Source: Prasinococcaceae sp. CCMP 1430 (lineage: Eukaryota > Plantae > Prasinodermophyta). From it: a stretch of DNA of 46,728 nucleotides. The stretch lies in contig RQSC01001147.1 in the NCBI GenBank assembly GCA_013416795.1, positions 36,481 through 83,208 on the forward strand. The letters run 5' to 3'. The notes below the pieces were generated by a model, which worked only from the letters and a program-made list of their open reading frames with translations, made no database searches and was not told where the DNA came from. The translations under genes were made by a program, and so were the position numbers. This document shows, piece by piece, positions 1 through 46,728 of the stretch (positions are counted from its first letter, which is position 1; every line of letters begins with the position of its first letter).

Positions 1-477
1 CGGCGCCGAGCGCTGGCGGCGGCCGCCGACGGCGGCAAGGCGGCGGGCGGCAAGAAGCGCGGGCGGGGCTTCGGTGCCTCCTCGGACCCGGTGCAGGATG
101 CGCTCATCTCGGGTCTGAGCGAGGTCGCGCAGACGTCGGGGCGGACCCCGAGCACCCCGACGACGGTGCTCGGCGCGGCCACGGACGACGAGGCCAAGTG
201 GGCCGAGCTCGACGCCAAGGTGAACGAGTACCCCATCCTGCGGAGCTTCAAGGCCATCGGCACGGGCGGCGACGACTTCGTGGCGGCGATGGGCGCGGCG
301 GCCGCCGGCGCGCTGGGCCGAGACGCGCTCGCCGCCGAGCAGCTGAGCGCGCGCCCGTCCTCCGGCGGCAAGTACATCGCCGTCACCGTCGGGCCGCTGC
401 GCATCGAGTCGTCGGAGCAGCTGCAGGCAGTGTACAAGGCCATGCAGGCGGACGGCCGCATGAAGTACTTCCTGTAG
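1..477 (+). CDS. DUF493/YbeD-like small protein, probably plastid-targeted; 5' partial
   Basis: Frame is open from base 1 to TAG at 475-477. The segment EYPILRSFKAIG...RPSSGGKYIAVTVG...SEQLQAVYKAM...MKYFL follows the DUF493 pattern. GC3 is strongly biased. Confidence 0.75.
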   Translation, partial: RRRALAAAADGGKAAGGKKRGRGFGASSDPVQDALISGLSEVAQTSGRTPSTPTTVLGAATDDEAKWAELDAKVNEYPILRSFKAIGTGGDDFVAAMGAAAAGALGRDALAAEQLSARPSSGGKYIAVTVGPLRIESSEQLQAVYKAMQADGRMKYFL

Positions 478-1083
478 GAGGGAGGGAGGGAGGGAGCGCC
501 GCGCCCGCGTCCGCGCTGCCGCGCGCCGCGTAAGAATGGCGTGGAGGCCCCTTGCTGCGGCGGCGGATCCCCCGCCTCCACACAGACGCGCGCGCGCACG
601 CACGCACGCGCATCGCCCGATCGACCCCACACGACGGCCGCGCCTTCCCCCACCCCACCCCCCGCGCCGCCTCGCCGCATAGGCTGCGAGCCAGCGCGAG
701 TCGCCTCGCCCGGCGACCGGCCACATAGGACCTCCTTTGTGATTCGCCTGATCATTCTATTAAAGTGGCAATGAGTTCACACTTTACACGCCAAACAATC
801 GGAAAGGCTGGTCGGAAAAGCCGAAGGAGGCCCCAACGAAAAAAAGCGCGGGCGGGTGTGAATTTCGGCGATCGCACCCGCGTTTCGGCCGCTGGTCGCT
901 CCCATCAAAACGCCTTCGCGCCCGCCCGCGCGCGTCGCTGCGGCGCGAGAAAGCGCTGCTGGCCGCCGCGCGCCCTCGTCCGGGTTGCGTCGGCGGCGCC
1001 ACACCGCGCGTGAGGGCGAGGGCAGGAGCGGCCGCGCCGCCCGCGCGNGCGGCCACGCGCGCGCCGGCCGCGCGCGCGCACGC

Positions 1084-1320
1084 CACCAGCCACACAGGGC
1101 CCACGCACGCACGCACGCGGGCACGCACACACGCTTGTACACACACGCACACACACGCGTGTACTCACGCACACGCGTGTACACACACACAACGCGTGTA
1201 CACACACACACGCGTGTACACACGCACACACACACGCGTGTACACACACACACGCACACACACGCACACACACACGCACACACACCGGCACAAAGTCACA
1301 CACAGTCGCACACGCACGCG
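1084..1320. repeat. Composite (CA)n/(CGCA)n purine-pyrimidine tract with five ACGCGTGTA units
   Basis: Directly visible near-continuous RY alternation with embedded palindromes ACACGCGTGT and GTGTACAC. Confidence 0.9.
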
Positions 1321-1528
1321 CGGTGACGCGCCCGCACACAGCAGGGCTCGCACGGCCGTGATGAGGGCTTTTGTGTGGGTATCAGGCGCGGGGCGGCTGC
1401 GATGCGTGATGATGGCGCGCATTCCGTTTGATGGTCGGTTTCAAGTGGATCGATGTTTGGAGTGGCGTGGACACCCGACGACAACAAACAGCACCGCCAG
1501 CCAGCAGCCATCCAACGACAACAACAAC

Positions 1529-1546
1529 AAAAAAAAGGCCAAAAAA
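1529..1546 (-). terminator. RNA polymerase III oligo-T terminator of the tRNA-Arg gene
   Basis: T6 (1546-1541) and T8 (1536-1529) on the minus strand, about 25 nt downstream of the predicted discriminator base. Confidence 0.7.
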
Positions 1547-1570
1547 GAGGCTCGACGCGGACCCGCAATT

Positions 1571-1720
1571 CGTCAACGACGGGAATTTCGTCTCGAACCC
1601 CCGATGCACATCCGGGTGGTGTCGTGAAAACCTCGAAGTCGCGCGGCGCCGCGCGCGCGGCGCCGGTCCCGCAATCCCCGGATTAGAAGTCCGATGCCTT
1701 GTCCATTAGGCCACGAAGAC
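1571..1720 (-). tRNA. tRNA-Arg(UCU) with two non-canonical T-loop introns; exons 1720-1668, 1637-1632, 1584-1571
   Basis: Spliced 73-mer GTCTTCGTGGCCTAATGGACAAGGCATCGGACTTCTAATCCGGGGATTGCGGG|TTCGAG|TCCCGTCGTTGACG. D-stem GCCT/AGGC; anticodon stem TCGGA/TCCGG with TCT at 1687-1685; T-stem GCGGG/CCCGT; acceptor stem 5/7 paired; G73. BHB-like motifs at both introns and oligo-T downstream. Confidence 0.85.
1590..1599 (-). promoter_or_regulatory. B-box-like element GGTTCGAGAC inside tRNA intron 2
   Basis: Matches the Pol III B-box consensus GTTCRANNC. The gene's native B-box is split by the introns. Confidence 0.55.
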
Positions 1721-1815
1721 ATCCCGCGGAAGCGCGCGCGCGAAAGCGCGCCCGCGCCGCGGAAATCAGCGCGTCGGCGCTGGTCGCGAGAATGGACCGG
1801 TCGAGCTCGCGGTAG

Positions 1816-1824
1816 TTAGGGTTT
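1816..1824 (-). promoter_or_regulatory. Telo-box-like AAACCCTAA about 95 nt upstream of the tRNA
   Basis: Exact AAACCCTAA on the minus strand, plus a second partial CCCTAA at 1835-1840, in an AT-richer patch. Confidence 0.45.
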
Positions 1825-1984
1825 TGAAATACTATTAGGGATATGTACATGGGAAACATGGAGGTCAAAACGCATTGCTCTTCGTCTCTGAACCCCACGC
1901 ACAACCCCAAACATCGCGGCGCCCGGCCCGGGCCGCCGCGGGGCTCTCGTCGTCCTGTCGCCGCGCGCGCCGCCACTCGGCGCG

Positions 1985-2788
1985 NNNNNNNNNNNNNNNN
2001 NNNNNNNNNNNNNNNNNNNNNNNNNNNNNNNNNNNNNNNNNNNNNNNNNNNNNNNNNNNNNNNNNNNNNNNNNNNNNNNNNNNNNNNNNNNNNNNNNNNN
2101 NNNNNNNNNNNNNNNNNNNNNNNNNNNNNNNNNNNNNNNNNNNNNNNNNNNNNNNNNNNNNNNNNNNNNNNNNNNNNNNNNNNNNNNNNNNNNNNNNNNN
2201 NNNNNNNNNNNNNNNNNNNNNNNNNNNNNNNNNNNNNNNNNNNNNNNNNNNNNNNNNNNNNNNNNNNNNNNNNNNNNNNNNNNNNNNNNNNNNNNNNNNN
2301 NNNNNNNNNNNNNNNNNNNNNNNNNNNNNNNNNNNNNNNNNNNNNNNNNNNNNNNNNNNNNNNNNNNNNNNNNNNNNNNNNNNNNNNNNNNNNNNNNNNN
2401 NNNNNNNNNNNNNNNNNNNNNNNNNNNNNNNNNNNNNNNNNNNNNNNNNNNNNNNNNNNNNNNNNNNNNNNNNNNNNNNNNNNNNNNNNNNNNNNNNNNN
2501 NNNNNNNNNNNNNNNNNNNNNNNNNNNNNNNNNNNNNNNNNNNNNNNNNNNNNNNNNNNNNNNNNNNNNNNNNNNNNNNNNNNNNNNNNNNNNNNNNNNN
2601 NNNNNNNNNNNNNNNNNNNNNNNNNNNNNNNNNNNNNNNNNNNNNNNNNNNNNNNNNNNNNNNNNNNNNNNNNNNNNNNNNNNNNNNNNNNNNNNNNNNN
2701 NNNNNNNNNNNNNNNNNNNNNNNNNNNNNNNNNNNNNNNNNNNNNNNNNNNNNNNNNNNNNNNNNNNNNNNNNNNNNNNNNNNNNNNN
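1985..2788. other. Scaffold gap (804 N)
   Basis: Run of N. ORFs spanning it are artefacts. Confidence 1.
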
Positions 2789-2882
2789 GCCACCCACGGG
2801 CACGGGCACGGCCACGGCCACGGCGCCACGGCCACAGCGCCACGGCCGCGGCGCCACGGCCATGGCGCCACGGCCGCGGCCG
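2789..2882. repeat. Degenerate CCACGG/GCGCCACGG tandem repeat at the gap edge
   Basis: Repeated cacgg/ccacgg/ccgcgg units are directly visible. They may have caused the assembly gap. Confidence 0.7.
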
Positions 2883-3250
2883 ACGAGGTCCGGCATGCGT
2901 CCATCCAAACCCGGCACTTACAGTCCCATCCCGACACTCCGCGGCGCCACCGCCACGGGACCCCCTTCCCCCCGTCCGACCAGCGGAGAGGATCAGGCCG
3001 TCCTGCGCTTCCTGGCGCCGCCCTTGGCGCTGTTCATGAGCTGCGCGTGCGTCGGTGCCATGCTGCGCGGCGGAATGTACGGCAGCTGCGGCATGTTCGC
3101 GCGGCGGCGGATGAGCTCCGGCCCGCGCTCCTTCAGCTCGGCGACTGTCCTCGTGCCCAGCACACGAAAACACACACTAAACACTAAGACGCGCTCGACT
3201 CCCCCGCCAAACCGAACCCCCCACCGCAGCGGCCACCGCCGTCCGTCATC

Positions 3251-5806
3251 ATGGGGCGCAACAGCAACAAGCGCCGCAAGGGCGGCCAGCGCACGCAGAA
3301 GCGCGACTTCAAGAAGGGCGGCGGCGGCCGCGAGGGCGAGGCGAAGCGCAGGCGGTACGACGCCGACCCCGCGCAGCGCGCGGCCAGCGCGCAGGCGTCG
3401 GAGGCGTTCATCGAGTACTACAAGGCGCAGAACATCGTGGGCGAGGCCGACGGCGAGTGGGACGCCCTCGTGGCGTGCATGAAGACGCCGCTCCCGGCGT
3501 CCTTCCGCATCAACGGCAGCGGGCAGTTCGCCGCGGGCGTCAAGGCGGGCTTCGAGAGGCGCTTCTCGGGGCTCATGGGCGCCAGCGCCGACGGCGACGA
3601 GGGCACCAACAGCTACACGGACGACGCCGGCGAGCGCGTGGTGGTGCCGCCGCCGCGCGCGCTGCCCTGGTACCCCGGCGGCCTCGCGTGGCAGGTCAAC
3701 CTCAGCCGCCACCAGCTGCGCCGCCTGCCGCAGTTCGCCGAGCTGCACGAGTACATCAAGCGCGAGAACGAGGTGGGCACCATCACGCGGCAGGAGGCGG
3801 TGTCCATGATACCGCCCCTGCTGCTGGACGTCCAGCCGCACCACAACGTGCTCGACATGTGCGCCGCGCCGGGCTCCAAGACCTTCCAGCTCCTCGAGAA
3901 GCTCCACGCGGGCGAGGGCGAGCCCACGGGCATCGTGGTGGCCAACGACGTCAACGTGCAGCGCTGCCACCTGCTCATCCACCAGACGAAGCGCGTGAAC
4001 AGCGCCAACCTGCTGGTGACGCAGCACGAGGCGCAGTCCTTCCCCATGGTGGGGCGCCGCTGGGTGGAGGGCCGCCCCGACGACTCGGAGGCCGTGCGCT
4101 TCGACCGCGTGCTGTGCGACGTGCCGTGCTCGGGCGACGGCACCATCCGCAAGGCGCCCGACATCTGGCGCAAGTGGAACGTCGCGAGCGCCAACGGCCT
4201 CCACCGCCTGCAGACGCGCATCGCGCAGCGCGGCGCGCGCCTCCTGCGCGTGGGCGGGCGCCTGGTGTACTCCACGTGCTCGCTGAACCCCATCGAGAAC
4301 GAGGCGGTGGTCGCCGAGCTGCTGCGCTCCTCCAAGGGCGCGCTCAAGCTGCTCGACGTGTCCGCCGAGCTCCCCGAGCTGCGGCGCAACCCGGGCGTCG
4401 GCGAGTGGCGCGTCAAGGGGCGCGACCGGTGGTACGGCACCCTCGCCGACGTCGACCACGACCGCGACCGCATGGTCAGCGCCAGCTTCTTCCCGCCCAA
4501 GGACTACTACGACCCGGACGTGTACGACGAGGCGCTCGCGCAGGCCAAGGCCGCCGCCGAGGAGGAGGCGAAGGAGAAGGCGGAGGAGGCGGAGGACCAG
4601 GCGCAGCAGCAGAAGCGCTCGCCAGAGGACATCGCGATGGAGACCGCGCGCGCCGTGGCGGCCAGGCAGCACGCGGAGCTCCCGCTGCCGCTGGAGCGCT
4701 GCATGCGCCTGCTGCCGCACCACCAGGACACCGGCGGCTTCTTCGTGGCGGTGATGGAGAAGGTGGCCGAGTGGCCCAAGGACGTGCGGAGGAAGATCGG
4801 CGCGAAGCAGGCCATCGCCGCGCTGAGGGGCGAGGCCGACCCGGCGGAGCTCGCGCGCGTCGCCGCGGAGGAGGAGCGGAGGCAGGCCAAGGAGAGCGCC
4901 GAGAAGGACGCCAGGATCGCGGCGAAGAGGAAGGCCGAGGAGGAGGAAGCGGCGGCGGCGGCGGCGGCCGAGGGCGGCGCGGGGGGGGCGCAGGAGGGCG
5001 CCGCGGCCGGCGCGGCCGACGGGGGCAAGTACAAGGAGAAGCGGCAGGGGCACCACAAGGGCATCGACCCGCTGATCATGTACAATGACGCGGCGGTGAA
5101 CGCCAGCATACGCGCGTTCTACGGCCTGGCGGAGGGCGCGTTCCCGATGGAGAGCCAGCTGCTGGTGCGCTCGATAGGCGGGCTGCCCAAGCGCATCTAC
5201 TACGTGTCCAAGCCCGTGGCGGATCTGATCGCGCTCAACGAGAAGACGCACGAGCTGAAGGTGGTGGTGGTGGGCGTCAAGATGTTCGAGCGCCAGGAGG
5301 TCAAGGACGGCAGCGTGGCGTGCGCGTACCGGCTCGCGCAGGAGGGGCTCAGCTGGCTGGAGGGCGTCATGACCAAGCAGGTGCTGCGTCTCACCCTGGC
5401 CGAGATGCACACGATGCTCGCCACGCGCTCGCAGCCGCGCCACTACTTCGAGGGCGCCACGGGCGAGGCGTTGGACGCCCTCTCCAAGGGCTGCTGCGTC
5501 ATCCGCCTGCGCGACGGGGAGGCGCTGCCCGAGGGCACCGTCGCAGGCGCCGCGCCCGTGTCCGTCCCCTGCTGGAAGGGCCCCGCCAGCCTGAACCTCC
5601 TCATCACCTCCACCGACGCGCACGTCATCCTCGAGCAGCTGGGCGGCAAGAAGGAGAGCGAGCCCAAGGTGGACAAGCCCGCCGAGGCTGCGGCGGCCAA
5701 GGTCGAGGTCGAAGGTGAGGGGCCCGCCCAGGCGAAGGCCGAGGGGCCCGCCCAGGCGAAGGCCGAAGGAGAGGGCGCGCCCGCGCCGATGGAGGCTGAG
5801 GCGTAG
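3251..5806 (+). CDS. NSUN2: tRNA (cytosine-5)-methyltransferase, NSUN2/Trm4 family; intronless, 851 aa
   Basis: Motifs VLDMCAAPGSKT, VVANDV, FDRVLCDVPCSGDGT, GGRLVYSTCSLNPIENEAVV and LPHHQDTGGFFVAV. Confidence 0.95.
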   Translation: MGRNSNKRRKGGQRTQKRDFKKGGGGREGEAKRRRYDADPAQRAASAQASEAFIEYYKAQNIVGEADGEWDALVACMKTPLPASFRINGSGQFAAGVKAGFERRFSGLMGASADGDEGTNSYTDDAGERVVVPPPRALPWYPGGLAWQVNLSRHQLRRLPQFAELHEYIKRENEVGTITRQEAVSMIPPLLLDVQPHHNVLDMCAAPGSKTFQLLEKLHAGEGEPTGIVVANDVNVQRCHLLIHQTKRVNSANLLVTQHEAQSFPMVGRRWVEGRPDDSEAVRFDRVLCDVPCSGDGTIRKAPDIWRKWNVASANGLHRLQTRIAQRGARLLRVGGRLVYSTCSLNPIENEAVVAELLRSSKGALKLLDVSAELPELRRNPGVGEWRVKGRDRWYGTLADVDHDRDRMVSASFFPPKDYYDPDVYDEALAQAKAAAEEEAKEKAEEAEDQAQQQKRSPEDIAMETARAVAARQHAELPLPLERCMRLLPHHQDTGGFFVAVMEKVAEWPKDVRRKIGAKQAIAALRGEADPAELARVAAEEERRQAKESAEKDARIAAKRKAEEEEAAAAAAAEGGAGGAQEGAAAGAADGGKYKEKRQGHHKGIDPLIMYNDAAVNASIRAFYGLAEGAFPMESQLLVRSIGGLPKRIYYVSKPVADLIALNEKTHELKVVVVGVKMFERQEVKDGSVACAYRLAQEGLSWLEGVMTKQVLRLTLAEMHTMLATRSQPRHYFEGATGEALDALSKGCCVIRLRDGEALPEGTVAGAAPVSVPCWKGPASLNLLITSTDAHVILEQLGGKKESEPKVDKPAEAAAAKVEVEGEGPAQAKAEGPAQAKAEGEGAPAPMEAEA

Positions 5807-5955
5807 GCCGCCGGGGAGCGGTGCGGAGGAGCGCGACGGACGTAACTCTCTTATTACAGCACGCGCGCGCGCGCAGCCGAAGGAAGGCGCGCGGGGGCAC
5901 GTGGGACGCGCGCGCAACGCCACGCCACCCCCCACCGACGTCGCGAGCGAGCGAG

Positions 5956-7095
5956 CTAGCTCGCCGCCCGGCCGTGCTTCTGCAGCTGCTCGGCGTCGAT
6001 CTGCGCGAGTGCGGGCAGCGCGTCCACCAGCCGCTGGTGGTACACCGGCGAGGCGCCCGCGGGCGTGCGCTCGAGGTACACAGTGGACAGCGTCGGCAGC
6101 GACGCGCGCAGCGCGTCCGCGAGGCCCTCCAGCGCGCTCACGGGCACCTTGGTGTCGTTGAGCCAGAGGTCCTCCAGCTGTGGCAGATCCGCGAGGCCGT
6201 CGAGGCTGCCGATGGGGTTGTCCGCGGCGTCGAGCAGCAGCACGGGCAGGCCGTCGAGCCCTTCGAGCCGCTCGACTCCGTTCTGGCTCACGCTGAGCTC
6301 CTCGAGCGGCGCCCCGCAGCCGGCGCCCGCGCCCTCCGCCGGGCCGAGCGCGGCGAGCGCGGCCGTGCTCGTCAGGCGATTCGCTTGCAGGCTCAGGCGG
6401 CGCAGACGGGGCATCGCGCGCAGCACGTCAGGGTCCGCCACGGTGATCTTGTTTGAGCCGAGCCAGAGCTCCTCGAGCGCGCCGAGGCCCTCCATGCCCT
6501 CCATGGTGCGCAGCCGGTTCGAGCCCAGCTCGAGCACGCGCAGCGACGCGCGATTCGCGATGCCCTCGGCCCTCCTGATCTTGTTCTTGGCCGCGTAGAG
6601 CTCGGCCAGGCACGGCGGGGCGCGCGCGAGCGGCTCGAGCGAGCGTATCCCATTGTATGAGATGTCGAGGTGCGTCAAGTGCCGCAGCGCGTCGAGCGGC
6701 GGGCACTCGCTCAGCAGGTTGTCGCGCAGCACGAGCGTCGTGATGCCCGCGCACGCGGCCGCCGCCGTCACGCGTGCGGCGCCCTCCAGGAGATTCTTGC
6801 GCAGGGAGAGCGAGGCGAGGCGTGCGCCCGCGTCGGCGTCTTCCAGCACACACGCAATCGCGCTCTCGTCGAGGCGGTTCCCGGTGAGCTCGAGCTCCTC
6901 CACGCCGGCGGACACGCGGACGCCCGCCAGCGACGGCAACTGGCGGTAGCCGAGGTCGATGACGCCGTCGAGCACCTCGTACTCAACAGCGTGCTCGGCG
7001 TCCGACGCTTCCGCCTGGAGGCCGGGCGCCGCCGCGGGCGGCGCCCTCTCCCCCAGCGGCTCGCCGCCCGAGCCCGCGCCCACCTCGCCGTCCAT
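5956..7095 (-). CDS. Leucine-rich repeat protein, Sds22/PPP1R7-like (379 aa)
   Basis: ATG at 7095. Tandem SDS22-type LRRs (LTHLDISYNGIRSL, LRVLELGSNRLRTM, LEELWLGSNKI) and a cap LYLE.TP..Y...L...LP.L.QID-like segment. Confidence 0.8.
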   Translation of the reverse strand: MDGEVGAGSGGEPLGERAPPAAAPGLQAEASDAEHAVEYEVLDGVIDLGYRQLPSLAGVRVSAGVEELELTGNRLDESAIACVLEDADAGARLASLSLRKNLLEGAARVTAAAACAGITTLVLRDNLLSECPPLDALRHLTHLDISYNGIRSLEPLARAPPCLAELYAAKNKIRRAEGIANRASLRVLELGSNRLRTMEGMEGLGALEELWLGSNKITVADPDVLRAMPRLRRLSLQANRLTSTAALAALGPAEGAGAGCGAPLEELSVSQNGVERLEGLDGLPVLLLDAADNPIGSLDGLADLPQLEDLWLNDTKVPVSALEGLADALRASLPTLSTVYLERTPAGASPVYHQRLVDALPALAQIDAEQLQKHGRAAS

Positions 7096-7182
7096 CGCAC
7101 CCTCCGTCCTCGGGGGGGTACGGCCGCGCACGCGCCGCGCGACCGCCCGCATGCCAACGCGCGCGACGACGTGGACGATGCC

Positions 7183-8179
7183 ATGGAGAGCGACTACGAC
7201 GCCGAAGCTGTCGGCGCGAACGAGGGGGGGCGCCCGAGGCTGGGGGAGCCTCGCGCGGCGGCCGCCGCACCGGTGCGCGCCGGCGTGGACGACAGCGTGT
7301 GCGTGGCGCCCGTGGATCCCGCGAGCACGGCGGACATCATCGCCGCACACTTTGGCACCTGCGGGGCCGTCTCGCGAGTGACGAACACCGGCAAGCTCTA
7401 CGCCTGGGTGCAGGTGCGCGCGCGCGCACCCCGCCTGCTGTGAGGAGGGACCTGCTGCTGCGGGGCGCGCCTGCGGCGCGCGCGCGCGCACGGCCGCTGA
7501 CTCGCTCGGCCCGCCGCTCGCGCAGTTCACGCACTCCCCGTCGGTGGAGCTCGCCCTCGAACTCGATGGCACGACGCTCGGCAGTCGCCAAGTGCAGATC
7601 AAGCGGAAGAATGAAGCGAGCGTGCTCGTCCGCGAGACGGAGACGCAGGCGGCGGCGATGGGCCTCGCGGGGAGCGCGAGCTTTTACCCCGCGACTCGAG
7701 GCGGCGGGGCGGGGGGCGGGCTCAGAGGACGCGGGCTCGGAGGAGGCGGGCTCGGAGGAGGCGGGCTCGGAGGAGGCGGGCTCGGAGGAGGCGGTGGGGG
7801 GGGCGGAGGAGGCGGGCTCGGAGGAGGCGGGCTCGGAGGAGGTGGGCTCGGAGGGGGCGGGCTCGGAAGAGGCGGTGGAGGGGGCGGACTCAGAGGAGGT
7901 GGTGGAGGAGAAGGGCTCAGGGGAAAGGGATGGACCGCTAGGAGGTCGACTGGAGCAAAAGAGATGCGTAAAAACGCGGCCCGTAGTCGTACACCCGCCG
8001 GGGTCGCGTACCACTGCTACGGCACTACTAGGACTACTACTCGAGTGGCGAGGACGGCGGGCGAGGCGAGCGTCGCCGAGAGGCACGGAGAGCGACGCGA
8101 GCGCTACCGAGGCCGCGACTTGGAAGCCCACTCACGGGGACACCCACTCATTATTACTACAGCAACGACTTCTTCTTGA
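7183..8179 (+). CDS. RRM protein, PABPN1/PABN-like, with Gly-rich tail; exons 7183-7413 and 7526-8179
   Basis: Spliced RRM DDSVCVAPVDPASTADIIAAHFGTCGAVSRVT...YAWVQ|FTHSPSVELALELDGTTLGSRQVQIKRK resembles the PABPN1 RRM. The intron has a GTGCGC donor, GCTGAC branch point and CAG acceptor. Confidence 0.7.
7716..7925 (+). repeat. 15-bp GGCGGGCTCGGAGGA tandem repeat encoding (GGLGG)n
   Basis: About seven near-exact units plus degenerate flanks. The G-rich strand has G-quadruplex potential. Confidence 0.9.
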
Positions 8180-8344
8180 ACGCACGAATGCAGCCCGACA
8201 CTCACTCTAGAGCCGCCGTTTGAGCTCTTATTCTGCCGCATGTAAGCTCTTACGGTATGGATGTTGTAAGCAGAGCGCGCTTGAGTGGGGGAGTGGGTGG
8301 CAATCTATCGGGTTGGCGGCGATCGCAGCCGCCAGCTGGCGCGC

Positions 8345-8557
8345 CTACTTGGGGACGCACCCCTTCTTCTTGCTGAACTTGCAGTTCTTCTTGGCGTCGC
8401 CCTTCTTGCACTTCTTCTTGGACTTCTTTGCCGTCTTGCAGAGCTTCTTGACCTGCTTCTTCGAGAGCTTCTGGCGTGCGCGCGTGAGCGTGGGGGTGGG
8501 TGGGGCAGACGACGTGGACGAAACCATGCAGCGCGTTGGCACTGGCGTCAGCATCAT
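8345..8557 (-). CDS. Candidate small Lys/Cys-rich peptide (70 aa if unspliced)
   Basis: C-terminal KLSKKQVKKLCKTAKKSKKKCKKGDAKKNCKFSKKKGCVPK* uses AAG/TGC codons. There is an in-frame ATG at 8557 and a possible CAG acceptor just before the Lys-rich part. Confidence 0.45.
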   Translation of the reverse strand: MMLTPVPTRCMVSSTSSAPPTPTLTRARQKLSKKQVKKLCKTAKKSKKKCKKGDAKKNCKFSKKKGCVPK

Positions 8558-8618
8558 CACCCCGTGCGATACAGGTCGCGCCAGCCAGGTGAGGCACGCC
8601 GCGCNGTTCGGCGCGACG

Positions 8619-10371
8619 ATGCGCGCGGCTGTGCTGTCGGCGCTCGGCGCGGCGGCGCTCGCCGCAGGCGCCGAGGCGGTCCGACCGGGCGCAGTCGGCG
8701 CCATCGGCGACGCCCTCGCAGCCGAGGTCGCCGAGGTCAAGGCCGACCTCGCCTCCGACTGGCGCACCGCCAGGACCACCATCGAGGGCATCCAGGCAGA
8801 GGTCGACGCCGAGCTTGCCAAGCCCGCCGAGGATGGCAAGCAGCACTGGGCGCTGCTCATGGCGGGTGCGTCGGCGCCCCGCATCCCGCCGCGCCCGCAC
8901 AGGGAGGGACGCGCCGCGCAGCTGTGCTCGCGTGTGCGCGCGCGCTCGAGGCACGGGCACACGCGCCACCCGGCGAGCGTTTTCGCCGCGCGCTTTTTAC
9001 CGCGCGCGCGGCCCGGCCCGCCCCTGGNGCGGGCGAGGTGCGCGGCGGGCGGCTGGGCGCAGGGCGCCAGGCGGAGGCTGACGCGTGGCGCGGCGCGCGC
9101 CCGCCCGCGCAGGATCGAACTCGTGGGGCAACTACCGCCACCAGGCGGACGTGTACCACGCGTACCAGATCTTCAAGAGGGCCGGCCTGGACGACGACCA
9201 CATCGTGGTGTTCCACTACGACGACATCGCGAACGATTCGGAGAATCCGACGCCTGGCCAGGTGATCAACTCGCCGTATGGCAACGACGTGTACCCGGGC
9301 GTGCCCAAGGACTACACGGGCCTCGACGTGACTGCGGCCAACTTCATCGCCGCGCTCAAGGGCGACGCGGATGCCGTCAAAGGGGGCAGCGGCAAGGTCA
9401 TCGCCTCCGGTGCGAAGGACAAGGTTTTCGCGGCGTTCTTCGACCACGGCGGCCCGGGCATCCTGGGCGTGCCCGCGGGCACCGGCCCGTACATCTACGC
9501 CAACGACGTCAACGACGCCCTCAAGTCCAAGTATGAGGCAGGCGGCTTCAAGGAGCTCACCTTCTACGTGGAGGCGTGCGAGTCGGGCTCCATTTTCGAC
9601 GGCCTGCTGCCGGCCAACATTTCGACCTACGTGACCACCGCGGCCAACCCGACCGAGTCCTCGTGGGGCTACTATTGCCCGGGCATGAACCCCGGGCCGC
9701 CAAAGGGCTACAACACCTGCCTGGGCGACCTGTACTCGATCACGTGGATGGAGAACGTCGACTCGCTCGACTCAGCGAAGAAGGAAACGCTCCTGGAGCA
9801 GTACCGCATCGTGAAGCAGCTCGTGTCGCAGAACCACACCTACCGGCAGGGCTCGCACGTCATGCAGTACGGCGATCTAAGCATCGACTCAGAGAGGCTC
9901 AGCGCATTCATCCACGGCTCCGCGAAGGAGGAGGACGAGGAGGTGCCCGCGCGCGCCGCCGCCCCCAACCCAACCGTGGGCGAGGGCATCGCCCAGCGCG
10001 ACGCCGACCTGCACTCGCTTTACCACGTGTACCTGTCGAAGCCCGAGGGCTCGGCGGAGAAAAAGGCGGCCTTCAAGGCCTTCCTCGCCGAGTCCACCCG
10101 CCGCGCCGAGCTCGATCGAGCCATCGACGCCGTTGGCAAGGAGCTCCTCACTGAGTTCCAGCTCAACTACGTGCGTGCCGAGGGCGAGGCCGTCACGCGC
10201 GAATGGGACTGCTACAAGCAGAGCGTGCTTGCCTTCGAGGCGCAGTGCGGCCGCCTCGACCAATATGGCCTCAAGCACGCCGGCGTTTTCGCCAAGTCGT
10301 GCAACAACGGGGTGGGCCCCGAGAACGTCGCCGCGGCCGCGGCCAAGGCGTGCGCCGCCAAGGCGCTGTGA
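8619..10371 (+). CDS. Legumain / vacuolar processing enzyme (peptidase C13); exons 8619-8865 and 9113-10371
   Basis: Signal peptide; HWALLMAG|SNSWGNYRHQADVYHAY; catalytic dyad motifs DHGGPG and EACESG; TCLGDLYS. GTGCGT..CAG intron with GCTGAC. Confidence 0.95.
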
Positions 10372-10615
10372 GCACACCAAGCGGCAGGGGCATGGCGCGA
10401 GACGCGCCATATGCAACCTGCAAACTGGATTTCTAAAAAAGCGCGTGTACACTGTACATAGTGTACGTAATAAGCTCTTCCTCTTTTTCCCTCCTCGACC
10501 ACGGGTTGCGTGGTCCTCGGAAGGCCCATGGCGATGCGCTGGGTGCCCGACGCCGGCGCCGCCTCGCGGCATCGCAGCGCGTGCGTCAACGCAGACCGTA
10601 TATCAGCGTGTGCCC

Positions 10616-12613
10616 TCACTTCTTCATAGAGGCGTACATGGCGTCCACCTCCGCCTGGTACTTCTTCAGCAGCTGGGGCCTCTTCTTCTTGAAGGTGGGC
10701 GTCAGCAGCTCGCTCTCCGGGGTCCACGCCTCGGGCTCGAGGTGCACCGCCTTTACCATCTCGAAGCCCTTGAGCCTGCCCTCCTTGCCCGTGGTCGTCA
10801 GCAGAGAGAGGATGTGCGCCTTGGCCTTGTCGCTGGCGCAGATGGCCGCAAAGTCGCCCGACACGCCGTTGTCCCCGGCCCACTTCTTGAGCTTGTCCTC
10901 GTTGGGGCACACCACCGCAACCAGCGTGCTCTCAAACGAGTTGCCGTACACCCACACCGCGTCGAAGTCGCCGCACTTGCCGAAGATGTTCTCGAGCTTC
11001 TCCACGGCGACGTACTCGCCCTGCGAGAGCTTGAAGATGTTCTTCTTGCGGTCGACGATCTTGATGGCGCCTTCGGGAGTGATGATGCCGATGTCACCCG
11101 TGTGGAACCAGCCGCTCTCCTCGAGCACCTCCGCGGTGAGCTCGGGCTGCTTGTAGTAGCCCTTGAAGACCGCGGGGCCCTTGAAGCAGATCTCGCCCGC
11201 GGGCGGGTCGTTGGTGGGCAGGTAGTTCATCTCCGGGACGGCATCCAGGCACACCTGCACAGCAGGCGTCACGACGCCCACGGTGCCCGCCATCTTTCCG
11301 TTGGGGTAGTCCAGCGGCACGATGCAGCTCGCAGCGCACGTCTCGGTGAGGCCGTAGCCCTGCGACACGCCGGCGCACATGCCCACGCGCAGGAAGTCCT
11401 CCACGTGACGCGCGAGCGGCGCGGCGCCCGAGCACACGGCCTTCACGCGGCCGCCCAGCTTCTGCGCCACCTTCTTGAACACGATCTTGTCGGCGAGCGG
11501 CGAGGCCTGGGACTGCGGGAGACCCACCTTCTCCATGAAGTACAGCTTGCGCTCGGTCGCCCACTTGAGGAGCCATTTGAGGATCCCCTTGGAGTTGAAC
11601 TTGGCCATCACGCCGGCGTAGATCTTGTCATAGATGCGCGGCACGCCGGCGAAGAGCGTGGGCTTGCACGCGCCGATGTCGTCGACGAGCAGCTTGACGT
11701 CGCCGCGCCAGTAGCCGATGTGTGCGCCCATGCCGATGTACATGATCTCGACCACCTGGTCGAAGATGTGCGCCAGCGGCAGGAAGGAGAAGAACGTGTC
11801 GTCCTCGCCGAATTTGACGAACTCCTGCAGGAAGGCCTGCGCACCGCCGACCTCGTACATGTATGTGTCGTGCAGAAGCATGACGCCCTTGGGGTTGCCG
11901 GTGGTGCCGCTCGTGTACATGATGACCGCCAGGTCCTCCTTCTTGGGCGGCACGGGCTCCGCCGGGTTGGCATCGCCGAGGGCGAGGAACTCCGCGTAGG
12001 TGTACACAGCCGCGCCCTTCAGGTTCGTGCCTTTGATGGCTTCTTCCACCGTGGCCTTCGCCGCGGCGTTGTCCTCCTTGCCGAACAGCACCACCGCCTT
12101 CACCTTGGTCTTCACCTGCGGCAGAGAGCCGACGAAGGCGGCCAGCTGCTTCTTGCCCGTGTTCACGCAGGCGACCTCGCACTCGGCGTGGTCGATGATG
12201 TACTCGATCACGTCCGCGCCGAGAGTGTCGTACAGCGGGATCGTCACGCACGACTGGCTGGCGTTGGCGAGGAGGAGCTCCATCCACTGGATGCAGTTGG
12301 GGGACAGGATGCCCACCTTGGAGCCCGACGACACGCCGACCTTGGCGAGCGCGGACTGCAGCTTGGTGACGGCGGCGCCCGTCTGCGCGTACGTCTGGTA
12401 CTCGTACGGGCCCTCGCCATTGGGCCCGGTGCGCTCGCCGATGAATTTGTTGTTGGCGAACTTGGCGAGCGAGCCCTGCCAGAGCTCGTAGATCGAGTCG
12501 TACGGGTAGCGGAAGTCCTCGGCCGAGCCCATGCCGCAGCCCAGGGTGGGGCCCTTGGTGCCCGACGCGGGCGCCACCTCCACCATCTTGGTGCGCTCGA
12601 AGCACTTCTTCAT
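10616..12613 (-). CDS. LACS: Long-chain acyl-CoA synthetase (665 aa), intronless
   Basis: AMP-binding motif IMYTSGTTGNPKGV, plus FLPLAHIF, QGYGLTET, GWFHTGDIG and DRKKNIFKLSQGEYVAVE. Confidence 0.95.
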   Translation of the reverse strand: MKKCFERTKMVEVAPASGTKGPTLGCGMGSAEDFRYPYDSIYELWQGSLAKFANNKFIGERTGPNGEGPYEYQTYAQTGAAVTKLQSALAKVGVSSGSKVGILSPNCIQWMELLLANASQSCVTIPLYDTLGADVIEYIIDHAECEVACVNTGKKQLAAFVGSLPQVKTKVKAVVLFGKEDNAAAKATVEEAIKGTNLKGAAVYTYAEFLALGDANPAEPVPPKKEDLAVIMYTSGTTGNPKGVMLLHDTYMYEVGGAQAFLQEFVKFGEDDTFFSFLPLAHIFDQVVEIMYIGMGAHIGYWRGDVKLLVDDIGACKPTLFAGVPRIYDKIYAGVMAKFNSKGILKWLLKWATERKLYFMEKVGLPQSQASPLADKIVFKKVAQKLGGRVKAVCSGAAPLARHVEDFLRVGMCAGVSQGYGLTETCAASCIVPLDYPNGKMAGTVGVVTPAVQVCLDAVPEMNYLPTNDPPAGEICFKGPAVFKGYYKQPELTAEVLEESGWFHTGDIGIITPEGAIKIVDRKKNIFKLSQGEYVAVEKLENIFGKCGDFDAVWVYGNSFESTLVAVVCPNEDKLKKWAGDNGVSGDFAAICASDKAKAHILSLLTTTGKEGRLKGFEMVKAVHLEPEAWTPESELLTPTFKKKRPQLLKKYQAEVDAMYASMKK

Positions 12614-12993
12614 GGCGTCCGGCGGGGGTGTGGTCCCCTTTTCCCTCTCCGATCGGCGGGCTCGGACGGCCGCGAGGCGAAGGGGAGGGGACGGGGAGCG
12701 CGCGCGTCCCGCGCGTGCTGTGGGACGCGCGCTGCTGCAGCGCGCGCGCGCGCGGAGAACCATCCGAATCCGCGCTCCGCGTTTTTGTGTCGCGGCGCGC
12801 GCGCGCATGCGTCAAGACATGTCTTTCGCCGCCCGTTTCGCGGCAATCCCGCGCCAGAAACCTTCCGTGCGAGGATTTTCTGCGCGTCGCATCGGCGCGC
12901 GGGCGGCAACGCGGCGTCGATTGATAACAACAACAGCGCGCACGCGCCCCCCGCGCGCCCGCAGCGGCGCGCGCTGGCGACGGCGACGGCGGC

Positions 12994-13109
12994 NNNNNNN
13001 NNNNNNNNNNNNNNNNNNNNNNNNNNNNNNNNNNNNNNNNNNNNNNNNNNNNNNNNNNNNNNNNNNNNNNNNNNNNNNNNNNNNNNNNNNNNNNNNNNNN
13101 NNNNNNNNN
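12994..13109. other. Scaffold gap (116 N)
   Basis: Run of N between the divergent LACS and eRF1-like genes. Confidence 1.
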
Positions 13110-13112
13110 GCG

Positions 13113-14328
13113 ATGGCGCCCGCCGCGCCCGCGCCCGCCCGGGCGGAGACGCTGGTGTTCGTCGTGGCGAGCGGCCTCGGCGGCGCGGAGCTCACCGCGG
13201 TCATCGAGGAGCTCAAGAACTCGTCGAAGGGCATCGGGTGAGCGACGGCGCGCTGCGCTGTCTCGCTTCGCGCCGCGCCGCACGCAGCGAGCGAGCGAGC
13301 GCCGGCCCGCGCCGCGCCGCGCACGCCCGCGCGGGCGCCGTGAGCGCGTCCTCCATCCTAACCAGCCTCGCGGCCCTCATCTCCTCCCATGGCGTCTGTC
13401 CAGCACACACAAGCGCCGGCAGCTCTACTGGGACGCCTACAGCAAGCTCGCCGGGAAAGCCACCGCGGCAGCCAGCGACGGCAAGGGGGCGTGCGCCTTG
13501 CGCTACTCGGCGACCGCAGCGGATGTAGAGGCGGGAGGGGGCACCGCCGAGGTCGTCGAGCTCACCAAGCGGCAGCGCGGCCTCCTGAGTGGCGGCTCGG
13601 TCGAGATCCTCGGGCGCAAACTGCGCCCCCCCGAGGACGATGGCAGCGGCAAGGGTGGCTGGGCGATCGCGTGGTCCGAGGAGGACGCGGCCGCCGCGTA
13701 CGCAGACCTCTTCGAGGGCGAGCCCTGCGTGTACCTCACGTCCGACGCCGTGTACGTCGGCACGCGCTTCAAGCGCGCGCTCTGCAAGAAGCTTTCAGCG
13801 CCGCTCAAGGCCGCCAAAGATGTCGTCGCCGCGGTGGCTGCGCTGCAGCCGGACGCGCCGCTGCGATCCGTGTCGTTCGCGGGCAACCACCCGCCATCGG
13901 TGAACGCCTACAACACCTTTCTCGCGGGCATCACCAAGCTCGATGGTGAGCTGCCAGAACACATCGGGCGCTGCTCGTCGGCGTCGCCCACGGACGTGTA
14001 CGTCTACTTTCTGGAACGTCGCAACGGCCACCTCGTTGCCGAAGCGGGCAAGCTCATCGCGCGCATGAAGACAGACGTCGACAAGTCCCTCGTTCCGCTC
14101 ATCTGCGCAGCGTCGACGCGAGAGGCTGCCGTCGCGTACAAGATGGCACTGATGAAGACCGTGTACGTGCATGAGTCCATGGGTAAGTTCATCGATCGCT
14201 GTCGCGCGGACGGCACGGTCGAGCTGCACGTCGTGCGAGGGGACGTCGAGGATAGTGAGTTCGGACGCTTCGGGAAGATAAACTTCGAAATGTACTACCG
14301 GTGTGATCTTGCCACCATGGGCGCGTAA
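13113..14328 (+). CDS. Divergent eRF1-fold protein lacking NIKS and GGQ (349 aa); exons 13113-13237 and 13404-14328
   Basis: GTGAGC donor, CTAAC branch point and CAG acceptor give a continuous ORF. By-eye register with eRF1 domain 1 (ELKNSSKGIGTHKRR vs EFGTASNIKSRVNR), the end of domain 2 (SVSFAGN, EAGKLI) and domain 3 (FGKINFEMYYRCD vs FGGIGGILRYRVD). Confidence 0.6.
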
Positions 14329-14340
14329 TGGCATCGCCGT

Positions 14341-15234
14341 TTACTCCAGCAGCGCGTCAGACACGGGCGCCGGCGCGGGTGGTGCGGGCGGTTTCGGGCG
14401 CTGCGGCATGTTCGCGCGCGCGTGCATGCCGCCGTCCACGCGCACAGACTCGCCGGTCATCCAGCCTGAGGCCTGCTCCGACGCCAGGAAGCACGCCAAG
14501 CTCGCGCAGTCCTCCACCGTTCCCAGCCGTCCGGCAGGCAGGTGCGGCAGCCACATGCCCTGCGTCTCGGGCTTCGCAAACACGGCGGCCGTGCGCTCCA
14601 CCGGCACGACGCCGGGCGCGATGGCATTCACGCGGATGCCCAGTGGCGCCAGCTCACACGCGAGCGTCGCCGTCAGGCTGTCAAGACCGGCCTTGGTCAT
14701 CGCATACAAGGACATGTACTCCACTGAGAGCGTGCCGTGGATGGACGTGTTGTTGATGACGCACATGCCCCGCGCGTCTTCGTCGGAGCGGCCTGTCCTG
14801 TGAGCGGCGAGCTTGCGAGTGAGCAGGTAGGGCGCACGCAAGTTCACCGCAGTGATGTCATCGAAGTGCGCGGCGCCGCAGTCCTCGCTGTGTCCCTTGA
14901 GCACGATGCCCGCATTGTTTATCACGATGTCCACTGCGCCCAGTCGCTCGACAGCCGCGTCGAAGAGCGCCTCCGCCGCCGCCGCCGAGCGCAGGTCGGC
15001 CCCAAGGGCGAACGCCGCCGCCGCATCGCCGCCTGCACCTTCGCGGAGTCCACGCACGACCGCGCAGGCGCCCTCCTCGCGCGTGTGGTACGCCACCGCC
15101 ACGCGTGCGCCCTGCCGCCCCAGCTCGCGCGCGATCGCCGCGCCGATGCCGCCAGAGCCGCCCGTGACCAGCGCGCGCTTCCCCGCCAGGTCCCCATACG
15201 TGGGTAACGTCGACACCACCGTCGCCGCCGCCAT
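14341..15234 (-). CDS. Classical short-chain dehydrogenase/reductase (297 aa)
   Basis: ALVTGGSGGIG, INNAG, catalytic YAMTK, GIRVNAIAPG. Confidence 0.95.
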   Translation of the reverse strand: MAAATVVSTLPTYGDLAGKRALVTGGSGGIGAAIARELGRQGARVAVAYHTREEGACAVVRGLREGAGGDAAAAFALGADLRSAAAAEALFDAAVERLGAVDIVINNAGIVLKGHSEDCGAAHFDDITAVNLRAPYLLTRKLAAHRTGRSDEDARGMCVINNTSIHGTLSVEYMSLYAMTKAGLDSLTATLACELAPLGIRVNAIAPGVVPVERTAAVFAKPETQGMWLPHLPAGRLGTVEDCASLACFLASEQASGWMTGESVRVDGGMHARANMPQRPKPPAPPAPAPVSDALLE

Positions 15235-15475
15235 GCCGCCCTGCCCACCCCCCCACGGCACCCCGCACGCAGTCTGGCCCGCCCCCACGCTCGCGCGCGC
15301 TGTGCGCGCTCCCACTGGTGCCCCCGCCTCGCTGCCGTCCACGTGTTCAGCTCCACCAATGCATTCGTTCATGTACATAAAGCACGGGAGAGTTAAGTTC
15401 AGGTAGGTCAAAACGCACCCGCAGCGCGCGCGCGCGCGCCGGCTGTTGCTGTTGCGGCAGCGGCAGCGGAGCGAA

Positions 15476-17463
15476 ATGCGGCAGTGCGCGCGCACAGCGC
15501 GCGAGCGCCTGGCGCGCGGGGCGATGCCGCGACAGGCGGCGGATGTCAGAGGAGGCGGCGGCGGGCGGCGCGCCGTCTGGCTGTGGCCACCGCCGCGGCC
15601 GCGCTGCTCGCGGCGGGCGCAATCGCGGCGACGAGGAGGAGGACGGCAGCAAAGTCGGCCGGCGGCAGCGCGCATTCGAATCGCTCGCCGCCCCGGCTGT
15701 TGCTCGACGCGCAGGCCGACGGCGGGGGCACGAATGCGGAGCAGCTCGCCGCTCTTGTACAGAGGCGACCATATGAGTCGGGCAGTGGCGTCCACAGCAC
15801 CGCCGATGAGGATGAGGTCATTGAGGTGCCACAAAAAAGGCCCAACGTTCCGCGGCTGTTCGCATCGCTGCTGAAGGATCCGCTCTCGCCCCGTCGTGCT
15901 CCGCAGTCCCCCTGGGTTTTGGGAGAGCATGCGTCGTATTGTTGGCAGCAGCAGGGCGAACACCCGCGCCTAGCGCAAGCCCCTGCGTCTGGGGGCGTCC
16001 CTGATGTCGCATGGCAGACGCGGTGTGTGCCTAGGTTGTTTCTTTTGGGCGTCGCCAAGTGTGGCACTACGGCGGTCTGGTCAGCTCTAGCGAAGCACCC
16101 GCACGTCATCACGCGGCCGCGCCTTCGCACGCCAACCGCCGACACTGCGGACGCGCCACGCATGGCTCCAAAGGAGCCTCACTACTGGACAATAGGCGAC
16201 AAACACGAAAGCTATTGGCACGCTGTCGGAGAGGATCAGCCGTACCGATACGATCCTGCCGTGCACACGCACGCGGCAGGAGGTCGCGGGCGGACGCGCT
16301 CTCACATACGCGAGGCGAAAGGAGACGGCGGTGCGCGTTACAGCGTGATGCTTGGCGCGGAGGAGTATGCAGCGTCGTACACGCCAGCGCTGGCTGAGAT
16401 CGCAAGAGCACCTGATAAGGCCCACTTGCTGGATGCGTCGACCGATGCATTTACCTACAGCGTAGGTGGCCTTCCCAGCAAGTATGCGTGCGGCGGTGAC
16501 GGCGATCCGAGACGACGAGGCTGCTCAGCTTCGGCGCTCTACGCGACGTCCTCCGCCGCGGCACTGCGGGCGTCGATTCCGGGCGCGCGGCTGGCTGTAG
16601 TGCTGCGCGACCCCGTGGCACGTGCGTGGTCGGACTACATGTTCTTCAATCGCAGTGGCGCCTCGTCCGACGACGAGGATGCGGCAAGTACGACTGGCGA
16701 CGCGCGCGCCTCTCCCGTTGCGAATGCCGAGGATTCGGCGCTGGCTGCGCCGAGGCGCCACCACGACCCGCGCGATGCCTTCCATGCGCATTGCAGCGAA
16801 GCGGTGGGGGCGCTCACGCGGTGCCTCGCTGCTGCCGAGGCAGATTCTGCCTTGGCAGACGCAACGGACCAGGCCGCAGGTCCGTCACATTCACCAGACC
16901 CCGCGGCAGCACTGCACATCCCCGCCGTGGCATCCTTTCAGCGCTGCACGGACCACGCAGGTGGGCGTGACACGCGCATCGCGCCGCCCATGCTCACGCA
17001 GCTGCGTTGCCCACTGCACATCGGCATGTACGTCTATCCCCTGCTGAGCTGGCAATGGGCATTCAACGGGACGGACGCCCTGATGGTCGTGAGCTCAAGC
17101 GACCTGGACGCTCGGCCCCAAGAGGCGGTGGCGAGGGTTGCGCGCCACTTTGGCCTGGCGGAGCCTCCGGCCATCCCACGGCACGAGTGGGAGCGCGTCG
17201 CGGGCAACGCGATGGGCGCGGCGGGGCGTGCGCGCGAGCCGGTGAGCCCGCGCGGAGGCGGCGCGGCCCAGGCGTTGAAGGGCGCCGTCGCCAGGACGCG
17301 GGCGGCAGGCAGGCGAGTCAACGCCGGCAAGTACGCCTTCCCGATGCACGAGGAGACGCGGGCGTTGCTCGCGGCGTTCTACGAGCCTTATGGGCGCGCC
17401 CTCGCCCTCGCCCTTGGCGATGAGCGCTTCGCGTTCCGCGCCGGGGAATCTCAGGCTTCGTAA
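15476..17463 (+). CDS. PAPS-dependent sulfotransferase, probably type II membrane; 5' end unresolved
   Basis: 5'-PSB motif LLGVAKCGTTAVW, KEPHYW, 3'-PB motif VLRDPVARAWSDY, FYEPY, and a basic-then-hydrophobic N-terminal anchor. The nearest ATGs (15476, 15523) are one frame off. Confidence 0.8.
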
Positions 17464-18525
17464 GTGCATTGCGTAGTCTACGTGGCAACCAGTCCGCGCG
17501 ACTGCACCCGCCCGCACGCTCGCGCGCGCCCGCGCGCACGCGCGCAATCAGATCCGAATCCGAACGCGCCATGGAATCCGGGCGGAGCTCCACGCGCCGC
17601 GCGCGCGTGCCTTGTGCGCGCGTGCGCCGGCCGGATGGCGAATCATCTGACCCACTCCAGGTCCACGTCCAGCCAACCGGCCCAACCGCCGCGAGCGACC
17701 GCCGCCGCCACGGCACCCGCAAGAACCCCCAAAAAGGCAGGCGCACCCATCCGCACGTGAACGGCGGCAACGCTACGTAGCGTGTTCACGTCGCCCGACC
17801 CACCAACCGACCCGCCTCACCGACCAAGGTCAACTTGCTCGCGCGCACGTGGGACCGTTACGTATCGAATCGTATCGTATCGCTACGGCCGCCTCGGGAA
17901 TATGATGAAGGCGCGCCAATTCGAGGCAGTAGTCGCGTGCTATGATGCGATTGCAGGCGACCGCGAGACGGCGCGTTCCCCGAGATTCGGTCCCCCCGTT
18001 CCGACGCGCGCCGCGCCGGCGCCGCTGCTCGCGGGGGCGTACCTCGCGGGCCGCGGCGTCCGGAATCGCCCGTTGCCCGTAGCGCGTGATAAGCGATCGC
18101 TCTTGCGCGCGCGCAACCCGCGGGGAAGAAACGAAACGGGTCGGCTTGCAACCGACGCGCGCGCGCGCGCGCGCGCGCGCGCGCGAGTCGGTTGCCGCGC
18201 GGCGGTGCACACGCGCGCCCCAGCGCTGTCGCGTTCGCGCTGCAGCGCCGTCCAGCGGCGCTCTTCCTCGGCGCCGCCTGCACGCCGCACGTCCGCCGCC
18301 GCGCAGGAGCGGCGTGCGCAGGGGCGTGCTGCCGTGCGCCGCACCAGGGCGTTGCGCCGGCTGCGTTGCGGGGCAGCGGCCACCTGCCGATCCTTCGTGC
18401 CGCGGGACGCGAGTGCGAGCGGGAGGGGGGGAGGAGGCGCCATACCCGCGGCGCGGGGCGCAGCGGGCGACGATCCGGCGGCGTGACCGCTGGTCGTTGC
18501 TTGCGGCCGCACGCTGCCGTCCGCC

Positions 18526-21500
18526 ATGGGCGCCCTCGGGAGTGCGCGCCCCGCCGCGGCCACCCCCGCGGCCGCGGCCGCCATGGTCGCGGCGCTGAGC
18601 TTCGCCATCCTCGCGGCAAACCTGCCAGGCGCCGAGGCGGCCATATGCGGCGACGGCACCGACACGGGGATCAGCGGCGCGGGGAACAGCTACTACCGCA
18701 TGTGCGATGCCTGCCCTGAGACGTCGACGGGCTGCGAGAGCGACGACTGCACGCTCATGCCCGACGACAAGTGCAAGTACATTCTGGACAACGAGCGCCG
18801 CTCGGCCTCGCTGCACTGGAACTACCGGCGCCCGGCGAAGGCGAAGAGCCCCTCGTGGTTCATCAACAAAATTCGCCCTTACCGCTCCAGCTCGCACACG
18901 TACTGGAGCGTCGTGGGTAACACGTACGGCTACGGCGGCCTCCAGCAGATCCTGAGCAGCAGCGAGGCTGGGCAGGACGTCACGGACTGGACCAAGGCGG
19001 ATATCGTCGCCCACGAGAAGGAGTGCGCACAGACCGACGTCGGCTCCTACTACAGGCCCGTGAACGGGACCAACTCGCCCTACTTGGAAGGCTGCAACGG
19101 CCCTGCGGAAACGGGCACCCACTTCGGCGCTCTGATTTTCTCCGTGTGGGACCAAGGTTGCGACAGGGATTACAATCCGAACTGCGACCCCAACGAAGTC
19201 GCCAAGACGATCGTCTGCGGCACTGGGGTGTACTGCAGCGACTTCGGAGGCGAGGGCACCGGCCGCAAGTCCCTTCTCAAGAGCAGTGCCGACTGGCCCT
19301 TCCCTATTTCCGGGGATGACTACTATCTGGCGATTCAGGCCGAGCCCATTCAGGACGGTGCGCGCATGCGCTACACCGGCTACTGCTGGGCAGAGGTGTT
19401 CGGCGGCTGGAAACTCCTGTCCAAGATCGAAGTTGGCACCGGCGGGAAGGACTGGGCGATCGACGGCCTGTACGCCTTCCTCGAACAGTACACGGGGGCC
19501 GACGGGCTGGCGACGCGCAGCGGCGCGTACGGCCCTGCCTGGATGGCTGGCAATGACCCCGACGGCAAGGACGCCGCCTGGGCGAGCTTCGAGCAGATTA
19601 AGAGTGCGTCGTACGACCACGGCACGCTCGAGAGCTATGGCCACGTGAACTCTCGCGCGGATCCTGACAGTGACGGCTTGATTCTCGAGATGGGCGGTGA
19701 GGTGACGCACACGGCCGCGAAGGGCAAGATGTATGACTTTGTGGACGTGGAGCTCCCCGCGCCTATTGCTGAGCTGTCGACCAAGCGCGCGTGCCTGCTC
19801 GGGGCCATGACGCTGGAGTCCATCAATGATTGCCTCGAGAATGAGCAGGTAGCCGCGAATGCGCCGCCATCACCTCCTGCGAGCCCGCCGCCGCCGTACG
19901 ATCCGAACTGTGACGACGCTGAGACGGAGGTGCGATGTGGCGGACACTCCGCCACGTGCTGTGCCATGTGCCCGTACAACAATGGAGTGTTTGCAGGCTC
20001 CAGCTGGTGCAATGGCGTGTGCGAGTGGCACGCCGACGCCCAGCTGTGCGTAGCAAAGGGCGAGTCTAAGCCTTATGTCTCTACTGGTGACGATGATGAC
20101 ACGATGGCGCCCAGCACGCCGAGCACCGGCAAGCCGACCAGCTCCGAAGAGGACACTGGTGAGTCGCCGAGCGACTCCACCCCCGTTCTCGACAAGTGCG
20201 ACGATCCGGATTCGGATGTCTCGTGTGGCGGGCACCGGGCCACTTGCTGCAGCCAGTGCCCGTACAGTGGCAGCACGTACGTAGGCGCCTCTTGGTGCAA
20301 CGGTGACTGCAAGTGGAGCTACGATCAAGAAGACTGCGTGTCGAGATATGCGCCGAGTCCGCCACCCCCGCCGCCGCCACCCACACCCGAAGCGGCCTGT
20401 GCGGCCCTGGAATCCGAGGGTGAATGCGACGAGGAGGGCACTGGGTGCATGTGGATCGGAGGCGATGGCGACGAGCCGAGCGAAGATGGTGATGACAAGC
20501 CTGACGACAAGCCCGCCGAGCCAACGCCTGCTCAGTGCGCGAAGCCGAAGAAGAAGAAGTGCGGCGACGGCTGCGAATGCGCGGACAAGAAGTGCAAGTC
20601 GTGCAAGCCCGCCGGGCCAATGCCTCAGCCTGACGACAAGCCCGCCGAGCCAACGCCTGCTCAGTGCGCGAAGCCGAAGAAGAAGAAGTGCGGCGACGGC
20701 TGCGAATGCGCGGACAAGAAGTGCAAGTCGTGCAGGCCCGCCGAGCCAACGCCTGCTCAGTGCGCGAAGCCGAAGAAGAAGAAGTGCGGCGACGGCTGCG
20801 AATGCGCGAACAAGAAATGCAAGTCGTGCAAGCCCATCGCCACTGGGGCGCCAGGCAAGAAGGCCGGAGGGAAGAAGAAGAAGGGAGGCAAGCGCGCTCT
20901 GCTCGAGTACGAGAATGCGAAGTGCGTGCCCCTGCCACCATCCCCCCCGCCCCCGCCGTTCGTGCCCCCGCTCGCTGAATGCTCCCACGGCGTTGCGTGC
21001 GTGCATCCTTCACCTTCATGGCGCGCTTGAAGCCCGAGCCCGCCCCCCCCGCCGCTTCAGTGCTCGAGCCTCACGGCGAAGGGCGACTGCAACGCGGCCG
21101 CCGAAGCACACCTCTGCACCTGGTACAAGCAGTCCTGCGTCGATGCAATTGATGCGAAATGCGATGGCGCTGGCGACAGCAAGCAGAGCTGCGAGGAGAC
21201 CGCGGGTTGTGCCTACGAAGGCGGCCAGTGCATTCCTGTGCCCCCTTCGTCATACGCACCAATGGTGTCGTTCACTTTCAGCCCGGACACTGCGATCGAT
21301 GCCCAGGTGCTCGAGGAAGGCCGCTGCGAGACTCCCGTGGGCATCGAGGGAATGATTGGCGTCCTCGTTCTCGAGGATGATGGCTCATGCTGGACGGGGG
21401 CCTACTCCGACAACGAATGGAATGTCCAGCCGGGCACCGTGGTGGCGAGCAGTGGCGAGAGCTATGACGCTTTCTTGGTGGATCCGCCAGCTTACGCGGC

Positions 21501-23298
21501 CAACGACCCAGCCAATCCTGCTTGGCTTTTGGGGAAAGCCGTGGCGGCGTTTTACATCGAGGCAGGCGAAAGCCGCACCGTGTACGCGCTCACTCAGGGC
21601 GCCACTGGAGACTTCTCCGTGGTCGGCACAGCGGAAGTTGAGGGCGGTGACACCGATGGCTGGGTGGCGACGGACCTGACGCTCAACTTCTATACGGCCC
21701 CACGCATCTTCACGGTGGTCGATCCATCCACCGTACTGGACTCGGCGACTCCCTATAACGACAACACCGACCACAGGCAGATGTCGCTGGAGACCCCGTC
21801 GGCGCAGCTCTTCGGTGATTTTTACAGCACCAGCGAGGGCTCGCGCCCGTACGACACGACAGACTTCGGCGTCTCGCCCTCGGCGCACTACCACACGTAC
21901 AACGACGACCGCCGTTTCTTCCAGGTGACAGATGCACTCGGCCGCACTGGCGTCGTCTGGCAGAACCAGAAGGGAGATGGCCGTGAGATTTACGTGACTC
22001 TGCTGGACTCCTCCGACAACTCCGTCGCCGACGTGATTGAGCTGCCGAACGAGGATACGTACAATCTGCACGGCGCCATCAGCGACGCGAACGGCGACGT
22101 CATCTACTTTACGGCCGACGACGACGACGGCGACTCGTACTCGCCACTTCCCGGGCTTGTGCAGCGCGCTGCGGCCCACAGCGGCGAGCTCAAGGCAAGC
22201 ACGTCATGGAAGATGGGAACCATGATCGAGAGCAATCCTTCGAACAAGTGGGGGTTGTCAGACACCCTGCAAGTGAACACCATCATCTCCGGTATGTCAC
22301 TGGACATCGACTTGAGCGTGACGCCCAACGTCGTGTACATGAGCCTCGCGTATTGCGCCTGCCAGCCTGATGGGCACTGCCGCGGCAACACGGCGTCGTA
22401 CGATGTCTCTACGCTCGAGCCGATCCATTACTACGGCCAGACGAGCAGCCACCAGTGGGGCTCCACCATGAAGGTGGAGAGCGACGATGGCTACCTCTAC
22501 CAGATGGATGTCTCGGACAACTTCCCGCGCGGCGTCTCCATCTTCCGGAAGGACCTGAACGGCACGGTGGCAGCTGATTACTGGAACAACAACAACGCGG
22601 ACAGGCTCGTTTTCACCTTCAAGACAAAGCACTACGAGGACATGAGCGGCTCCAACGACAACTACGTGTACTCGGAGATCGGGCGCAGGGGCATCGTCAA
22701 GACCCCAGGCGGGCGTCTCCTCTTGTTCTTCATCGGCGAGCACAACGCCAATGGCGAGGCGATCAAGAACAGCGACGCGGTGACCGCCCTCAACAACGCG
22801 CGGCAGGTCGGCATGGTGGAGATCCCCTACGACCTGGACGACAAGAGCGTCTTCTCGACTGGCACCTACCCCGACGAGGTCAGTGGCTATCTCGACTTCG
22901 GCGGAGGGTCGAGGGATCAGAAGAACGAGGGAATCAAGTGGCTCACGACTCACGACGCGGACGACCTCGATTCCAACGCGTACGGCCTCAAGGTGGCCCG
23001 CATTGCCGACGACAAGGTTATGCTCATCTACGAGCTCTGGACGGAGACGGCCTACCGCGCCACGTATGCGATGCTTGTGGACGACCACGGCGCGATTCTT
23101 TCTGGACCAACGGCGCTCCCGTACGACGCGCGCGTCCTCATCGGCGACGACATGCTCGCCGTGCCCGCCTCTGCGGCCGTCAAGGCGGCCCTCGCCGCCG
23201 CGGGGCGCGACGTGCCTGATGACCTCATGAGCGCCGTCTGGTGGCAGGGCGACAAGACTACGGAGGAGCTGAGGAGGTGGGAGATCCCTGCCATCTGA
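18526..23298 (+). CDS. Large secreted mosaic protein: DUF3472-like domain, Cys-rich repeats, SPPPP linkers, Lys/Cys repeats and an uncharacterised C-terminal domain; one probable intron ending at 21060
   Basis: Signal peptide. DUF3472-like motifs SLHWNY..WFIN, IFSVWD, FGGEGTG, AFLEQY, RSGAYGPAW. ORFs 18526-21030 and 21061-23298 share a frame and are separated by one TGA. TTCAG acceptor at 21060. Confidence 0.7.
20498..20833 (+). repeat. Three near-identical coding repeats (about 96-bp core) encoding PAEPTPAQCAKPKKKKCGDGCECADKKCKSCKP
   Basis: Copies start at about 20511, 20640 and 20736 and differ by only a few substitutions. Confidence 0.95.
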
Positions 23299-23473
23299 TC
23301 CACGACGGCGTCCGACGTACGCGTCGCCTCCAAACGAGCCAAAATCCTGCTCCGATAGGCTACCACCGCGAGCCCAGGAGCGCGCGTTCCCGTAGCTAGC
23401 TCGGTGCCTGCAAGTCACTTTTGCGGTAACACACAGAACAGTGATGAAAAATGCAGCTATCAAGCCATACATA

Positions 23474-23645
23474 CAGATGTGATCTTTGAAATCGTCGCCC
23501 TCGCCAGGCGGATGTACGCCCGCCTAAAAATCGTTCCAGCGCGCGCCGCTCGGCCAGGGCGCCCAGTTTTACTCGGGCTACTCATCGAAACTTTTCGCAC
23601 CCCCGCCGCTGCAGCGAGGCGCCTTTTCATTAAAGATCACCTCTG
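23474..23645. mobile_element. Putative Tc1/mariner-type MITE (172 bp)
   Basis: 14-bp terminal inverted repeats CAGATGTGATCTTT and AAAGATCACCTCTG (13/14 match), flanked by TA on both sides; no ORF. Confidence 0.6.
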
Positions 23646-23677
23646 TAGTCCACTACTAGTCTCTAGTCTCTAGTGGG

Positions 23678-23834
23678 AGACGCATGCGAACTGACCTGAA
23701 AAAAGGAACAATCCCGTGGGTATACTATACCGTAGTACTAGAGTACGTATCTTAAACAACGTTGTACCGCACGCGTTTGGCGGGCGCTGCGCCTCACGAG
23801 CGCGAAGACGCATGCGAACTGACCTGAAAAAAGG
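23678..23834. repeat. Exact 29-bp direct repeat pair AGACGCATGCGAACTGACCTGAAAAAAGG
   Basis: Copies at 23678-23706 and 23806-23834 (128-bp period). Confidence 0.9.
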
Positions 23835-24418
23835 GACTATATTGTACATATGCCAAACCTCGATTTGCCGTTGATGCGGCATACGGTAGCGAGTGATGTG
23901 CGTGCCGCCTGGCGCCGGCGAGCGATTCGCCGGGCCGCGCGCGCGGCGCGGCGGACCCACCCACCCGCCTGCTGCGCTCGCTCGCGCGCTGGCGGCCACA
24001 CAGCCGCCGCGCGCATGCGGCGCGCGCGGTCGGGATTCGTTCGAATTCTCGCATGTATTCACATGGATTCCATACATTTCACCTCTTATAGCTTGAACAA
24101 ACCTATTGGGATTCGTATTTTATTTCGGGGAAGGTTTTGGATTCCACGTTGGGGCTGAGGGTTTCTCCTCCCGCCGGGGCGGCGGCTGCGGCGGCCAGCC
24201 GCCGCGCGGCGGCGCGCGTGGACCTGCCCCCCTGCAGAGATCCGAATCCCAGGTCAGTTGTAACGTTCCTCGACCGGCTCCCAGACGAAGGGGCACGCGC
24301 GCGCGCCAGCGCACCCTCTCTGCCCTCCTCCCCCCGCCGCCGCCCGGGGCGTTCCCCCACGTCACATCGTAATGCGGGGCACCCCACGACGCCGGGCGGG
24401 CCGCGCGGCGGGCCGCGC

Positions 24419-24688
24419 ATGGTGACGCCGGCGGCGGCCAAGGCGGACGCGCGCGTCGAGGTGCAGGAAAAGGGCGCGTACGACGACCTCTCCGGCATGC
24501 TCTCGGGCGAGCGACTCAACGGGCGGCTCGCAATGGTGGGCGTGACGTGCGCACTCGTGAATGAGCTCGCCACGGGCAAAGGCATCCTCGCGCAGCTTGG
24601 CGGCTACTACACCGTCAGCGGGCTCGAGGACATCGTCAGCGCCGCGACTGAGGCCGCGGACGCTGTCCACACAGCGGCGGGCCACTGA
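24419..24688 (+). CDS. One-helix LHC-like protein (OHP/HLIP type); true start uncertain
   Basis: Chlorophyll-binding motif ERLNGRLAMVG...ELATGKGILAQL. Confidence 0.8.
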   Translation: MVTPAAAKADARVEVQEKGAYDDLSGMLSGERLNGRLAMVGVTCALVNELATGKGILAQLGGYYTVSGLEDIVSAATEAADAVHTAAGH

Positions 24689-24890
24689 GGCCGCACGCGC
24701 TCTTGCACACAAACACGCACTTGCACACGCGCAAGCGCAAGCGCGCGCTCACGAAGTGAGAGTGCCAGCAGGCGGATCGTCTAGAGAGAAAGGCAGAGAG
24801 AGAGATGTAGCAGGGCGACCGCCTGTGCATGTACACGAGGGTCCACGGGGCACTGTAATGTCTGTACACTAACATTCGAAAGGCGTCGCC

Positions 24891-27302
24891 TCAGTATTGG
24901 GCGCGGCCGGCCATCTTGCGCTTGAGGTTCTTCACCATGCTGCTCATGCCGCTCTTCTTGGCTGCTGCCGCCGCCTCGGCGGCGGCGACGGCCTCTCGAG
25001 CTGCGCGCAGCTTGTCGGATTCCCCGCCACTCTTGCCGCCCCTCGCGCCGCCCTTCTTGCCAGGCGCGCGCGCACCTGCCTCGCGCGCAGCCTCGCGTGC
25101 GTCCCGGCGCCTGCGCGCCGCGCTGACCTCCTGGGAGAGCGCGCTCTTGGGGTCGAAGCGCGGGTTGGTGGGGTCGAGCGCGAACTCGGGGCGGCTGAGC
25201 AGCGCGCCGAAGCGGCTGTCCTCCACGTTCACCTTGAAGCCGTCCTCAGCGGCCTCGGCCTCGCCGTCGGAGTCGTTCTCCGCGAGCTGCGAGCGTCGCC
25301 GCTGCTTTTTCAGGCGCTGACGCTCCTTGCGGCTCAGCCGCTCGCCCGCCTCGCCGCCATCGGCGGCGGCGCCGCCCGCCACTGCGCTCGCCATGCCCGC
25401 TGACACACCTCGCGCCGACATGCGCAGCGCATTGTCGTCCATCAGGAGAAGCTCGAGCTCGGCGCGCTTCTGCCGCGCCGCCTCATCGCCCGCGCCATCC
25501 TCGCCTGAGTCGTCTCCCCCACCCTCCGCGCCCCTCTTCCTGTTCTTCTTGCCACCCTTGGCCTTCTTGTTGCCCTTGGCGCCCTTTCCAGCATCTGCCG
25601 CGAAGGGGTCGACGCCGTCATCGACGTTCATGAAGAAGGGGTCGTCGAAGCCCAGGTCGGCACCGCCGTCCGCGCCGCCCTGGGGGGCGTCGCCCTGGGG
25701 TATCGGATTGCCTTCGGCGTCCTCGTACATGCCGTCACCGTCGTCGCCGCCATCGCCGCCGCGCGCCGCGCGCGCCTGCTCGTCCGCGCGCTTCGCCTTG
25801 CGCTCCTTGCGCTTCTCCCGCTTCTCGCGCAGGTATTTCTCCCACACCGTCTCGTCCGCACTCGCCGCCGCCTCCTCGCGTTTCTTCATGGCGGCCTTTG
25901 CAACACTCTCCAGCCGCGTGTCGATGACCATCTCCATGGACTTGTCCTCCTCGATGCCCAGCGCGATGCCCTTGCCACCCTTGCGAGCGCGTGCGCCCTC
26001 GTTGGCGAACTCACTTGCCTTGGCCTTGCCGAACACGTTCGCGCCGGAATTGTCCGTGCCCAGGAGCGCGAGGTACTTCTGCGCAGCGGCCTCCTTGGCA
26101 GCCTCTTGCTCCTCGCCGTCGTCGCCCTCGTCGTCGTCCGTGTCGGCGAGATACGCCTTCAGGTCGTCAGCCTCCATGTCGTCGTCGTCGAAGCTGCCCT
26201 TCTTGAGCTTCTTGCGCGTTGGCTCGTCCGCATCCCACGTGAGCTCGATGTTTGAGTGTTGCAGCGCGCGCGTCTGGAAGTTTGGCTGCTTGTAGCGATC
26301 GGGCGCGGCGCTCGCCTCGTCAGGCCCGCCACCGTGCGCCACCGACAACTCGCGCGGCGGGCGCGTGAGCTTCATGTCGTCCGGCACGAAGCGTAGGTCG
26401 AGGCAGTTGCCCGAGCCCTCGAACTCGAGCCCGTCGCACTCGCCGTACAGCGCGTTGGCCGTCTGCGCGCTGTCGCACTCCACCAGTGCGAAGTAGTACC
26501 GCAGCCGCTCGCGCTCGTACTTGCGAAGCTCCTTGCTGCGCGGGTCAGCGTCTGCGAACCCGTTCTGCTCCTCCTCCTCAGAGTCGTCCTCGAAGTCCCC
26601 TCCACCCCGGCGCTGCTTCTTCTTCCGCTGCGCATCTAGGTACGCGCGCGGCCCGCTCACTGCCTCCTCGGCCAGCCGCTGCGCCCCGAAGTCGGTGGGA
26701 CGCACCGACACGCGCAGTACGGAACCACCGCGCGGTGCGAAGCTCTTCAGTAGCATGAGCAAATCCACAGCGCGTAGGTGGTCCCAGTCGAGGTTGCACA
26801 CCGCGAGACGCGCAGTCTCTTCGCCCGTGAGATGTGGTGCGTCTGCCTCGTCGCCGTCATCGTCCTCAGCGACGCCCCATGCAAGCTCTTCCTCCGAGCC
26901 CGAGCCCGCATCCTCGTCGTCGTCCGAGTCTGTCGCAGCTTCTGTCGAGTCGGTGGAGTAGCCGTCGTCCGAGGCCGCTTCGTCATCGGAGCCGTCGCCG
27001 CCCTCAGCGCTCGCCTTGCCCTTCCGCGGCAGCGGGAAGCCGCGCTTGTCCACGCGCGGCCCGCGCTCGCGCGACGCACGGCCACGCGGCGCGAAGCGCT
27101 CATCTGCGGCGGCGGCGGCCGCCGCAGGCTCGGGCTTCTGACGCGCGAAGCGCGGGTCGGTGTGCACACGCGCGAAGCGCGCGTCGGTCTTCCTCGCTCT
27201 CTCCGCGCCCCCGCCAGCGGACCCGGCCCCCTTCCCCCCCGCCTGCGCCGCCCTCTTCCCTCCCTCGCGGCGCCCCGCGGCGCGCCCAGCGCCGCCCGCC
27301 AT
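24891..27302 (-). CDS. ESF1: Pre-rRNA processing protein ESF1 (803 aa), intronless
   Basis: RLAVCNLDWD, LRKYERERLRYYFALVECDS, ECDGLEFE..N.LDLRFVPD, and NUC153-like DSRFGALLSRPEFALDPTNPRF. Confidence 0.92.
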   Translation of the reverse strand: MAGGAGRAAGRREGGKRAAQAGGKGAGSAGGGAERARKTDARFARVHTDPRFARQKPEPAAAAAAADERFAPRGRASRERGPRVDKRGFPLPRKGKASAEGGDGSDDEAASDDGYSTDSTEAATDSDDDEDAGSGSEEELAWGVAEDDDGDEADAPHLTGEETARLAVCNLDWDHLRAVDLLMLLKSFAPRGGSVLRVSVRPTDFGAQRLAEEAVSGPRAYLDAQRKKKQRRGGGDFEDDSEEEEQNGFADADPRSKELRKYERERLRYYFALVECDSAQTANALYGECDGLEFEGSGNCLDLRFVPDDMKLTRPPRELSVAHGGGPDEASAAPDRYKQPNFQTRALQHSNIELTWDADEPTRKKLKKGSFDDDDMEADDLKAYLADTDDDEGDDGEEQEAAKEAAAQKYLALLGTDNSGANVFGKAKASEFANEGARARKGGKGIALGIEEDKSMEMVIDTRLESVAKAAMKKREEAAASADETVWEKYLREKREKRKERKAKRADEQARAARGGDGGDDGDGMYEDAEGNPIPQGDAPQGGADGGADLGFDDPFFMNVDDGVDPFAADAGKGAKGNKKAKGGKKNRKRGAEGGGDDSGEDGAGDEAARQKRAELELLLMDDNALRMSARGVSAGMASAVAGGAAADGGEAGERLSRKERQRLKKQRRRSQLAENDSDGEAEAAEDGFKVNVEDSRFGALLSRPEFALDPTNPRFDPKSALSQEVSAARRRRDAREAAREAGARAPGKKGGARGGKSGGESDKLRAAREAVAAAEAAAAAKKSGMSSMVKNLKRKMAGRAQY

Positions 27303-27971
27303 CGCCGCCGACCGCGCCAGCCGCGCCTCTGCCCGCCTCCACCAACCGCTCCTGCTCTCCGACCCCGCTCGCGGCCCTCGCCGCCCCACACCCCTCCGGC
27401 CCCAGGGGCGCCCCCCAGCGCCCGCACTGTGGCACCTGCAGCCCAGCCGCCGGAGCCGCCGGCCGCCGCTGCGCGCCTTTTCGGCGCCCCCATCAGATCG
27501 CATTACGCGAACAAAAAAAAGCAAAAGATCGCCCGTGGGTACATTGTACACAAAATATAGTACAATATACACCATTCTGGCGGCTGGGAGTGAGCTGGTA
27601 TTTTGGTCGATTTTCCGTGAAAAATGGCGGCTGAAAAAAGCGGTGTTAGGGCGCGGGCACGTGCGGCCGCGCCACAGCACGTGCGGGGGTGTGAGCGGAG
27701 GAGGGGGGTTAGGAGGTGGCGGAGGGGCGTCGTCTCCGCCCGCTGCGCTCTCCTGCTGTGACGGATCGCGGCGCCAGCGCGGTGTCACGCGCGCGCGCGC
27801 GCGCGCGCGCTGCGGCGCAGCGCGGGCCAGAAGGCCGTGGCGCTCGTGCCGGGGGGAGTGCGGCGACGGGCAGTGGGTAGGCAGGCGGGTGGCTAGCTGG
27901 CGTGTTAGCACCCACGAGCGCGGACTTGAGGCCTTGAGGCGAGCGCACGCGGCTCTTACACAACCTCAGGC

Positions 27972-29817
27972 ATGGCGTCCACCGCGCTTGAGCGCATGCG
28001 AGCGTTGCACGAGGACACCGAGCGCGCGGAGCGCCTCGCCGCCAAGGACCTGAGCCGCGAGCCGCAAAAGCACCGCCACGTGCTCGCACAACAGCACCGT
28101 GTGGCGGGCTTCGTCGGGGAGGTCGTGAGCGCGGCAGCGGCTCTCGCGGAGGGGTACCAGGACGCAGGTGAGCTGCGCTCGCGCGAGCAGAGGCCATCGG
28201 CGATGGCGCCGCCCACGAAGCCGTCCCTCTGCATTGCGTGCATGCCCAACGCGGGACGCGCCGTTGGCGAGCGCTGACACATGCCCATCCCCGCGCCCGC
28301 ATCGCGCAGACAATGCGCTCCGCGACGAGGCGCGCGACTTTGGCGACAAGAGTGGGGGTGCGTTTGACGCATTCTACGAGCGCCTCGCGTCGGCGCGCTC
28401 CAAGCACGCTGCGCTGGGCGACACGCTCGCCGGGGGCTTCGACGAGGCCGCGGCGCTGTCTCGCGCACCCGAGATCGAGTTCAGTGGCGAGGAGGGCTCC
28501 GGCCGCTACCTCGACCTGCACGCGGCGCACCGCGAGTACGTCAACGCCAAGGCCTTCGGCGAGCGCTGCGAGTACGCTGCATTTCTGAGCAAGCTGAAGG
28601 AAGGCGGGGCGGTAGCGCTCGCACCGCGCAGCGCAAAGTCCGGCGCCGCCTACGCCACCTTTGTGAACTCGATCACGCGCTACCTCGAGGGCTTCCACGC
28701 CCGCACACAGCCACTGCAGCTGCTGGCGGGCAAACTCGCCGCCACCGAGGCATCATTTGAGGAGGCATGGGCGAAGGGCGAGGTGGCCGGCTGGGAGGAT
28801 CTGACTGCGAAGGCACCCGAGCTCCCCATCGACCTGGACGAGCACGACACAGAAGAAAAGCTGCTCGAGCTGGGCGGCGAGGCCCTTAAGGGCGCACTCA
28901 GCGCGGTTGGCCTCAAGGCCGGCGGGACGCCGCAGCAGCGCGCTCAGCGCCTGCTGTTGCTCAAGGCTACGCCGGGGGGGATAGCCAACATGGACAAGAA
29001 GCACTTCGCCAAGGGCGCTGTCGTGGGGAAGGCAGAGAGCGACACGAAGGCCGCGGCGCGGCTGAAGGCCTCTGCGGCCGCCGAGGCTCGCTTGGACTGC
29101 CTCCTTAGCCTGCTTGGCGACGCCCTCGAGGCTACGCTGGCAAACGTCGACAAGAAGGCCACGCGTACCTACGAGGAGATGGAGGAGGAGCGCGCAGCTG
29201 CCGAAGACGCTGAGGCGGAGCCCATGGAGGAGGGCGAGGAGTTCTCCAGCGACGAGGAGGACGCGGCCGCCGAGATACATAATCCTCTCAAGCTGCCGCT
29301 CGGATTTGACGGGAGGCCGATCCCATTCTGGCTGTACAAGCTGCACGGACTGAACCAACAATTCAAGGTGCGCGCTCGTGGGCGCGAGAGGCGCGCGCTG
29401 TCGAGTGCGAGCGCGGCCGCCGTGCAGGTGGCGCCCACCACCTCGTCTGACAACAGCGAGGTGTACCACAGCGTCCCCATTCCTCCCCCCCTCTCCCTTC
29501 CCCGCATTCGATGCTTTGTCGCTCTGCAGTGCGAAATATGCGGTGACTTCACCTACTATGGCCCGCGCGCCTTCGAGAAGCACTTCGGCGAGTGGCGTCA
29601 CCGCGAGGGCCTCAAGCGGCTGGGCCTGACATGGTCCCGCGAGATGGTAGGCATCACGTCCATCGAAGAGGCCAAACGGCTGCACCACGAGCTTCAGGAG
29701 CGGAAGAAACAAGGCTGGACCGCAGATGCGATGGAGGAGATGGAGGACGCCGAGGGCAACGTGTACTCGAAGAGGACGTTCAACGATCTGCTCAAGCAGG
29801 GCATAATCAAGGCCTAG
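27972..29817 (+). CDS. SF3A3: Splicing factor 3A subunit 3 (Prp9); exons 27972-28167, 28310-29367, 29530-29817
   Basis: FSGEEGSGRYLDL, NPLKLPLGFDGRPIPFWLYKLHGL, zinc finger CEICGDFTYYGPRAFEKHF.EWRH, EEMEDAEGNV. Canonical introns. Confidence 0.95.
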
Positions 29818-29946
29818 CTAGCTAGAGAGGAAGCTCGTCCAGCGACGAGGGCCTCTAGCCTCAGCCCGCCGACTGTAAATATTTAATATGGCCTCCCACA
29901 TCATCGTGTGGCGCGCAGAGGCGCGCGCTCGTGCTGCGGGGAGTCC

Positions 29947-30736
29947 TTACGCGCTCACGTCCGCCCACGGCGGCTGCAGGCCCATAGCATGTGCGGCGCC
30001 AATGTTCAAGGCCACGTGCAGCGAGGCCACACTCAGCGGATCCTCGCAGACGAAGAACATACCCATCCACACCGCCGAGAGCATGGTGAGGTACTTCAGT
30101 GTGCACGCGCGCACACGAGCGCAAGTTTTGGGGAGACGGACACAGCCGCACAGTCAGGGCATAATAGATGGGCAGGGCCTCGCGCACCTGACGGGACACG
30201 CGCGCGGGCGCACACCGTACCGGCAGCGCATCCGACGTGAAGGGCTTGGCGTCGGCGCGCACATGCGGCGGGAAAGCGTGTGGTAGCCAGAAGTGGGCGT
30301 GGATGAGGGCGCTGTACATCGAATGTGTGATGAAACCAGCGCTGAAGCTCACGATGGCGGGCGCGTTTAGCCTCTCTGCCAGGCGCCTGCCAACATCAAA
30401 ACTCGCGAGGAATGCCAACGTTTCGTTGACGCCATTTCCTACTCCGAACAGCAGCGACGCGGGCAAGCTGCGCGCCCTACCGCGCGTCGTCGTTCTCGAC
30501 GCGTACTTCAGATGCGTGAGCAACGAAGATGTGACGCCCGCCGCGGCGAGCGCGAAGCCTGGGCGGCCGCCTGCCCCGAGCAGGACCATCTTCACGACCT
30601 GTGCGCCGCCGTAGTATCGCCGCCAGAAGAGCGTGGCAGAGCCAGCCCAATACACCGCCATCCGCGCCCACCCGACGCGCGCGCGTGGCTCTCCCCCCGT
30701 CGCCGCCGTGTCGCCGTCGCCGCCTTTCGCGCGCAT
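29947..30736 (-). CDS. Multi-pass membrane protein, distant CPBP/CAAX-protease-like; exons 30736-30221 and 30093-29947
   Basis: Several hydrophobic helices. NGVNETLAF, ALIH and LHVALN echo the EE, H and HxxxN motifs. A phase-0 GTACGG..AAG intron restores the ORF. Confidence 0.55.
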
Positions 30737-31120
30737 GGCGCACGCGTGTGGCACTCCTTGGCTCGCCACGTGGACCCTCCACCCTGTTGCGCCCGTGCTG
30801 TGTCGCGGGCCGCGCGTCGTTGCACCGCCGCCAGCGCGCGCCAGAAGAGGTGGCGAAACGGGCGGAGGAGGGTCAGGGCGCCCAAGGCTGCTGCCGCGCG
30901 CCGGGGCTGACCTCCGCGCGCGCTCTGCCGCCCCCCACCCATCTCGCCCACGCCCGCACCGCCACACCCAGCACGGGTCACGGTTCACGCGCCACGCCCA
31001 TCCCCTCGCGACGGCGTCACGTGACGTCCAGCGACGCATCCTGCACACGCGCGCGCGACCGAGTCTCAGCGCAACACATTGTTGCACCGAATTCCCACAA
31101 ATGACCGACGAGCTAGTACG

Positions 31121-31141
31121 AGGCCCAATTTCTAAACCCTA
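31121..31141 (+). promoter_or_regulatory. Site II-like (AGGCCCAA) plus telo-box-like (AAACCCTA) pair in a divergent promoter
   Basis: Both motifs lie within 21 bp in the AT-richer gap between divergent genes. This pairing is a known arrangement in plant promoters. Confidence 0.4.
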
Positions 31142-31221
31142 TTTCACTCCCGCCGACTTCCCCTAATTCATCACCATCCCCCGTACAAATGGTGTCATCT
31201 AATCGCATTGCTTCATCCATC

Positions 31222-31258
31222 CATGCATGCATGCATGCATGCATGCATGCATGCATGC
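31222..31258. repeat. (ATGC)9 self-complementary microsatellite
   Basis: Directly visible perfect tract. Confidence 0.95.
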
Positions 31259-31424
31259 GTCCCCGCGAACCCAAACGTGCGGGGCGAGGGCGGGGCGGGC
31301 GCGTGCCTCGCGCGCGCGCGGCAATTGCCGTGATTGTTGCGCGCGCGGGGCGCGGTATGATACTGCAGAGCGGATGCTTTTCCTCCAATCGGCAGAAGGG
31401 AAATTGGGGCGGCCTGCGGATTGC

Positions 31425-32363
31425 ATGGGCCGGCGGGTGCGCCACAGCGCGCGCCGCGCGGGGCGCGCGTGCGTGCAGGGCGAGCTCGAGGCTGAGATGA
31501 TGCGACTGACCAAGAAGAGCGCGGAAGGTGCCGGCGACGCGGTGCGGGCGCCGAGGCGGGCGACATCGACCCCGAGACGGGCGCGTGGGCAGACGACCCG
31601 GACGCGCTCATCGACGTGGCCGCCGCGGAGGCGATGCTCGAAGAGAGGGAGGGGCTCGAGGACCAGTACCGCGAGGCGCTCGCGCAGAAGCTGCGCGACG
31701 AGTACGCGCGGCGCGAGGAGGCCGAGCGGGAGCAGCGCGCGAGCTTTGACATCGGGTCGCGCCTGTACGAACGAGGCGAGTACTTGCGGGCCGCAGAGCA
31801 CCTCGAGGGCATATCCGAGGGAATGAGGCGCGGGTCGGACGTGTACGGCGAGACACGCATGTGGCTGGGCATGAGCCTTCAGGCTCTCGGGCGCACGGAA
31901 GAAGCGTCGGCTTGCTTTGGCGAGGTCGCGGCGATGCATCCCAACGAGAAGATTCGCTCGCAAGCTGAGTACTTGAAGTACATCAACGAGGTGAGGCACG
32001 CGTGCGCGCGGCTGCGCGCACGCGGCATTCAATGCGCGCAACACGCGCTGATGCGCTCTTTCGCGCCCGATCGCCTCGCGCGCACACGCGCAGGCTCCCA
32101 AGCTTCAGCTCGGCGAGGACGAGAGGGTCAAGGTGCCTGACCTCAACGACATTCAATACAGGAGTTACTCTTCCTACGGAAGCAGCAGCACAAGGAGCGC
32201 GCGGCCCGCATCTACGAGGGCAACCACGAGCGACGAGTACTTGGACGAAATGGTCGCTTGGAAGCCTCCGCGTTGGGTCAAGAGCGCCGCATTCAGAATA
32301 CTCGCGAGCGTCTGGGCTGTCGGCGTGTGCACGGCTCTCTACCTGCAGCAGCAAGGGCCGTAG
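31425..32363 (+). CDS. TPR-like plastid-type protein with C-terminal TM helix; intron 31991-32093; frame break near 31541
   Basis: FDIGSRLYERGEY...MWLGMSLQALGR...HPNEKIRSQAEYLKYINE|APKLQL resembles plant/cyanobacterial single-TPR proteins. The transit-like N-terminus from ATG 31425 is one frame off the main ORF. Confidence 0.7.
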
Positions 32364-32387
32364 TAAGTACGGCGATTGTCATTATTA

Positions 32388-34416
32388 TTACGACGATGGC
32401 GCACTGTCGTGGTGTATGGTGGGCTTGCCGTCCGGCCCCAGCTGCACGCGCACGCCCCTCCCGCGCAGCTCCCTGTCGTCGTCCGCGGCATGCAGCGCAT
32501 CAAGGCCATGCAGGCGCTCGTGCGCAACGGGCGAGACCTCGCACACGTTTCTGACGCCCCACAACGCCCACTCGCGCGCCATTGGCGCCGCCTCGTCAAC
32601 GCGCGTCTGAGAGAGTAGCAACTCGGCGCCGCCCACGCGCGCGAGTGCATCGGAGAGGTCCGCGCGCCCGAAGCACAGGTTGGCGAGCAGAGCGCACAGG
32701 TCGGCACGGTAGCCCACGTACGGAGCTGCGGCGGGATAGGTCTGCACAGCGCAGCGTGCGTACCGGTCAGTGAGCGCCAAGAGCGCGAGTGCACGCCCTG
32801 GCGCGTCCAAAGAGCGCGCAGGGGCGCTGAGCATGCTGCCAATGCGCCGGCGCGCGCACCTCCTCAGTACCGGTCTTTTCCGCACCGCCCGCGTACAGCG
32901 GCGCCCACGCGCTCACTGCGCGCTCTTCCAGCGGCACCGAGCCGCGCCCAGGCTGCGGCAGCGCCGCGAGCATGCGCAGCAGCAGAGCAACGCCGCGGCC
33001 GAGCTCAGGGATTGGCGCGTGCGGCAACGGCGGCGTGTCTCCACCCGCATCCGCGCGCTCGCCGGTCGCAGCCAGCGTCTCGCGCACTGCACCGCAATCC
33101 TCCCCGAGCAGCAGAGACATGCAGCCCATCGCTGCCTCCAGAGCGCGCGCATCGTCTTCGAGTACCGCGTCGATGGCATCGCCTGTGCAGACGCTCGCTG
33201 CGCTCCCGATTCGTGCCGCCGCCGCGTGCGCCTCACGCAGCAGCTCGTACGCTGAGGGCGCGTCGAAGGCAGCCGCAGCGGCCCCGAGCGTCGCGCTGGC
33301 GCTTCGGTCGGCGCGCTTGTGCAGGTGCGAGCAGAGCGCCTCGAGTACGCGCGCGGTGCCACATTGAGGCCCCGCGAGCGCGGCTGGGGTGGTCGCTAAG
33401 TCGCCGCGTGCATCCTTTCGCAGCGCTCGCAGCGCGCGCGGAAGCAGAGTGTGCTCCACACACAGCCGCCCGAAGAGGAGCTCGGCAGCGGGCCCGCACG
33501 ATGCGGCAGCTGCGTGGCAGCGCGTACGCGAGGTCATGGGTTGAGGCGAGCGTCAGCCCTGTTGGCAGCGCGTTGCACCAGAGAAGCACACGGACGAGGA
33601 CACGCGCCTGAGAACAGTCAAGTGTGCGCGCCCCGACGCACCTCTGAGCGCTCGCGCATCATCACAGAGCGCCTCGGCATGGGCTGTGCTTGCGCCCACC
33701 GCCGCGTGTGCCGCAAGCGCAGCCGCCTCGCGCGCTCCAGCGTCGTCGCACTCGAGCAGCGCTACGGCTGGTGCCACGGCGCAGGAGTCCAAGCAAACGC
33801 CTCCGCCATCCCCGACTGGCTTGAAGGCAACCTCCCACAGCGCAGACATGTCGCTCGCTGCAGCGCTTGCGGCTGCAGCCGTGAATGCGTTTGCGAGTGC
33901 CTGCGCGGCTGCGCGCGCGCACTGCCGTGTCTCATCTACGGCGGACCTCGCACCGTCCTCGGGCGCAGGTGCGCACGGCACGGGCGCATCAAGGCGTCTC
34001 ACACGCACACATTCCTCGGCCGCGAGCTCCGCGACCGCACGCGCGAGACCGCAGTGTGCACTGGCCGCTGCCTCCGCCGCCACCGACAGCGCGTTGCGAG
34101 CGACGCGTAGCAGCGCGAGCCGGAGCGGCGCGGCGGCCACCGCGCACGCGCTCGCAAGGTGCGAGTCACCGACATGGGTCTCACTCGTCGCGGACGCGCG
34201 CACAAGAGAGGCTCGGAGCGCATCCACGAGCGCCGCATGCGCGCTGCTGCTTCCGCGTGCCGCCTCATGCCAGCCGCCGCTGGCGGCGGCCCCACGCACG
34301 GCCGCCGCCGCCGAGGCGGCGCGCGAGCGAGTGACGCCGTCCTCTCCCGCGTCAGCGCCCGCTCGCACCACGGTGGACGCCGCAAGGAGCGCCTCCTCGA
34401 GTGTGCCTGGCGCCAT
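32388..34416 (-). CDS. ATXN10: Ataxin-10 domain (ARM-like) protein, 592 aa; exons 34416-33642, 33509-32860, 32741-32388
   Basis: C-terminal YRADLCALLANLCF...GGAELLLSQTRVDEAAPMAREWALWGVRNVCE matches the ataxin-10 domain. Two GTGCGY..CAG introns give a continuous frame. Confidence 0.8.
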
Positions 34417-34589
34417 GACGCCCCACACTCGCCCGCTGCCACCGCGGCGAGCGCGCGCTCTGCCACGCACCTGTGCACACGCGCACGCGGGCGCACACTC
34501 GGAACCCCGCGAGAGTGCGCGCTGGATTGCCGGCGCTCGGCTAGCTCACTTACGTACGCACTAGGCCAGCGCCACGTGCGCGATCGCGC

Positions 34590-36085
34590 TCACCACGCAG
34601 CGCTGATGACCGGCGCCCAAGCGGGCATTTCCATTGCGTCCGCTTCGCCGTCCACGAGCGCAGCTACGCGGCTGAGCGTCGCCTTCTCGATGCGCACGAG
34701 CCGCGCGACCAGCCTGCGCTTGGCCGGCGCGCTTTCGTCCTGCGCGACGTCGTCGTCCTCAAACATTGTCGTTGGGTACGCGCGCAGCCGCGCCGAGGCG
34801 TAGCTTGCCAGAGCCCCACGCGCGCGCGCCTCGTTGGCGTCCGAAAGCTGCGAGTGCACGTCGTCGTGCGCGCGCGACAGCTCGCCGTGGTCCTCAGCCA
34901 TGGCGATGCGCAGGAAGGGCAGCAACTCGGGCGACCAGGGCGTCTCTGCGTCGCGGTAGAGCTGGAAGTCGGAGGTGCTGCCAGTCCCCAGGAGCTCCTG
35001 CACGGCGAGCCGCTTGGCCTGAAAGAGCTCGTCGTCTGGGTTGAGGCGCACGTTGATGCCCAGCCGGTCATGCGGGTTGTTGTCGTCGACGATGCCGTAG
35101 TTCAGGAGAAGCTTCGAGTTGGGTTGGGGGCCGCACCAAACGCTGATGGGCTCGCCCGCTTCCATGTCCCTGTCCGCGATGTACGATACCCCCTCCGGGG
35201 CGCCCTCCATCGCTGCGGGGGGCGGCGGCCCGCGCATCACGGCGTCGCTCTCGCCACCGTCGCTGCCGAGCTTCCCTCGCAGCATCGCGCGGGACTGCGG
35301 ATCCCAGCGCGCCAGCGGCGCCGCCAGCGGCACGAGCGCGAAGCGCCGAGAGGTGCCCACACCTTGCATGTGCAAAACGTTCGCCTGCACGGCGGCGAAC
35401 GCGCCAAGGAATGTCCTGAACGAGAACTGTTGCGTGGGCAGGTCATACGGGTATGCGTCGAAGAGCGAACCACTCATGTACCACACGGTGTCGAGCTCCT
35501 CGTACTCGGCGCGCACGCCGGCGCGGCGCTGCTCGATGATGCGCAGCATCGGACTGCCTTGCAGCCACGCGAGCTCCTCGTCGGACCACAGCAGCGGGCT
35601 CTCTACCTCATCCGGCCCCTTGGCGCGCTGCTCATCGATCAGCTTGAGCAGCGGGCTCCAGAAGGAGGATTTCTTCAGCATCTTCTCGTAGCACAGGTAG
35701 AGCGCGAGGATTGAGAGTTCGCTGAGCTTGTTCGTCGTGAGGAGCTCGGCGAGCGAGGCATCCTCCAAGACTCGCTCCAGCGTGATGCACAATCGCCACG
35801 GCACGGTGAACACCAGCTCACCCGCCTCGATGCGATGCGCGGCGCGGAGGCTGGGCCGCCCATCCTCGCCCTCGCGCGCGAGCGCGACGGCGTTGTTCTC
35901 CGCGAGCGCCCGCCCGCCCTCCTGCTGCAGCCACTCCATGAACTCGTCGGCGACCGCCGTCCGCCGTGCCGCGCGCACGCGCGCGCGGCGCGCGAGCACG
36001 CGCCGCGGCTGCGGCGGCGGCGTGCTCGCTCGGTGACGCGAGCGCGCGCGGATCGCCTGGGCGACCCGCGGAGATGGCGAGGCAT
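34590..36085 (-). CDS. Rubisco-LSMT-like SET domain protein, SAFE1-like; start ATG one base out of frame
   Basis: SELSILALYLCYEK..SFW, ESPLLWSDEEL, ELDTVWYMSGSLFDAYPYDLPT, RRFALVPL, CGPQPNSKLLLNYG resemble Arabidopsis SAFEGUARD1. A transit-like N-terminus is present. Confidence 0.85.
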
Positions 36086-37188
36086 GCCGGGGCGAGTCAC
36101 GTGCCCAAGCTCGCAGCGAGTCGACCGCGTGCTGACGCGCTCGCCGCGTGGCCGCCCGCTCTCTCTCGCGCGCCACGCCTGGCCTCGCCCGCCCGCCTCC
36201 CACCACCACCACCACCACCACCACAAAACACACGACGCACACGCACCCTCCCGCCGCCCTCCCCCTGCTTCATACCCTGCATGCGTCGCCCACCTACCCA
36301 CCCACCCCCTCCGTGGGTGCGCCGTGTGACCCACGGCGGGCCGCCTGCGCCCTGCGACCTGCACCCCGCAGCTGCTGAAACAGCCGCAGGAAAACGCCGC
36401 CCTGAAAGCCGCGGCGGGCCGCCGTGGCGGTAGGCGGGGGCGCCAGGGTGCGCCAGACTGCGCGCGGCGGGCGGCCAGGCGCGAGCGCGCGAGCGCGCGA
36501 GCGCGCTCGCTCGGAAGGACTCTGCCCACCCCACCCCGCCTTCCCCTCTCTCGCAGGCTCCGCCGCCGCCGCGCGGTCGCGCGCGGGGCCCCGCAGAGAG
36601 GAGAAGGAGAAGGTATGCAGCCGCCGGCGGCGCTGGTGTGGGCGATGCGATGCAGCGGTGGGGTGGTAGTTGTGGAGGCGTTGCGGGGTGGAGGCGGGGG
36701 AGCCGGGGCTCGGCAGGCGCGATGGCGATCGCGTGGGCGTGCGATGGCGCAGTGAGGACTGATTTCAGATACTGCTGAGGGGCGCGCACGGACGGAGGCC
36801 GCGGCGGCTGCGTGCCCTCCGGGCACGCACGCGTGCGCCGTGCGCCACCTCTGTGCGTGCGGCCGACTGGCGTGATGAGCAGCGCGCAACGCGGTCTGGC
36901 CACGCGCCTGGCCGCGTGTCGTGTGAACAGAGATCTGAGCGTCAAACGCACGCGCGCGTGGACGTGACTGTGGTGCGCAGTGTGCATCCGCGCGTAGGCG
37001 GCGCTGGGTGGCGCGAGTTTGCGCGTGAGTGTTTGGAATGCGCGGAGACTTTGTGTGCGCGCCGTGGCGATTACGTGGGCGTGCCGCGGCGATGCGACGG
37101 CGTTGCGTGTCTCCTCGCCGCTCACATTCGCATGGGCGTGCGCACGCGCGCGCGTAGGCCCCGCTGCGCCCCCTACCCACCCGCAGCC

Positions 37189-38535
37189 ATGGGCATCCTA
37201 GAGCGCATCAAGGAGATCGAGCATGAGATGGCTCGCACCCAGAAGAACAAGGCCACCGAGTACCATTTGGGCCAGCTCAAGGCGAAGCTTGCCAAGCTGC
37301 GCACGCAGCTGCTCGAGCCCGCCGGCAAGTCGAGCGGCGGCGGCGACGGCTTCGAGGTGGTCAAGTACGGCAACGCGCGCGTGGCTTTGATTGGCTTTCC
37401 GTCGGTGGGCAAGTCCACGCTGCTCACGCAGCTGACGGGCACGGAGTCGGAGGCCGCCGCTTACGAGTTTACGACCCTCACATGCATTCCTGGCGTGATT
37501 CACTACAACGGAGCCAAAATCCAGCTCTTGGACCTGCCGGGTATCATCGAAGGCGCGTCTGAGGGCAAGGGCCGCGGGCGCCAGGTGATTGCCGTGTCCA
37601 AGACCGCAGACCTCATCATGATGGTGCTGGATGCCAGCAAGGACAACGTGCTGCGCCACCGCGAGATCCTCACCGCCGAGCTAGAGGCCGTCGGCCTGCG
37701 CCTCAACCAGAAGCCGCCCGATGTTTACTTCAAGAAGAAGAAGACCGGTGGCCTCACCTTCACGGCGGTCGTCAAGCTGACGCACCTGGATGAGAAGCTC
37801 GTCTACCAGATCCTGCACGAGTACAAGATCCACAACGCCGAGCTCCTGATTCGCGAGGATATCACCGTGGACCAGCTGATCGATGTGCTAGAGGGTAACC
37901 GCAAGTACGTGCGCTGCCTCTACGTGTACAACAAGATCGATATGCTCTCCATCGAGGAAGTGGACGAGATGGCTCGTCGACCCGAGACTGCCGTCATCAG
38001 CTGCCACATGGAGCTCGGCCTCACGCAGCTAATGGAGCGCATGTGGGAGGAAATGGCCCTCGTGAGAGTATACACCAAGCCGCCAAAGGGCAGGCCCGAC
38101 TTCGAAGAACCCGTCATCCTGTCCGCGGAGCGCGGCGGCGTCAGCGTGAGCAACTTCTGCAAGCAAGTACACGCTGCGCTCTTGCGCACCTTCGCGTACG
38201 CCAATGTGTGGGGTAGCTCCGCGAAGCACGCACCGCAGCGCGTGGGGAGAGAGCACATGCTGCAGGATGAGGACGTGGTCATGATCGTCCGATCGAAGGA
38301 TGCAGACAAGGTGCGCGCGCGCGCGTGCGATTCAGTCCGCGCACGCGCCTGTCCTCGCGCCCCGAGTGATTCGCGTGCGCTGCTCGGCACTTGGCGATCG
38401 TTGAGCTGACGCGGACGCGCACGCGGGTGCGGTGGGCGAACACAGGAGGAGCTCAAGGGCCGCTTCTCGACCACCAAACGCAACGATCCGGACCGCATAG
38501 CGGACCGCGTGAAGAAGGCGGCGCTCAAAACGTAA
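37189..38535 (+). CDS. DRG2: Developmentally regulated GTP-binding protein (DRG2-type); exons 37189-38310 and 38446-38535
   Basis: LIGFPSVGKST, AAYEFTTL, DLPGIIEGA, NKID, a TGS domain, and the plant-like tail RIADRVKKAALKT. Confidence 0.95.
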
Positions 38536-38726
38536 AGACGTGCCGTCGCCCTCTGTAATAATGCTTGCGCATGACTCAGCGCGCGAACGCATGGGCGCAT
38601 ACTGTGCTCTTGCGCGGAGCCTGCATCTGGCGCCCAGCCAGAGTGCGCACGGGCGCGATTGCAATGTGTTGCATTATCATTAGGTCTTGTGTGATGTGTA
38701 GTTATGGGCGCGCTCACGCGCACGTT

Positions 38727-39384
38727 TTAGATTCCGCCTTCGCTGTACACCTCGATCTTGAAGACGGTGGCGAAGTCGGCGTAGCCCGCGCCGATGACAA
38801 ATTTGAGGAAGCGCGCCTTCAGGCGGGACACCTTGTGCGACTCGATTTGCTTCCCCGCCGAGCCCTTGTCCGCGAGCTCGACGTCGAAGAGCTTCTCGAA
38901 GCCCTGCAAGCACAGGTGAAGGCGCGCAATGGCGCGCTCAGGCGTAAGCGCTCGAACTCGTGCATTCGAGCTCGGCCACCATGCGCGCATGCACGCGCGT
39001 GGGTGGGCGTACCTTGGGCGACGACTGTGTGCTGAATTCCAAGCCCAGCCGGCGCACTCCAGACGTCACTGTGCGCACCTTGGAAATGCTCACCTGTGCG
39101 CCAGCGGGCAGTTGCGCCGGGGGGGGGTGGTCCCAATGCGACCACGCATGTCAGAGGCGTGCGCTCGCGGCCTGCGTTCGTTCGTGCCAGCGCGGCCAGA
39201 CACAGCGGCAGGCGCAACATACCTCCTTTGGGAGCGCGATGACCAGCTCCTGCGGGAACAGGCCCGTAGTCATCCAGAAGGTCGACTCGGTACCATCGAG
39301 CGTATTCTCCGGCGGATGGTGCTCGTCGGCGCACGTGGCCGCAGCGATCGACGAGCCCGCGGCCGCGAGCGCGACGTCCGTCAT
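38727..39384 (-). CDS. IFT25: Intraflagellar transport protein 25 / HSPB11 (139 aa); exons 39384-39223, 39093-39013, 38903-38727
   Basis: DEHHPPENTLDGTESTFWMTTGLFPQELVI matches the IFT25 N-terminus. Two phase-0 GT..AG introns. Confidence 0.88.
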
Positions 39385-39955
39385 GGCTGGGTGCTCGCGG
39401 GTCAGCGCGGCGCAGTCCCGCTGACGAGCGGATGCAAACTCACCCGCTCGCCGGCCGGACTGCTGGCCCGACTGCGCCTGCACGCTCCCACACCTCTCCG
39501 CGCGCGGCGCGAGGGGCTCAGGCTCGAAGCGGCGGCGCCGCGCTGCCCCCGCCGCCGCCGCCGCGCCGAGCGCCGTGTGCCGCCCGCGGGCGTCGGCGCG
39601 CGCCGGCGGCGTTCCCCGTTCAAAGCTTCGCCGCAAACGTGCGGAAAACGCACCCGCGAAAGCGGGCGCAAATGCGACTCCGCACGTTGGGCTTCGGGTT
39701 CACTTTAGGTTCAAAATCTGCTCATAATATACCACGGGCGAGCGCGCGGTACGCCGGGTGCCAGCGGGGGGGAGGGGGGGACGCGAACGAGCACAGGGCG
39801 ACGAATGCGGACGCGGCGCGCCGAGTTCCCCGCGTGTGGGCGCACGCGGGTGCGCGCGCCACACTCGGCAGCGCCCGCGGAGGGCCGTCGAGGGGGTAGG
39901 GTGGTAGGCCCTACCCCCTCGCCGGGGGGCGGGGAGAAGGGTAGGGGGGGGAACC

Positions 39956-42034
39956 ATGGGCGCTTCGGTGAGCTGCGCAAGTGGCAGACTCAGCATGGTC
40001 GATATGACAGGTTGCGCGAGTGGGCTCAATGCCAAGTTGCGCCGCAAGCGCGGCGGCGTGTACTCGCCAGAGTCGCCAGCCTCGCCGGCGAGCCCGTTCA
40101 GCCCGGCGAGCTTCAGCAGCGGCTCCCTGAGCCCTTCGATGAAGCGCGCCCAGGGCCGCTCCCCGAGCCGCCTTACGTTGGGGTCCCAGACGCGCCAACG
40201 CCTCACACGAGCGCTGGATGAAAGCTTCGTATTCAGCAGCTTGCCAGCTGAACACAGACAGGCGCTTCTGCAGTGCATGTTCGAGCACAGCGTCGATCAG
40301 GGCGAGGAGGTGATCCGCGAGGGGGAGGATGGCGATCACTTTTACTTGGTAGATAGCGGCGAGCTCGAGGTGCGCGTGAGTGAGGACGACGGCGCGACCC
40401 GTGCTGTTTTCGCGCTCACCTCGGGTTCGTGCCTGGGCGAGCTCGCCACGCTCTACGCGTGCCCGCGCACGTGCTCGGTGGTCGCCAAGACGGCGAGCGT
40501 GCTGTGGGCGCTGGATACGGAAGTCTTCCGCACGTTCGCCATGGATGCAGTTCGAGCCAAGCGCGAGCGCTACGACGACCTGCTACAGCAGGTGCCGCTC
40601 TTTCGCGAGCTTGAGAGCTACGAGCGTGCATTCATCATTGACTCGCTACAAACTGCCGACTTCGGCGCGGGCGAGATAATCGTCACCGAGGGCGACGCGG
40701 GAGACCGCTTTTACCTGCTGGAGCTGGGTGAGGCGGTGGCATCCAAGCAACAGCGGACGGGCGCGCCACTCGAGGTGTCGCGCTACGGCCCCGCGAGTTT
40801 CTTCGGCGAGCTGGGACTGCTGTTGGACCAGCCACGGCAGGCGACCGTCACCGCCGTGCGTCGATGCCGCACAGCGTTCATCGATCGGTCCCGCTTCTCG
40901 CAGCTTCTGGCCGGGGGGAAGCTCAAGGCGCTCATGCTCGCTCAGGCGCGCGAGTACCAGCGCGTCAACGAGGAGAATACCGCGCGCGAGCGCGAGAAGG
41001 AAGGGCGCAAGCGGGAGAAGAAAGAGCGTCGGCGCGCAGCAAAGGACAGGGAGAGCAGGCACAGGGACAAGCGGAAAGACAGGGGCAGGGACGGCGACCA
41101 AGACCATCGCGGTGGCAGCAGCCGCAGCTCATCGCGAAGGGAGACCAGCCGGCCATTGCCGTCCCGGTCTAGCAAGTCGCACTCCAGTCACTCGGGGCGC
41201 GCGTTCGACAAGAGGAAGCGCGTCGGACCGCGCGGCGAGACGCGCCGCCTGCGAATCTCCAATGCTCTTTGCGAATGTGCCGCCTTCAACGGCCTTCGGC
41301 AGGATGAGGTCCTCTCAATCGTCGACAAAACGTACGAGCTGCTACTGCCGCCGGGACACGACGTCATGACGCAAGGCGCACCAGGACACGAGATGTATGT
41401 ACTCGAAGCGGGTGAGCTGGACGTCTTCGAGGAGGACAAGGAAACCGGCGAACGCAGGGCGGTGAACCGCCTCAAGAGCGGCGCCGTGCTGGGCGAAGTC
41501 GCGCTGATAGATCCTGGCAGCGCCCGCGAGGCGACTGTGCGCGCTACCGCCAATGGCGCACGGCTATGGACGCTCGCACACAAGGACTTCTTCGAGATCG
41601 CAGGCGCTCACATCACAGCCAAACGCGTCGTCTACGTGAACTTCCTTTCGAAGGTGCCCATGTTCGACGGCATCGATGAGTGTGCCATGAAGCAGATGGC
41701 GGACGCGATGACGCCCGCGTACTACGCAGACGGCGAGGCCATCGTGCGGCAGGGCGAGGCGGGCGAGGCCTTCTTTGTGCTGGAGCACGGTCAGGCGGTA
41801 GCGACAGTCCTGCCGCCGGGCCAAGACGCGGCGGTCGAAGTGATGCGGTATGACAAAAAGGGGCAGTTCTTCGGCGAGCTCGCGCTGCTGACAGACACCA
41901 CGCGGAAGGCGTCAGTGCACGCTGTGGGCCCCGCAAAGTTCGCGCGCATGGACCGCGCTGCATTCAAGAGGCTCACCGCGCGCATAGCAAGCCTGCGAGA
42001 GATGCTGGAGGGCGCGCAGGCCAACTACGCGTGA
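39956..42034 (+). CDS. Four-cyclic-nucleotide-binding-domain protein, tandem PKA regulatory-subunit-like, no kinase domain (692 aa)
   Basis: Four phosphate-binding cassettes: LGELATLYACPRTCS, FGELGLLLDQPRQAT, LGEVALIDPGSAREAT, FGELALLTDTTRKAS. N-terminal RRKRGGV resembles the RI pseudosubstrate. Confidence 0.8.
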   Translation: MGASVSCASGRLSMVDMTGCASGLNAKLRRKRGGVYSPESPASPASPFSPASFSSGSLSPSMKRAQGRSPSRLTLGSQTRQRLTRALDESFVFSSLPAEHRQALLQCMFEHSVDQGEEVIREGEDGDHFYLVDSGELEVRVSEDDGATRAVFALTSGSCLGELATLYACPRTCSVVAKTASVLWALDTEVFRTFAMDAVRAKRERYDDLLQQVPLFRELESYERAFIIDSLQTADFGAGEIIVTEGDAGDRFYLLELGEAVASKQQRTGAPLEVSRYGPASFFGELGLLLDQPRQATVTAVRRCRTAFIDRSRFSQLLAGGKLKALMLAQAREYQRVNEENTAREREKEGRKREKKERRRAAKDRESRHRDKRKDRGRDGDQDHRGGSSRSSSRRETSRPLPSRSSKSHSSHSGRAFDKRKRVGPRGETRRLRISNALCECAAFNGLRQDEVLSIVDKTYELLLPPGHDVMTQGAPGHEMYVLEAGELDVFEEDKETGERRAVNRLKSGAVLGEVALIDPGSAREATVRATANGARLWTLAHKDFFEIAGAHITAKRVVYVNFLSKVPMFDGIDECAMKQMADAMTPAYYADGEAIVRQGEAGEAFFVLEHGQAVATVLPPGQDAAVEVMRYDKKGQFFGELALLTDTTRKASVHAVGPAKFARMDRAAFKRLTARIASLREMLEGAQANYA

Positions 42035-42307
42035 GGTGTGCGCGCTTGTGTGTGCGGGCGGACGGCCAAGCGGGAGTGGCCCTTGTACGATATCACATTC
42101 GATGTACTCAAATGCGCTTCGAAGCCCACACAGGGCGCGGCTGCGCTGCTGCCACACGGCGCGGTGGGCGCGCGGTGTGGGTGCGCGGGGGAGGTGTGTG
42201 CGTGAGTGTGCGTGGGTGGGGTGGGGGCGGCGAGGGGTGCCGAAGGCGGGCTTCAGGTCGACGTTCCCGCGAGGGCGAGCACGAGGGTCGCGATCGCGAG
42301 CACGACC

Positions 42308-43848
42308 ATGGCGCCGCCGACGCTCGCCATGACGCGCACGACGAAGCCCTCCTTGCGGCGGATCGCCAACTGGATGACGAAGGTCGCGATGAGCGCAGCG
42401 GCGAGGGCGCCCCGGCTGGCGCCGGCGCACAAGGTGTACGTGCCGTCGGCAGAGGAGAGCGCTGCCAAGCGCGCCTTCGCGCGCCTCAGGGCCGCGCGCG
42501 ATGCGCTCGATGCAGCGCGCAGGGCGGCTGCGGCAGCGGCCGACGCGAGCAGAAGGTCACAGGAGCGCGCGGCGAGGGCCGCCGCGGCAGATGCGAAGGC
42601 GGCGGCGCGGGGCGAGGGCGCGGAACAGGCAGGGCGCGGTGTGGCGCACGAAGGCGCTGGAACCGCGAAGGCGGGGGGCGGGGCGGGCGGGGCGAAGGCC
42701 GCGTCGCGGCAGGACTTAGGCGCAGGTGCTCGTGTCGCGCCAGTCCGCGCCCCCGCGCGCACGCAGGAGGAGGCGCGCAAGCACGCGAAGGAGGTGCTTA
42801 TGAAAAAAATGGCGGCCAAGGCGCGCCTGACCAAGGCCGGCGGCAAGGGCGCCTCCGGCGTGGTGGCGGGGAACGCCGCGGCCAACGTTGCCGCGCAGGA
42901 TGTCGCGCAGAGGGTGAGCGCCAAACCGTTGTCCCGGAAACGGCCCGCCGAGGCGGAGGCGGAGCGACAAACCGATGGCGATGCCGCTCAAGATACAGCC
43001 ACGGCCGCCGACGCTGGCGCGGGCGACAAGTCTGCCAAGGGGCCCAAACCGCGGGCGAAGAAGCCGAGGAAGGCCCCGCTCTTCGCAGATGGCAATGCGA
43101 ATGCGGAGAGGGAAAAGAGCGAGCGCCAGGTGTATTTGAGCGGCTTGCCGTCGGGCGTTACGTCAGAAAGGTGCGCTGAGCTGTGCGTGAGCGGGTGTGG
43201 CTTTCAACACACAGGGGCCCTGCGTCCCCTGCTCGTCGCGCGCGAAATGCCATGTTCTAGCACGGCGCGCGCGCGTGTGGGCAGCATGCGACCGCGACTG
43301 CCTGCCTTCCCCGGCACGCGTCCTCTGACGCGAAACGTTTGGCATTGCTCGCACGGCCCCGCCATCATCGCGGGCACGTGCCCTCTCTGCCCGTGCGCAG
43401 CATCGCAAGCGCGATGCGCGTACATGGTGCTGTGAAGCGTGTGTCGCTACAGCGCGAACCCGACCACGCATTCGTCGAGTTCGAGTTCCGCGAGGGTGCC
43501 AAGACCGCCCTCAACACAAGCGCCCAGCAGCCAGTACTGATCAACGGCGCGGTGGTCACCTTGAGGAAGACCGAGGTGCGTGCGAGCGCGCACGCGTGCC
43601 CTCACGTGCGCCTGTGCATCACGCGAAAGAAGCGAACCCCTGAGCTGGCGCACGCGCCCTGACAAGGCCGCCTCGCCCATTGCGTACAGCCCCCTCGCCC
43701 CTCGGTGCAATCGCAGCAGCAGCCCAAGAACGAGCGCGAGATGGCGGCCATCCAGGCAGCCGCTGCCATCAAGGCGGCGCCCGCGAAGCAACCCGCGCCG
43801 GCGAGGGGCCGTGGCCTGGTCTCGTACGACGACGACCTCTTCGGCTGA
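42308..43848 (+). CDS. Single-RRM protein with Ala/Lys-rich N-terminus; exons 42308-43170, 43401-43575, 43717-43848
   Basis: RNP2-like QVYLSGLP and RNP1-like HAFVEF are joined across a GTGCGC..CAG intron. The protein ends RGRGLVSYDDDLFG*. Confidence 0.65.
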
Positions 43849-44287
43849 CGGACCCGTGCGGCGCGCGGACGCGGGACCGCTGCATACAAACCCTCTCATG
43901 TGACAATAGCCCTAATAACGCCAACTATTGCCGACCAAAAAGTTCGTTGAAACCTAAACTCGAGCACGTTCGGTTCCCGAACGTTGGCCCCGTTTGTGCA
44001 CGGAAGAGAGACTTTCCGCAGAATGGTCCGCGCGTGCTTCCGCTGCCACTTCCGTGGATTTTCCAATGACAAAATTTCATGAGTTCGACGGTGTATCTTC
44101 GTCAAATTGGGATCTCCCGCGGGGAAAAACGGAAGGGGCGACAGAAAGCGGGGACGGAGGGAGGCCGCGTTCGAAGGGGGACGGCGGCGGGCGCGCCACA
44201 GCCGCGGGCGCTGCGCGCTGCAGCTGCTGCAGGGGGTGGGGGGCGGATACGGTTTCGCGCGGCGCGGGGGCGGAGGGTGCGGTCGCC

Positions 44288-45895
44288 ATGTCGACGCACG
44301 CTCTATGCGCCCTGGACGCCGCCAGCGGCGCGCCGCTCCTCGCGCGCTCACGAAGATGCACAGCCCCGTGGAGCCGCCGCACAGCACCGAGCGCCACCAG
44401 GCCGCGCTGCTCGGCGCCGTGCAGCGCGCCGCTGCGCACGCGGGCGGGAGCGGGCGCGCGCTGGAGCGCGCGGACTGCGGTGGGGGCAGGGAGGTCGTTA
44501 TGGACCCCGATGCTACCGCGGAGCTCGTCTTCGCTGTGGGGGCCCGTGGCGCCTCGGGCAGCGGCCGGTGCGCATCCGAGCACGCGCTCGCGGAAGCCAA
44601 GCGCCTCGTCGCGGCGCTGCTCGGAGGTGGCGCGCTCGCTGAGGCGCAGAGGCAGGGCAACGGGGGTTCGTTGGCGCGAAAGGCGCTGCGTCGGGTGGCT
44701 GGCGTTGTGGACGGTGCCATCACGCACAGAGGTGACGCTGCCGCAGACGCCTCGGCTGCGGCGCCAGCGCTTCTCGGAGCGCCGCGGATCCGGCTCGCCA
44801 GCGTGGAGGCGGTCGCCTCGGCACGGTGCGTTGTGCGCGGAGGTTCTGCGCCGCTCGCCCGGTGCCTGGCACTCAAAGCATGCAGCAGCATTGCGCATAA
44901 CCTCACTCTAGGCTCGCCAGTGTGCGCGTGCGGAATGCCGCTTCTGACGTCGCCCGTCCCAACACGTTCGCGCGCCGATCCAGGAATCGCTTGGACGCGC
45001 TCGCGGCTCGCGCCGGCGTCCGCCACGCAGCGCTCCTGAATGGTGGCGACCTGGTCGCAGCCACACCTTCCTGGTGGCGGTTGGGCGGCGGTGACCTGAG
45101 CGAACCCGAACTCCTGCAGTCCCTGCTGCGCGGGCTGGCGGCACTGCCGGATGGCGCGGCTGCGCGTGACTTGCCCGTCTTCCTGCCTGCCACGGCGCCG
45201 CATGCGCCATTGCGGCTCTTGGTGATTCGCCTGGCGGGAGAGCTCGAGCTCGCCGCACTCGCAGGCCCCAAGCCCTCGCTCGAAGGACTGCGGGCAGCGG
45301 CGACGGAGGAGCTTGGAGGTGGCAAGGTGCGTGTGCGCGTCCAGCCAGCGCGCGCCCCCATTATGTGCTTTGTAGGCGTGGGTCGTCCACCCCCGAGTGC
45401 GCAGCCTACATGCTTACACGGCGCGCGCGGGGCGCACAGTGGGACTACGCGTCGCTGCTCAAGCGGGGCTGCGGAGTCAACATAGGCACAAGCAAGGGTA
45501 TCCCGCAGAGCGGTGTGTGCTTCGTAGCGCGCGCAGGCGGCTGCGTGGTCGCGCACGCGGGCTCGGGCGCGGGTGACGCCGCCGAGGCAGCTGAGGATGA
45601 GCTGTGGGCATTCGTGCGACGCGCGGCTGCTTTTGGCGCGGGCGATGTGTCCTGTGGCGAGGAGGGCCTGCAAAGCGTCGCGGACCGCCCCAACCTACGC
45701 GTGCGCATGATGGAGTTGCCGACCGAGAGTGCGCAAACGTGCGTGTGCGCGGTGCTCGAGGAGGTCAACGGCGACGGCGTGGCCTTCGTGGCTTTGCCAA
45801 CCCGCGATGCCGCCACAGACGCGGTGCTGGCTGCAGGCACCGAAGCGCTGCGGCAGGCGCGAGCCGCTGCATCTGCCGCTGGCGCTAGGCCGTGA
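44288..45895 (+). CDS. FUZ: Fuzzy planar cell polarity / CPLANE subunit (tri-longin); introns 44826-44911 and 45327-45439; frame break near 44349
   Basis: HALCALDAASGAPLLARS and VAATPSWWRL...ARDLPVFLP...PLRLL...LELAALAGPKPSL closely parallel FUZ motifs (VAATESWWRL, ARDYPVYLP, LELCLLCGP). Confidence 0.8.
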
Positions 45896-46009
45896 AGGTG
45901 CGTAGCATGGAGACGCGTTCTTAATAATGGTGGTCTTTGCGCGCACCACGCAAAATACTGTATATATATATACGAATCCCTTGCCCAGGCAACGTCCAGA
46001 GGAGCGGGC

Positions 46010-46728
46010 TCACGGCCACTCTGTGAACTGGAAAACCTTGAGCACGATCTCCCAGCCGGTAGGCACCTGCCAGAGGAACAGCCCCACGTTGATCGAGTTC
46101 AGCGCGATGTGGGCCGAACGCGCGTTGTCGTTGCCCCTCTGCATGGCGGGCGTGAGCGCAGCAGCCAGGGCCCACAAGATCACGATGGACGCACCCGCGA
46201 AAAGGTGCGGGCCCGGGAAGAGCTTGCCCACGCGCATGTACGTGTTCATGGCGCCCTCGATTCCTAGCAGCACGCCGCCACCGAGCAAGATGGAGCCCGC
46301 GTTGAAGTGACGGTCACGGAAGTTGCCCGACGAGAGCTCCTTGCGCTTGGCCTTGAGCTCGTCCATCTCCTTCGACAGCGACTTGTACTCCGCTGACTCC
46401 TCGTCCTCAGGCATCTTCGCTTTGACCGCCTTGATGTCATCGCCCAGCGTGCGCAGCGAGCGCCACTGCAGGCCGGTGTAGCCGGCCCACAGCGTGAGCC
46501 CGAGCGCGGCGGCCAAGCCGATAGGGTGCACGAGCGCGACGGAGCGGCCGGCGAGGATGCCGTAGTCCTCGCGGCCGGCGGCGTGGGCCACATCGGCGCC
46601 GGCGAACATGTCCACCATCGCGAGGGACATGGCCGCGGCGCCCATGTCGAGCGCCGAGGGCGCGCTCTCCTCCTGCTGCTGCTCCGCCGCCTTTGCCGGC
46701 GCCGCCGCGGCGCGCCGCGCGCGCGCCG
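46010..46728 (-). CDS. DUF4079 family membrane protein, plant/cyanobacterial type; 5' partial
   Basis: LVHP, RDRHFNAGSILL, GKLFPGPHLFAG, ARSAHIALN, QVPTG. Frame is open to the window end. Confidence 0.8.
   Translation of the reverse strand, partial: ARARRAAAAPAKAAEQQQEESAPSALDMGAAAMSLAMVDMFAGADVAHAAGREDYGILAGRSVALVHPIGLAAALGLTLWAGYTGLQWRSLRTLGDDIKAVKAKMPEDEESAEYKSLSKEMDELKAKRKELSSGNFRDRHFNAGSILLGGGVLLGIEGAMNTYMRVGKLFPGPHLFAGASIVILWALAAALTPAMQRGNDNARSAHIALNSINVGLFLWQVPTGWEIVLKVFQFTEWP

Follow-up and report, generated by a model that had tools for sequence, protein, structure and literature searches.

A candidate nuclear tRNA-Arg(UCU) gene with two predicted introns in one T-arm in the early-branching green alga Prasinoderma coloniale

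Ectopic and multiple introns in nuclear tRNA genes are documented in red algae, and they also occur in nucleomorphs (PMC4090602). In Cyanidioschyzon merolae, nuclear tRNA genes carry one to three ectopic introns of 11-69 nt with strict or relaxed bulge-helix-bulge motifs, including four introns located in the T-loop and one in the T-stem; these genes have interrupted internal Pol III boxes, their introns are removed in an order that follows motif stability, and validation was by northern blot and RT-PCR (PMC3728597). Nuclear tRNA genes of Chondrus crispus have introns in the T-loop (58/59) and the D-loop (20/21), also validated by RT-PCR (PlantRNA 2.0, 10.1101/2021.12.21.473619). In this species, essential tRNA genes are labeled pseudogenes by tRNAscan-SE owing to the T-loop insert, and the inserts are spliced to give CCA-ended tRNAs (10.1101/2021.12.21.473619). 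Multi-intron tRNA genes of Crenarchaeota (Thermoproteales) contain introns at 53/54, 56/57, 59/60 and other sites, with up to three per gene (PMC4090602, PMC4033280), and archaeal cases in which the motif of one intron forms only after another has been removed are cited in the C. merolae study (PMC3728597). Among green algae, the Mamiellales (Ostreococcus and Micromonas) possess tRNA genes permuted at 37/38, including tRNA-Arg(TCT) of O. tauri (Maruyama et al. 2010, tabulated in PMC3978253), and according to a 2014 review green algae have almost no atypical tRNA introns (PMC3978253). In a 2026 review on the tRNA genes of photosynthetic organisms (PMC13578239), we found no mention of Prasinoderma, and the paper describing the Prasinoderma coloniale genome (PMC7455551) yielded no information on its nuclear tRNA genes.

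In this study, we analyzed a 46.7-kb stretch of genomic DNA (hereafter the window, meaning the whole stretch) which sequence comparison places in P. coloniale, an early-branching green alga (Prasinodermophyta). The locus of interest is a candidate tRNA-Arg(UCU) gene of cytosolic type in the nuclear genome, with three exons in colinear order (53, 6 and 14 nt; Table 1), and we consider that it is probably a working gene whose predicted transcript is spliced twice. Its predicted local layout, with two introns in one T-arm and a 6-nt exon between them, is unusual. Division of a tRNA gene into three pieces by two inserts that fold into the archaeal-type splice signal is known from red algae and archaea and is apparently unreported for green algae.

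Table 1. Features of the candidate tRNA-Arg(UCU) locus, in order along the minus strand (window coordinates; introns and exon borders as predicted).
Feature	Coordinates	Strand	Description	Basis
Exon 1	1668..1720	-	tRNA positions 1-53 (1720 to 1668): 5' acceptor strand, D-arm, anticodon arm, 5-nt variable loop, T-stem 5' strand	Read from sequence; Rfam RF00005 partial match; ARAGORN after joining; family profile
A-box-like element	1702..1713	-	tRNA positions 8-19, TGGCCTAATGGA	Comparison with consensus TRGCNNAGTGG
Intron 1	1638..1667	-	30 nt, site 53/54; relaxed bulge-helix-bulge	Geometry script; local fold
Exon 2	1632..1637	-	6-nt micro-exon TTCGAG, T-loop positions 54-59	
Intron 2	1585..1631	-	47 nt, site 59/60; strict hBHBh' after loss of intron 1	
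Near-consensus B-box copy	1589..1599	-	GGTTCGAGACG, within intron 2; includes second TTCGAG (1597-1592)	
Exon 3	1571..1584	-	U60, T-stem 3' strand (61-65), 3' acceptor strand (66-72), discriminator G73	
Oligo-T runs, candidate Pol III terminators	1529..1546	-	T6 1541-1546, T8 1529-1536	

Comparison with the described systems revealed both shared and distinct features. First, the P. coloniale gene resembles those of C. merolae in having predicted ectopic introns with strict or relaxed motifs, sites in the T-arm and interrupted Pol III boxes; it differs in belonging to the green lineage, in having both introns in a single T-arm with only 6 nt of exon left between them, and in being predicted here from sequence. 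Second, a T-loop insert in a nuclear tRNA gene is also what is seen in C. crispus, whose sites, however, are fixed at 20/21 and 58/59 with at most one ectopic intron per gene, whereas the P. coloniale sites are 53/54 and 59/60 within one arm. Third, these two insertion sites are identical to crenarchaeal ones, and hBHBh' as well as relaxed motifs are found in both; however, cleavage in Crenarchaeota is by endonucleases of the (alpha-beta)2 or related types and CCA is often gene-encoded, whereas the P. coloniale gene is of eukaryotic nuclear, cytosolic tRNA type with a candidate Pol III terminator. Finally, as in the Mamiellales, a green alga appears to have a tRNA gene that requires endonuclease processing beyond a simple 37/38 intron, but unlike the permuted genes of that group, the P. 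coloniale gene is colinear and has two predicted ectopic introns. A circularly permuted layout was considered and ruled out, because the exons run in the order 1-53, 54-59 and 60-73.

The initial annotation, made from the letters of the window, had proposed a three-exon tRNA-Arg(UCU) with introns at 53/54 and 59/60, and all in silico tests that we ran were in agreement with it. The coordinates, the insertion sites and the lengths of the two introns and the micro-exon (30, 47 and 6 nt) were all exact. It had also been anticipated that standard scans would miss the gene, and this was the case for the raw locus: ARAGORN reported zero tRNAs in the raw window, and Rfam at the gathering score gave no match at the tRNA locus. 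With relaxed thresholds, Rfam returned one sub-threshold tRNA match (1720-1652; 26.2 bits against a gathering score of 29), which aligned well only up to position 53. When the exons were joined, ARAGORN identified a tRNA-Arg(tct) whose D, anticodon and T arms are regular, which is the 73-nt cloverleaf that had been claimed. The D, anticodon and T arms of the joined 73-mer have 4, 5 and 5 bp, respectively, the 7-nt anticodon loop reads U33-UCU-A37 (the anticodon lies at 1685-1687, within exon 1), and the universal bases U8, A14, G18 G19, A21, U54 U55 C56, A58 and C61 are present. The acceptor stem is paired at five of its seven positions, with adjacent mismatches U4.U69 and U5.U68 in the ARAGORN cloverleaf. 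No better 3' exon was found elsewhere in the window, and near the gene there was no other 3' exon that would pair the acceptor strand completely; window-wide matches were at the chance level.

To place the joined sequence within its family, we used 91 uninterrupted tRNA-Arg(UCU) genes of eukaryotic/giant-virus type, obtained by a pattern scan of viral contigs, and a sequence profile that was built from 71 distinct uninterrupted members and scored by nhmmer. The unspliced locus scored 49.8 bits; removal of intron 2 alone raised this to 51.1 bits, removal of intron 1 alone to 57.8 bits and joining of all three exons to 67.2 bits. The exons joined without the micro-exon scored 51.1 bits, and the family members themselves ranged from 58.8 to 76.3 bits (median 70.3). 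Each excision lifted the score, and the joined sequence fell inside the family range. The T-loop TTCGAGT is the commonest in the family (53 of the 91 genes) and is exactly what exon 2 and the first base of exon 3 rebuild. The whole rebuilt T-arm, GCGGG-TTCGAGT-CCCGT, including its G49.U65 wobble, is letter-identical to that of the nearest uninterrupted relatives, the closest of which matches the joined 73-mer at 61 of 73 positions. At the 35 columns conserved in at least 95% of the 71 relatives, the joined 73-mer showed no deviation, although only about 16 of these columns are independent because some 19 were fixed by the search pattern. With regard to the acceptor stem, 60 of the 71 relatives have no unpaired position, 11 have one and none has two; the U5.U68 mismatch is common to the P. 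coloniale gene and its nearest relative.

We also scanned metagenomes with a pattern that allows an insert after the 5' strand of the T-stem, which gave 32 more tRNA-Arg(UCU) loci. None of these 32 loci (JGI contigs) carried an intron, all being uninterrupted with C54, and the unspliced locus itself was absent from the scanned contigs. In these 32 genes, C54 replaces the near-universal T54, the T-loop reads CTCGAGT or CTTGAGT, and the D-arm has exactly the sequence found in the Prasinoderma gene.

The splice signals were analyzed with a geometry script that considers a 4-bp helix, cuts two bases 3' of each helix strand, an inner helix in the intron and an outer helix in the exons. For intron 2, the bulge-helix-bulge had been described as a textbook case, and the script recovered it exactly so: U54-G57 pairs with CGAA (4 bp), the two 3-nt bulges are A58 G59/g and a u/U60 (the slash marking the cut), and the outer helix is the 5-bp T-stem; the inner helix has 4 bp, including two G.U pairs. 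This motif corresponds to the geometry of the canonical 37/38 intron moved onto the T-arm, and among all site pairs in the precursor free of intron 1, the 59/60 pair was the only one with a strict motif. Of random 47-mers from the window placed at 59/60, 0.10% formed a 4-bp central helix together with an inner helix of 4 bp or more. The energy of the motif is -15.6 kcal/mol, and the minimum-energy fold keeps the central helix and shifts the inner helix, which results in a 6-nt bulge.

The motif of intron 1 had been described as relaxed, consisting of a UGCG/CGCG helix and a 22-nt perfect palindrome (1644-1665), and this description held. Its 4-bp helix is formed by U48-G51 with CGCG, both cuts lie two bases 3' of the helix strands, and the inner hairpin has 9 perfect base pairs. 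It departs from the strict motif in having a 4-nt 5' bulge (G52 G53/a c) and in lacking an outer helix. When the 5' site was fixed at 53, eight different 3' sites yielded a 4-bp helix, owing to the (GC)n-like character of the insert; thus, the 4-bp helix by itself is weak evidence. The long hairpin, on the other hand, was obtained at the proposed site only. Of random 30-mers from the window placed at 53/54, 0.44% formed a 4-bp central helix together with an inner helix of 4 bp or more, and 0.056% did so if an inner helix of at least 9 bp was demanded. The local minimum-energy fold is the proposed structure (-23.8 kcal/mol). Folding energies of the locus are ordinary for GC-rich DNA (z-scores of -0.2 to -0.4 against dinucleotide shuffles), and we dropped thermodynamic stability as a line of evidence because these z-scores are near zero. 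Since the energies are no better than those of shuffled sequences, the signal is the geometry at fixed sites rather than stability. The palindrome of intron 1 was also considered as a repeated mobile element, and no second copy of it was found in the window.

Based on these features, a processing pathway can be proposed, of which transcription, both cleavages, the cleavage order and the role in translation are steps that we infer. Pol III would use the intact A box, possibly helped by the B-box-like copy in intron 2, and transcribe the gene as far as the T6/T8 runs, and the tRNA splicing endonuclease would cleave the precursor at the bulge-helix-bulge motifs. Intron 1 would probably be excised first, because the T-stem cannot form in its presence, given that the intron 1 helix uses G49-G51, and because its motif is the more stable one (-23.8 vs -15.6 kcal/mol), as C. 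merolae processes the stabler motif first (PMC3728597). After ligation, the T-stem would form and complete the strict hBHBh' for intron 2; a second ligation, end trimming and CCA addition should then yield a 73-nt tRNA decoding AGA, a rare codon. In such a pathway, the second P. coloniale motif would not be strict until the first splice had taken place, whereas in C. merolae the majority of introns fold on their own. AGA accounts for about 1% of Arg codons in the likely genes of the window, yet it is used; thus, a tRNA with the UCU anticodon should be needed, with low demand.

The A box of Pol III type-2 promoters has the consensus TRGCNNAGTGG. In the P. coloniale gene the A box is intact, and the exonic B box is broken by both introns. 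The B-box copy in intron 2 has one mismatch, lies approximately 100 nt from the A box and belongs to a repeat in which nt 25-40 of intron 2 match tRNA positions 44-59 at 13 of 16 positions. Such a copy would be expected by chance in about 0.5% of 47-nt stretches, a figure that comes from a post hoc test. It may represent a Pol III promoter element that has been relocated, or the scar of a partial duplication that created the intron, and any promoter function is putative. Downstream, the T6 and T8 runs begin 25 nt after G73. Such runs are rare in the window: the 45.8 kb of minus-strand sequence contain only 10 stretches of at least T6, two of them at the tRNA locus. The intact A box and the downstream T6/T8 runs fit a Pol III gene.

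Several other observations were made in the flanking DNA. No TATA-like element was found within 40 nt upstream of the gene. An AT-rich block lies at 1811-1847 on the minus strand, approximately 91 to 127 nt upstream of the tRNA start and amid DNA of 70% GC; it seems too distant for the usual TATA-like element of tRNA promoters. The 3' trailer at 1558-1569 repeats the exon 1/intron 1 junction at 1664-1675 (ATTGCGGG followed by TCCG or ACCG) at 11 of 12 positions, which is weakly significant, with approximately 0.1 such matches expected by chance in 281 nt.

The strongest competitor of the working, twice-spliced gene is a dead tRNA-Arg(UCU) gene, whose T-arm was broken by two insertions or local duplications, whose acceptor stem has mutated, and whose working counterpart is encoded elsewhere; we regard it as unlikely, with arguments on both sides. 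The two adjacent U.U mismatches in the acceptor stem are outside the family range and agree with decay, but the 35 near-invariant positions carry no substitution at all. Traces of local duplication are present both in intron 2 (the 13/16 match to the tRNA) and between the trailer and the exon 1/intron 1 junction (the 11/12 match), and because the T-loop sequence is nearly palindromic, a duplicated piece of it would give a UUCG/CGAA helix without any selection. However, the splice-site geometry is right at both inserts, with a probability of about 10^-3 each under the random-insert null, and the exon ends restore the exact T-arm of the family. Selection on the gene may be weak given how little AGA is used (about 1% of Arg codons), and T-arm insertions in eukaryotes are usually read as pseudogenes (PMC4090602); the candidate terminator, on the other hand, has been kept.

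A second possibility concerns the splicing scheme rather than the product. The identical mature tRNA would result if the second TTCGAG within intron 2 served as the micro-exon, in which case site 53/54 would hold an intron of 70 nt and site 59/60 one of 7 nt (ACGAAAT). Once the long intron is gone, the 7-nt insert would form a helix-loop variant with UUCG/CGAA, in which the 5' site lies in a 3-nt loop, the 3' site lies in a 3-nt bulge and the T-stem provides the outer helix. In a cryptophyte nucleomorph, splicing of introns down to 3 nt in length has been reported (PMC4090602). The 70-nt intron, however, has no bulge-helix-bulge (three of the four helix pairs, and neither an inner nor an outer helix), whereas the scheme with introns of 30 and 47 nt has a motif at both. 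We rejected the former because its long intron has no motif, and we consider it quite improbable. Slightly less credible still is a tRNA-derived element that makes no tRNA (a TFIIIC-binding/boundary site or a SINE-like remnant with A and B boxes), which would suit the A box, the near-consensus B-box copy and the broken exonic B box but has no second copy in the window, or a match of the 3' pieces by pure chance, which hardly accounts for an exact family T-arm and correct splice geometry occurring together.

If splicing of the P. coloniale gene proceeds as predicted, the tRNA set of a key early-branching green alga is larger than standard tRNA scans report, and the rule that eukaryotic tRNA introns occur at 37/38 only fails in a second lineage with primary plastids. 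It would also become testable whether loose substrate choice by the algal splicing endonuclease is ancestral or convergent. With its 6-nt exon and a splicing order imposed by structure, the gene would be a compact substrate for enzymology. A broader reading, which we put forward tentatively as possible though not the expected outcome, is that ectopic bulge-helix-bulge introns break up a large part of the nuclear tRNA genes of P. coloniale, as they do in C. merolae; the present gene would then be an extreme case, with two T-arm introns, a 6-nt exon, an obligatory splicing order and a B box moved into an intron. The lineage of P. coloniale branches before the split of chlorophytes and streptophytes. 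If such genome-wide fragmentation is true, a broad-specificity, archaeal-like tRNA splicing endonuclease would have been present in the ancestor of red and green algae, or would have arisen twice, and the internal T-arm copies would point to partial tandem duplication as a route of intron birth.

A green-algal origin of the DNA had been guessed, and the guess was right. The window contains a gene for an NSUN2-like tRNA cytosine-5 methyltransferase at 3251-5806 on the plus strand (ORF 3251-5803; PF01189, PF25376 and PF25378), whose ORF clusters at 90% identity with the P. coloniale protein PRCOL_00004940 of EukProt (818 aa in that model vs 851 aa here). The GC content of the window is about 68%, which agrees with the published 69.8% for P. 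coloniale (PMC7455551).

Environmental copies of the tRNA locus were not recovered: the TARA contigs that carry the NSUN2-like gene (99.1-99.3% identical) all end 130-250 nt upstream of that gene. Since environmental contigs are about 99.2% identical to the window, they would give little comparative power. Similarity searches and exact look-ups with spurious ORFs over the tRNA locus gave no match, and in a representative search with the DUF493 gene described below all matches had at most 54% identity.

Some further features of the window were observed near the tRNA gene. A DUF493 (YbeD-like) protein is encoded at positions 1-477 (plus strand; Pfam, 68 bits), where the window start truncates it to its C-terminal part. 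An assembly gap of 803 N occupies 1986-2788, at a distance of 265 nt upstream from the tRNA gene. To the right of this gap, 367 bases (2789-3155) match neither the TARA contigs nor the JGI transcript-like contig; the TARA and JGI contigs can be aligned to the window from 3156/3161 rightwards only (99.1-100%) and have a different sequence to the left, which may reflect a mis-join or a strain difference. The NSUN2-like ORF is 100% identical to the JGI transcript-like contig. Finally, a complex (CA)n / ACGCGTGTAC microsatellite is located at 1100-1300, and the several sub-threshold Rfam matches to microRNA families that it produces are low-complexity artefacts.

Follow-up and report, generated by a model that had tools for sequence, protein, structure and literature searches.

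A look-alike of the tRNA promoter B box, GGTTCGAGAC, lies in a predicted intron of a tRNA-Arg(UCU)-like gene with two predicted introns (1720-1571, minus strand) in a GC-rich green alga. Positions refer to the window, that is the whole stretch of 46,728 nucleotides that was analyzed. Most likely, the motif arose through small local duplications that rearranged the T-arm region of the gene. Judged from the copies of T-arm sequence found at the locus, there is about an even chance that it is a relic of these duplications, doing no more than pair inside the intron, with no role in the promoter. A reading in which the motif works as a B box is weighed below with other alternatives; the readings overlap in part.

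The tRNA-Arg(UCU) gene and its exons

Standard searches overlook the gene: neither ARAGORN nor Rfam at the gathering threshold reports a tRNA anywhere in the window. At the E-value threshold exon 1 (1720-1668) obtains an Rfam tRNA score of 26.2 bits, with the 5' part alone being matched. Since the model finds no place for a T arm, this falls short of the gathering score of 29. The anticodon TCT is found in exon 1 at 1687-1685 (minus strand). Past G53 (1668) the sequence continues with a 30-nt GC hairpin, the hexamer TTCGAG, 47 nt holding the motif, and then T60 with the rest of the gene (Table 1).

Reference genes were obtained by scanning metagenomes with a D-arm/anticodon pattern, which yielded 120 loci (62 distinct). 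All 120 are uninterrupted tRNA-Arg(TCT) genes of other organisms and not orthologs. The exons were compared with these genes piece by piece rather than as a joined sequence. Exon 1 is identical to one uninterrupted homologue at 47 of 53 positions, and the A-box region holds a 13-nt stretch common to the uninterrupted homologues. The homologue T arm reads GATT GCGGG TTCGAGT CCCGC or CCCGT, which is the same as three pieces of the window taken in order. For one homologue the piecewise matches place positions 45-53 at 1676-1668, positions 54-59 at 1637-1632 and positions 60-66 at 1584-1578, the last being seven identical bases in exon 3. In this piecewise reading the joined T arm equals the homologue consensus exactly.

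In the pair table by coordinates the D, anticodon and T stems are all fully paired and the T loop reads TTCGAGT. The acceptor stem is paired at five of its seven positions; the two mismatches, U4.U69 and U5.U68, are adjacent (1575-1576 with 1716-1717, minus strand), and just 3 of the 62 distinct uninterrupted homologues show as many (5% tail). Reading the sequence as far as the terminator revealed no better acceptor 3' strand and no third intron. With its TCT anticodon, its paired stems and its exons matching intact genes, the locus is read from its sequence as a tRNA-Arg(UCU) gene for which splicing is predicted.

Table 1. Features of the tRNA-Arg(UCU)-like gene and its trailer, with the number of specified positions of the B-box consensus GGTTCGANNCC that are kept in each stretch compared with it.
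Feature	Positions	Strand	Specified positions kept	Description
Exon 1	1668..1720	minus		tRNA positions 1-53, contiguous; acceptor 5' strand, D arm, anticodon arm, variable loop, T-stem 5' strand
A box	1702..1713	minus		Intact, tRNA positions 8-19, TGGCCTAATGGA; from the coordinate pair table
Canonical B-box place			6/9	GG plus the start of intron 1
Intron 1 (53/54)	1638..1667	minus		Predicted; 30 nt; GC hairpin, 9 bp in the fold
Exon 2	1632..1637	minus		6 nt, TTCGAG (first copy), tRNA positions 54-59; in register after intron 1
Exon-2 copy			5/9	
Intron 2 (59/60)	1585..1631	minus		Predicted; 47 nt; holds the B-box-like motif
T4 run	1627-1630	minus		Sense strand, in intron 2 between exon 2 and the motif; pairs with GAGA beside the splice helix
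Intron-2 hairpin, 5' strand	1612..1624	minus		Pairs with 1604-1594 and hence with the GGGGGUUCG part of the motif; minimum-energy folds
B-box look-alike (intron-2 copy)	1590..1599	minus	8/9	GGTTCGAGAC, in predicted intron 2; pattern search of the window DNA and direct reading
Exon 3	1571..1584	minus		T60, T-stem 3' strand CCCGT, acceptor 3' strand CGTTGAC, discriminator G
Trailer T-arm copy	1554..1569	minus	6/9	Degenerate; between the tRNA end and T6; positions 46-61 of the uninterrupted T arm
Pol III terminator-like T runs	T6 1546-1541, T8 1536-1529	minus		A 24-nt trailer separates exon 3 from T6

Two predicted bulge-helix-bulge introns

The archaeal and eukaryal splicing endonucleases recognize a bulge-helix-bulge with a central helix of 4 bp, in which each strand is cut 2 nt on its 3' side. 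Also part of the rule for the splicing endonuclease is the A-I pair, formed by position 32 with intron position -3. Here the intron boundaries are set by the mature tRNA sequence, and the central helices can be read off against them. For intron 1 the helix is complete (4/4; UGCG at 1673-1670 with CGCG at 1643-1640) and both cuts are in register; the 5' bulge measures 4 nt and the 3' site is without an outer helix. The central helix of intron 2 is also complete (4/4; UUCG at 1637-1634 with CGAA at 1590-1587) and in register. The T stem serves as its outer helix, which forms only once intron 1 has been removed; the inner helix is weak, a U-A/U.G run with GAGA (1594-1591) facing UUUU (1630-1627). 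At random sites of the window, the combination of helix and register passes by chance at a rate of 2.5-2.7% per site. Both intron motifs are modelled as relaxed forms of the bulge-helix-bulge, and splicing of both introns is predicted.

The T4 run in intron 2 is a possible weak or premature Pol III stop. Four RNA runs yielded 0 contigs on 1350-1980; these are poly(A) or metatranscriptome libraries, which are unsuited to tRNA, so this is no proof of absence.

Part of these observations would also fit a decaying tRNA pseudogene, with a T-arm region scrambled by insertions and duplications, nothing spliced, and the motif left over from the old T loop. We regard such decay as improbable. Both inserts show the central helix in register, at a chance of approximately 0.025 each. 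The T4 run within the gene and the extra T-arm debris at the locus speak for decay. The stems are all fully paired apart from the acceptor, where two adjacent U.U mismatches, equalled in so few of the distinct uninterrupted homologues, speak for decay. The lack of RNA contigs over the locus points the same way, in libraries of a kind that would miss a tRNA. Against this, the joined T arm reproduces the homologue consensus without a single difference, and proper T6 and T8 terminators follow the gene.

The B-box-like motif in intron 2

The original prediction had placed a complete B box at 1590-1599, inside the second intron. The motif GGTTCGAGAC is indeed found at exactly 1599-1590 on the minus strand, within predicted intron 2. 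Its distance from the A box (1713-1702), estimated earlier at about 100 nt, amounts to 114 nt when measured between their starts and leaves a gap of 102 bp. The proposed overlap with the splice helix is present too: the strand CGAA (1590-1587) of the central helix begins with C1590. The claim that the canonical B box is destroyed at the DNA level needs to be toned down. This box is split between G53 and T54 and thereby loses T54, T55 and A58, but 6 of the 9 specified positions survive by coincidence in the GC-rich sequence.

Compared to the B-box consensus GGTTCGANNCC, the sequence GGTTCGAGACG keeps eight of the nine specified positions, position 62 being the sole mismatch. This makes the intron-2 copy the best B-box match in the gene at the DNA level (Table 1). 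GGTTCGA and C61 are kept together in the motif only and nowhere else in the gene. The commonest B box among the homologues, GGTTCGAGTCC (present in 40 of 62 distinct genes), is matched by the motif at 9 of 11 positions.

The pattern GGTTCGANNC has 2 matches in the window, against 1.64 expected. For the 77 intron bases approximately 0.001 chance matches are expected on the sense strand, which rules out chance as the source of the motif. Further motif matches at 6516, 9112 and 40550 were set aside; the DNA around them looks coding and is free of tRNA genes.

The base-specific contacts of human TFIIIC220 were considered as an additional measure (G53, T55, C56, G57, C61 and C62; PMC11811891). Five of these six positions are present in the intron copy. 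However, the canonical place equals this score (5/6) by GC-rich coincidence, and contact positions were dropped as a means to discriminate between the two.

Calling the motif intronic depends on the splice path, because TTCGAG occurs twice (1637-1632 and 1597-1592) and the same mature tRNA results from either copy. If the second TTCGAG (1597-1592) were the real micro-exon, the gene would lose 70 nt (1667-1598) as one intron and 7 nt (1591-1585) as a micro-intron, and the motif would be a true, nearly intact T-loop B box. The chance of this is slim in our judgment. The 7-nt insert does show the UUCG/CGAA helix (4/4) in register, and the constrained energies of the two paths are nearly equal (-15.1 kcal/mol for the second-TTCGAG path and -15.7 kcal/mol for the first). 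The 70-nt intron, however, reaches central pairs of 3/4 only and is without an inner helix, whereas the 30-nt hairpin intron of the first path is a clean unit that ends exactly ahead of the first TTCGAG. In the 7-nt intron, moreover, a loop of 3 nt would take the place of the bulge, and this intron is shorter than the 11-nt minimum reported in C. merolae (PMC3728597). On this basis we favour the model in which the first TTCGAG is the exon.

Probable origin of the motif from the T arm

The locus contains more T-arm sequence than a single tRNA would use. The copy GGGTTCGAG (1600-1592), which covers the larger part of the motif, is identical at nine out of nine bases to positions 51-59 of the uninterrupted tRNA-Arg(TCT) genes, a score that was reached by 27 of 3000 shuffles. 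The trailer copy (1569-1554) is identical to the homologue T arm at 14 of 16 positions, and none of 3000 shuffles scored as well. This same copy forms a 12-nt direct repeat with 1675-1664, at the junction of exon 1 and intron 1 (11/12 identical). Together with the micro-exon TTCGAG, three extra T-arm fragments are thus present at the locus (the motif copy, the micro-exon and the trailer copy). Local duplication therefore suffices to account for the motif, and no selection is needed.

According to the relic reading, which we prefer, the motif would be a second copy of part of the T arm (G51-G59 plus C61) of this nuclear gene. In the transcript it would form the 3' strand of an intron hairpin beside the splice helix, and it would leave together with the intron. 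The fit to the B box would then be inherited rather than selected, and transcription would be independent of the motif. The fold of intron 2 is no more stable than that of shuffled sequences (z +1.25), which counts against this reading; a structural role of the motif would be hypothetical as well.

Further observations run against the relic reading. Two B-box positions have decayed in the trailer copy and are preserved in the intron copy; this contrast points to constraint, but weakly, given a chance of approximately 30% under equal decay. In addition, some internal anchor would be useful to the gene, since TATA-like sequence is lacking within 50 bp upstream and GGTTCGA with C61 is unique to the motif.

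A possible promoter role

In the alternative put forward by the original prediction, the intronic copy would be a working B box: the B-box-binding module of TFIIIC would sit on 1599-1590 and reach the A box at 1713-1702, and TFIIIB would be placed upstream. From the sequence features listed here this appears possible but doubtful. The accompanying idea that the intron would double as an element of the promoter is, to us, a tentative one.

Several features are consistent with such a role. The motif keeps 8 of 9 specified positions and 5 of 6 human contact positions, whereas the canonical place loses T54, T55 and A58; the contact-position score, however, is without discriminating power in GC-rich DNA. 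It follows the A box on the same strand. The 50 bp upstream of the gene (GC 0.76) contain no AT-rich or TATA-like sequence. The low number of chance matches to be expected in the introns, approximately 0.001, can be counted in its favour as well, although the presence of the motif is explained by duplication. B boxes that are not part of the mature RNA have been described before, in the external B boxes of Dictyostelium (PMC3159450) and the RPR1 leader (PMC2566860). Set against these points, there is a single instance of the intronic motif.

The spacing of the boxes has to be considered as well. Yeast is known to tolerate longer spacings between the A box and the B box. In human tRNA genes the distance from box to box is 30-67 bp, with a flexible TFIIIC linker bridging variable distances (PMC11811891); the gap of 102 bp observed here exceeds this range. 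Also, for red algae with split tRNA genes the use of upstream, TFIIIC-independent promoters has been proposed (PMC3728597, PMC3978253), in line with the relic reading. The broader statement, that in this deep-branching green alga introns splitting the T loop carry a substitute B box so that TFIIIC would still find the gene, strikes us as rather unlikely.

Comparison with known systems

The predicted introns resemble those of the red algae Cyanidioschyzon merolae and Chondrus crispus, whose nuclear tRNA genes can each hold as many as three introns, placed in the D, T or variable regions and with bulge-helix-bulge-like splice motifs (PMC3728597). T-loop introns at 58/59 have been validated in Chondrus (PMC3728597; PlantRNA 2.0 preprint 10.1101/2021.12.21.473619). 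Unlike in the red algae, the two introns described here flank a 6-nt T-loop exon, and the host is an alga of the green lineage. For C. merolae, which among algae with split tRNA genes has been studied best, homologs of the box-binding part of TFIIIC were not found and an upstream promoter was inferred for the split tRNA genes (PMC3728597, PMC3978253). These inferred promoters are TATA-like, with no promoter signal between the exon segments, whereas the present gene has a B-box look-alike in its intron.

The external B box of Dictyostelium is similar in being a B-box motif beyond the mature tRNA sequence and downstream of the A box (PMC3159450). There it is associated with TFIIIC, located approximately 41 bp downstream of 66% of the tRNA genes, and comes in addition to an intact internal box (PMC3159450). 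In our case, by contrast, the motif is located in a predicted intron and accompanies a split internal box, and a single example is at hand. In yeast leaders of the RPR1/snR52 type, boxes A and B lie within a transcribed segment that is afterwards cut away (for RPR1 a leader of 84 nt; PMC2566860). Both boxes occupy the 5' leader in that arrangement, whereas here it would be the B box alone that is located in the discarded part, which is an intron. Uninterrupted tRNA-Arg(TCT) genes have the canonical type 2 Pol III promoter. The present gene shares the form of their A box, but the motif is displaced downstream by approximately 70 bp from the usual site and lies outside the T stem-loop of the RNA.

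These differences bear on how Pol III gains access to tRNA genes whose internal boxes are broken by ectopic introns. The sole proposal so far is the upstream TFIIIC-independent promoter of the red algae. If the motif does act as a promoter element, a displaced intronic B box would be a second solution, one that ties the gain of introns to promoter architecture. In that case, a eukaryote that depends on TFIIIC would gain or keep T-loop introns only where the promoter is compensated. The element itself would be transcribed, used at the DNA level and discarded at the RNA level. If, on the other hand, the motif is a duplication relic, it would preserve a record, rarely available, of the way in which small T-arm duplications give rise to such introns and micro-exons.

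Neighbouring features

The terminator itself appears to be duplicated, as a 12-nt direct repeat (92% identical, 1528-1551) holds both of its T runs.

The left neighbour of the tRNA gene is an open reading frame at 91-477 (plus strand) for a DUF493/YbeD-like protein (PF04359). A 771-bp metagenome scaffold from Tara Oceans encodes a protein that is 99% identical to it; therefore, close wild relatives of the alga are present in ocean samples. Relatives of this reading frame were found on contigs of 771-1304 bp, one of which ends short of the tRNA position. No match was obtained when spurious open reading frames over the tRNA served as stand-ins in a DNA search.

Positions 1986-2788 are an assembly gap of N, which accounts for the low apparent GC of 2001-4000 and for the spurious long open reading frames across the gap. 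At 1122-1304 we observed (CA)n-rich tandem repeats with GCGTGTA units. Weak, sub-threshold Rfam matches to several microRNA families in this region are most likely artefacts of low complexity.

An AT-rich patch is located at 1813-1860, 93-140 bp upstream of the tRNA (GC 0.33, with surroundings of 0.72-0.76). It holds the plant telo-box-like AAACCCTAA at 1824-1816 on the strand of the tRNA. The patch could belong to the tRNA or to the promoter of a neighbouring gene.

Follow-up and report, generated by a model that had tools for sequence, protein, structure and literature searches.

The stretch of DNA analysed here (the window; 46,728 nt of contig RQSC01001147.1 of Prasinococcaceae sp. CCMP 1430) harbours a sequence that is best explained as a nuclear tRNA-Arg(UCU) gene, read on the minus strand with G1 at position 1720, of a very GC-rich green alga (local GC content, 64-74%, in agreement with the 69.8% published for Prasinoderma coloniale). 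The reading of this gene that we tentatively prefer, at a little less than an even chance of being right in full, is that two BHB introns of the archaeal type interrupt its T-loop, one on either side of a 6-nt exon, and that the favoured order of processing is intron 1 first. On the modelled folds, this order would be a kinetic and thermodynamic preference and not an absolute requirement. The features of the gene are given in Table 1.

Table 1. Positions in the window of the exons, introns and pairing elements of the split tRNA-Arg(UCU) gene
Feature	Position	Strand	Content and role
Exon 1	1668..1720	minus	tRNA positions 1-53: acceptor 5' strand, D arm, anticodon arm (UCU), variable loop, T-stem 5' strand GCGGG
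Intron 1 (at 53/54, 30 nt)	1638..1667	minus	9-bp GC hairpin (inner helix h'), then CGCG (central helix 3' strand), AC
Intron 1 central helix, 5' strand (U48-G51)	1670..1673	minus	partner 1640-1643 (C78-G81)
Intron 1 central helix, 3' strand (CGCG)	1640..1643	minus	then bulge A82 C83 and, past the cut, U84
Micro-exon UUCGAG (6 nt)	1632..1637	minus	tRNA positions 54-59
Intron 2 (at 59/60, 47 nt)	1585..1631	minus	G, UUUU (h' 5' strand), inner hairpin, G-run and second UUCGAG, GAGA, CGAA, AU
Intron 2 central helix, 5' strand (U54-G57; i84-87)	1634..1637	minus	partner 1587-1590 (CGAA)
Intron 2 central helix, 3' strand (CGAA)	1587..1590	minus	then bulge A U and, past the cut, U60
G-run and second UUCGAG in intron 2	1592..1602 (UUCGAG 1597..1592)	minus	resembles a B-box; competes for CGAA
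Exon 3	1571..1584	minus	tRNA positions 60-73: U60, T-stem 3' strand CCCGU, acceptor 3' strand CGUUGAC, G73
T-stem 3' strand (C61-U65)	1579..1583	minus	with 1668-1672 forms outer helix h of the intron 2 BHB; rivals the intron 1 central helix
Run of six T	1541..1546	minus	24 nt past G73; likely Pol III terminator, judged from the sequence

When both inserts were deleted in a script, a 73-nt sequence was obtained that ARAGORN at default settings reports as tRNA-Arg(tct). On the unspliced DNA, no tRNA was detected in the whole window by ARAGORN or by Rfam at gathering score. With Rfam in E-value mode the unspliced gene reached 26.2 bits against a threshold of 29, and it did so only because the intron hairpin serves as a false T arm; the alignment to the Rfam tRNA model covers exon 1 positions 1-48. 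Exon 1 has the make-up of a regular tRNA 5' portion: GUCUUCG is its acceptor strand, U8 is present, the D arm contains G18 G19 and A20, and the variable loop is GGAUU. The Rfam scan in E-value mode revealed no other tRNA in the whole window. The sequence GGTTCGAGCCC at 6516 lies inside coding sequence and was set aside, and spurious sub-threshold miRNA matches in Rfam result from a long imperfect (CA)n / CACACGCGTGTA microsatellite at 1120-1305. Three DNA-type runs from this organism match the region 1400-1984 with zero differences; although the window may itself derive from these runs, their agreement argues that the odd features of the gene are not assembly errors. An assembly gap (N run) is situated at 2005-2788, which shows up in the composition profile as an artefactual stretch of low GC.

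The hexamer UUCGAG is present twice in the gene, at i84-89 and i124-129 counted from G1; in shuffles of the 77 intron letters, it arises by chance with a frequency of 0.0095. We enumerated all one- or two-segment deletions that give the mature sequence, and five parses were obtained, namely introns of 30 + 47 nt, and introns of 70 + 7 nt in four forms that slide over GGG. Among the five, 30 + 47 is the sole parse with 4/4 central helices at both introns. The G-run and the second UUCGAG together read GGUUCGAGAC (1590-1602). With the genuine B-box region interrupted by the introns, no other sequence of the gene is as B-box-like as this one, which is situated about 104 nt from the A-box. On the minus strand, a 12-nt direct repeat, AUUGCGGG(A/U)CCG, was also observed at 1558-1569 and 1664-1675, with 11 of the 12 positions alike; one copy consists of tRNA positions 46-53 and the start of intron 1, and the other stands in the 3' trailer right after G73. 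A third, weaker copy (AUCGGGGG) precedes the second UUCGAG. To judge from their sequences, these copies hint that local duplications contributed to the history of the inserts.

In the 30 + 47 parse, each of the four cut sites is located exactly 2 nt 3' of a strand of a 4-bp helix, as the BHB rule demands; the geometry of the canonical 37/38 intron, reconstructed from the anticodon-intron pairing rule, agrees with cuts 2 nt 3' of the helix. The central helix of intron 1 is formed by U48 G49 C50 G51 and C78 G79 C80 G81 (4/4 pairs, one of them G·U). Its cuts fall between G53 and A54 in the bulge G52 G53 A54 (C55), and between C83 and U84 in the bulge A82 C83 U84. The 5' bulge is thus 4 nt long (GGAC), not 3, and the 3' bulge (ACU) is partly closed by the pair U47-A82 in RNAfold (P 0.40). 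An outer helix h is absent in the canonical register, and h' is the 9-bp GC hairpin, which forms with P 0.99 in every fold; because h is absent while h' is present, intron 1 is of the relaxed HBh' type. The central helix of intron 2, UUCG/CGAA, consists of 4/4 Watson-Crick pairs with a modelled probability of at most 0.08, CGAA being its 3' strand. The inner helix, of 4 bp, is UUUU/GAGA, in which GAGA is the 3' strand of h', and the cuts fall after G59 in the bulge A58 G59 G and before U60 in the bulge A U U60. For intron 2, the T-stem GCGGG/CCCGU can act as outer helix h only once G53 has been joined to U54. We shuffled the sequence 200,000 times per intron and scored the shuffles with a 4/4 central helix and an inner helix of at least 4 bp; these made up 0.42% for intron 1 and 0.17% for intron 2. 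Both BHB motifs are beyond chance.

The two motifs are coupled in several ways. As stated in the original prediction, the outer helix of intron 2 is the T-stem (G49-G53 / C61-U65), the 5' strand of which continues into U54-G57 only after G53-U54 joining; in the precursor, U84 is preceded by A82 and C83, which stand opposite C62 and C61, and pairing between them is impossible. It had also been noted that the central helix of intron 1 occupies nt 48-51, in competition with the T-stem, and we located the overlap at nt 49-51. Moreover, U84 is common to both motifs, being the third bulge base of the 3' site of intron 1 and a member of the first pair of the central helix of intron 2. The idea that the two BHBs are partly mutually exclusive holds as far as physical overlap is concerned, and with the cloverleaf core enforced the modelled precursor is split between the intron 1 central helix (P 0.44) and the T-stem (P 0.48), but this does not amount to a lock. 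The word "obligatory", which had been applied to the order of splicing, goes too far. The central helix, the inner helix and both bulges of intron 2 can form before intron 1 is removed, and prior removal of intron 1 is needed only for the outer helix of intron 2, the rest of the motif being there already. [quoted passage not shown] On the models, the direction proposed, 53/54 before 59/60, appears reasonable and its strength overstated.

Folding was performed with RNAfold on ensembles in which the cloverleaf core was enforced or left free, and the intermediates were built in scripts from the window sequence. Because nearest-neighbour models penalise bulges and take no account of the enzyme, the modelled figures are to be taken as indications only. 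The central helix of intron 1 had P 0.82 in the unconstrained precursor, and in nascent prefixes from nt 90 onward it had P about 0.99, before the 3' strand of the T-stem exists. Folding of the precursor and of each single-intron intermediate had been suggested as a check on the cascade. If intron 2 goes first, with the core enforced the T arm closes (P 0.95) and the intron 1 central helix falls to P 0.006, and without constraint it drops from 0.82 to 0.37. The BHB of intron 2 is scarcely populated (P 0.08 in the precursor and 0.009 after removal of intron 1), because CGAA prefers the local second copy of UUCG (P 0.65 with intron 1 removed). This second UUCGAG copy is a competitor that the original prediction did not mention, and on the modelled ensembles it weakens the cascade. 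After removal of intron 1, the conformer with the strict BHB and that with the local hairpin differ little in energy (-25.0 versus -25.4 kcal/mol).

For the precursor, three conformers were evaluated: one with both central helices and the T-stem absent (-42.6 kcal/mol), one with the T-stem closed round intron 1 as a branch together with the intron 2 helices (-44.7 kcal/mol), and one with the T-stem and the local hairpin (-47.7 kcal/mol). The modelled precursor conformers are only 1-3 kcal/mol apart, and the unconstrained minimum-energy folds are not tRNA-like. The energies that the motifs add to the core in the precursor are -24.9 kcal/mol for intron 1 and -5.3 kcal/mol for intron 2. By RT-PCR, processing in C. 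merolae was found to be ordered, the BHB with the lower free energy being taken out first (PMC3728597); by this rule, intron 1 would be the first to leave here.

Whereas the sequence geometry and the modelled energies were obtained directly, the steps of processing are what we infer from them. The abutting motifs, with U84 shared and with competing partners for nt 49-51, would permit only one complete motif at a time, and this would call for two separate cut-and-join rounds; four simultaneous cuts would probably leave the UUCGAG hexamer held by just four pairs to the excised intron. The first step would be the removal of intron 1, whose central helix and GC hairpin are predicted to be the most stable local fold and whose motif would be complete before transcription of the T-stem 3' strand. 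In the second step, joining of G53 to U54 would let the T-stem close and would turn the relaxed HBh' motif of intron 2 into a full hBHBh'. We favour the removal of intron 1 first because the intron 2 motif is strict only afterwards, because the reverse route is predicted to hide the central helix of intron 1 and because, in terms of timing, this helix already forms in nascent prefixes. A further reason is that the motif of intron 1 is far more stable, and C. merolae processes the more stable motif first (PMC3728597).

Sequence reads and relatives of the gene were also considered. In run X1, an rRNA-depleted seawater metatranscriptome, a 261-nt contig was found that lies on 1679-1939 with 97.7% identity. 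It spans tRNA positions 1-42 and 219 nt upstream, and its six differences are all upstream of the tRNA. This contig may be DNA carry-over. It indicates that a close relative exists in the wild, and that either the region yields a long transcript or the library contained DNA. No joints at the introns were found in the read contigs, among which the contig on 1679-1939, ending at tRNA position 42, is the sole one from an RNA library; the two joints listed in the reads come from GC-rich repeats in DNA-type contigs. A metagenome scan with a 5'-half pattern, which was overly general, returned at least 120 DNA stretches. No relative of the split gene was present among the matches listed (at least 120), almost all of which are ordinary uninterrupted tRNA-Arg(UCU) sequences. 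One of them (L070:594-690, on a metagenome contig of 42% GC) is an uninterrupted tRNA-Arg(UCU) with a fully paired acceptor stem and shares with the split gene the anticodon arm, the variable loop, the T-stem 5' strand and GCGGGUUCGA; this identity shows the expected look of the joined T arm.

The neighbouring genes were used in the same search. A DUF493/YbeD-like gene (PF04359; one source names it 'putative lipoic acid-binding regulatory protein'), of which positions 1-477 (plus strand) contain the 3' end, has its closest relative, 98% identical, on a 771-nt ENA contig too short to reach the tRNA locus. An intron-less gene for an 851-aa tRNA cytosine-C5 methyltransferase of the NSUN2/Trm4 type (PF01189, PF25376, PF25378) occupies 3251-5806 (plus strand), with relatives at 99% (L121, a TARA metagenome scaffold) and 68% (L122 and L123, marine contigs). 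The tRNA-Arg sequence is absent from the L121, L122 and L123 contigs, and an orthologue of the split gene was not recovered by way of the neighbours. Between the assembly gap and the NSUN2-like gene there is a short coding exon on the minus strand (2994-3155) ending ...HAQLMNSAKGGARKRRTA-stop.

Other explanations of the locus have to be weighed against the one that we prefer. Both introns might be of the relaxed HBh' type in the precursor and be removed in either order by an endonuclease of broad specificity, the overlap barring only simultaneous binding. Such a process without an enforced order agrees with the observation that the 4/4 central helix, the 4-bp inner helix and both bulges of intron 2 are ready in the precursor, with the small energy differences between the evaluated conformers and with the ability of the T-stem to form round intron 1 (P 0.48). 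It also has parallels in C. merolae, which splices introns with HBh' motifs and even some whose motifs lack a central helix, and in whose tRNA-Ile(UAU) two of the three introns leave in either order (PMC3728597). We nevertheless consider it rather unlikely, given the gap of about 20 kcal/mol between the motif energies and the prediction that the central helix of intron 1 would be hidden (P 0.006) if intron 2 were out first. In a quite different division of the gene, the second UUCGAG (1597..1592) would be the exon, with a 70-nt intron (54-123) before it and a 7-nt intron (130-136) after it. The mature sequence would be identical to that of 30 + 47. The 7-nt intron would sit in the local hairpin (UUCG/CGAA with an AGA triloop), which is better populated (P 0.36 for the free precursor, 0.65 with intron 1 removed), and since G121-G123 can be paired with C61-C63 as a stand-in for the T-stem, the 7-nt intron could go first. 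However, this stand-in helix has a modelled probability of about 0, and the 5' site would fall in a 3-nt hairpin loop instead of a bulge. The central helix of the 70-nt intron is 3/4 with a G·G mismatch, unlike both central helices in 30 + 47, and this intron has neither an outer nor an inner helix and a motif energy of +3.5 kcal/mol. Removal of the 7-nt piece followed by a cut at the 30-nt BHB would, according to a pairing check by hand, leave a 40-nt remnant without a usable motif. The 70 + 7 division was demoted to a weak rival on account of the imperfect central helix of its long intron, and we regard it as very improbable.

It is also conceivable that the locus represents a tRNA-like sequence in decay or without function, whose inserts are not productively spliced or whose product is unused. 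In the middle of the acceptor stem, U4·U69 and U5·U68 form two neighbouring U·U mismatches, and no better 3' acceptor strand (CGAAGAC-like) was seen by eye in the intron, the trailer or the leader. Of about 175 Arg codons in neighbouring ORFs, 3 are AGA; the codon is very rare nearby, which suggests that the demand for tRNA-Arg(UCU) is low, though above zero, and that selection on this tRNA may be weak. The stop of the RNA-library coverage at tRNA position 42, in one contig that is perhaps DNA carry-over, and the almost uniformly uninterrupted state of the tRNA-Arg(UCU) loci from metagenomes (at least 120) point the same way. Against decay stand the bases U8, A14, G18 G19, A21, U33, G53 U54 U55 C56 A58 and C61, which are known as universally conserved in tRNAs and are all present here, as is A20, which we take to be an arginine identity element. 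The gene also has an A-box-like sequence and an oligo-T terminator, and its four BHB cut sites are intact, with chance expectations of 0.4% and 0.2%. We therefore hold a dead gene to be unlikely, and the preferred reading remains that of a T-loop split by two BHB introns, with intron 1 leaving first.

Several properties of the locus have counterparts in known systems. The canonical hBHBh' motif, as Marck & Grosjean 2003 is summarised in PMC3728597 and PMC4090602, has a 4-bp central helix with flanking bulges, and cleavage takes place 2 nt into each. The central helix and the cut position conform to that description at all four sites here, whereas intron 1 differs from it in its 4-nt 5' bulge and in lacking the outer helix (HBh' type), and intron 2 would be strict only after intron 1 has been removed. 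In multi-intron pre-tRNAs of Crenarchaeota, the BHB of the last intron forms only after the others have been processed (Sugahara 2008; Tocchini-Valentini 2009, both as related in PMC3728597). According to the same account, the Crenarchaeota (Thermoproteales) resemble the present case in having several BHB/BHL introns per pre-tRNA at non-canonical sites, and in that completion of a motif hinges on the earlier removal of another intron, with successive rounds of cutting and joining. They differ from it, as far as that account describes them, in that here the gene is in a eukaryotic nuclear genome, the introns are adjacent and not nested, and of the second motif only the outer helix requires the first splicing event, the central and inner helices preexisting. 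The nuclear tRNA genes of C. merolae contain ectopic BHB introns, as many as three per gene and in part located in the T-loop, and these introns are described by the authors as folding independently and not being nested (PMC3728597). The gene found here is likewise a nuclear tRNA gene with ectopic BHB introns in the T-loop, but its motifs share a base, compete for nt 49-51 and flank a 6-nt exon, and it belongs to a green lineage (Prasinodermophyta).

Our literature search found no report of such introns for Prasinodermophyta. A 2026 review of tRNA genes in photosynthetic eukaryotes records non-canonical introns only in red algae and nucleomorphs, and permuted genes in Mamiellales; it does not mention Prasinoderma, and the genome paper of Prasinoderma coloniale does not treat nuclear tRNAs. 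The principle of dependent BHB formation and ordered processing is already known from archaea and red algae. What is new here is the coupling of two adjacent introns on either side of a 6-nt exon, in a nuclear gene from the green lineage. It might further be the first nuclear pre-tRNA with structurally coupled BHB introns, in which the coupling protects the 6-nt exon and sets 53/54 before 59/60, an archaeal-style cascade in the green plant lineage; we consider this broader claim possible but somewhat unlikely.

Without an enforced order, the locus would be a further split tRNA gene. Should the order prove real, it would provide a small eukaryotic test case of how the tRNA splicing endonuclease deals with adjacent, competing BHBs and a 6-nt exon, and conformation-dependent splicing would be extended from Crenarchaeota to a deep-branching green alga.

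Follow-up and report, generated by a model that had tools for sequence, protein, structure and literature searches.

Three eukaryotic offshoots of the archaeal release-factor fold are recognized, namely, eRF1, Pelota/Dom34, and Vms1/ANKZF1 (PMC6514570). An earlier survey counted only eRF1 and Dom34 (PMC2613156), and the 2019 survey of the aeRF-1 superfamily lists eRF1, Dom34, and eVLRF-1 for eukaryotes and baeRF-1 plus other VLRF-1 clades for prokaryotes (PMC6514570). A gene of the prasinodermophyte Prasinococcaceae sp. CCMP 1430 raises the question of whether there is a fourth. It lies in a GC-rich (68% GC) stretch of 46,728 nucleotides of contig RQSC01001147.1, here called the window, and occupies two exons on the plus strand (13113-14328), with a product of 349 residues. 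The original prediction, made from the sequence alone, held that this product has the eRF1 fold but neither the stop-codon motif NIKS nor the peptidyl-hydrolysis motif GGQ. Is the gene intact and expressed, is its fold truly that of eRF1, and what could such a protein do at the ribosome or away from it?

A spliced and expressed gene next to an assembly gap

A run of N (12994-13109) that marks an assembly gap stops 3 bases short of the start codon (ATG at 13113), and the promoter and 5' UTR are unreadable here. Because the N run adjoins the ATG, the 5' end of the gene is taken from its homologues and not from its own DNA. In the predicted structure the first strand begins at residue 12 (DSSP), leaving no N-terminal extension fit for an organelle-targeting peptide; in the homologues this strand starts 4 to 12 residues downstream of their own start.

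The frame opened by this ATG runs for 42 codons until a stop that overlaps a GTGAG donor, and a second frame follows a CAG acceptor. Exon 1 (13113-13237, plus strand) encodes residues 1 to 41 and the first 2 bases of the Gly42 codon, covering strand 1 of the N-domain and a helix at residues 24-40. Exon 2 (13404-14328, plus strand) runs from the third base of the Gly42 codon to residue 349 and the stop codon (14326-14328, plus strand). The GT..AG intron between them (13238-13403, plus strand) has 166 bases and is in phase 2. A 247-nucleotide contig of public run X1, 100% identical to the locus, joins 13236/7 to 13403/4, an exact skip of these 166 bases. The record of run X1 carries no library type and RNA is presumed; that the intron is missing from the contig argues for its RNA origin. 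Further contigs cover exon 2 with no additional joints, and a seawater metatranscriptome contig also matches the gene. Both exons match EukProt protein P0090 (Prasinoderma coloniale PRCOL_00004945-RA, 349 aa) without a single difference, including 307/307 residues of exon 2, and the homologues, complete MMETSP transcripts among them, read across the junction in the same way ('...LKSSSKSxG[ST]HKRRQLYW...'). The gene is expressed, as its spliced contig demonstrates. A hidden exon carrying GGQ, which had been named as an outcome that would refute the prediction, did not turn up: the spliced junction contains no extra exon, and the complete MMETSP transcripts of the relatives are collinear and likewise GGQ-less.

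The sole intron (13238-13403) interrupts the codon of Gly42 right where the decoding hairpin has its tip, at the position equivalent to NIKS. Relatives on green-alga-like and stramenopile-like contigs are single uninterrupted ORFs as called.

An eRF1-type fold that sequence models miss

Domain models do not place this protein. No Pfam family was matched at an E value of <=10 by the window protein or by any of 54 relatives, and the models eRF1_1, eRF1_2, eRF1_3, Pelota_N, baeRF, and VLRF1 all missed them. Searches of NCBIfam and of PDB sequences with the single protein, with all members, and with the family profile returned noise only, eRF1 being missing from the PDB profile search, and a feature-based search of ESM-Atlas gave no usable match.

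Structure prediction does place it. AlphaFold2 models built with the family alignment reached a pLDDT of 93.1 for the homologue P0006 and a pLDDT of 93.6 with a pTM of 0.88 for the window protein (P0090). For both models, every Foldseek match in PDB at an E value of <=0.001 is an aRF1, eRF1, Balon, or Pelota structure, with best E values of 2e-11 (P0006) and 5e-8 (P0090), and among ESM-Atlas clusters the neighbors are those of archaeal aRF1/Pelota and two unnamed ones from giant viruses. The models predict the three-domain architecture of the aeRF-1 superfamily, with an N-domain of the stop-codon-domain fold, an RNase H-fold center, and a Pelota/L7Ae-like C-domain, held in a rigid, accommodated-like arrangement (VIA). 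The RNase H-like middle domain (residues 147-248; 13717-14022, plus strand; bounded by the VIA ranges against the middle and C-domains of aRF1/Pelota and by DSSP) is reduced, having about 100 residues versus about 135 in eRF1. The C-terminal domain (residues 249-349; 14023-14325, plus strand) is of the eRF1_3/Pelota/L7Ae type and is structurally nearest to eRF1/aRF1 (VIA rmsd 2.5, 20% identity). Unlike that of eRF1/aRF1, it has no mini-domain or zinc-ribbon insert.

Is this an eRF1-type or a Pelota-type body? The N-domain of Pelota is an Sm-like barrel, whereas the one predicted here is of the eRF1 type, and alignments with Pelota skip residues 1-145. The models thus support an eRF1-type fold over a Pelota-type one, as the original prediction had concluded from the N terminus. 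With Pelota/Dom34 the protein shares the lack of GGQ in the middle domain and a Pelota-type C-domain without mini-domain.

To what extent is this relationship still readable in the sequence? A degenerate DNA pattern that encodes the KHxxGGQSxxRFxR block was used to gather 101 sequences of aRF1 and of giant-virus eRF1, and these were compared with the family alignment by hhalign. Global alignment was meaningless and was replaced by the local mode, which gave a weak match (E value 0.0046, probability 7.6%; reversed control, 0.29) that is nevertheless collinear across 308 columns and consistent with the secondary structure of the model. Domain by domain, the C-domain reached an E value of 8.9e-4, compared to 0.41 for the N-domain and 0.29 for the middle domain; these two alone score no better than the reversed control. 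Profile-level sequence similarity to aRF1/eRF1 is thus restricted to the C-domain, and the claim that domain 3 is the part best conserved relative to eRF1 holds in both sequence and structure. Of the profile and structure searches that had been proposed as a check, Foldseek recovers the eRF1 superfamily and hhalign recovers the C-domain, but the Pfam eRF1_1, eRF1_2, and eRF1_3 models remain unmatched.

Both functional motifs are lost

Equivalences to the motifs of eRF1 are provisional and follow the weak profile alignment together with the order of secondary-structure elements. TASNIKS aligns with S37-SKGIG-T43, whose loop (residues 41-43) joins helices 24-40 and 44-64 (DSSP), in agreement with the replacement that had been proposed by eye. 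The hairpin-tip motif in its place, S37-S-K-G-I-G-T-H-K-R-R47 (13221-13419, plus strand; split by the intron), was defined from hhalign, DSSP, and conservation. Throughout the family, its residues S38, K39, H44, K45, and R47 vary little or not at all, and neither NIKS nor NIK occurs in any of the 61 aligned members (0/61).

YxCxxxF had been equated with YVGTRF, and this assignment did not stand. Y159-V-G-T-R-F164 (13753-13770, plus strand) forms strand 2 and a turn of the middle domain (DSSP, hhalign). The position that hhalign sets opposite YxCxxxF is A129-I-A-W-S-E-E135 (13663-13683, plus strand), within a strand (128-133) followed by a helix (135-146) by DSSP, and the motif is not kept there.

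In the middle domain, the KHxxGGQS loop is replaced by the short loop K171-L-S-A-P-L-K-A-A-K-D181 (13789-13821, plus strand; hhalign, DSSP, and conservation), within which hhalign places a deletion of 6 residues opposite KHxxGGQS. The helix that follows has only 9 residues (179-187), compared to a long helix in eRF1, which bears out the early description of this part as reduced to a short helix. GGQ is found at the expected site in 0/61 aligned members; the 5 of 61 that do contain it have it by chance, inside the N-domain. No conserved Gln exists anywhere in the middle domain (residues 147-248) across the 61 members. According to Burroughs & Aravind (PMC6514570), the helix that follows strand 3 carries basic residues throughout the aeRF-1 superfamily, and these bind rRNA of the large subunit. 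In this family, K177, just before that helix, is nearly invariant, and K180, at its N terminus, is kept in 70 to 90% of the members.

The family has a basic insertion of its own in the N-domain at approximately residues 94-127 (T96-KRQRG...G112-x-K114), with no counterpart in aRF1/eRF1. Its core, T96-K-R-Q-R-G101 (13564-13581, plus strand), is conserved and falls in a gap on the aRF1 side of the hhalign alignment. Q99 in this core is the only invariant Gln of the family (61/61 members). The other invariant residues are R47, Y54, G112, D143, K165, Y211, N212, Y241, F244, and E337, and E148, R166, C169, Y340, and R341 join the S38, K39, H44, and K45 of the hairpin tip among the nearly invariant ones. 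The Foldseek matches and the 61-member alignment agree on an eRF1-type fold without NIKS and GGQ, and the observation of a motif-less eRF1-fold gene is confirmed.

A candidate fourth eukaryotic family in marine plankton

The taxonomic distribution, another check that had been proposed, is broad. A word-indexed search returned 89 clusters of 335 to 365 aa that are 45 to 59% identical, and a profile search of 1.84 billion representatives returned 197 matches at an E value of <=0.001. Among the 150 of these 197 matches that were listed, all are family members or fragments, and none links the family to eRF1, Pelota, or bacterial/prokaryotic clades. Named carriers include Prasinoderma, the red algae Porphyridium purpureum and Rhodella violacea, the bolidophyte Triparma columacea, and three acanthoecid choanoflagellates. 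Other members lie on marine contigs, including four syntenic sets that are compact, intron-poor, and 57 to 67% GC and that seem to resemble mamiellophyte green algae, and a contig with an aureochrome-like bZIP-PAS gene that has the likely look of a stramenopile. Judged from these sequences, and in part from such putative contig assignments, the family spans green algae, red algae, stramenopiles, and choanoflagellates. Its carriers, prasinophyte-grade green algae, red algae, bolidophytes, and choanoflagellates, are ecologically dominant marine plankton.

Where does this family stand among the known ones? Compared to eRF1/aRF1, its protein lacks NIKS, YxCxxxF, and GGQ, with the GGQ loop deleted and the next helix short, and carries the extra basic N-domain insertion; it has 349 residues versus about 435 in eRF1 and is missed by all three Pfam eRF1 models. 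A parallel in design comes from bacteria. Balon, an aeRF1-fold protein without NIKS and GGQ, is a hibernation factor that binds in the A site (PMC10901736), and Balon/baeRF-1 proteins (e.g., Msmeg1130 and Rv2629) and the family are alike in combining the aeRF1 fold with the loss of both motifs. However, Balon is bacterial, acts on the 70S ribosome, and has EF-Tu as its partner, whereas the family is eukaryotic and has no baeRF Pfam match. Balon also has features of its own, namely, an HP motif, a bL27 trap, and a β-hairpin of the C-domain that binds EF-Tu, whereas the C-domain predicted here has no extra hairpin (DSSP). Balon and the family share a common design but appear to be separate lineages.

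Like Vms1/ANKZF1 (eVLRF-1), which has a specialized role in ribosome quality control, the family is a eukaryotic offshoot of the aeRF-1 superfamily (PMC6514570). VLRF-1 proteins keep a catalytic Gln loop (GxxQ type) and lack the Pelota-type C-domain (PMC6514570), and the family protein is the opposite on both counts. It also has none of the zinc-finger, ankyrin, and VIM modules found with VLRF-1 in most eukaryotes (PMC6514570). The protein thus differs from eRF1 in GGQ, NIKS, and Pfam matches, from Pelota in its N-domain, and from VLRF-1 in both of these respects, and it shares only its design with Balon; therefore, we count it as a new eukaryotic, motif-less, eRF1-type family within the aeRF-1 superfamily at the fold level. 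No such family is listed in the 2019 survey of the superfamily (PMC6514570), and we found no description of one in the literature outside subscription journals.

Fold comparison also points to giant viruses. The best viral matches in BFVD are uncharacterized proteins of Harvfovirus (A0A3G5A3C1) and Yasminevirus (A0A5K0UB33) of 305 to 322 aa (E value 1.6e-10, TM 0.57/0.64). These Klosneuvirinae-type look-alikes, compared by fold only, match the family better than the annotated viral eRF1s do and are similarly compact, at about 12% identity. Two Pfam-less Nucleocytoviricota clusters of ESM-Atlas share the compact eRF1 fold as well. A scan of IMG/VR that combined a pattern with tblastn recovered no member of the family. 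The DNA pattern for the GGQ block picked out 21 viral contigs in IMG/VR (L001-L021), mostly encoding giant-virus eRF1 with intact TASNIKS/GGQ, and a few (L005, L014, and L016) with short GGQ-bearing fragments of about 60 to 270 aa without N-domain. The patchy spread among marine protists and the giant-virus look-alikes could reflect repeated loss or virus-mediated transfer. In the family tree, which is unrooted and mostly unlabeled, Porphyridium joins a green-alga-like set with 99% SH-aLRT support, apart from Rhodella. This hints that the family tree may depart from the species tree, which could be due to transfer or to an artifact of a quick tree without a root.

If eukaryotes have a fourth family that is expressed and strongly conserved, their termination, rescue, or hibernation would involve one more factor, one that keeps an eRF1-type decoding domain after losing both functional motifs, and it gives the bacterial Balon design of an eRF1 body without NIKS or GGQ a eukaryotic parallel. 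It also shows what structure prediction can recover, and because Pfam and HMM searches are blind to the family, it merits a family model of its own.

A possible noncatalytic factor of the ribosomal A site

What might the protein do? Some activities of eRF1 can be set aside. With NIKS and YxCxxxF gone, stop-codon reading in the manner of eRF1 is impossible, and the family-specific basic tip SKxIG[ST]HKRR and the basic insertion TKRQ[RK]G stand in their place. With the loop deleted and the next helix shortened, GGQ-type hydrolysis of peptidyl-tRNA is impossible too. The C-domain of eRF1 and Pelota binds the delivering GTPase (eRF3, Hbs1, or aEF1alpha) and ABCE1. Since this is the best-preserved part of the family protein, action resembling that of Pelota or Balon is likely, and since the tRNA-like three-domain body is kept, docking in the A site of the 80S ribosome is most likely retained. 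From the predicted structure we infer ribosome binding, the partners, and a physiological role, bearing in mind that a common fold does not prove common function and that L7Ae/L30e-type RNA-binding proteins have this C-domain fold too.

The reading that we prefer, and to which we give roughly an even chance, is a noncatalytic A-site factor of 80S ribosomes, a eukaryotic counterpart of Pelota or Balon. The protein would be a cytosolic derivative of eRF1 that has lost the ability to release peptides; as an inert mimic of tRNA/eRF1, it would enter cytosolic 80S ribosomes at the A site. It would occupy ribosomes that are stalled or idle and need no stop codon to do so, with the basic tip and the insertion sensing something else, and the ribosomes might then be handed to ABCE1 for splitting, as by Pelota, or kept silent, as by Balon. 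A bolder form, rather unlikely in our judgment, makes the family a hitherto unrecognized fourth branch of the aeRF-1 superfamily in eukaryotes, of ancient origin, a "eukaryotic Balon" whose tip and TKRQ insertion recognize a particular state of the ribosome or a non-stop signal in the A site, for example, idle ribosomes under nutrient stress. More speculatively still, the protein might compete with eRF1 at particular codons.

Several alternatives place the protein elsewhere or give it another activity. The roles first suggested for it, namely, titration of eRF3/ABCE1, modulation of readthrough, and ribosome rescue, would be compatible with the fold, as would other readings. Unlikely, though with appreciable weight, is a repurposed RNA-binding or enzymatic protein acting off the ribosomal A site: the L7Ae-like C-domain could bind kink-turn or tRNA-like RNA, or the RNase H-like middle domain could carry out new chemistry. 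An off-ribosome decoy, which would tune termination or readthrough by sequestering eRF3, Hbs1, or ABCE1 from eRF1/Pelota with its C-domain and without entering the A site, had also been suggested in outline. It would suit a protein in which sequence similarity to eRF1/aRF1 can be detected in the C-domain only and structural similarity is also greatest there. However, a pure decoy could do without a strictly conserved tip (H44 and R47), TKRQ insertion, and middle domain, and within the family the conservation of the N- and middle domains is close to that of the C-domain (mean column identity of 0.58, 0.67, and 0.66 for N, M, and C, respectively). The rigid arrangement of the three domains instead suggests that the protein docks onto a large RNA machine, and we regard the decoy as improbable.

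Could the protein still be an active, noncanonical release or rescue hydrolase with another catalytic residue, such as Q99 in TKRQRG? This Gln is invariant, stands beside small and basic residues, and might recall VLRF-1-type factors, in which the motif around the catalytic Gln can vary (PMC6514570). But Q99 belongs to the N-domain, the part of eRF1 that is turned toward the decoding center, far from the peptidyl-transferase center, and the middle-domain tip is shortened and offers no conserved Gln, making such a hydrolase very improbable. Finally, a decaying eRF1 pseudogene or an annotation artifact by the assembly gap, as an ATG 3 bases past the N run and the lack of any Pfam domain might suggest, is refuted by conservation in full-length homologues (45 to 59% identical across very distant eukaryotes), an intact reading frame, pLDDT values of 93 to 94, and the spliced contig and complete transcripts.

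Gene neighborhoods

The neighborhoods that we examined carry no translation-specific signal. In the four green-alga-like contig sets, the family member lies tail to tail with a gene for an OGFOD2-like 2-oxoglutarate oxygenase (PF25238, E value 5.6e-26), at L142:7137-8705, L145:7136-8677, L148:9183-10940, and L150:9125-10822, flanked by genes for GOGAT, a metallophosphoesterase, BCD1/zf-HIT, pyruvate kinase, and SQS_PSY. The related OGFOD1/Tpa1 proteins act on translation termination. The OGFOD2-like pairing is missing in Prasinoderma and in the stramenopile-like contig and is probably synteny by descent.

In the window, the divergent upstream neighbor (10616-12808, minus strand) encodes a protein like long-chain acyl-CoA synthetase (AMP-binding, E value 2.5e-77), and the gap at 12994-13109 falls within the upstream region common to this gene and the eRF1-like gene. 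Downstream, a convergent ORF for a short-chain dehydrogenase (14341-15240, minus strand; adh_short_C2, E value 8.5e-51) ends 12 bases from the stop codon of the eRF1-like gene, so the two 3' UTRs must overlap.
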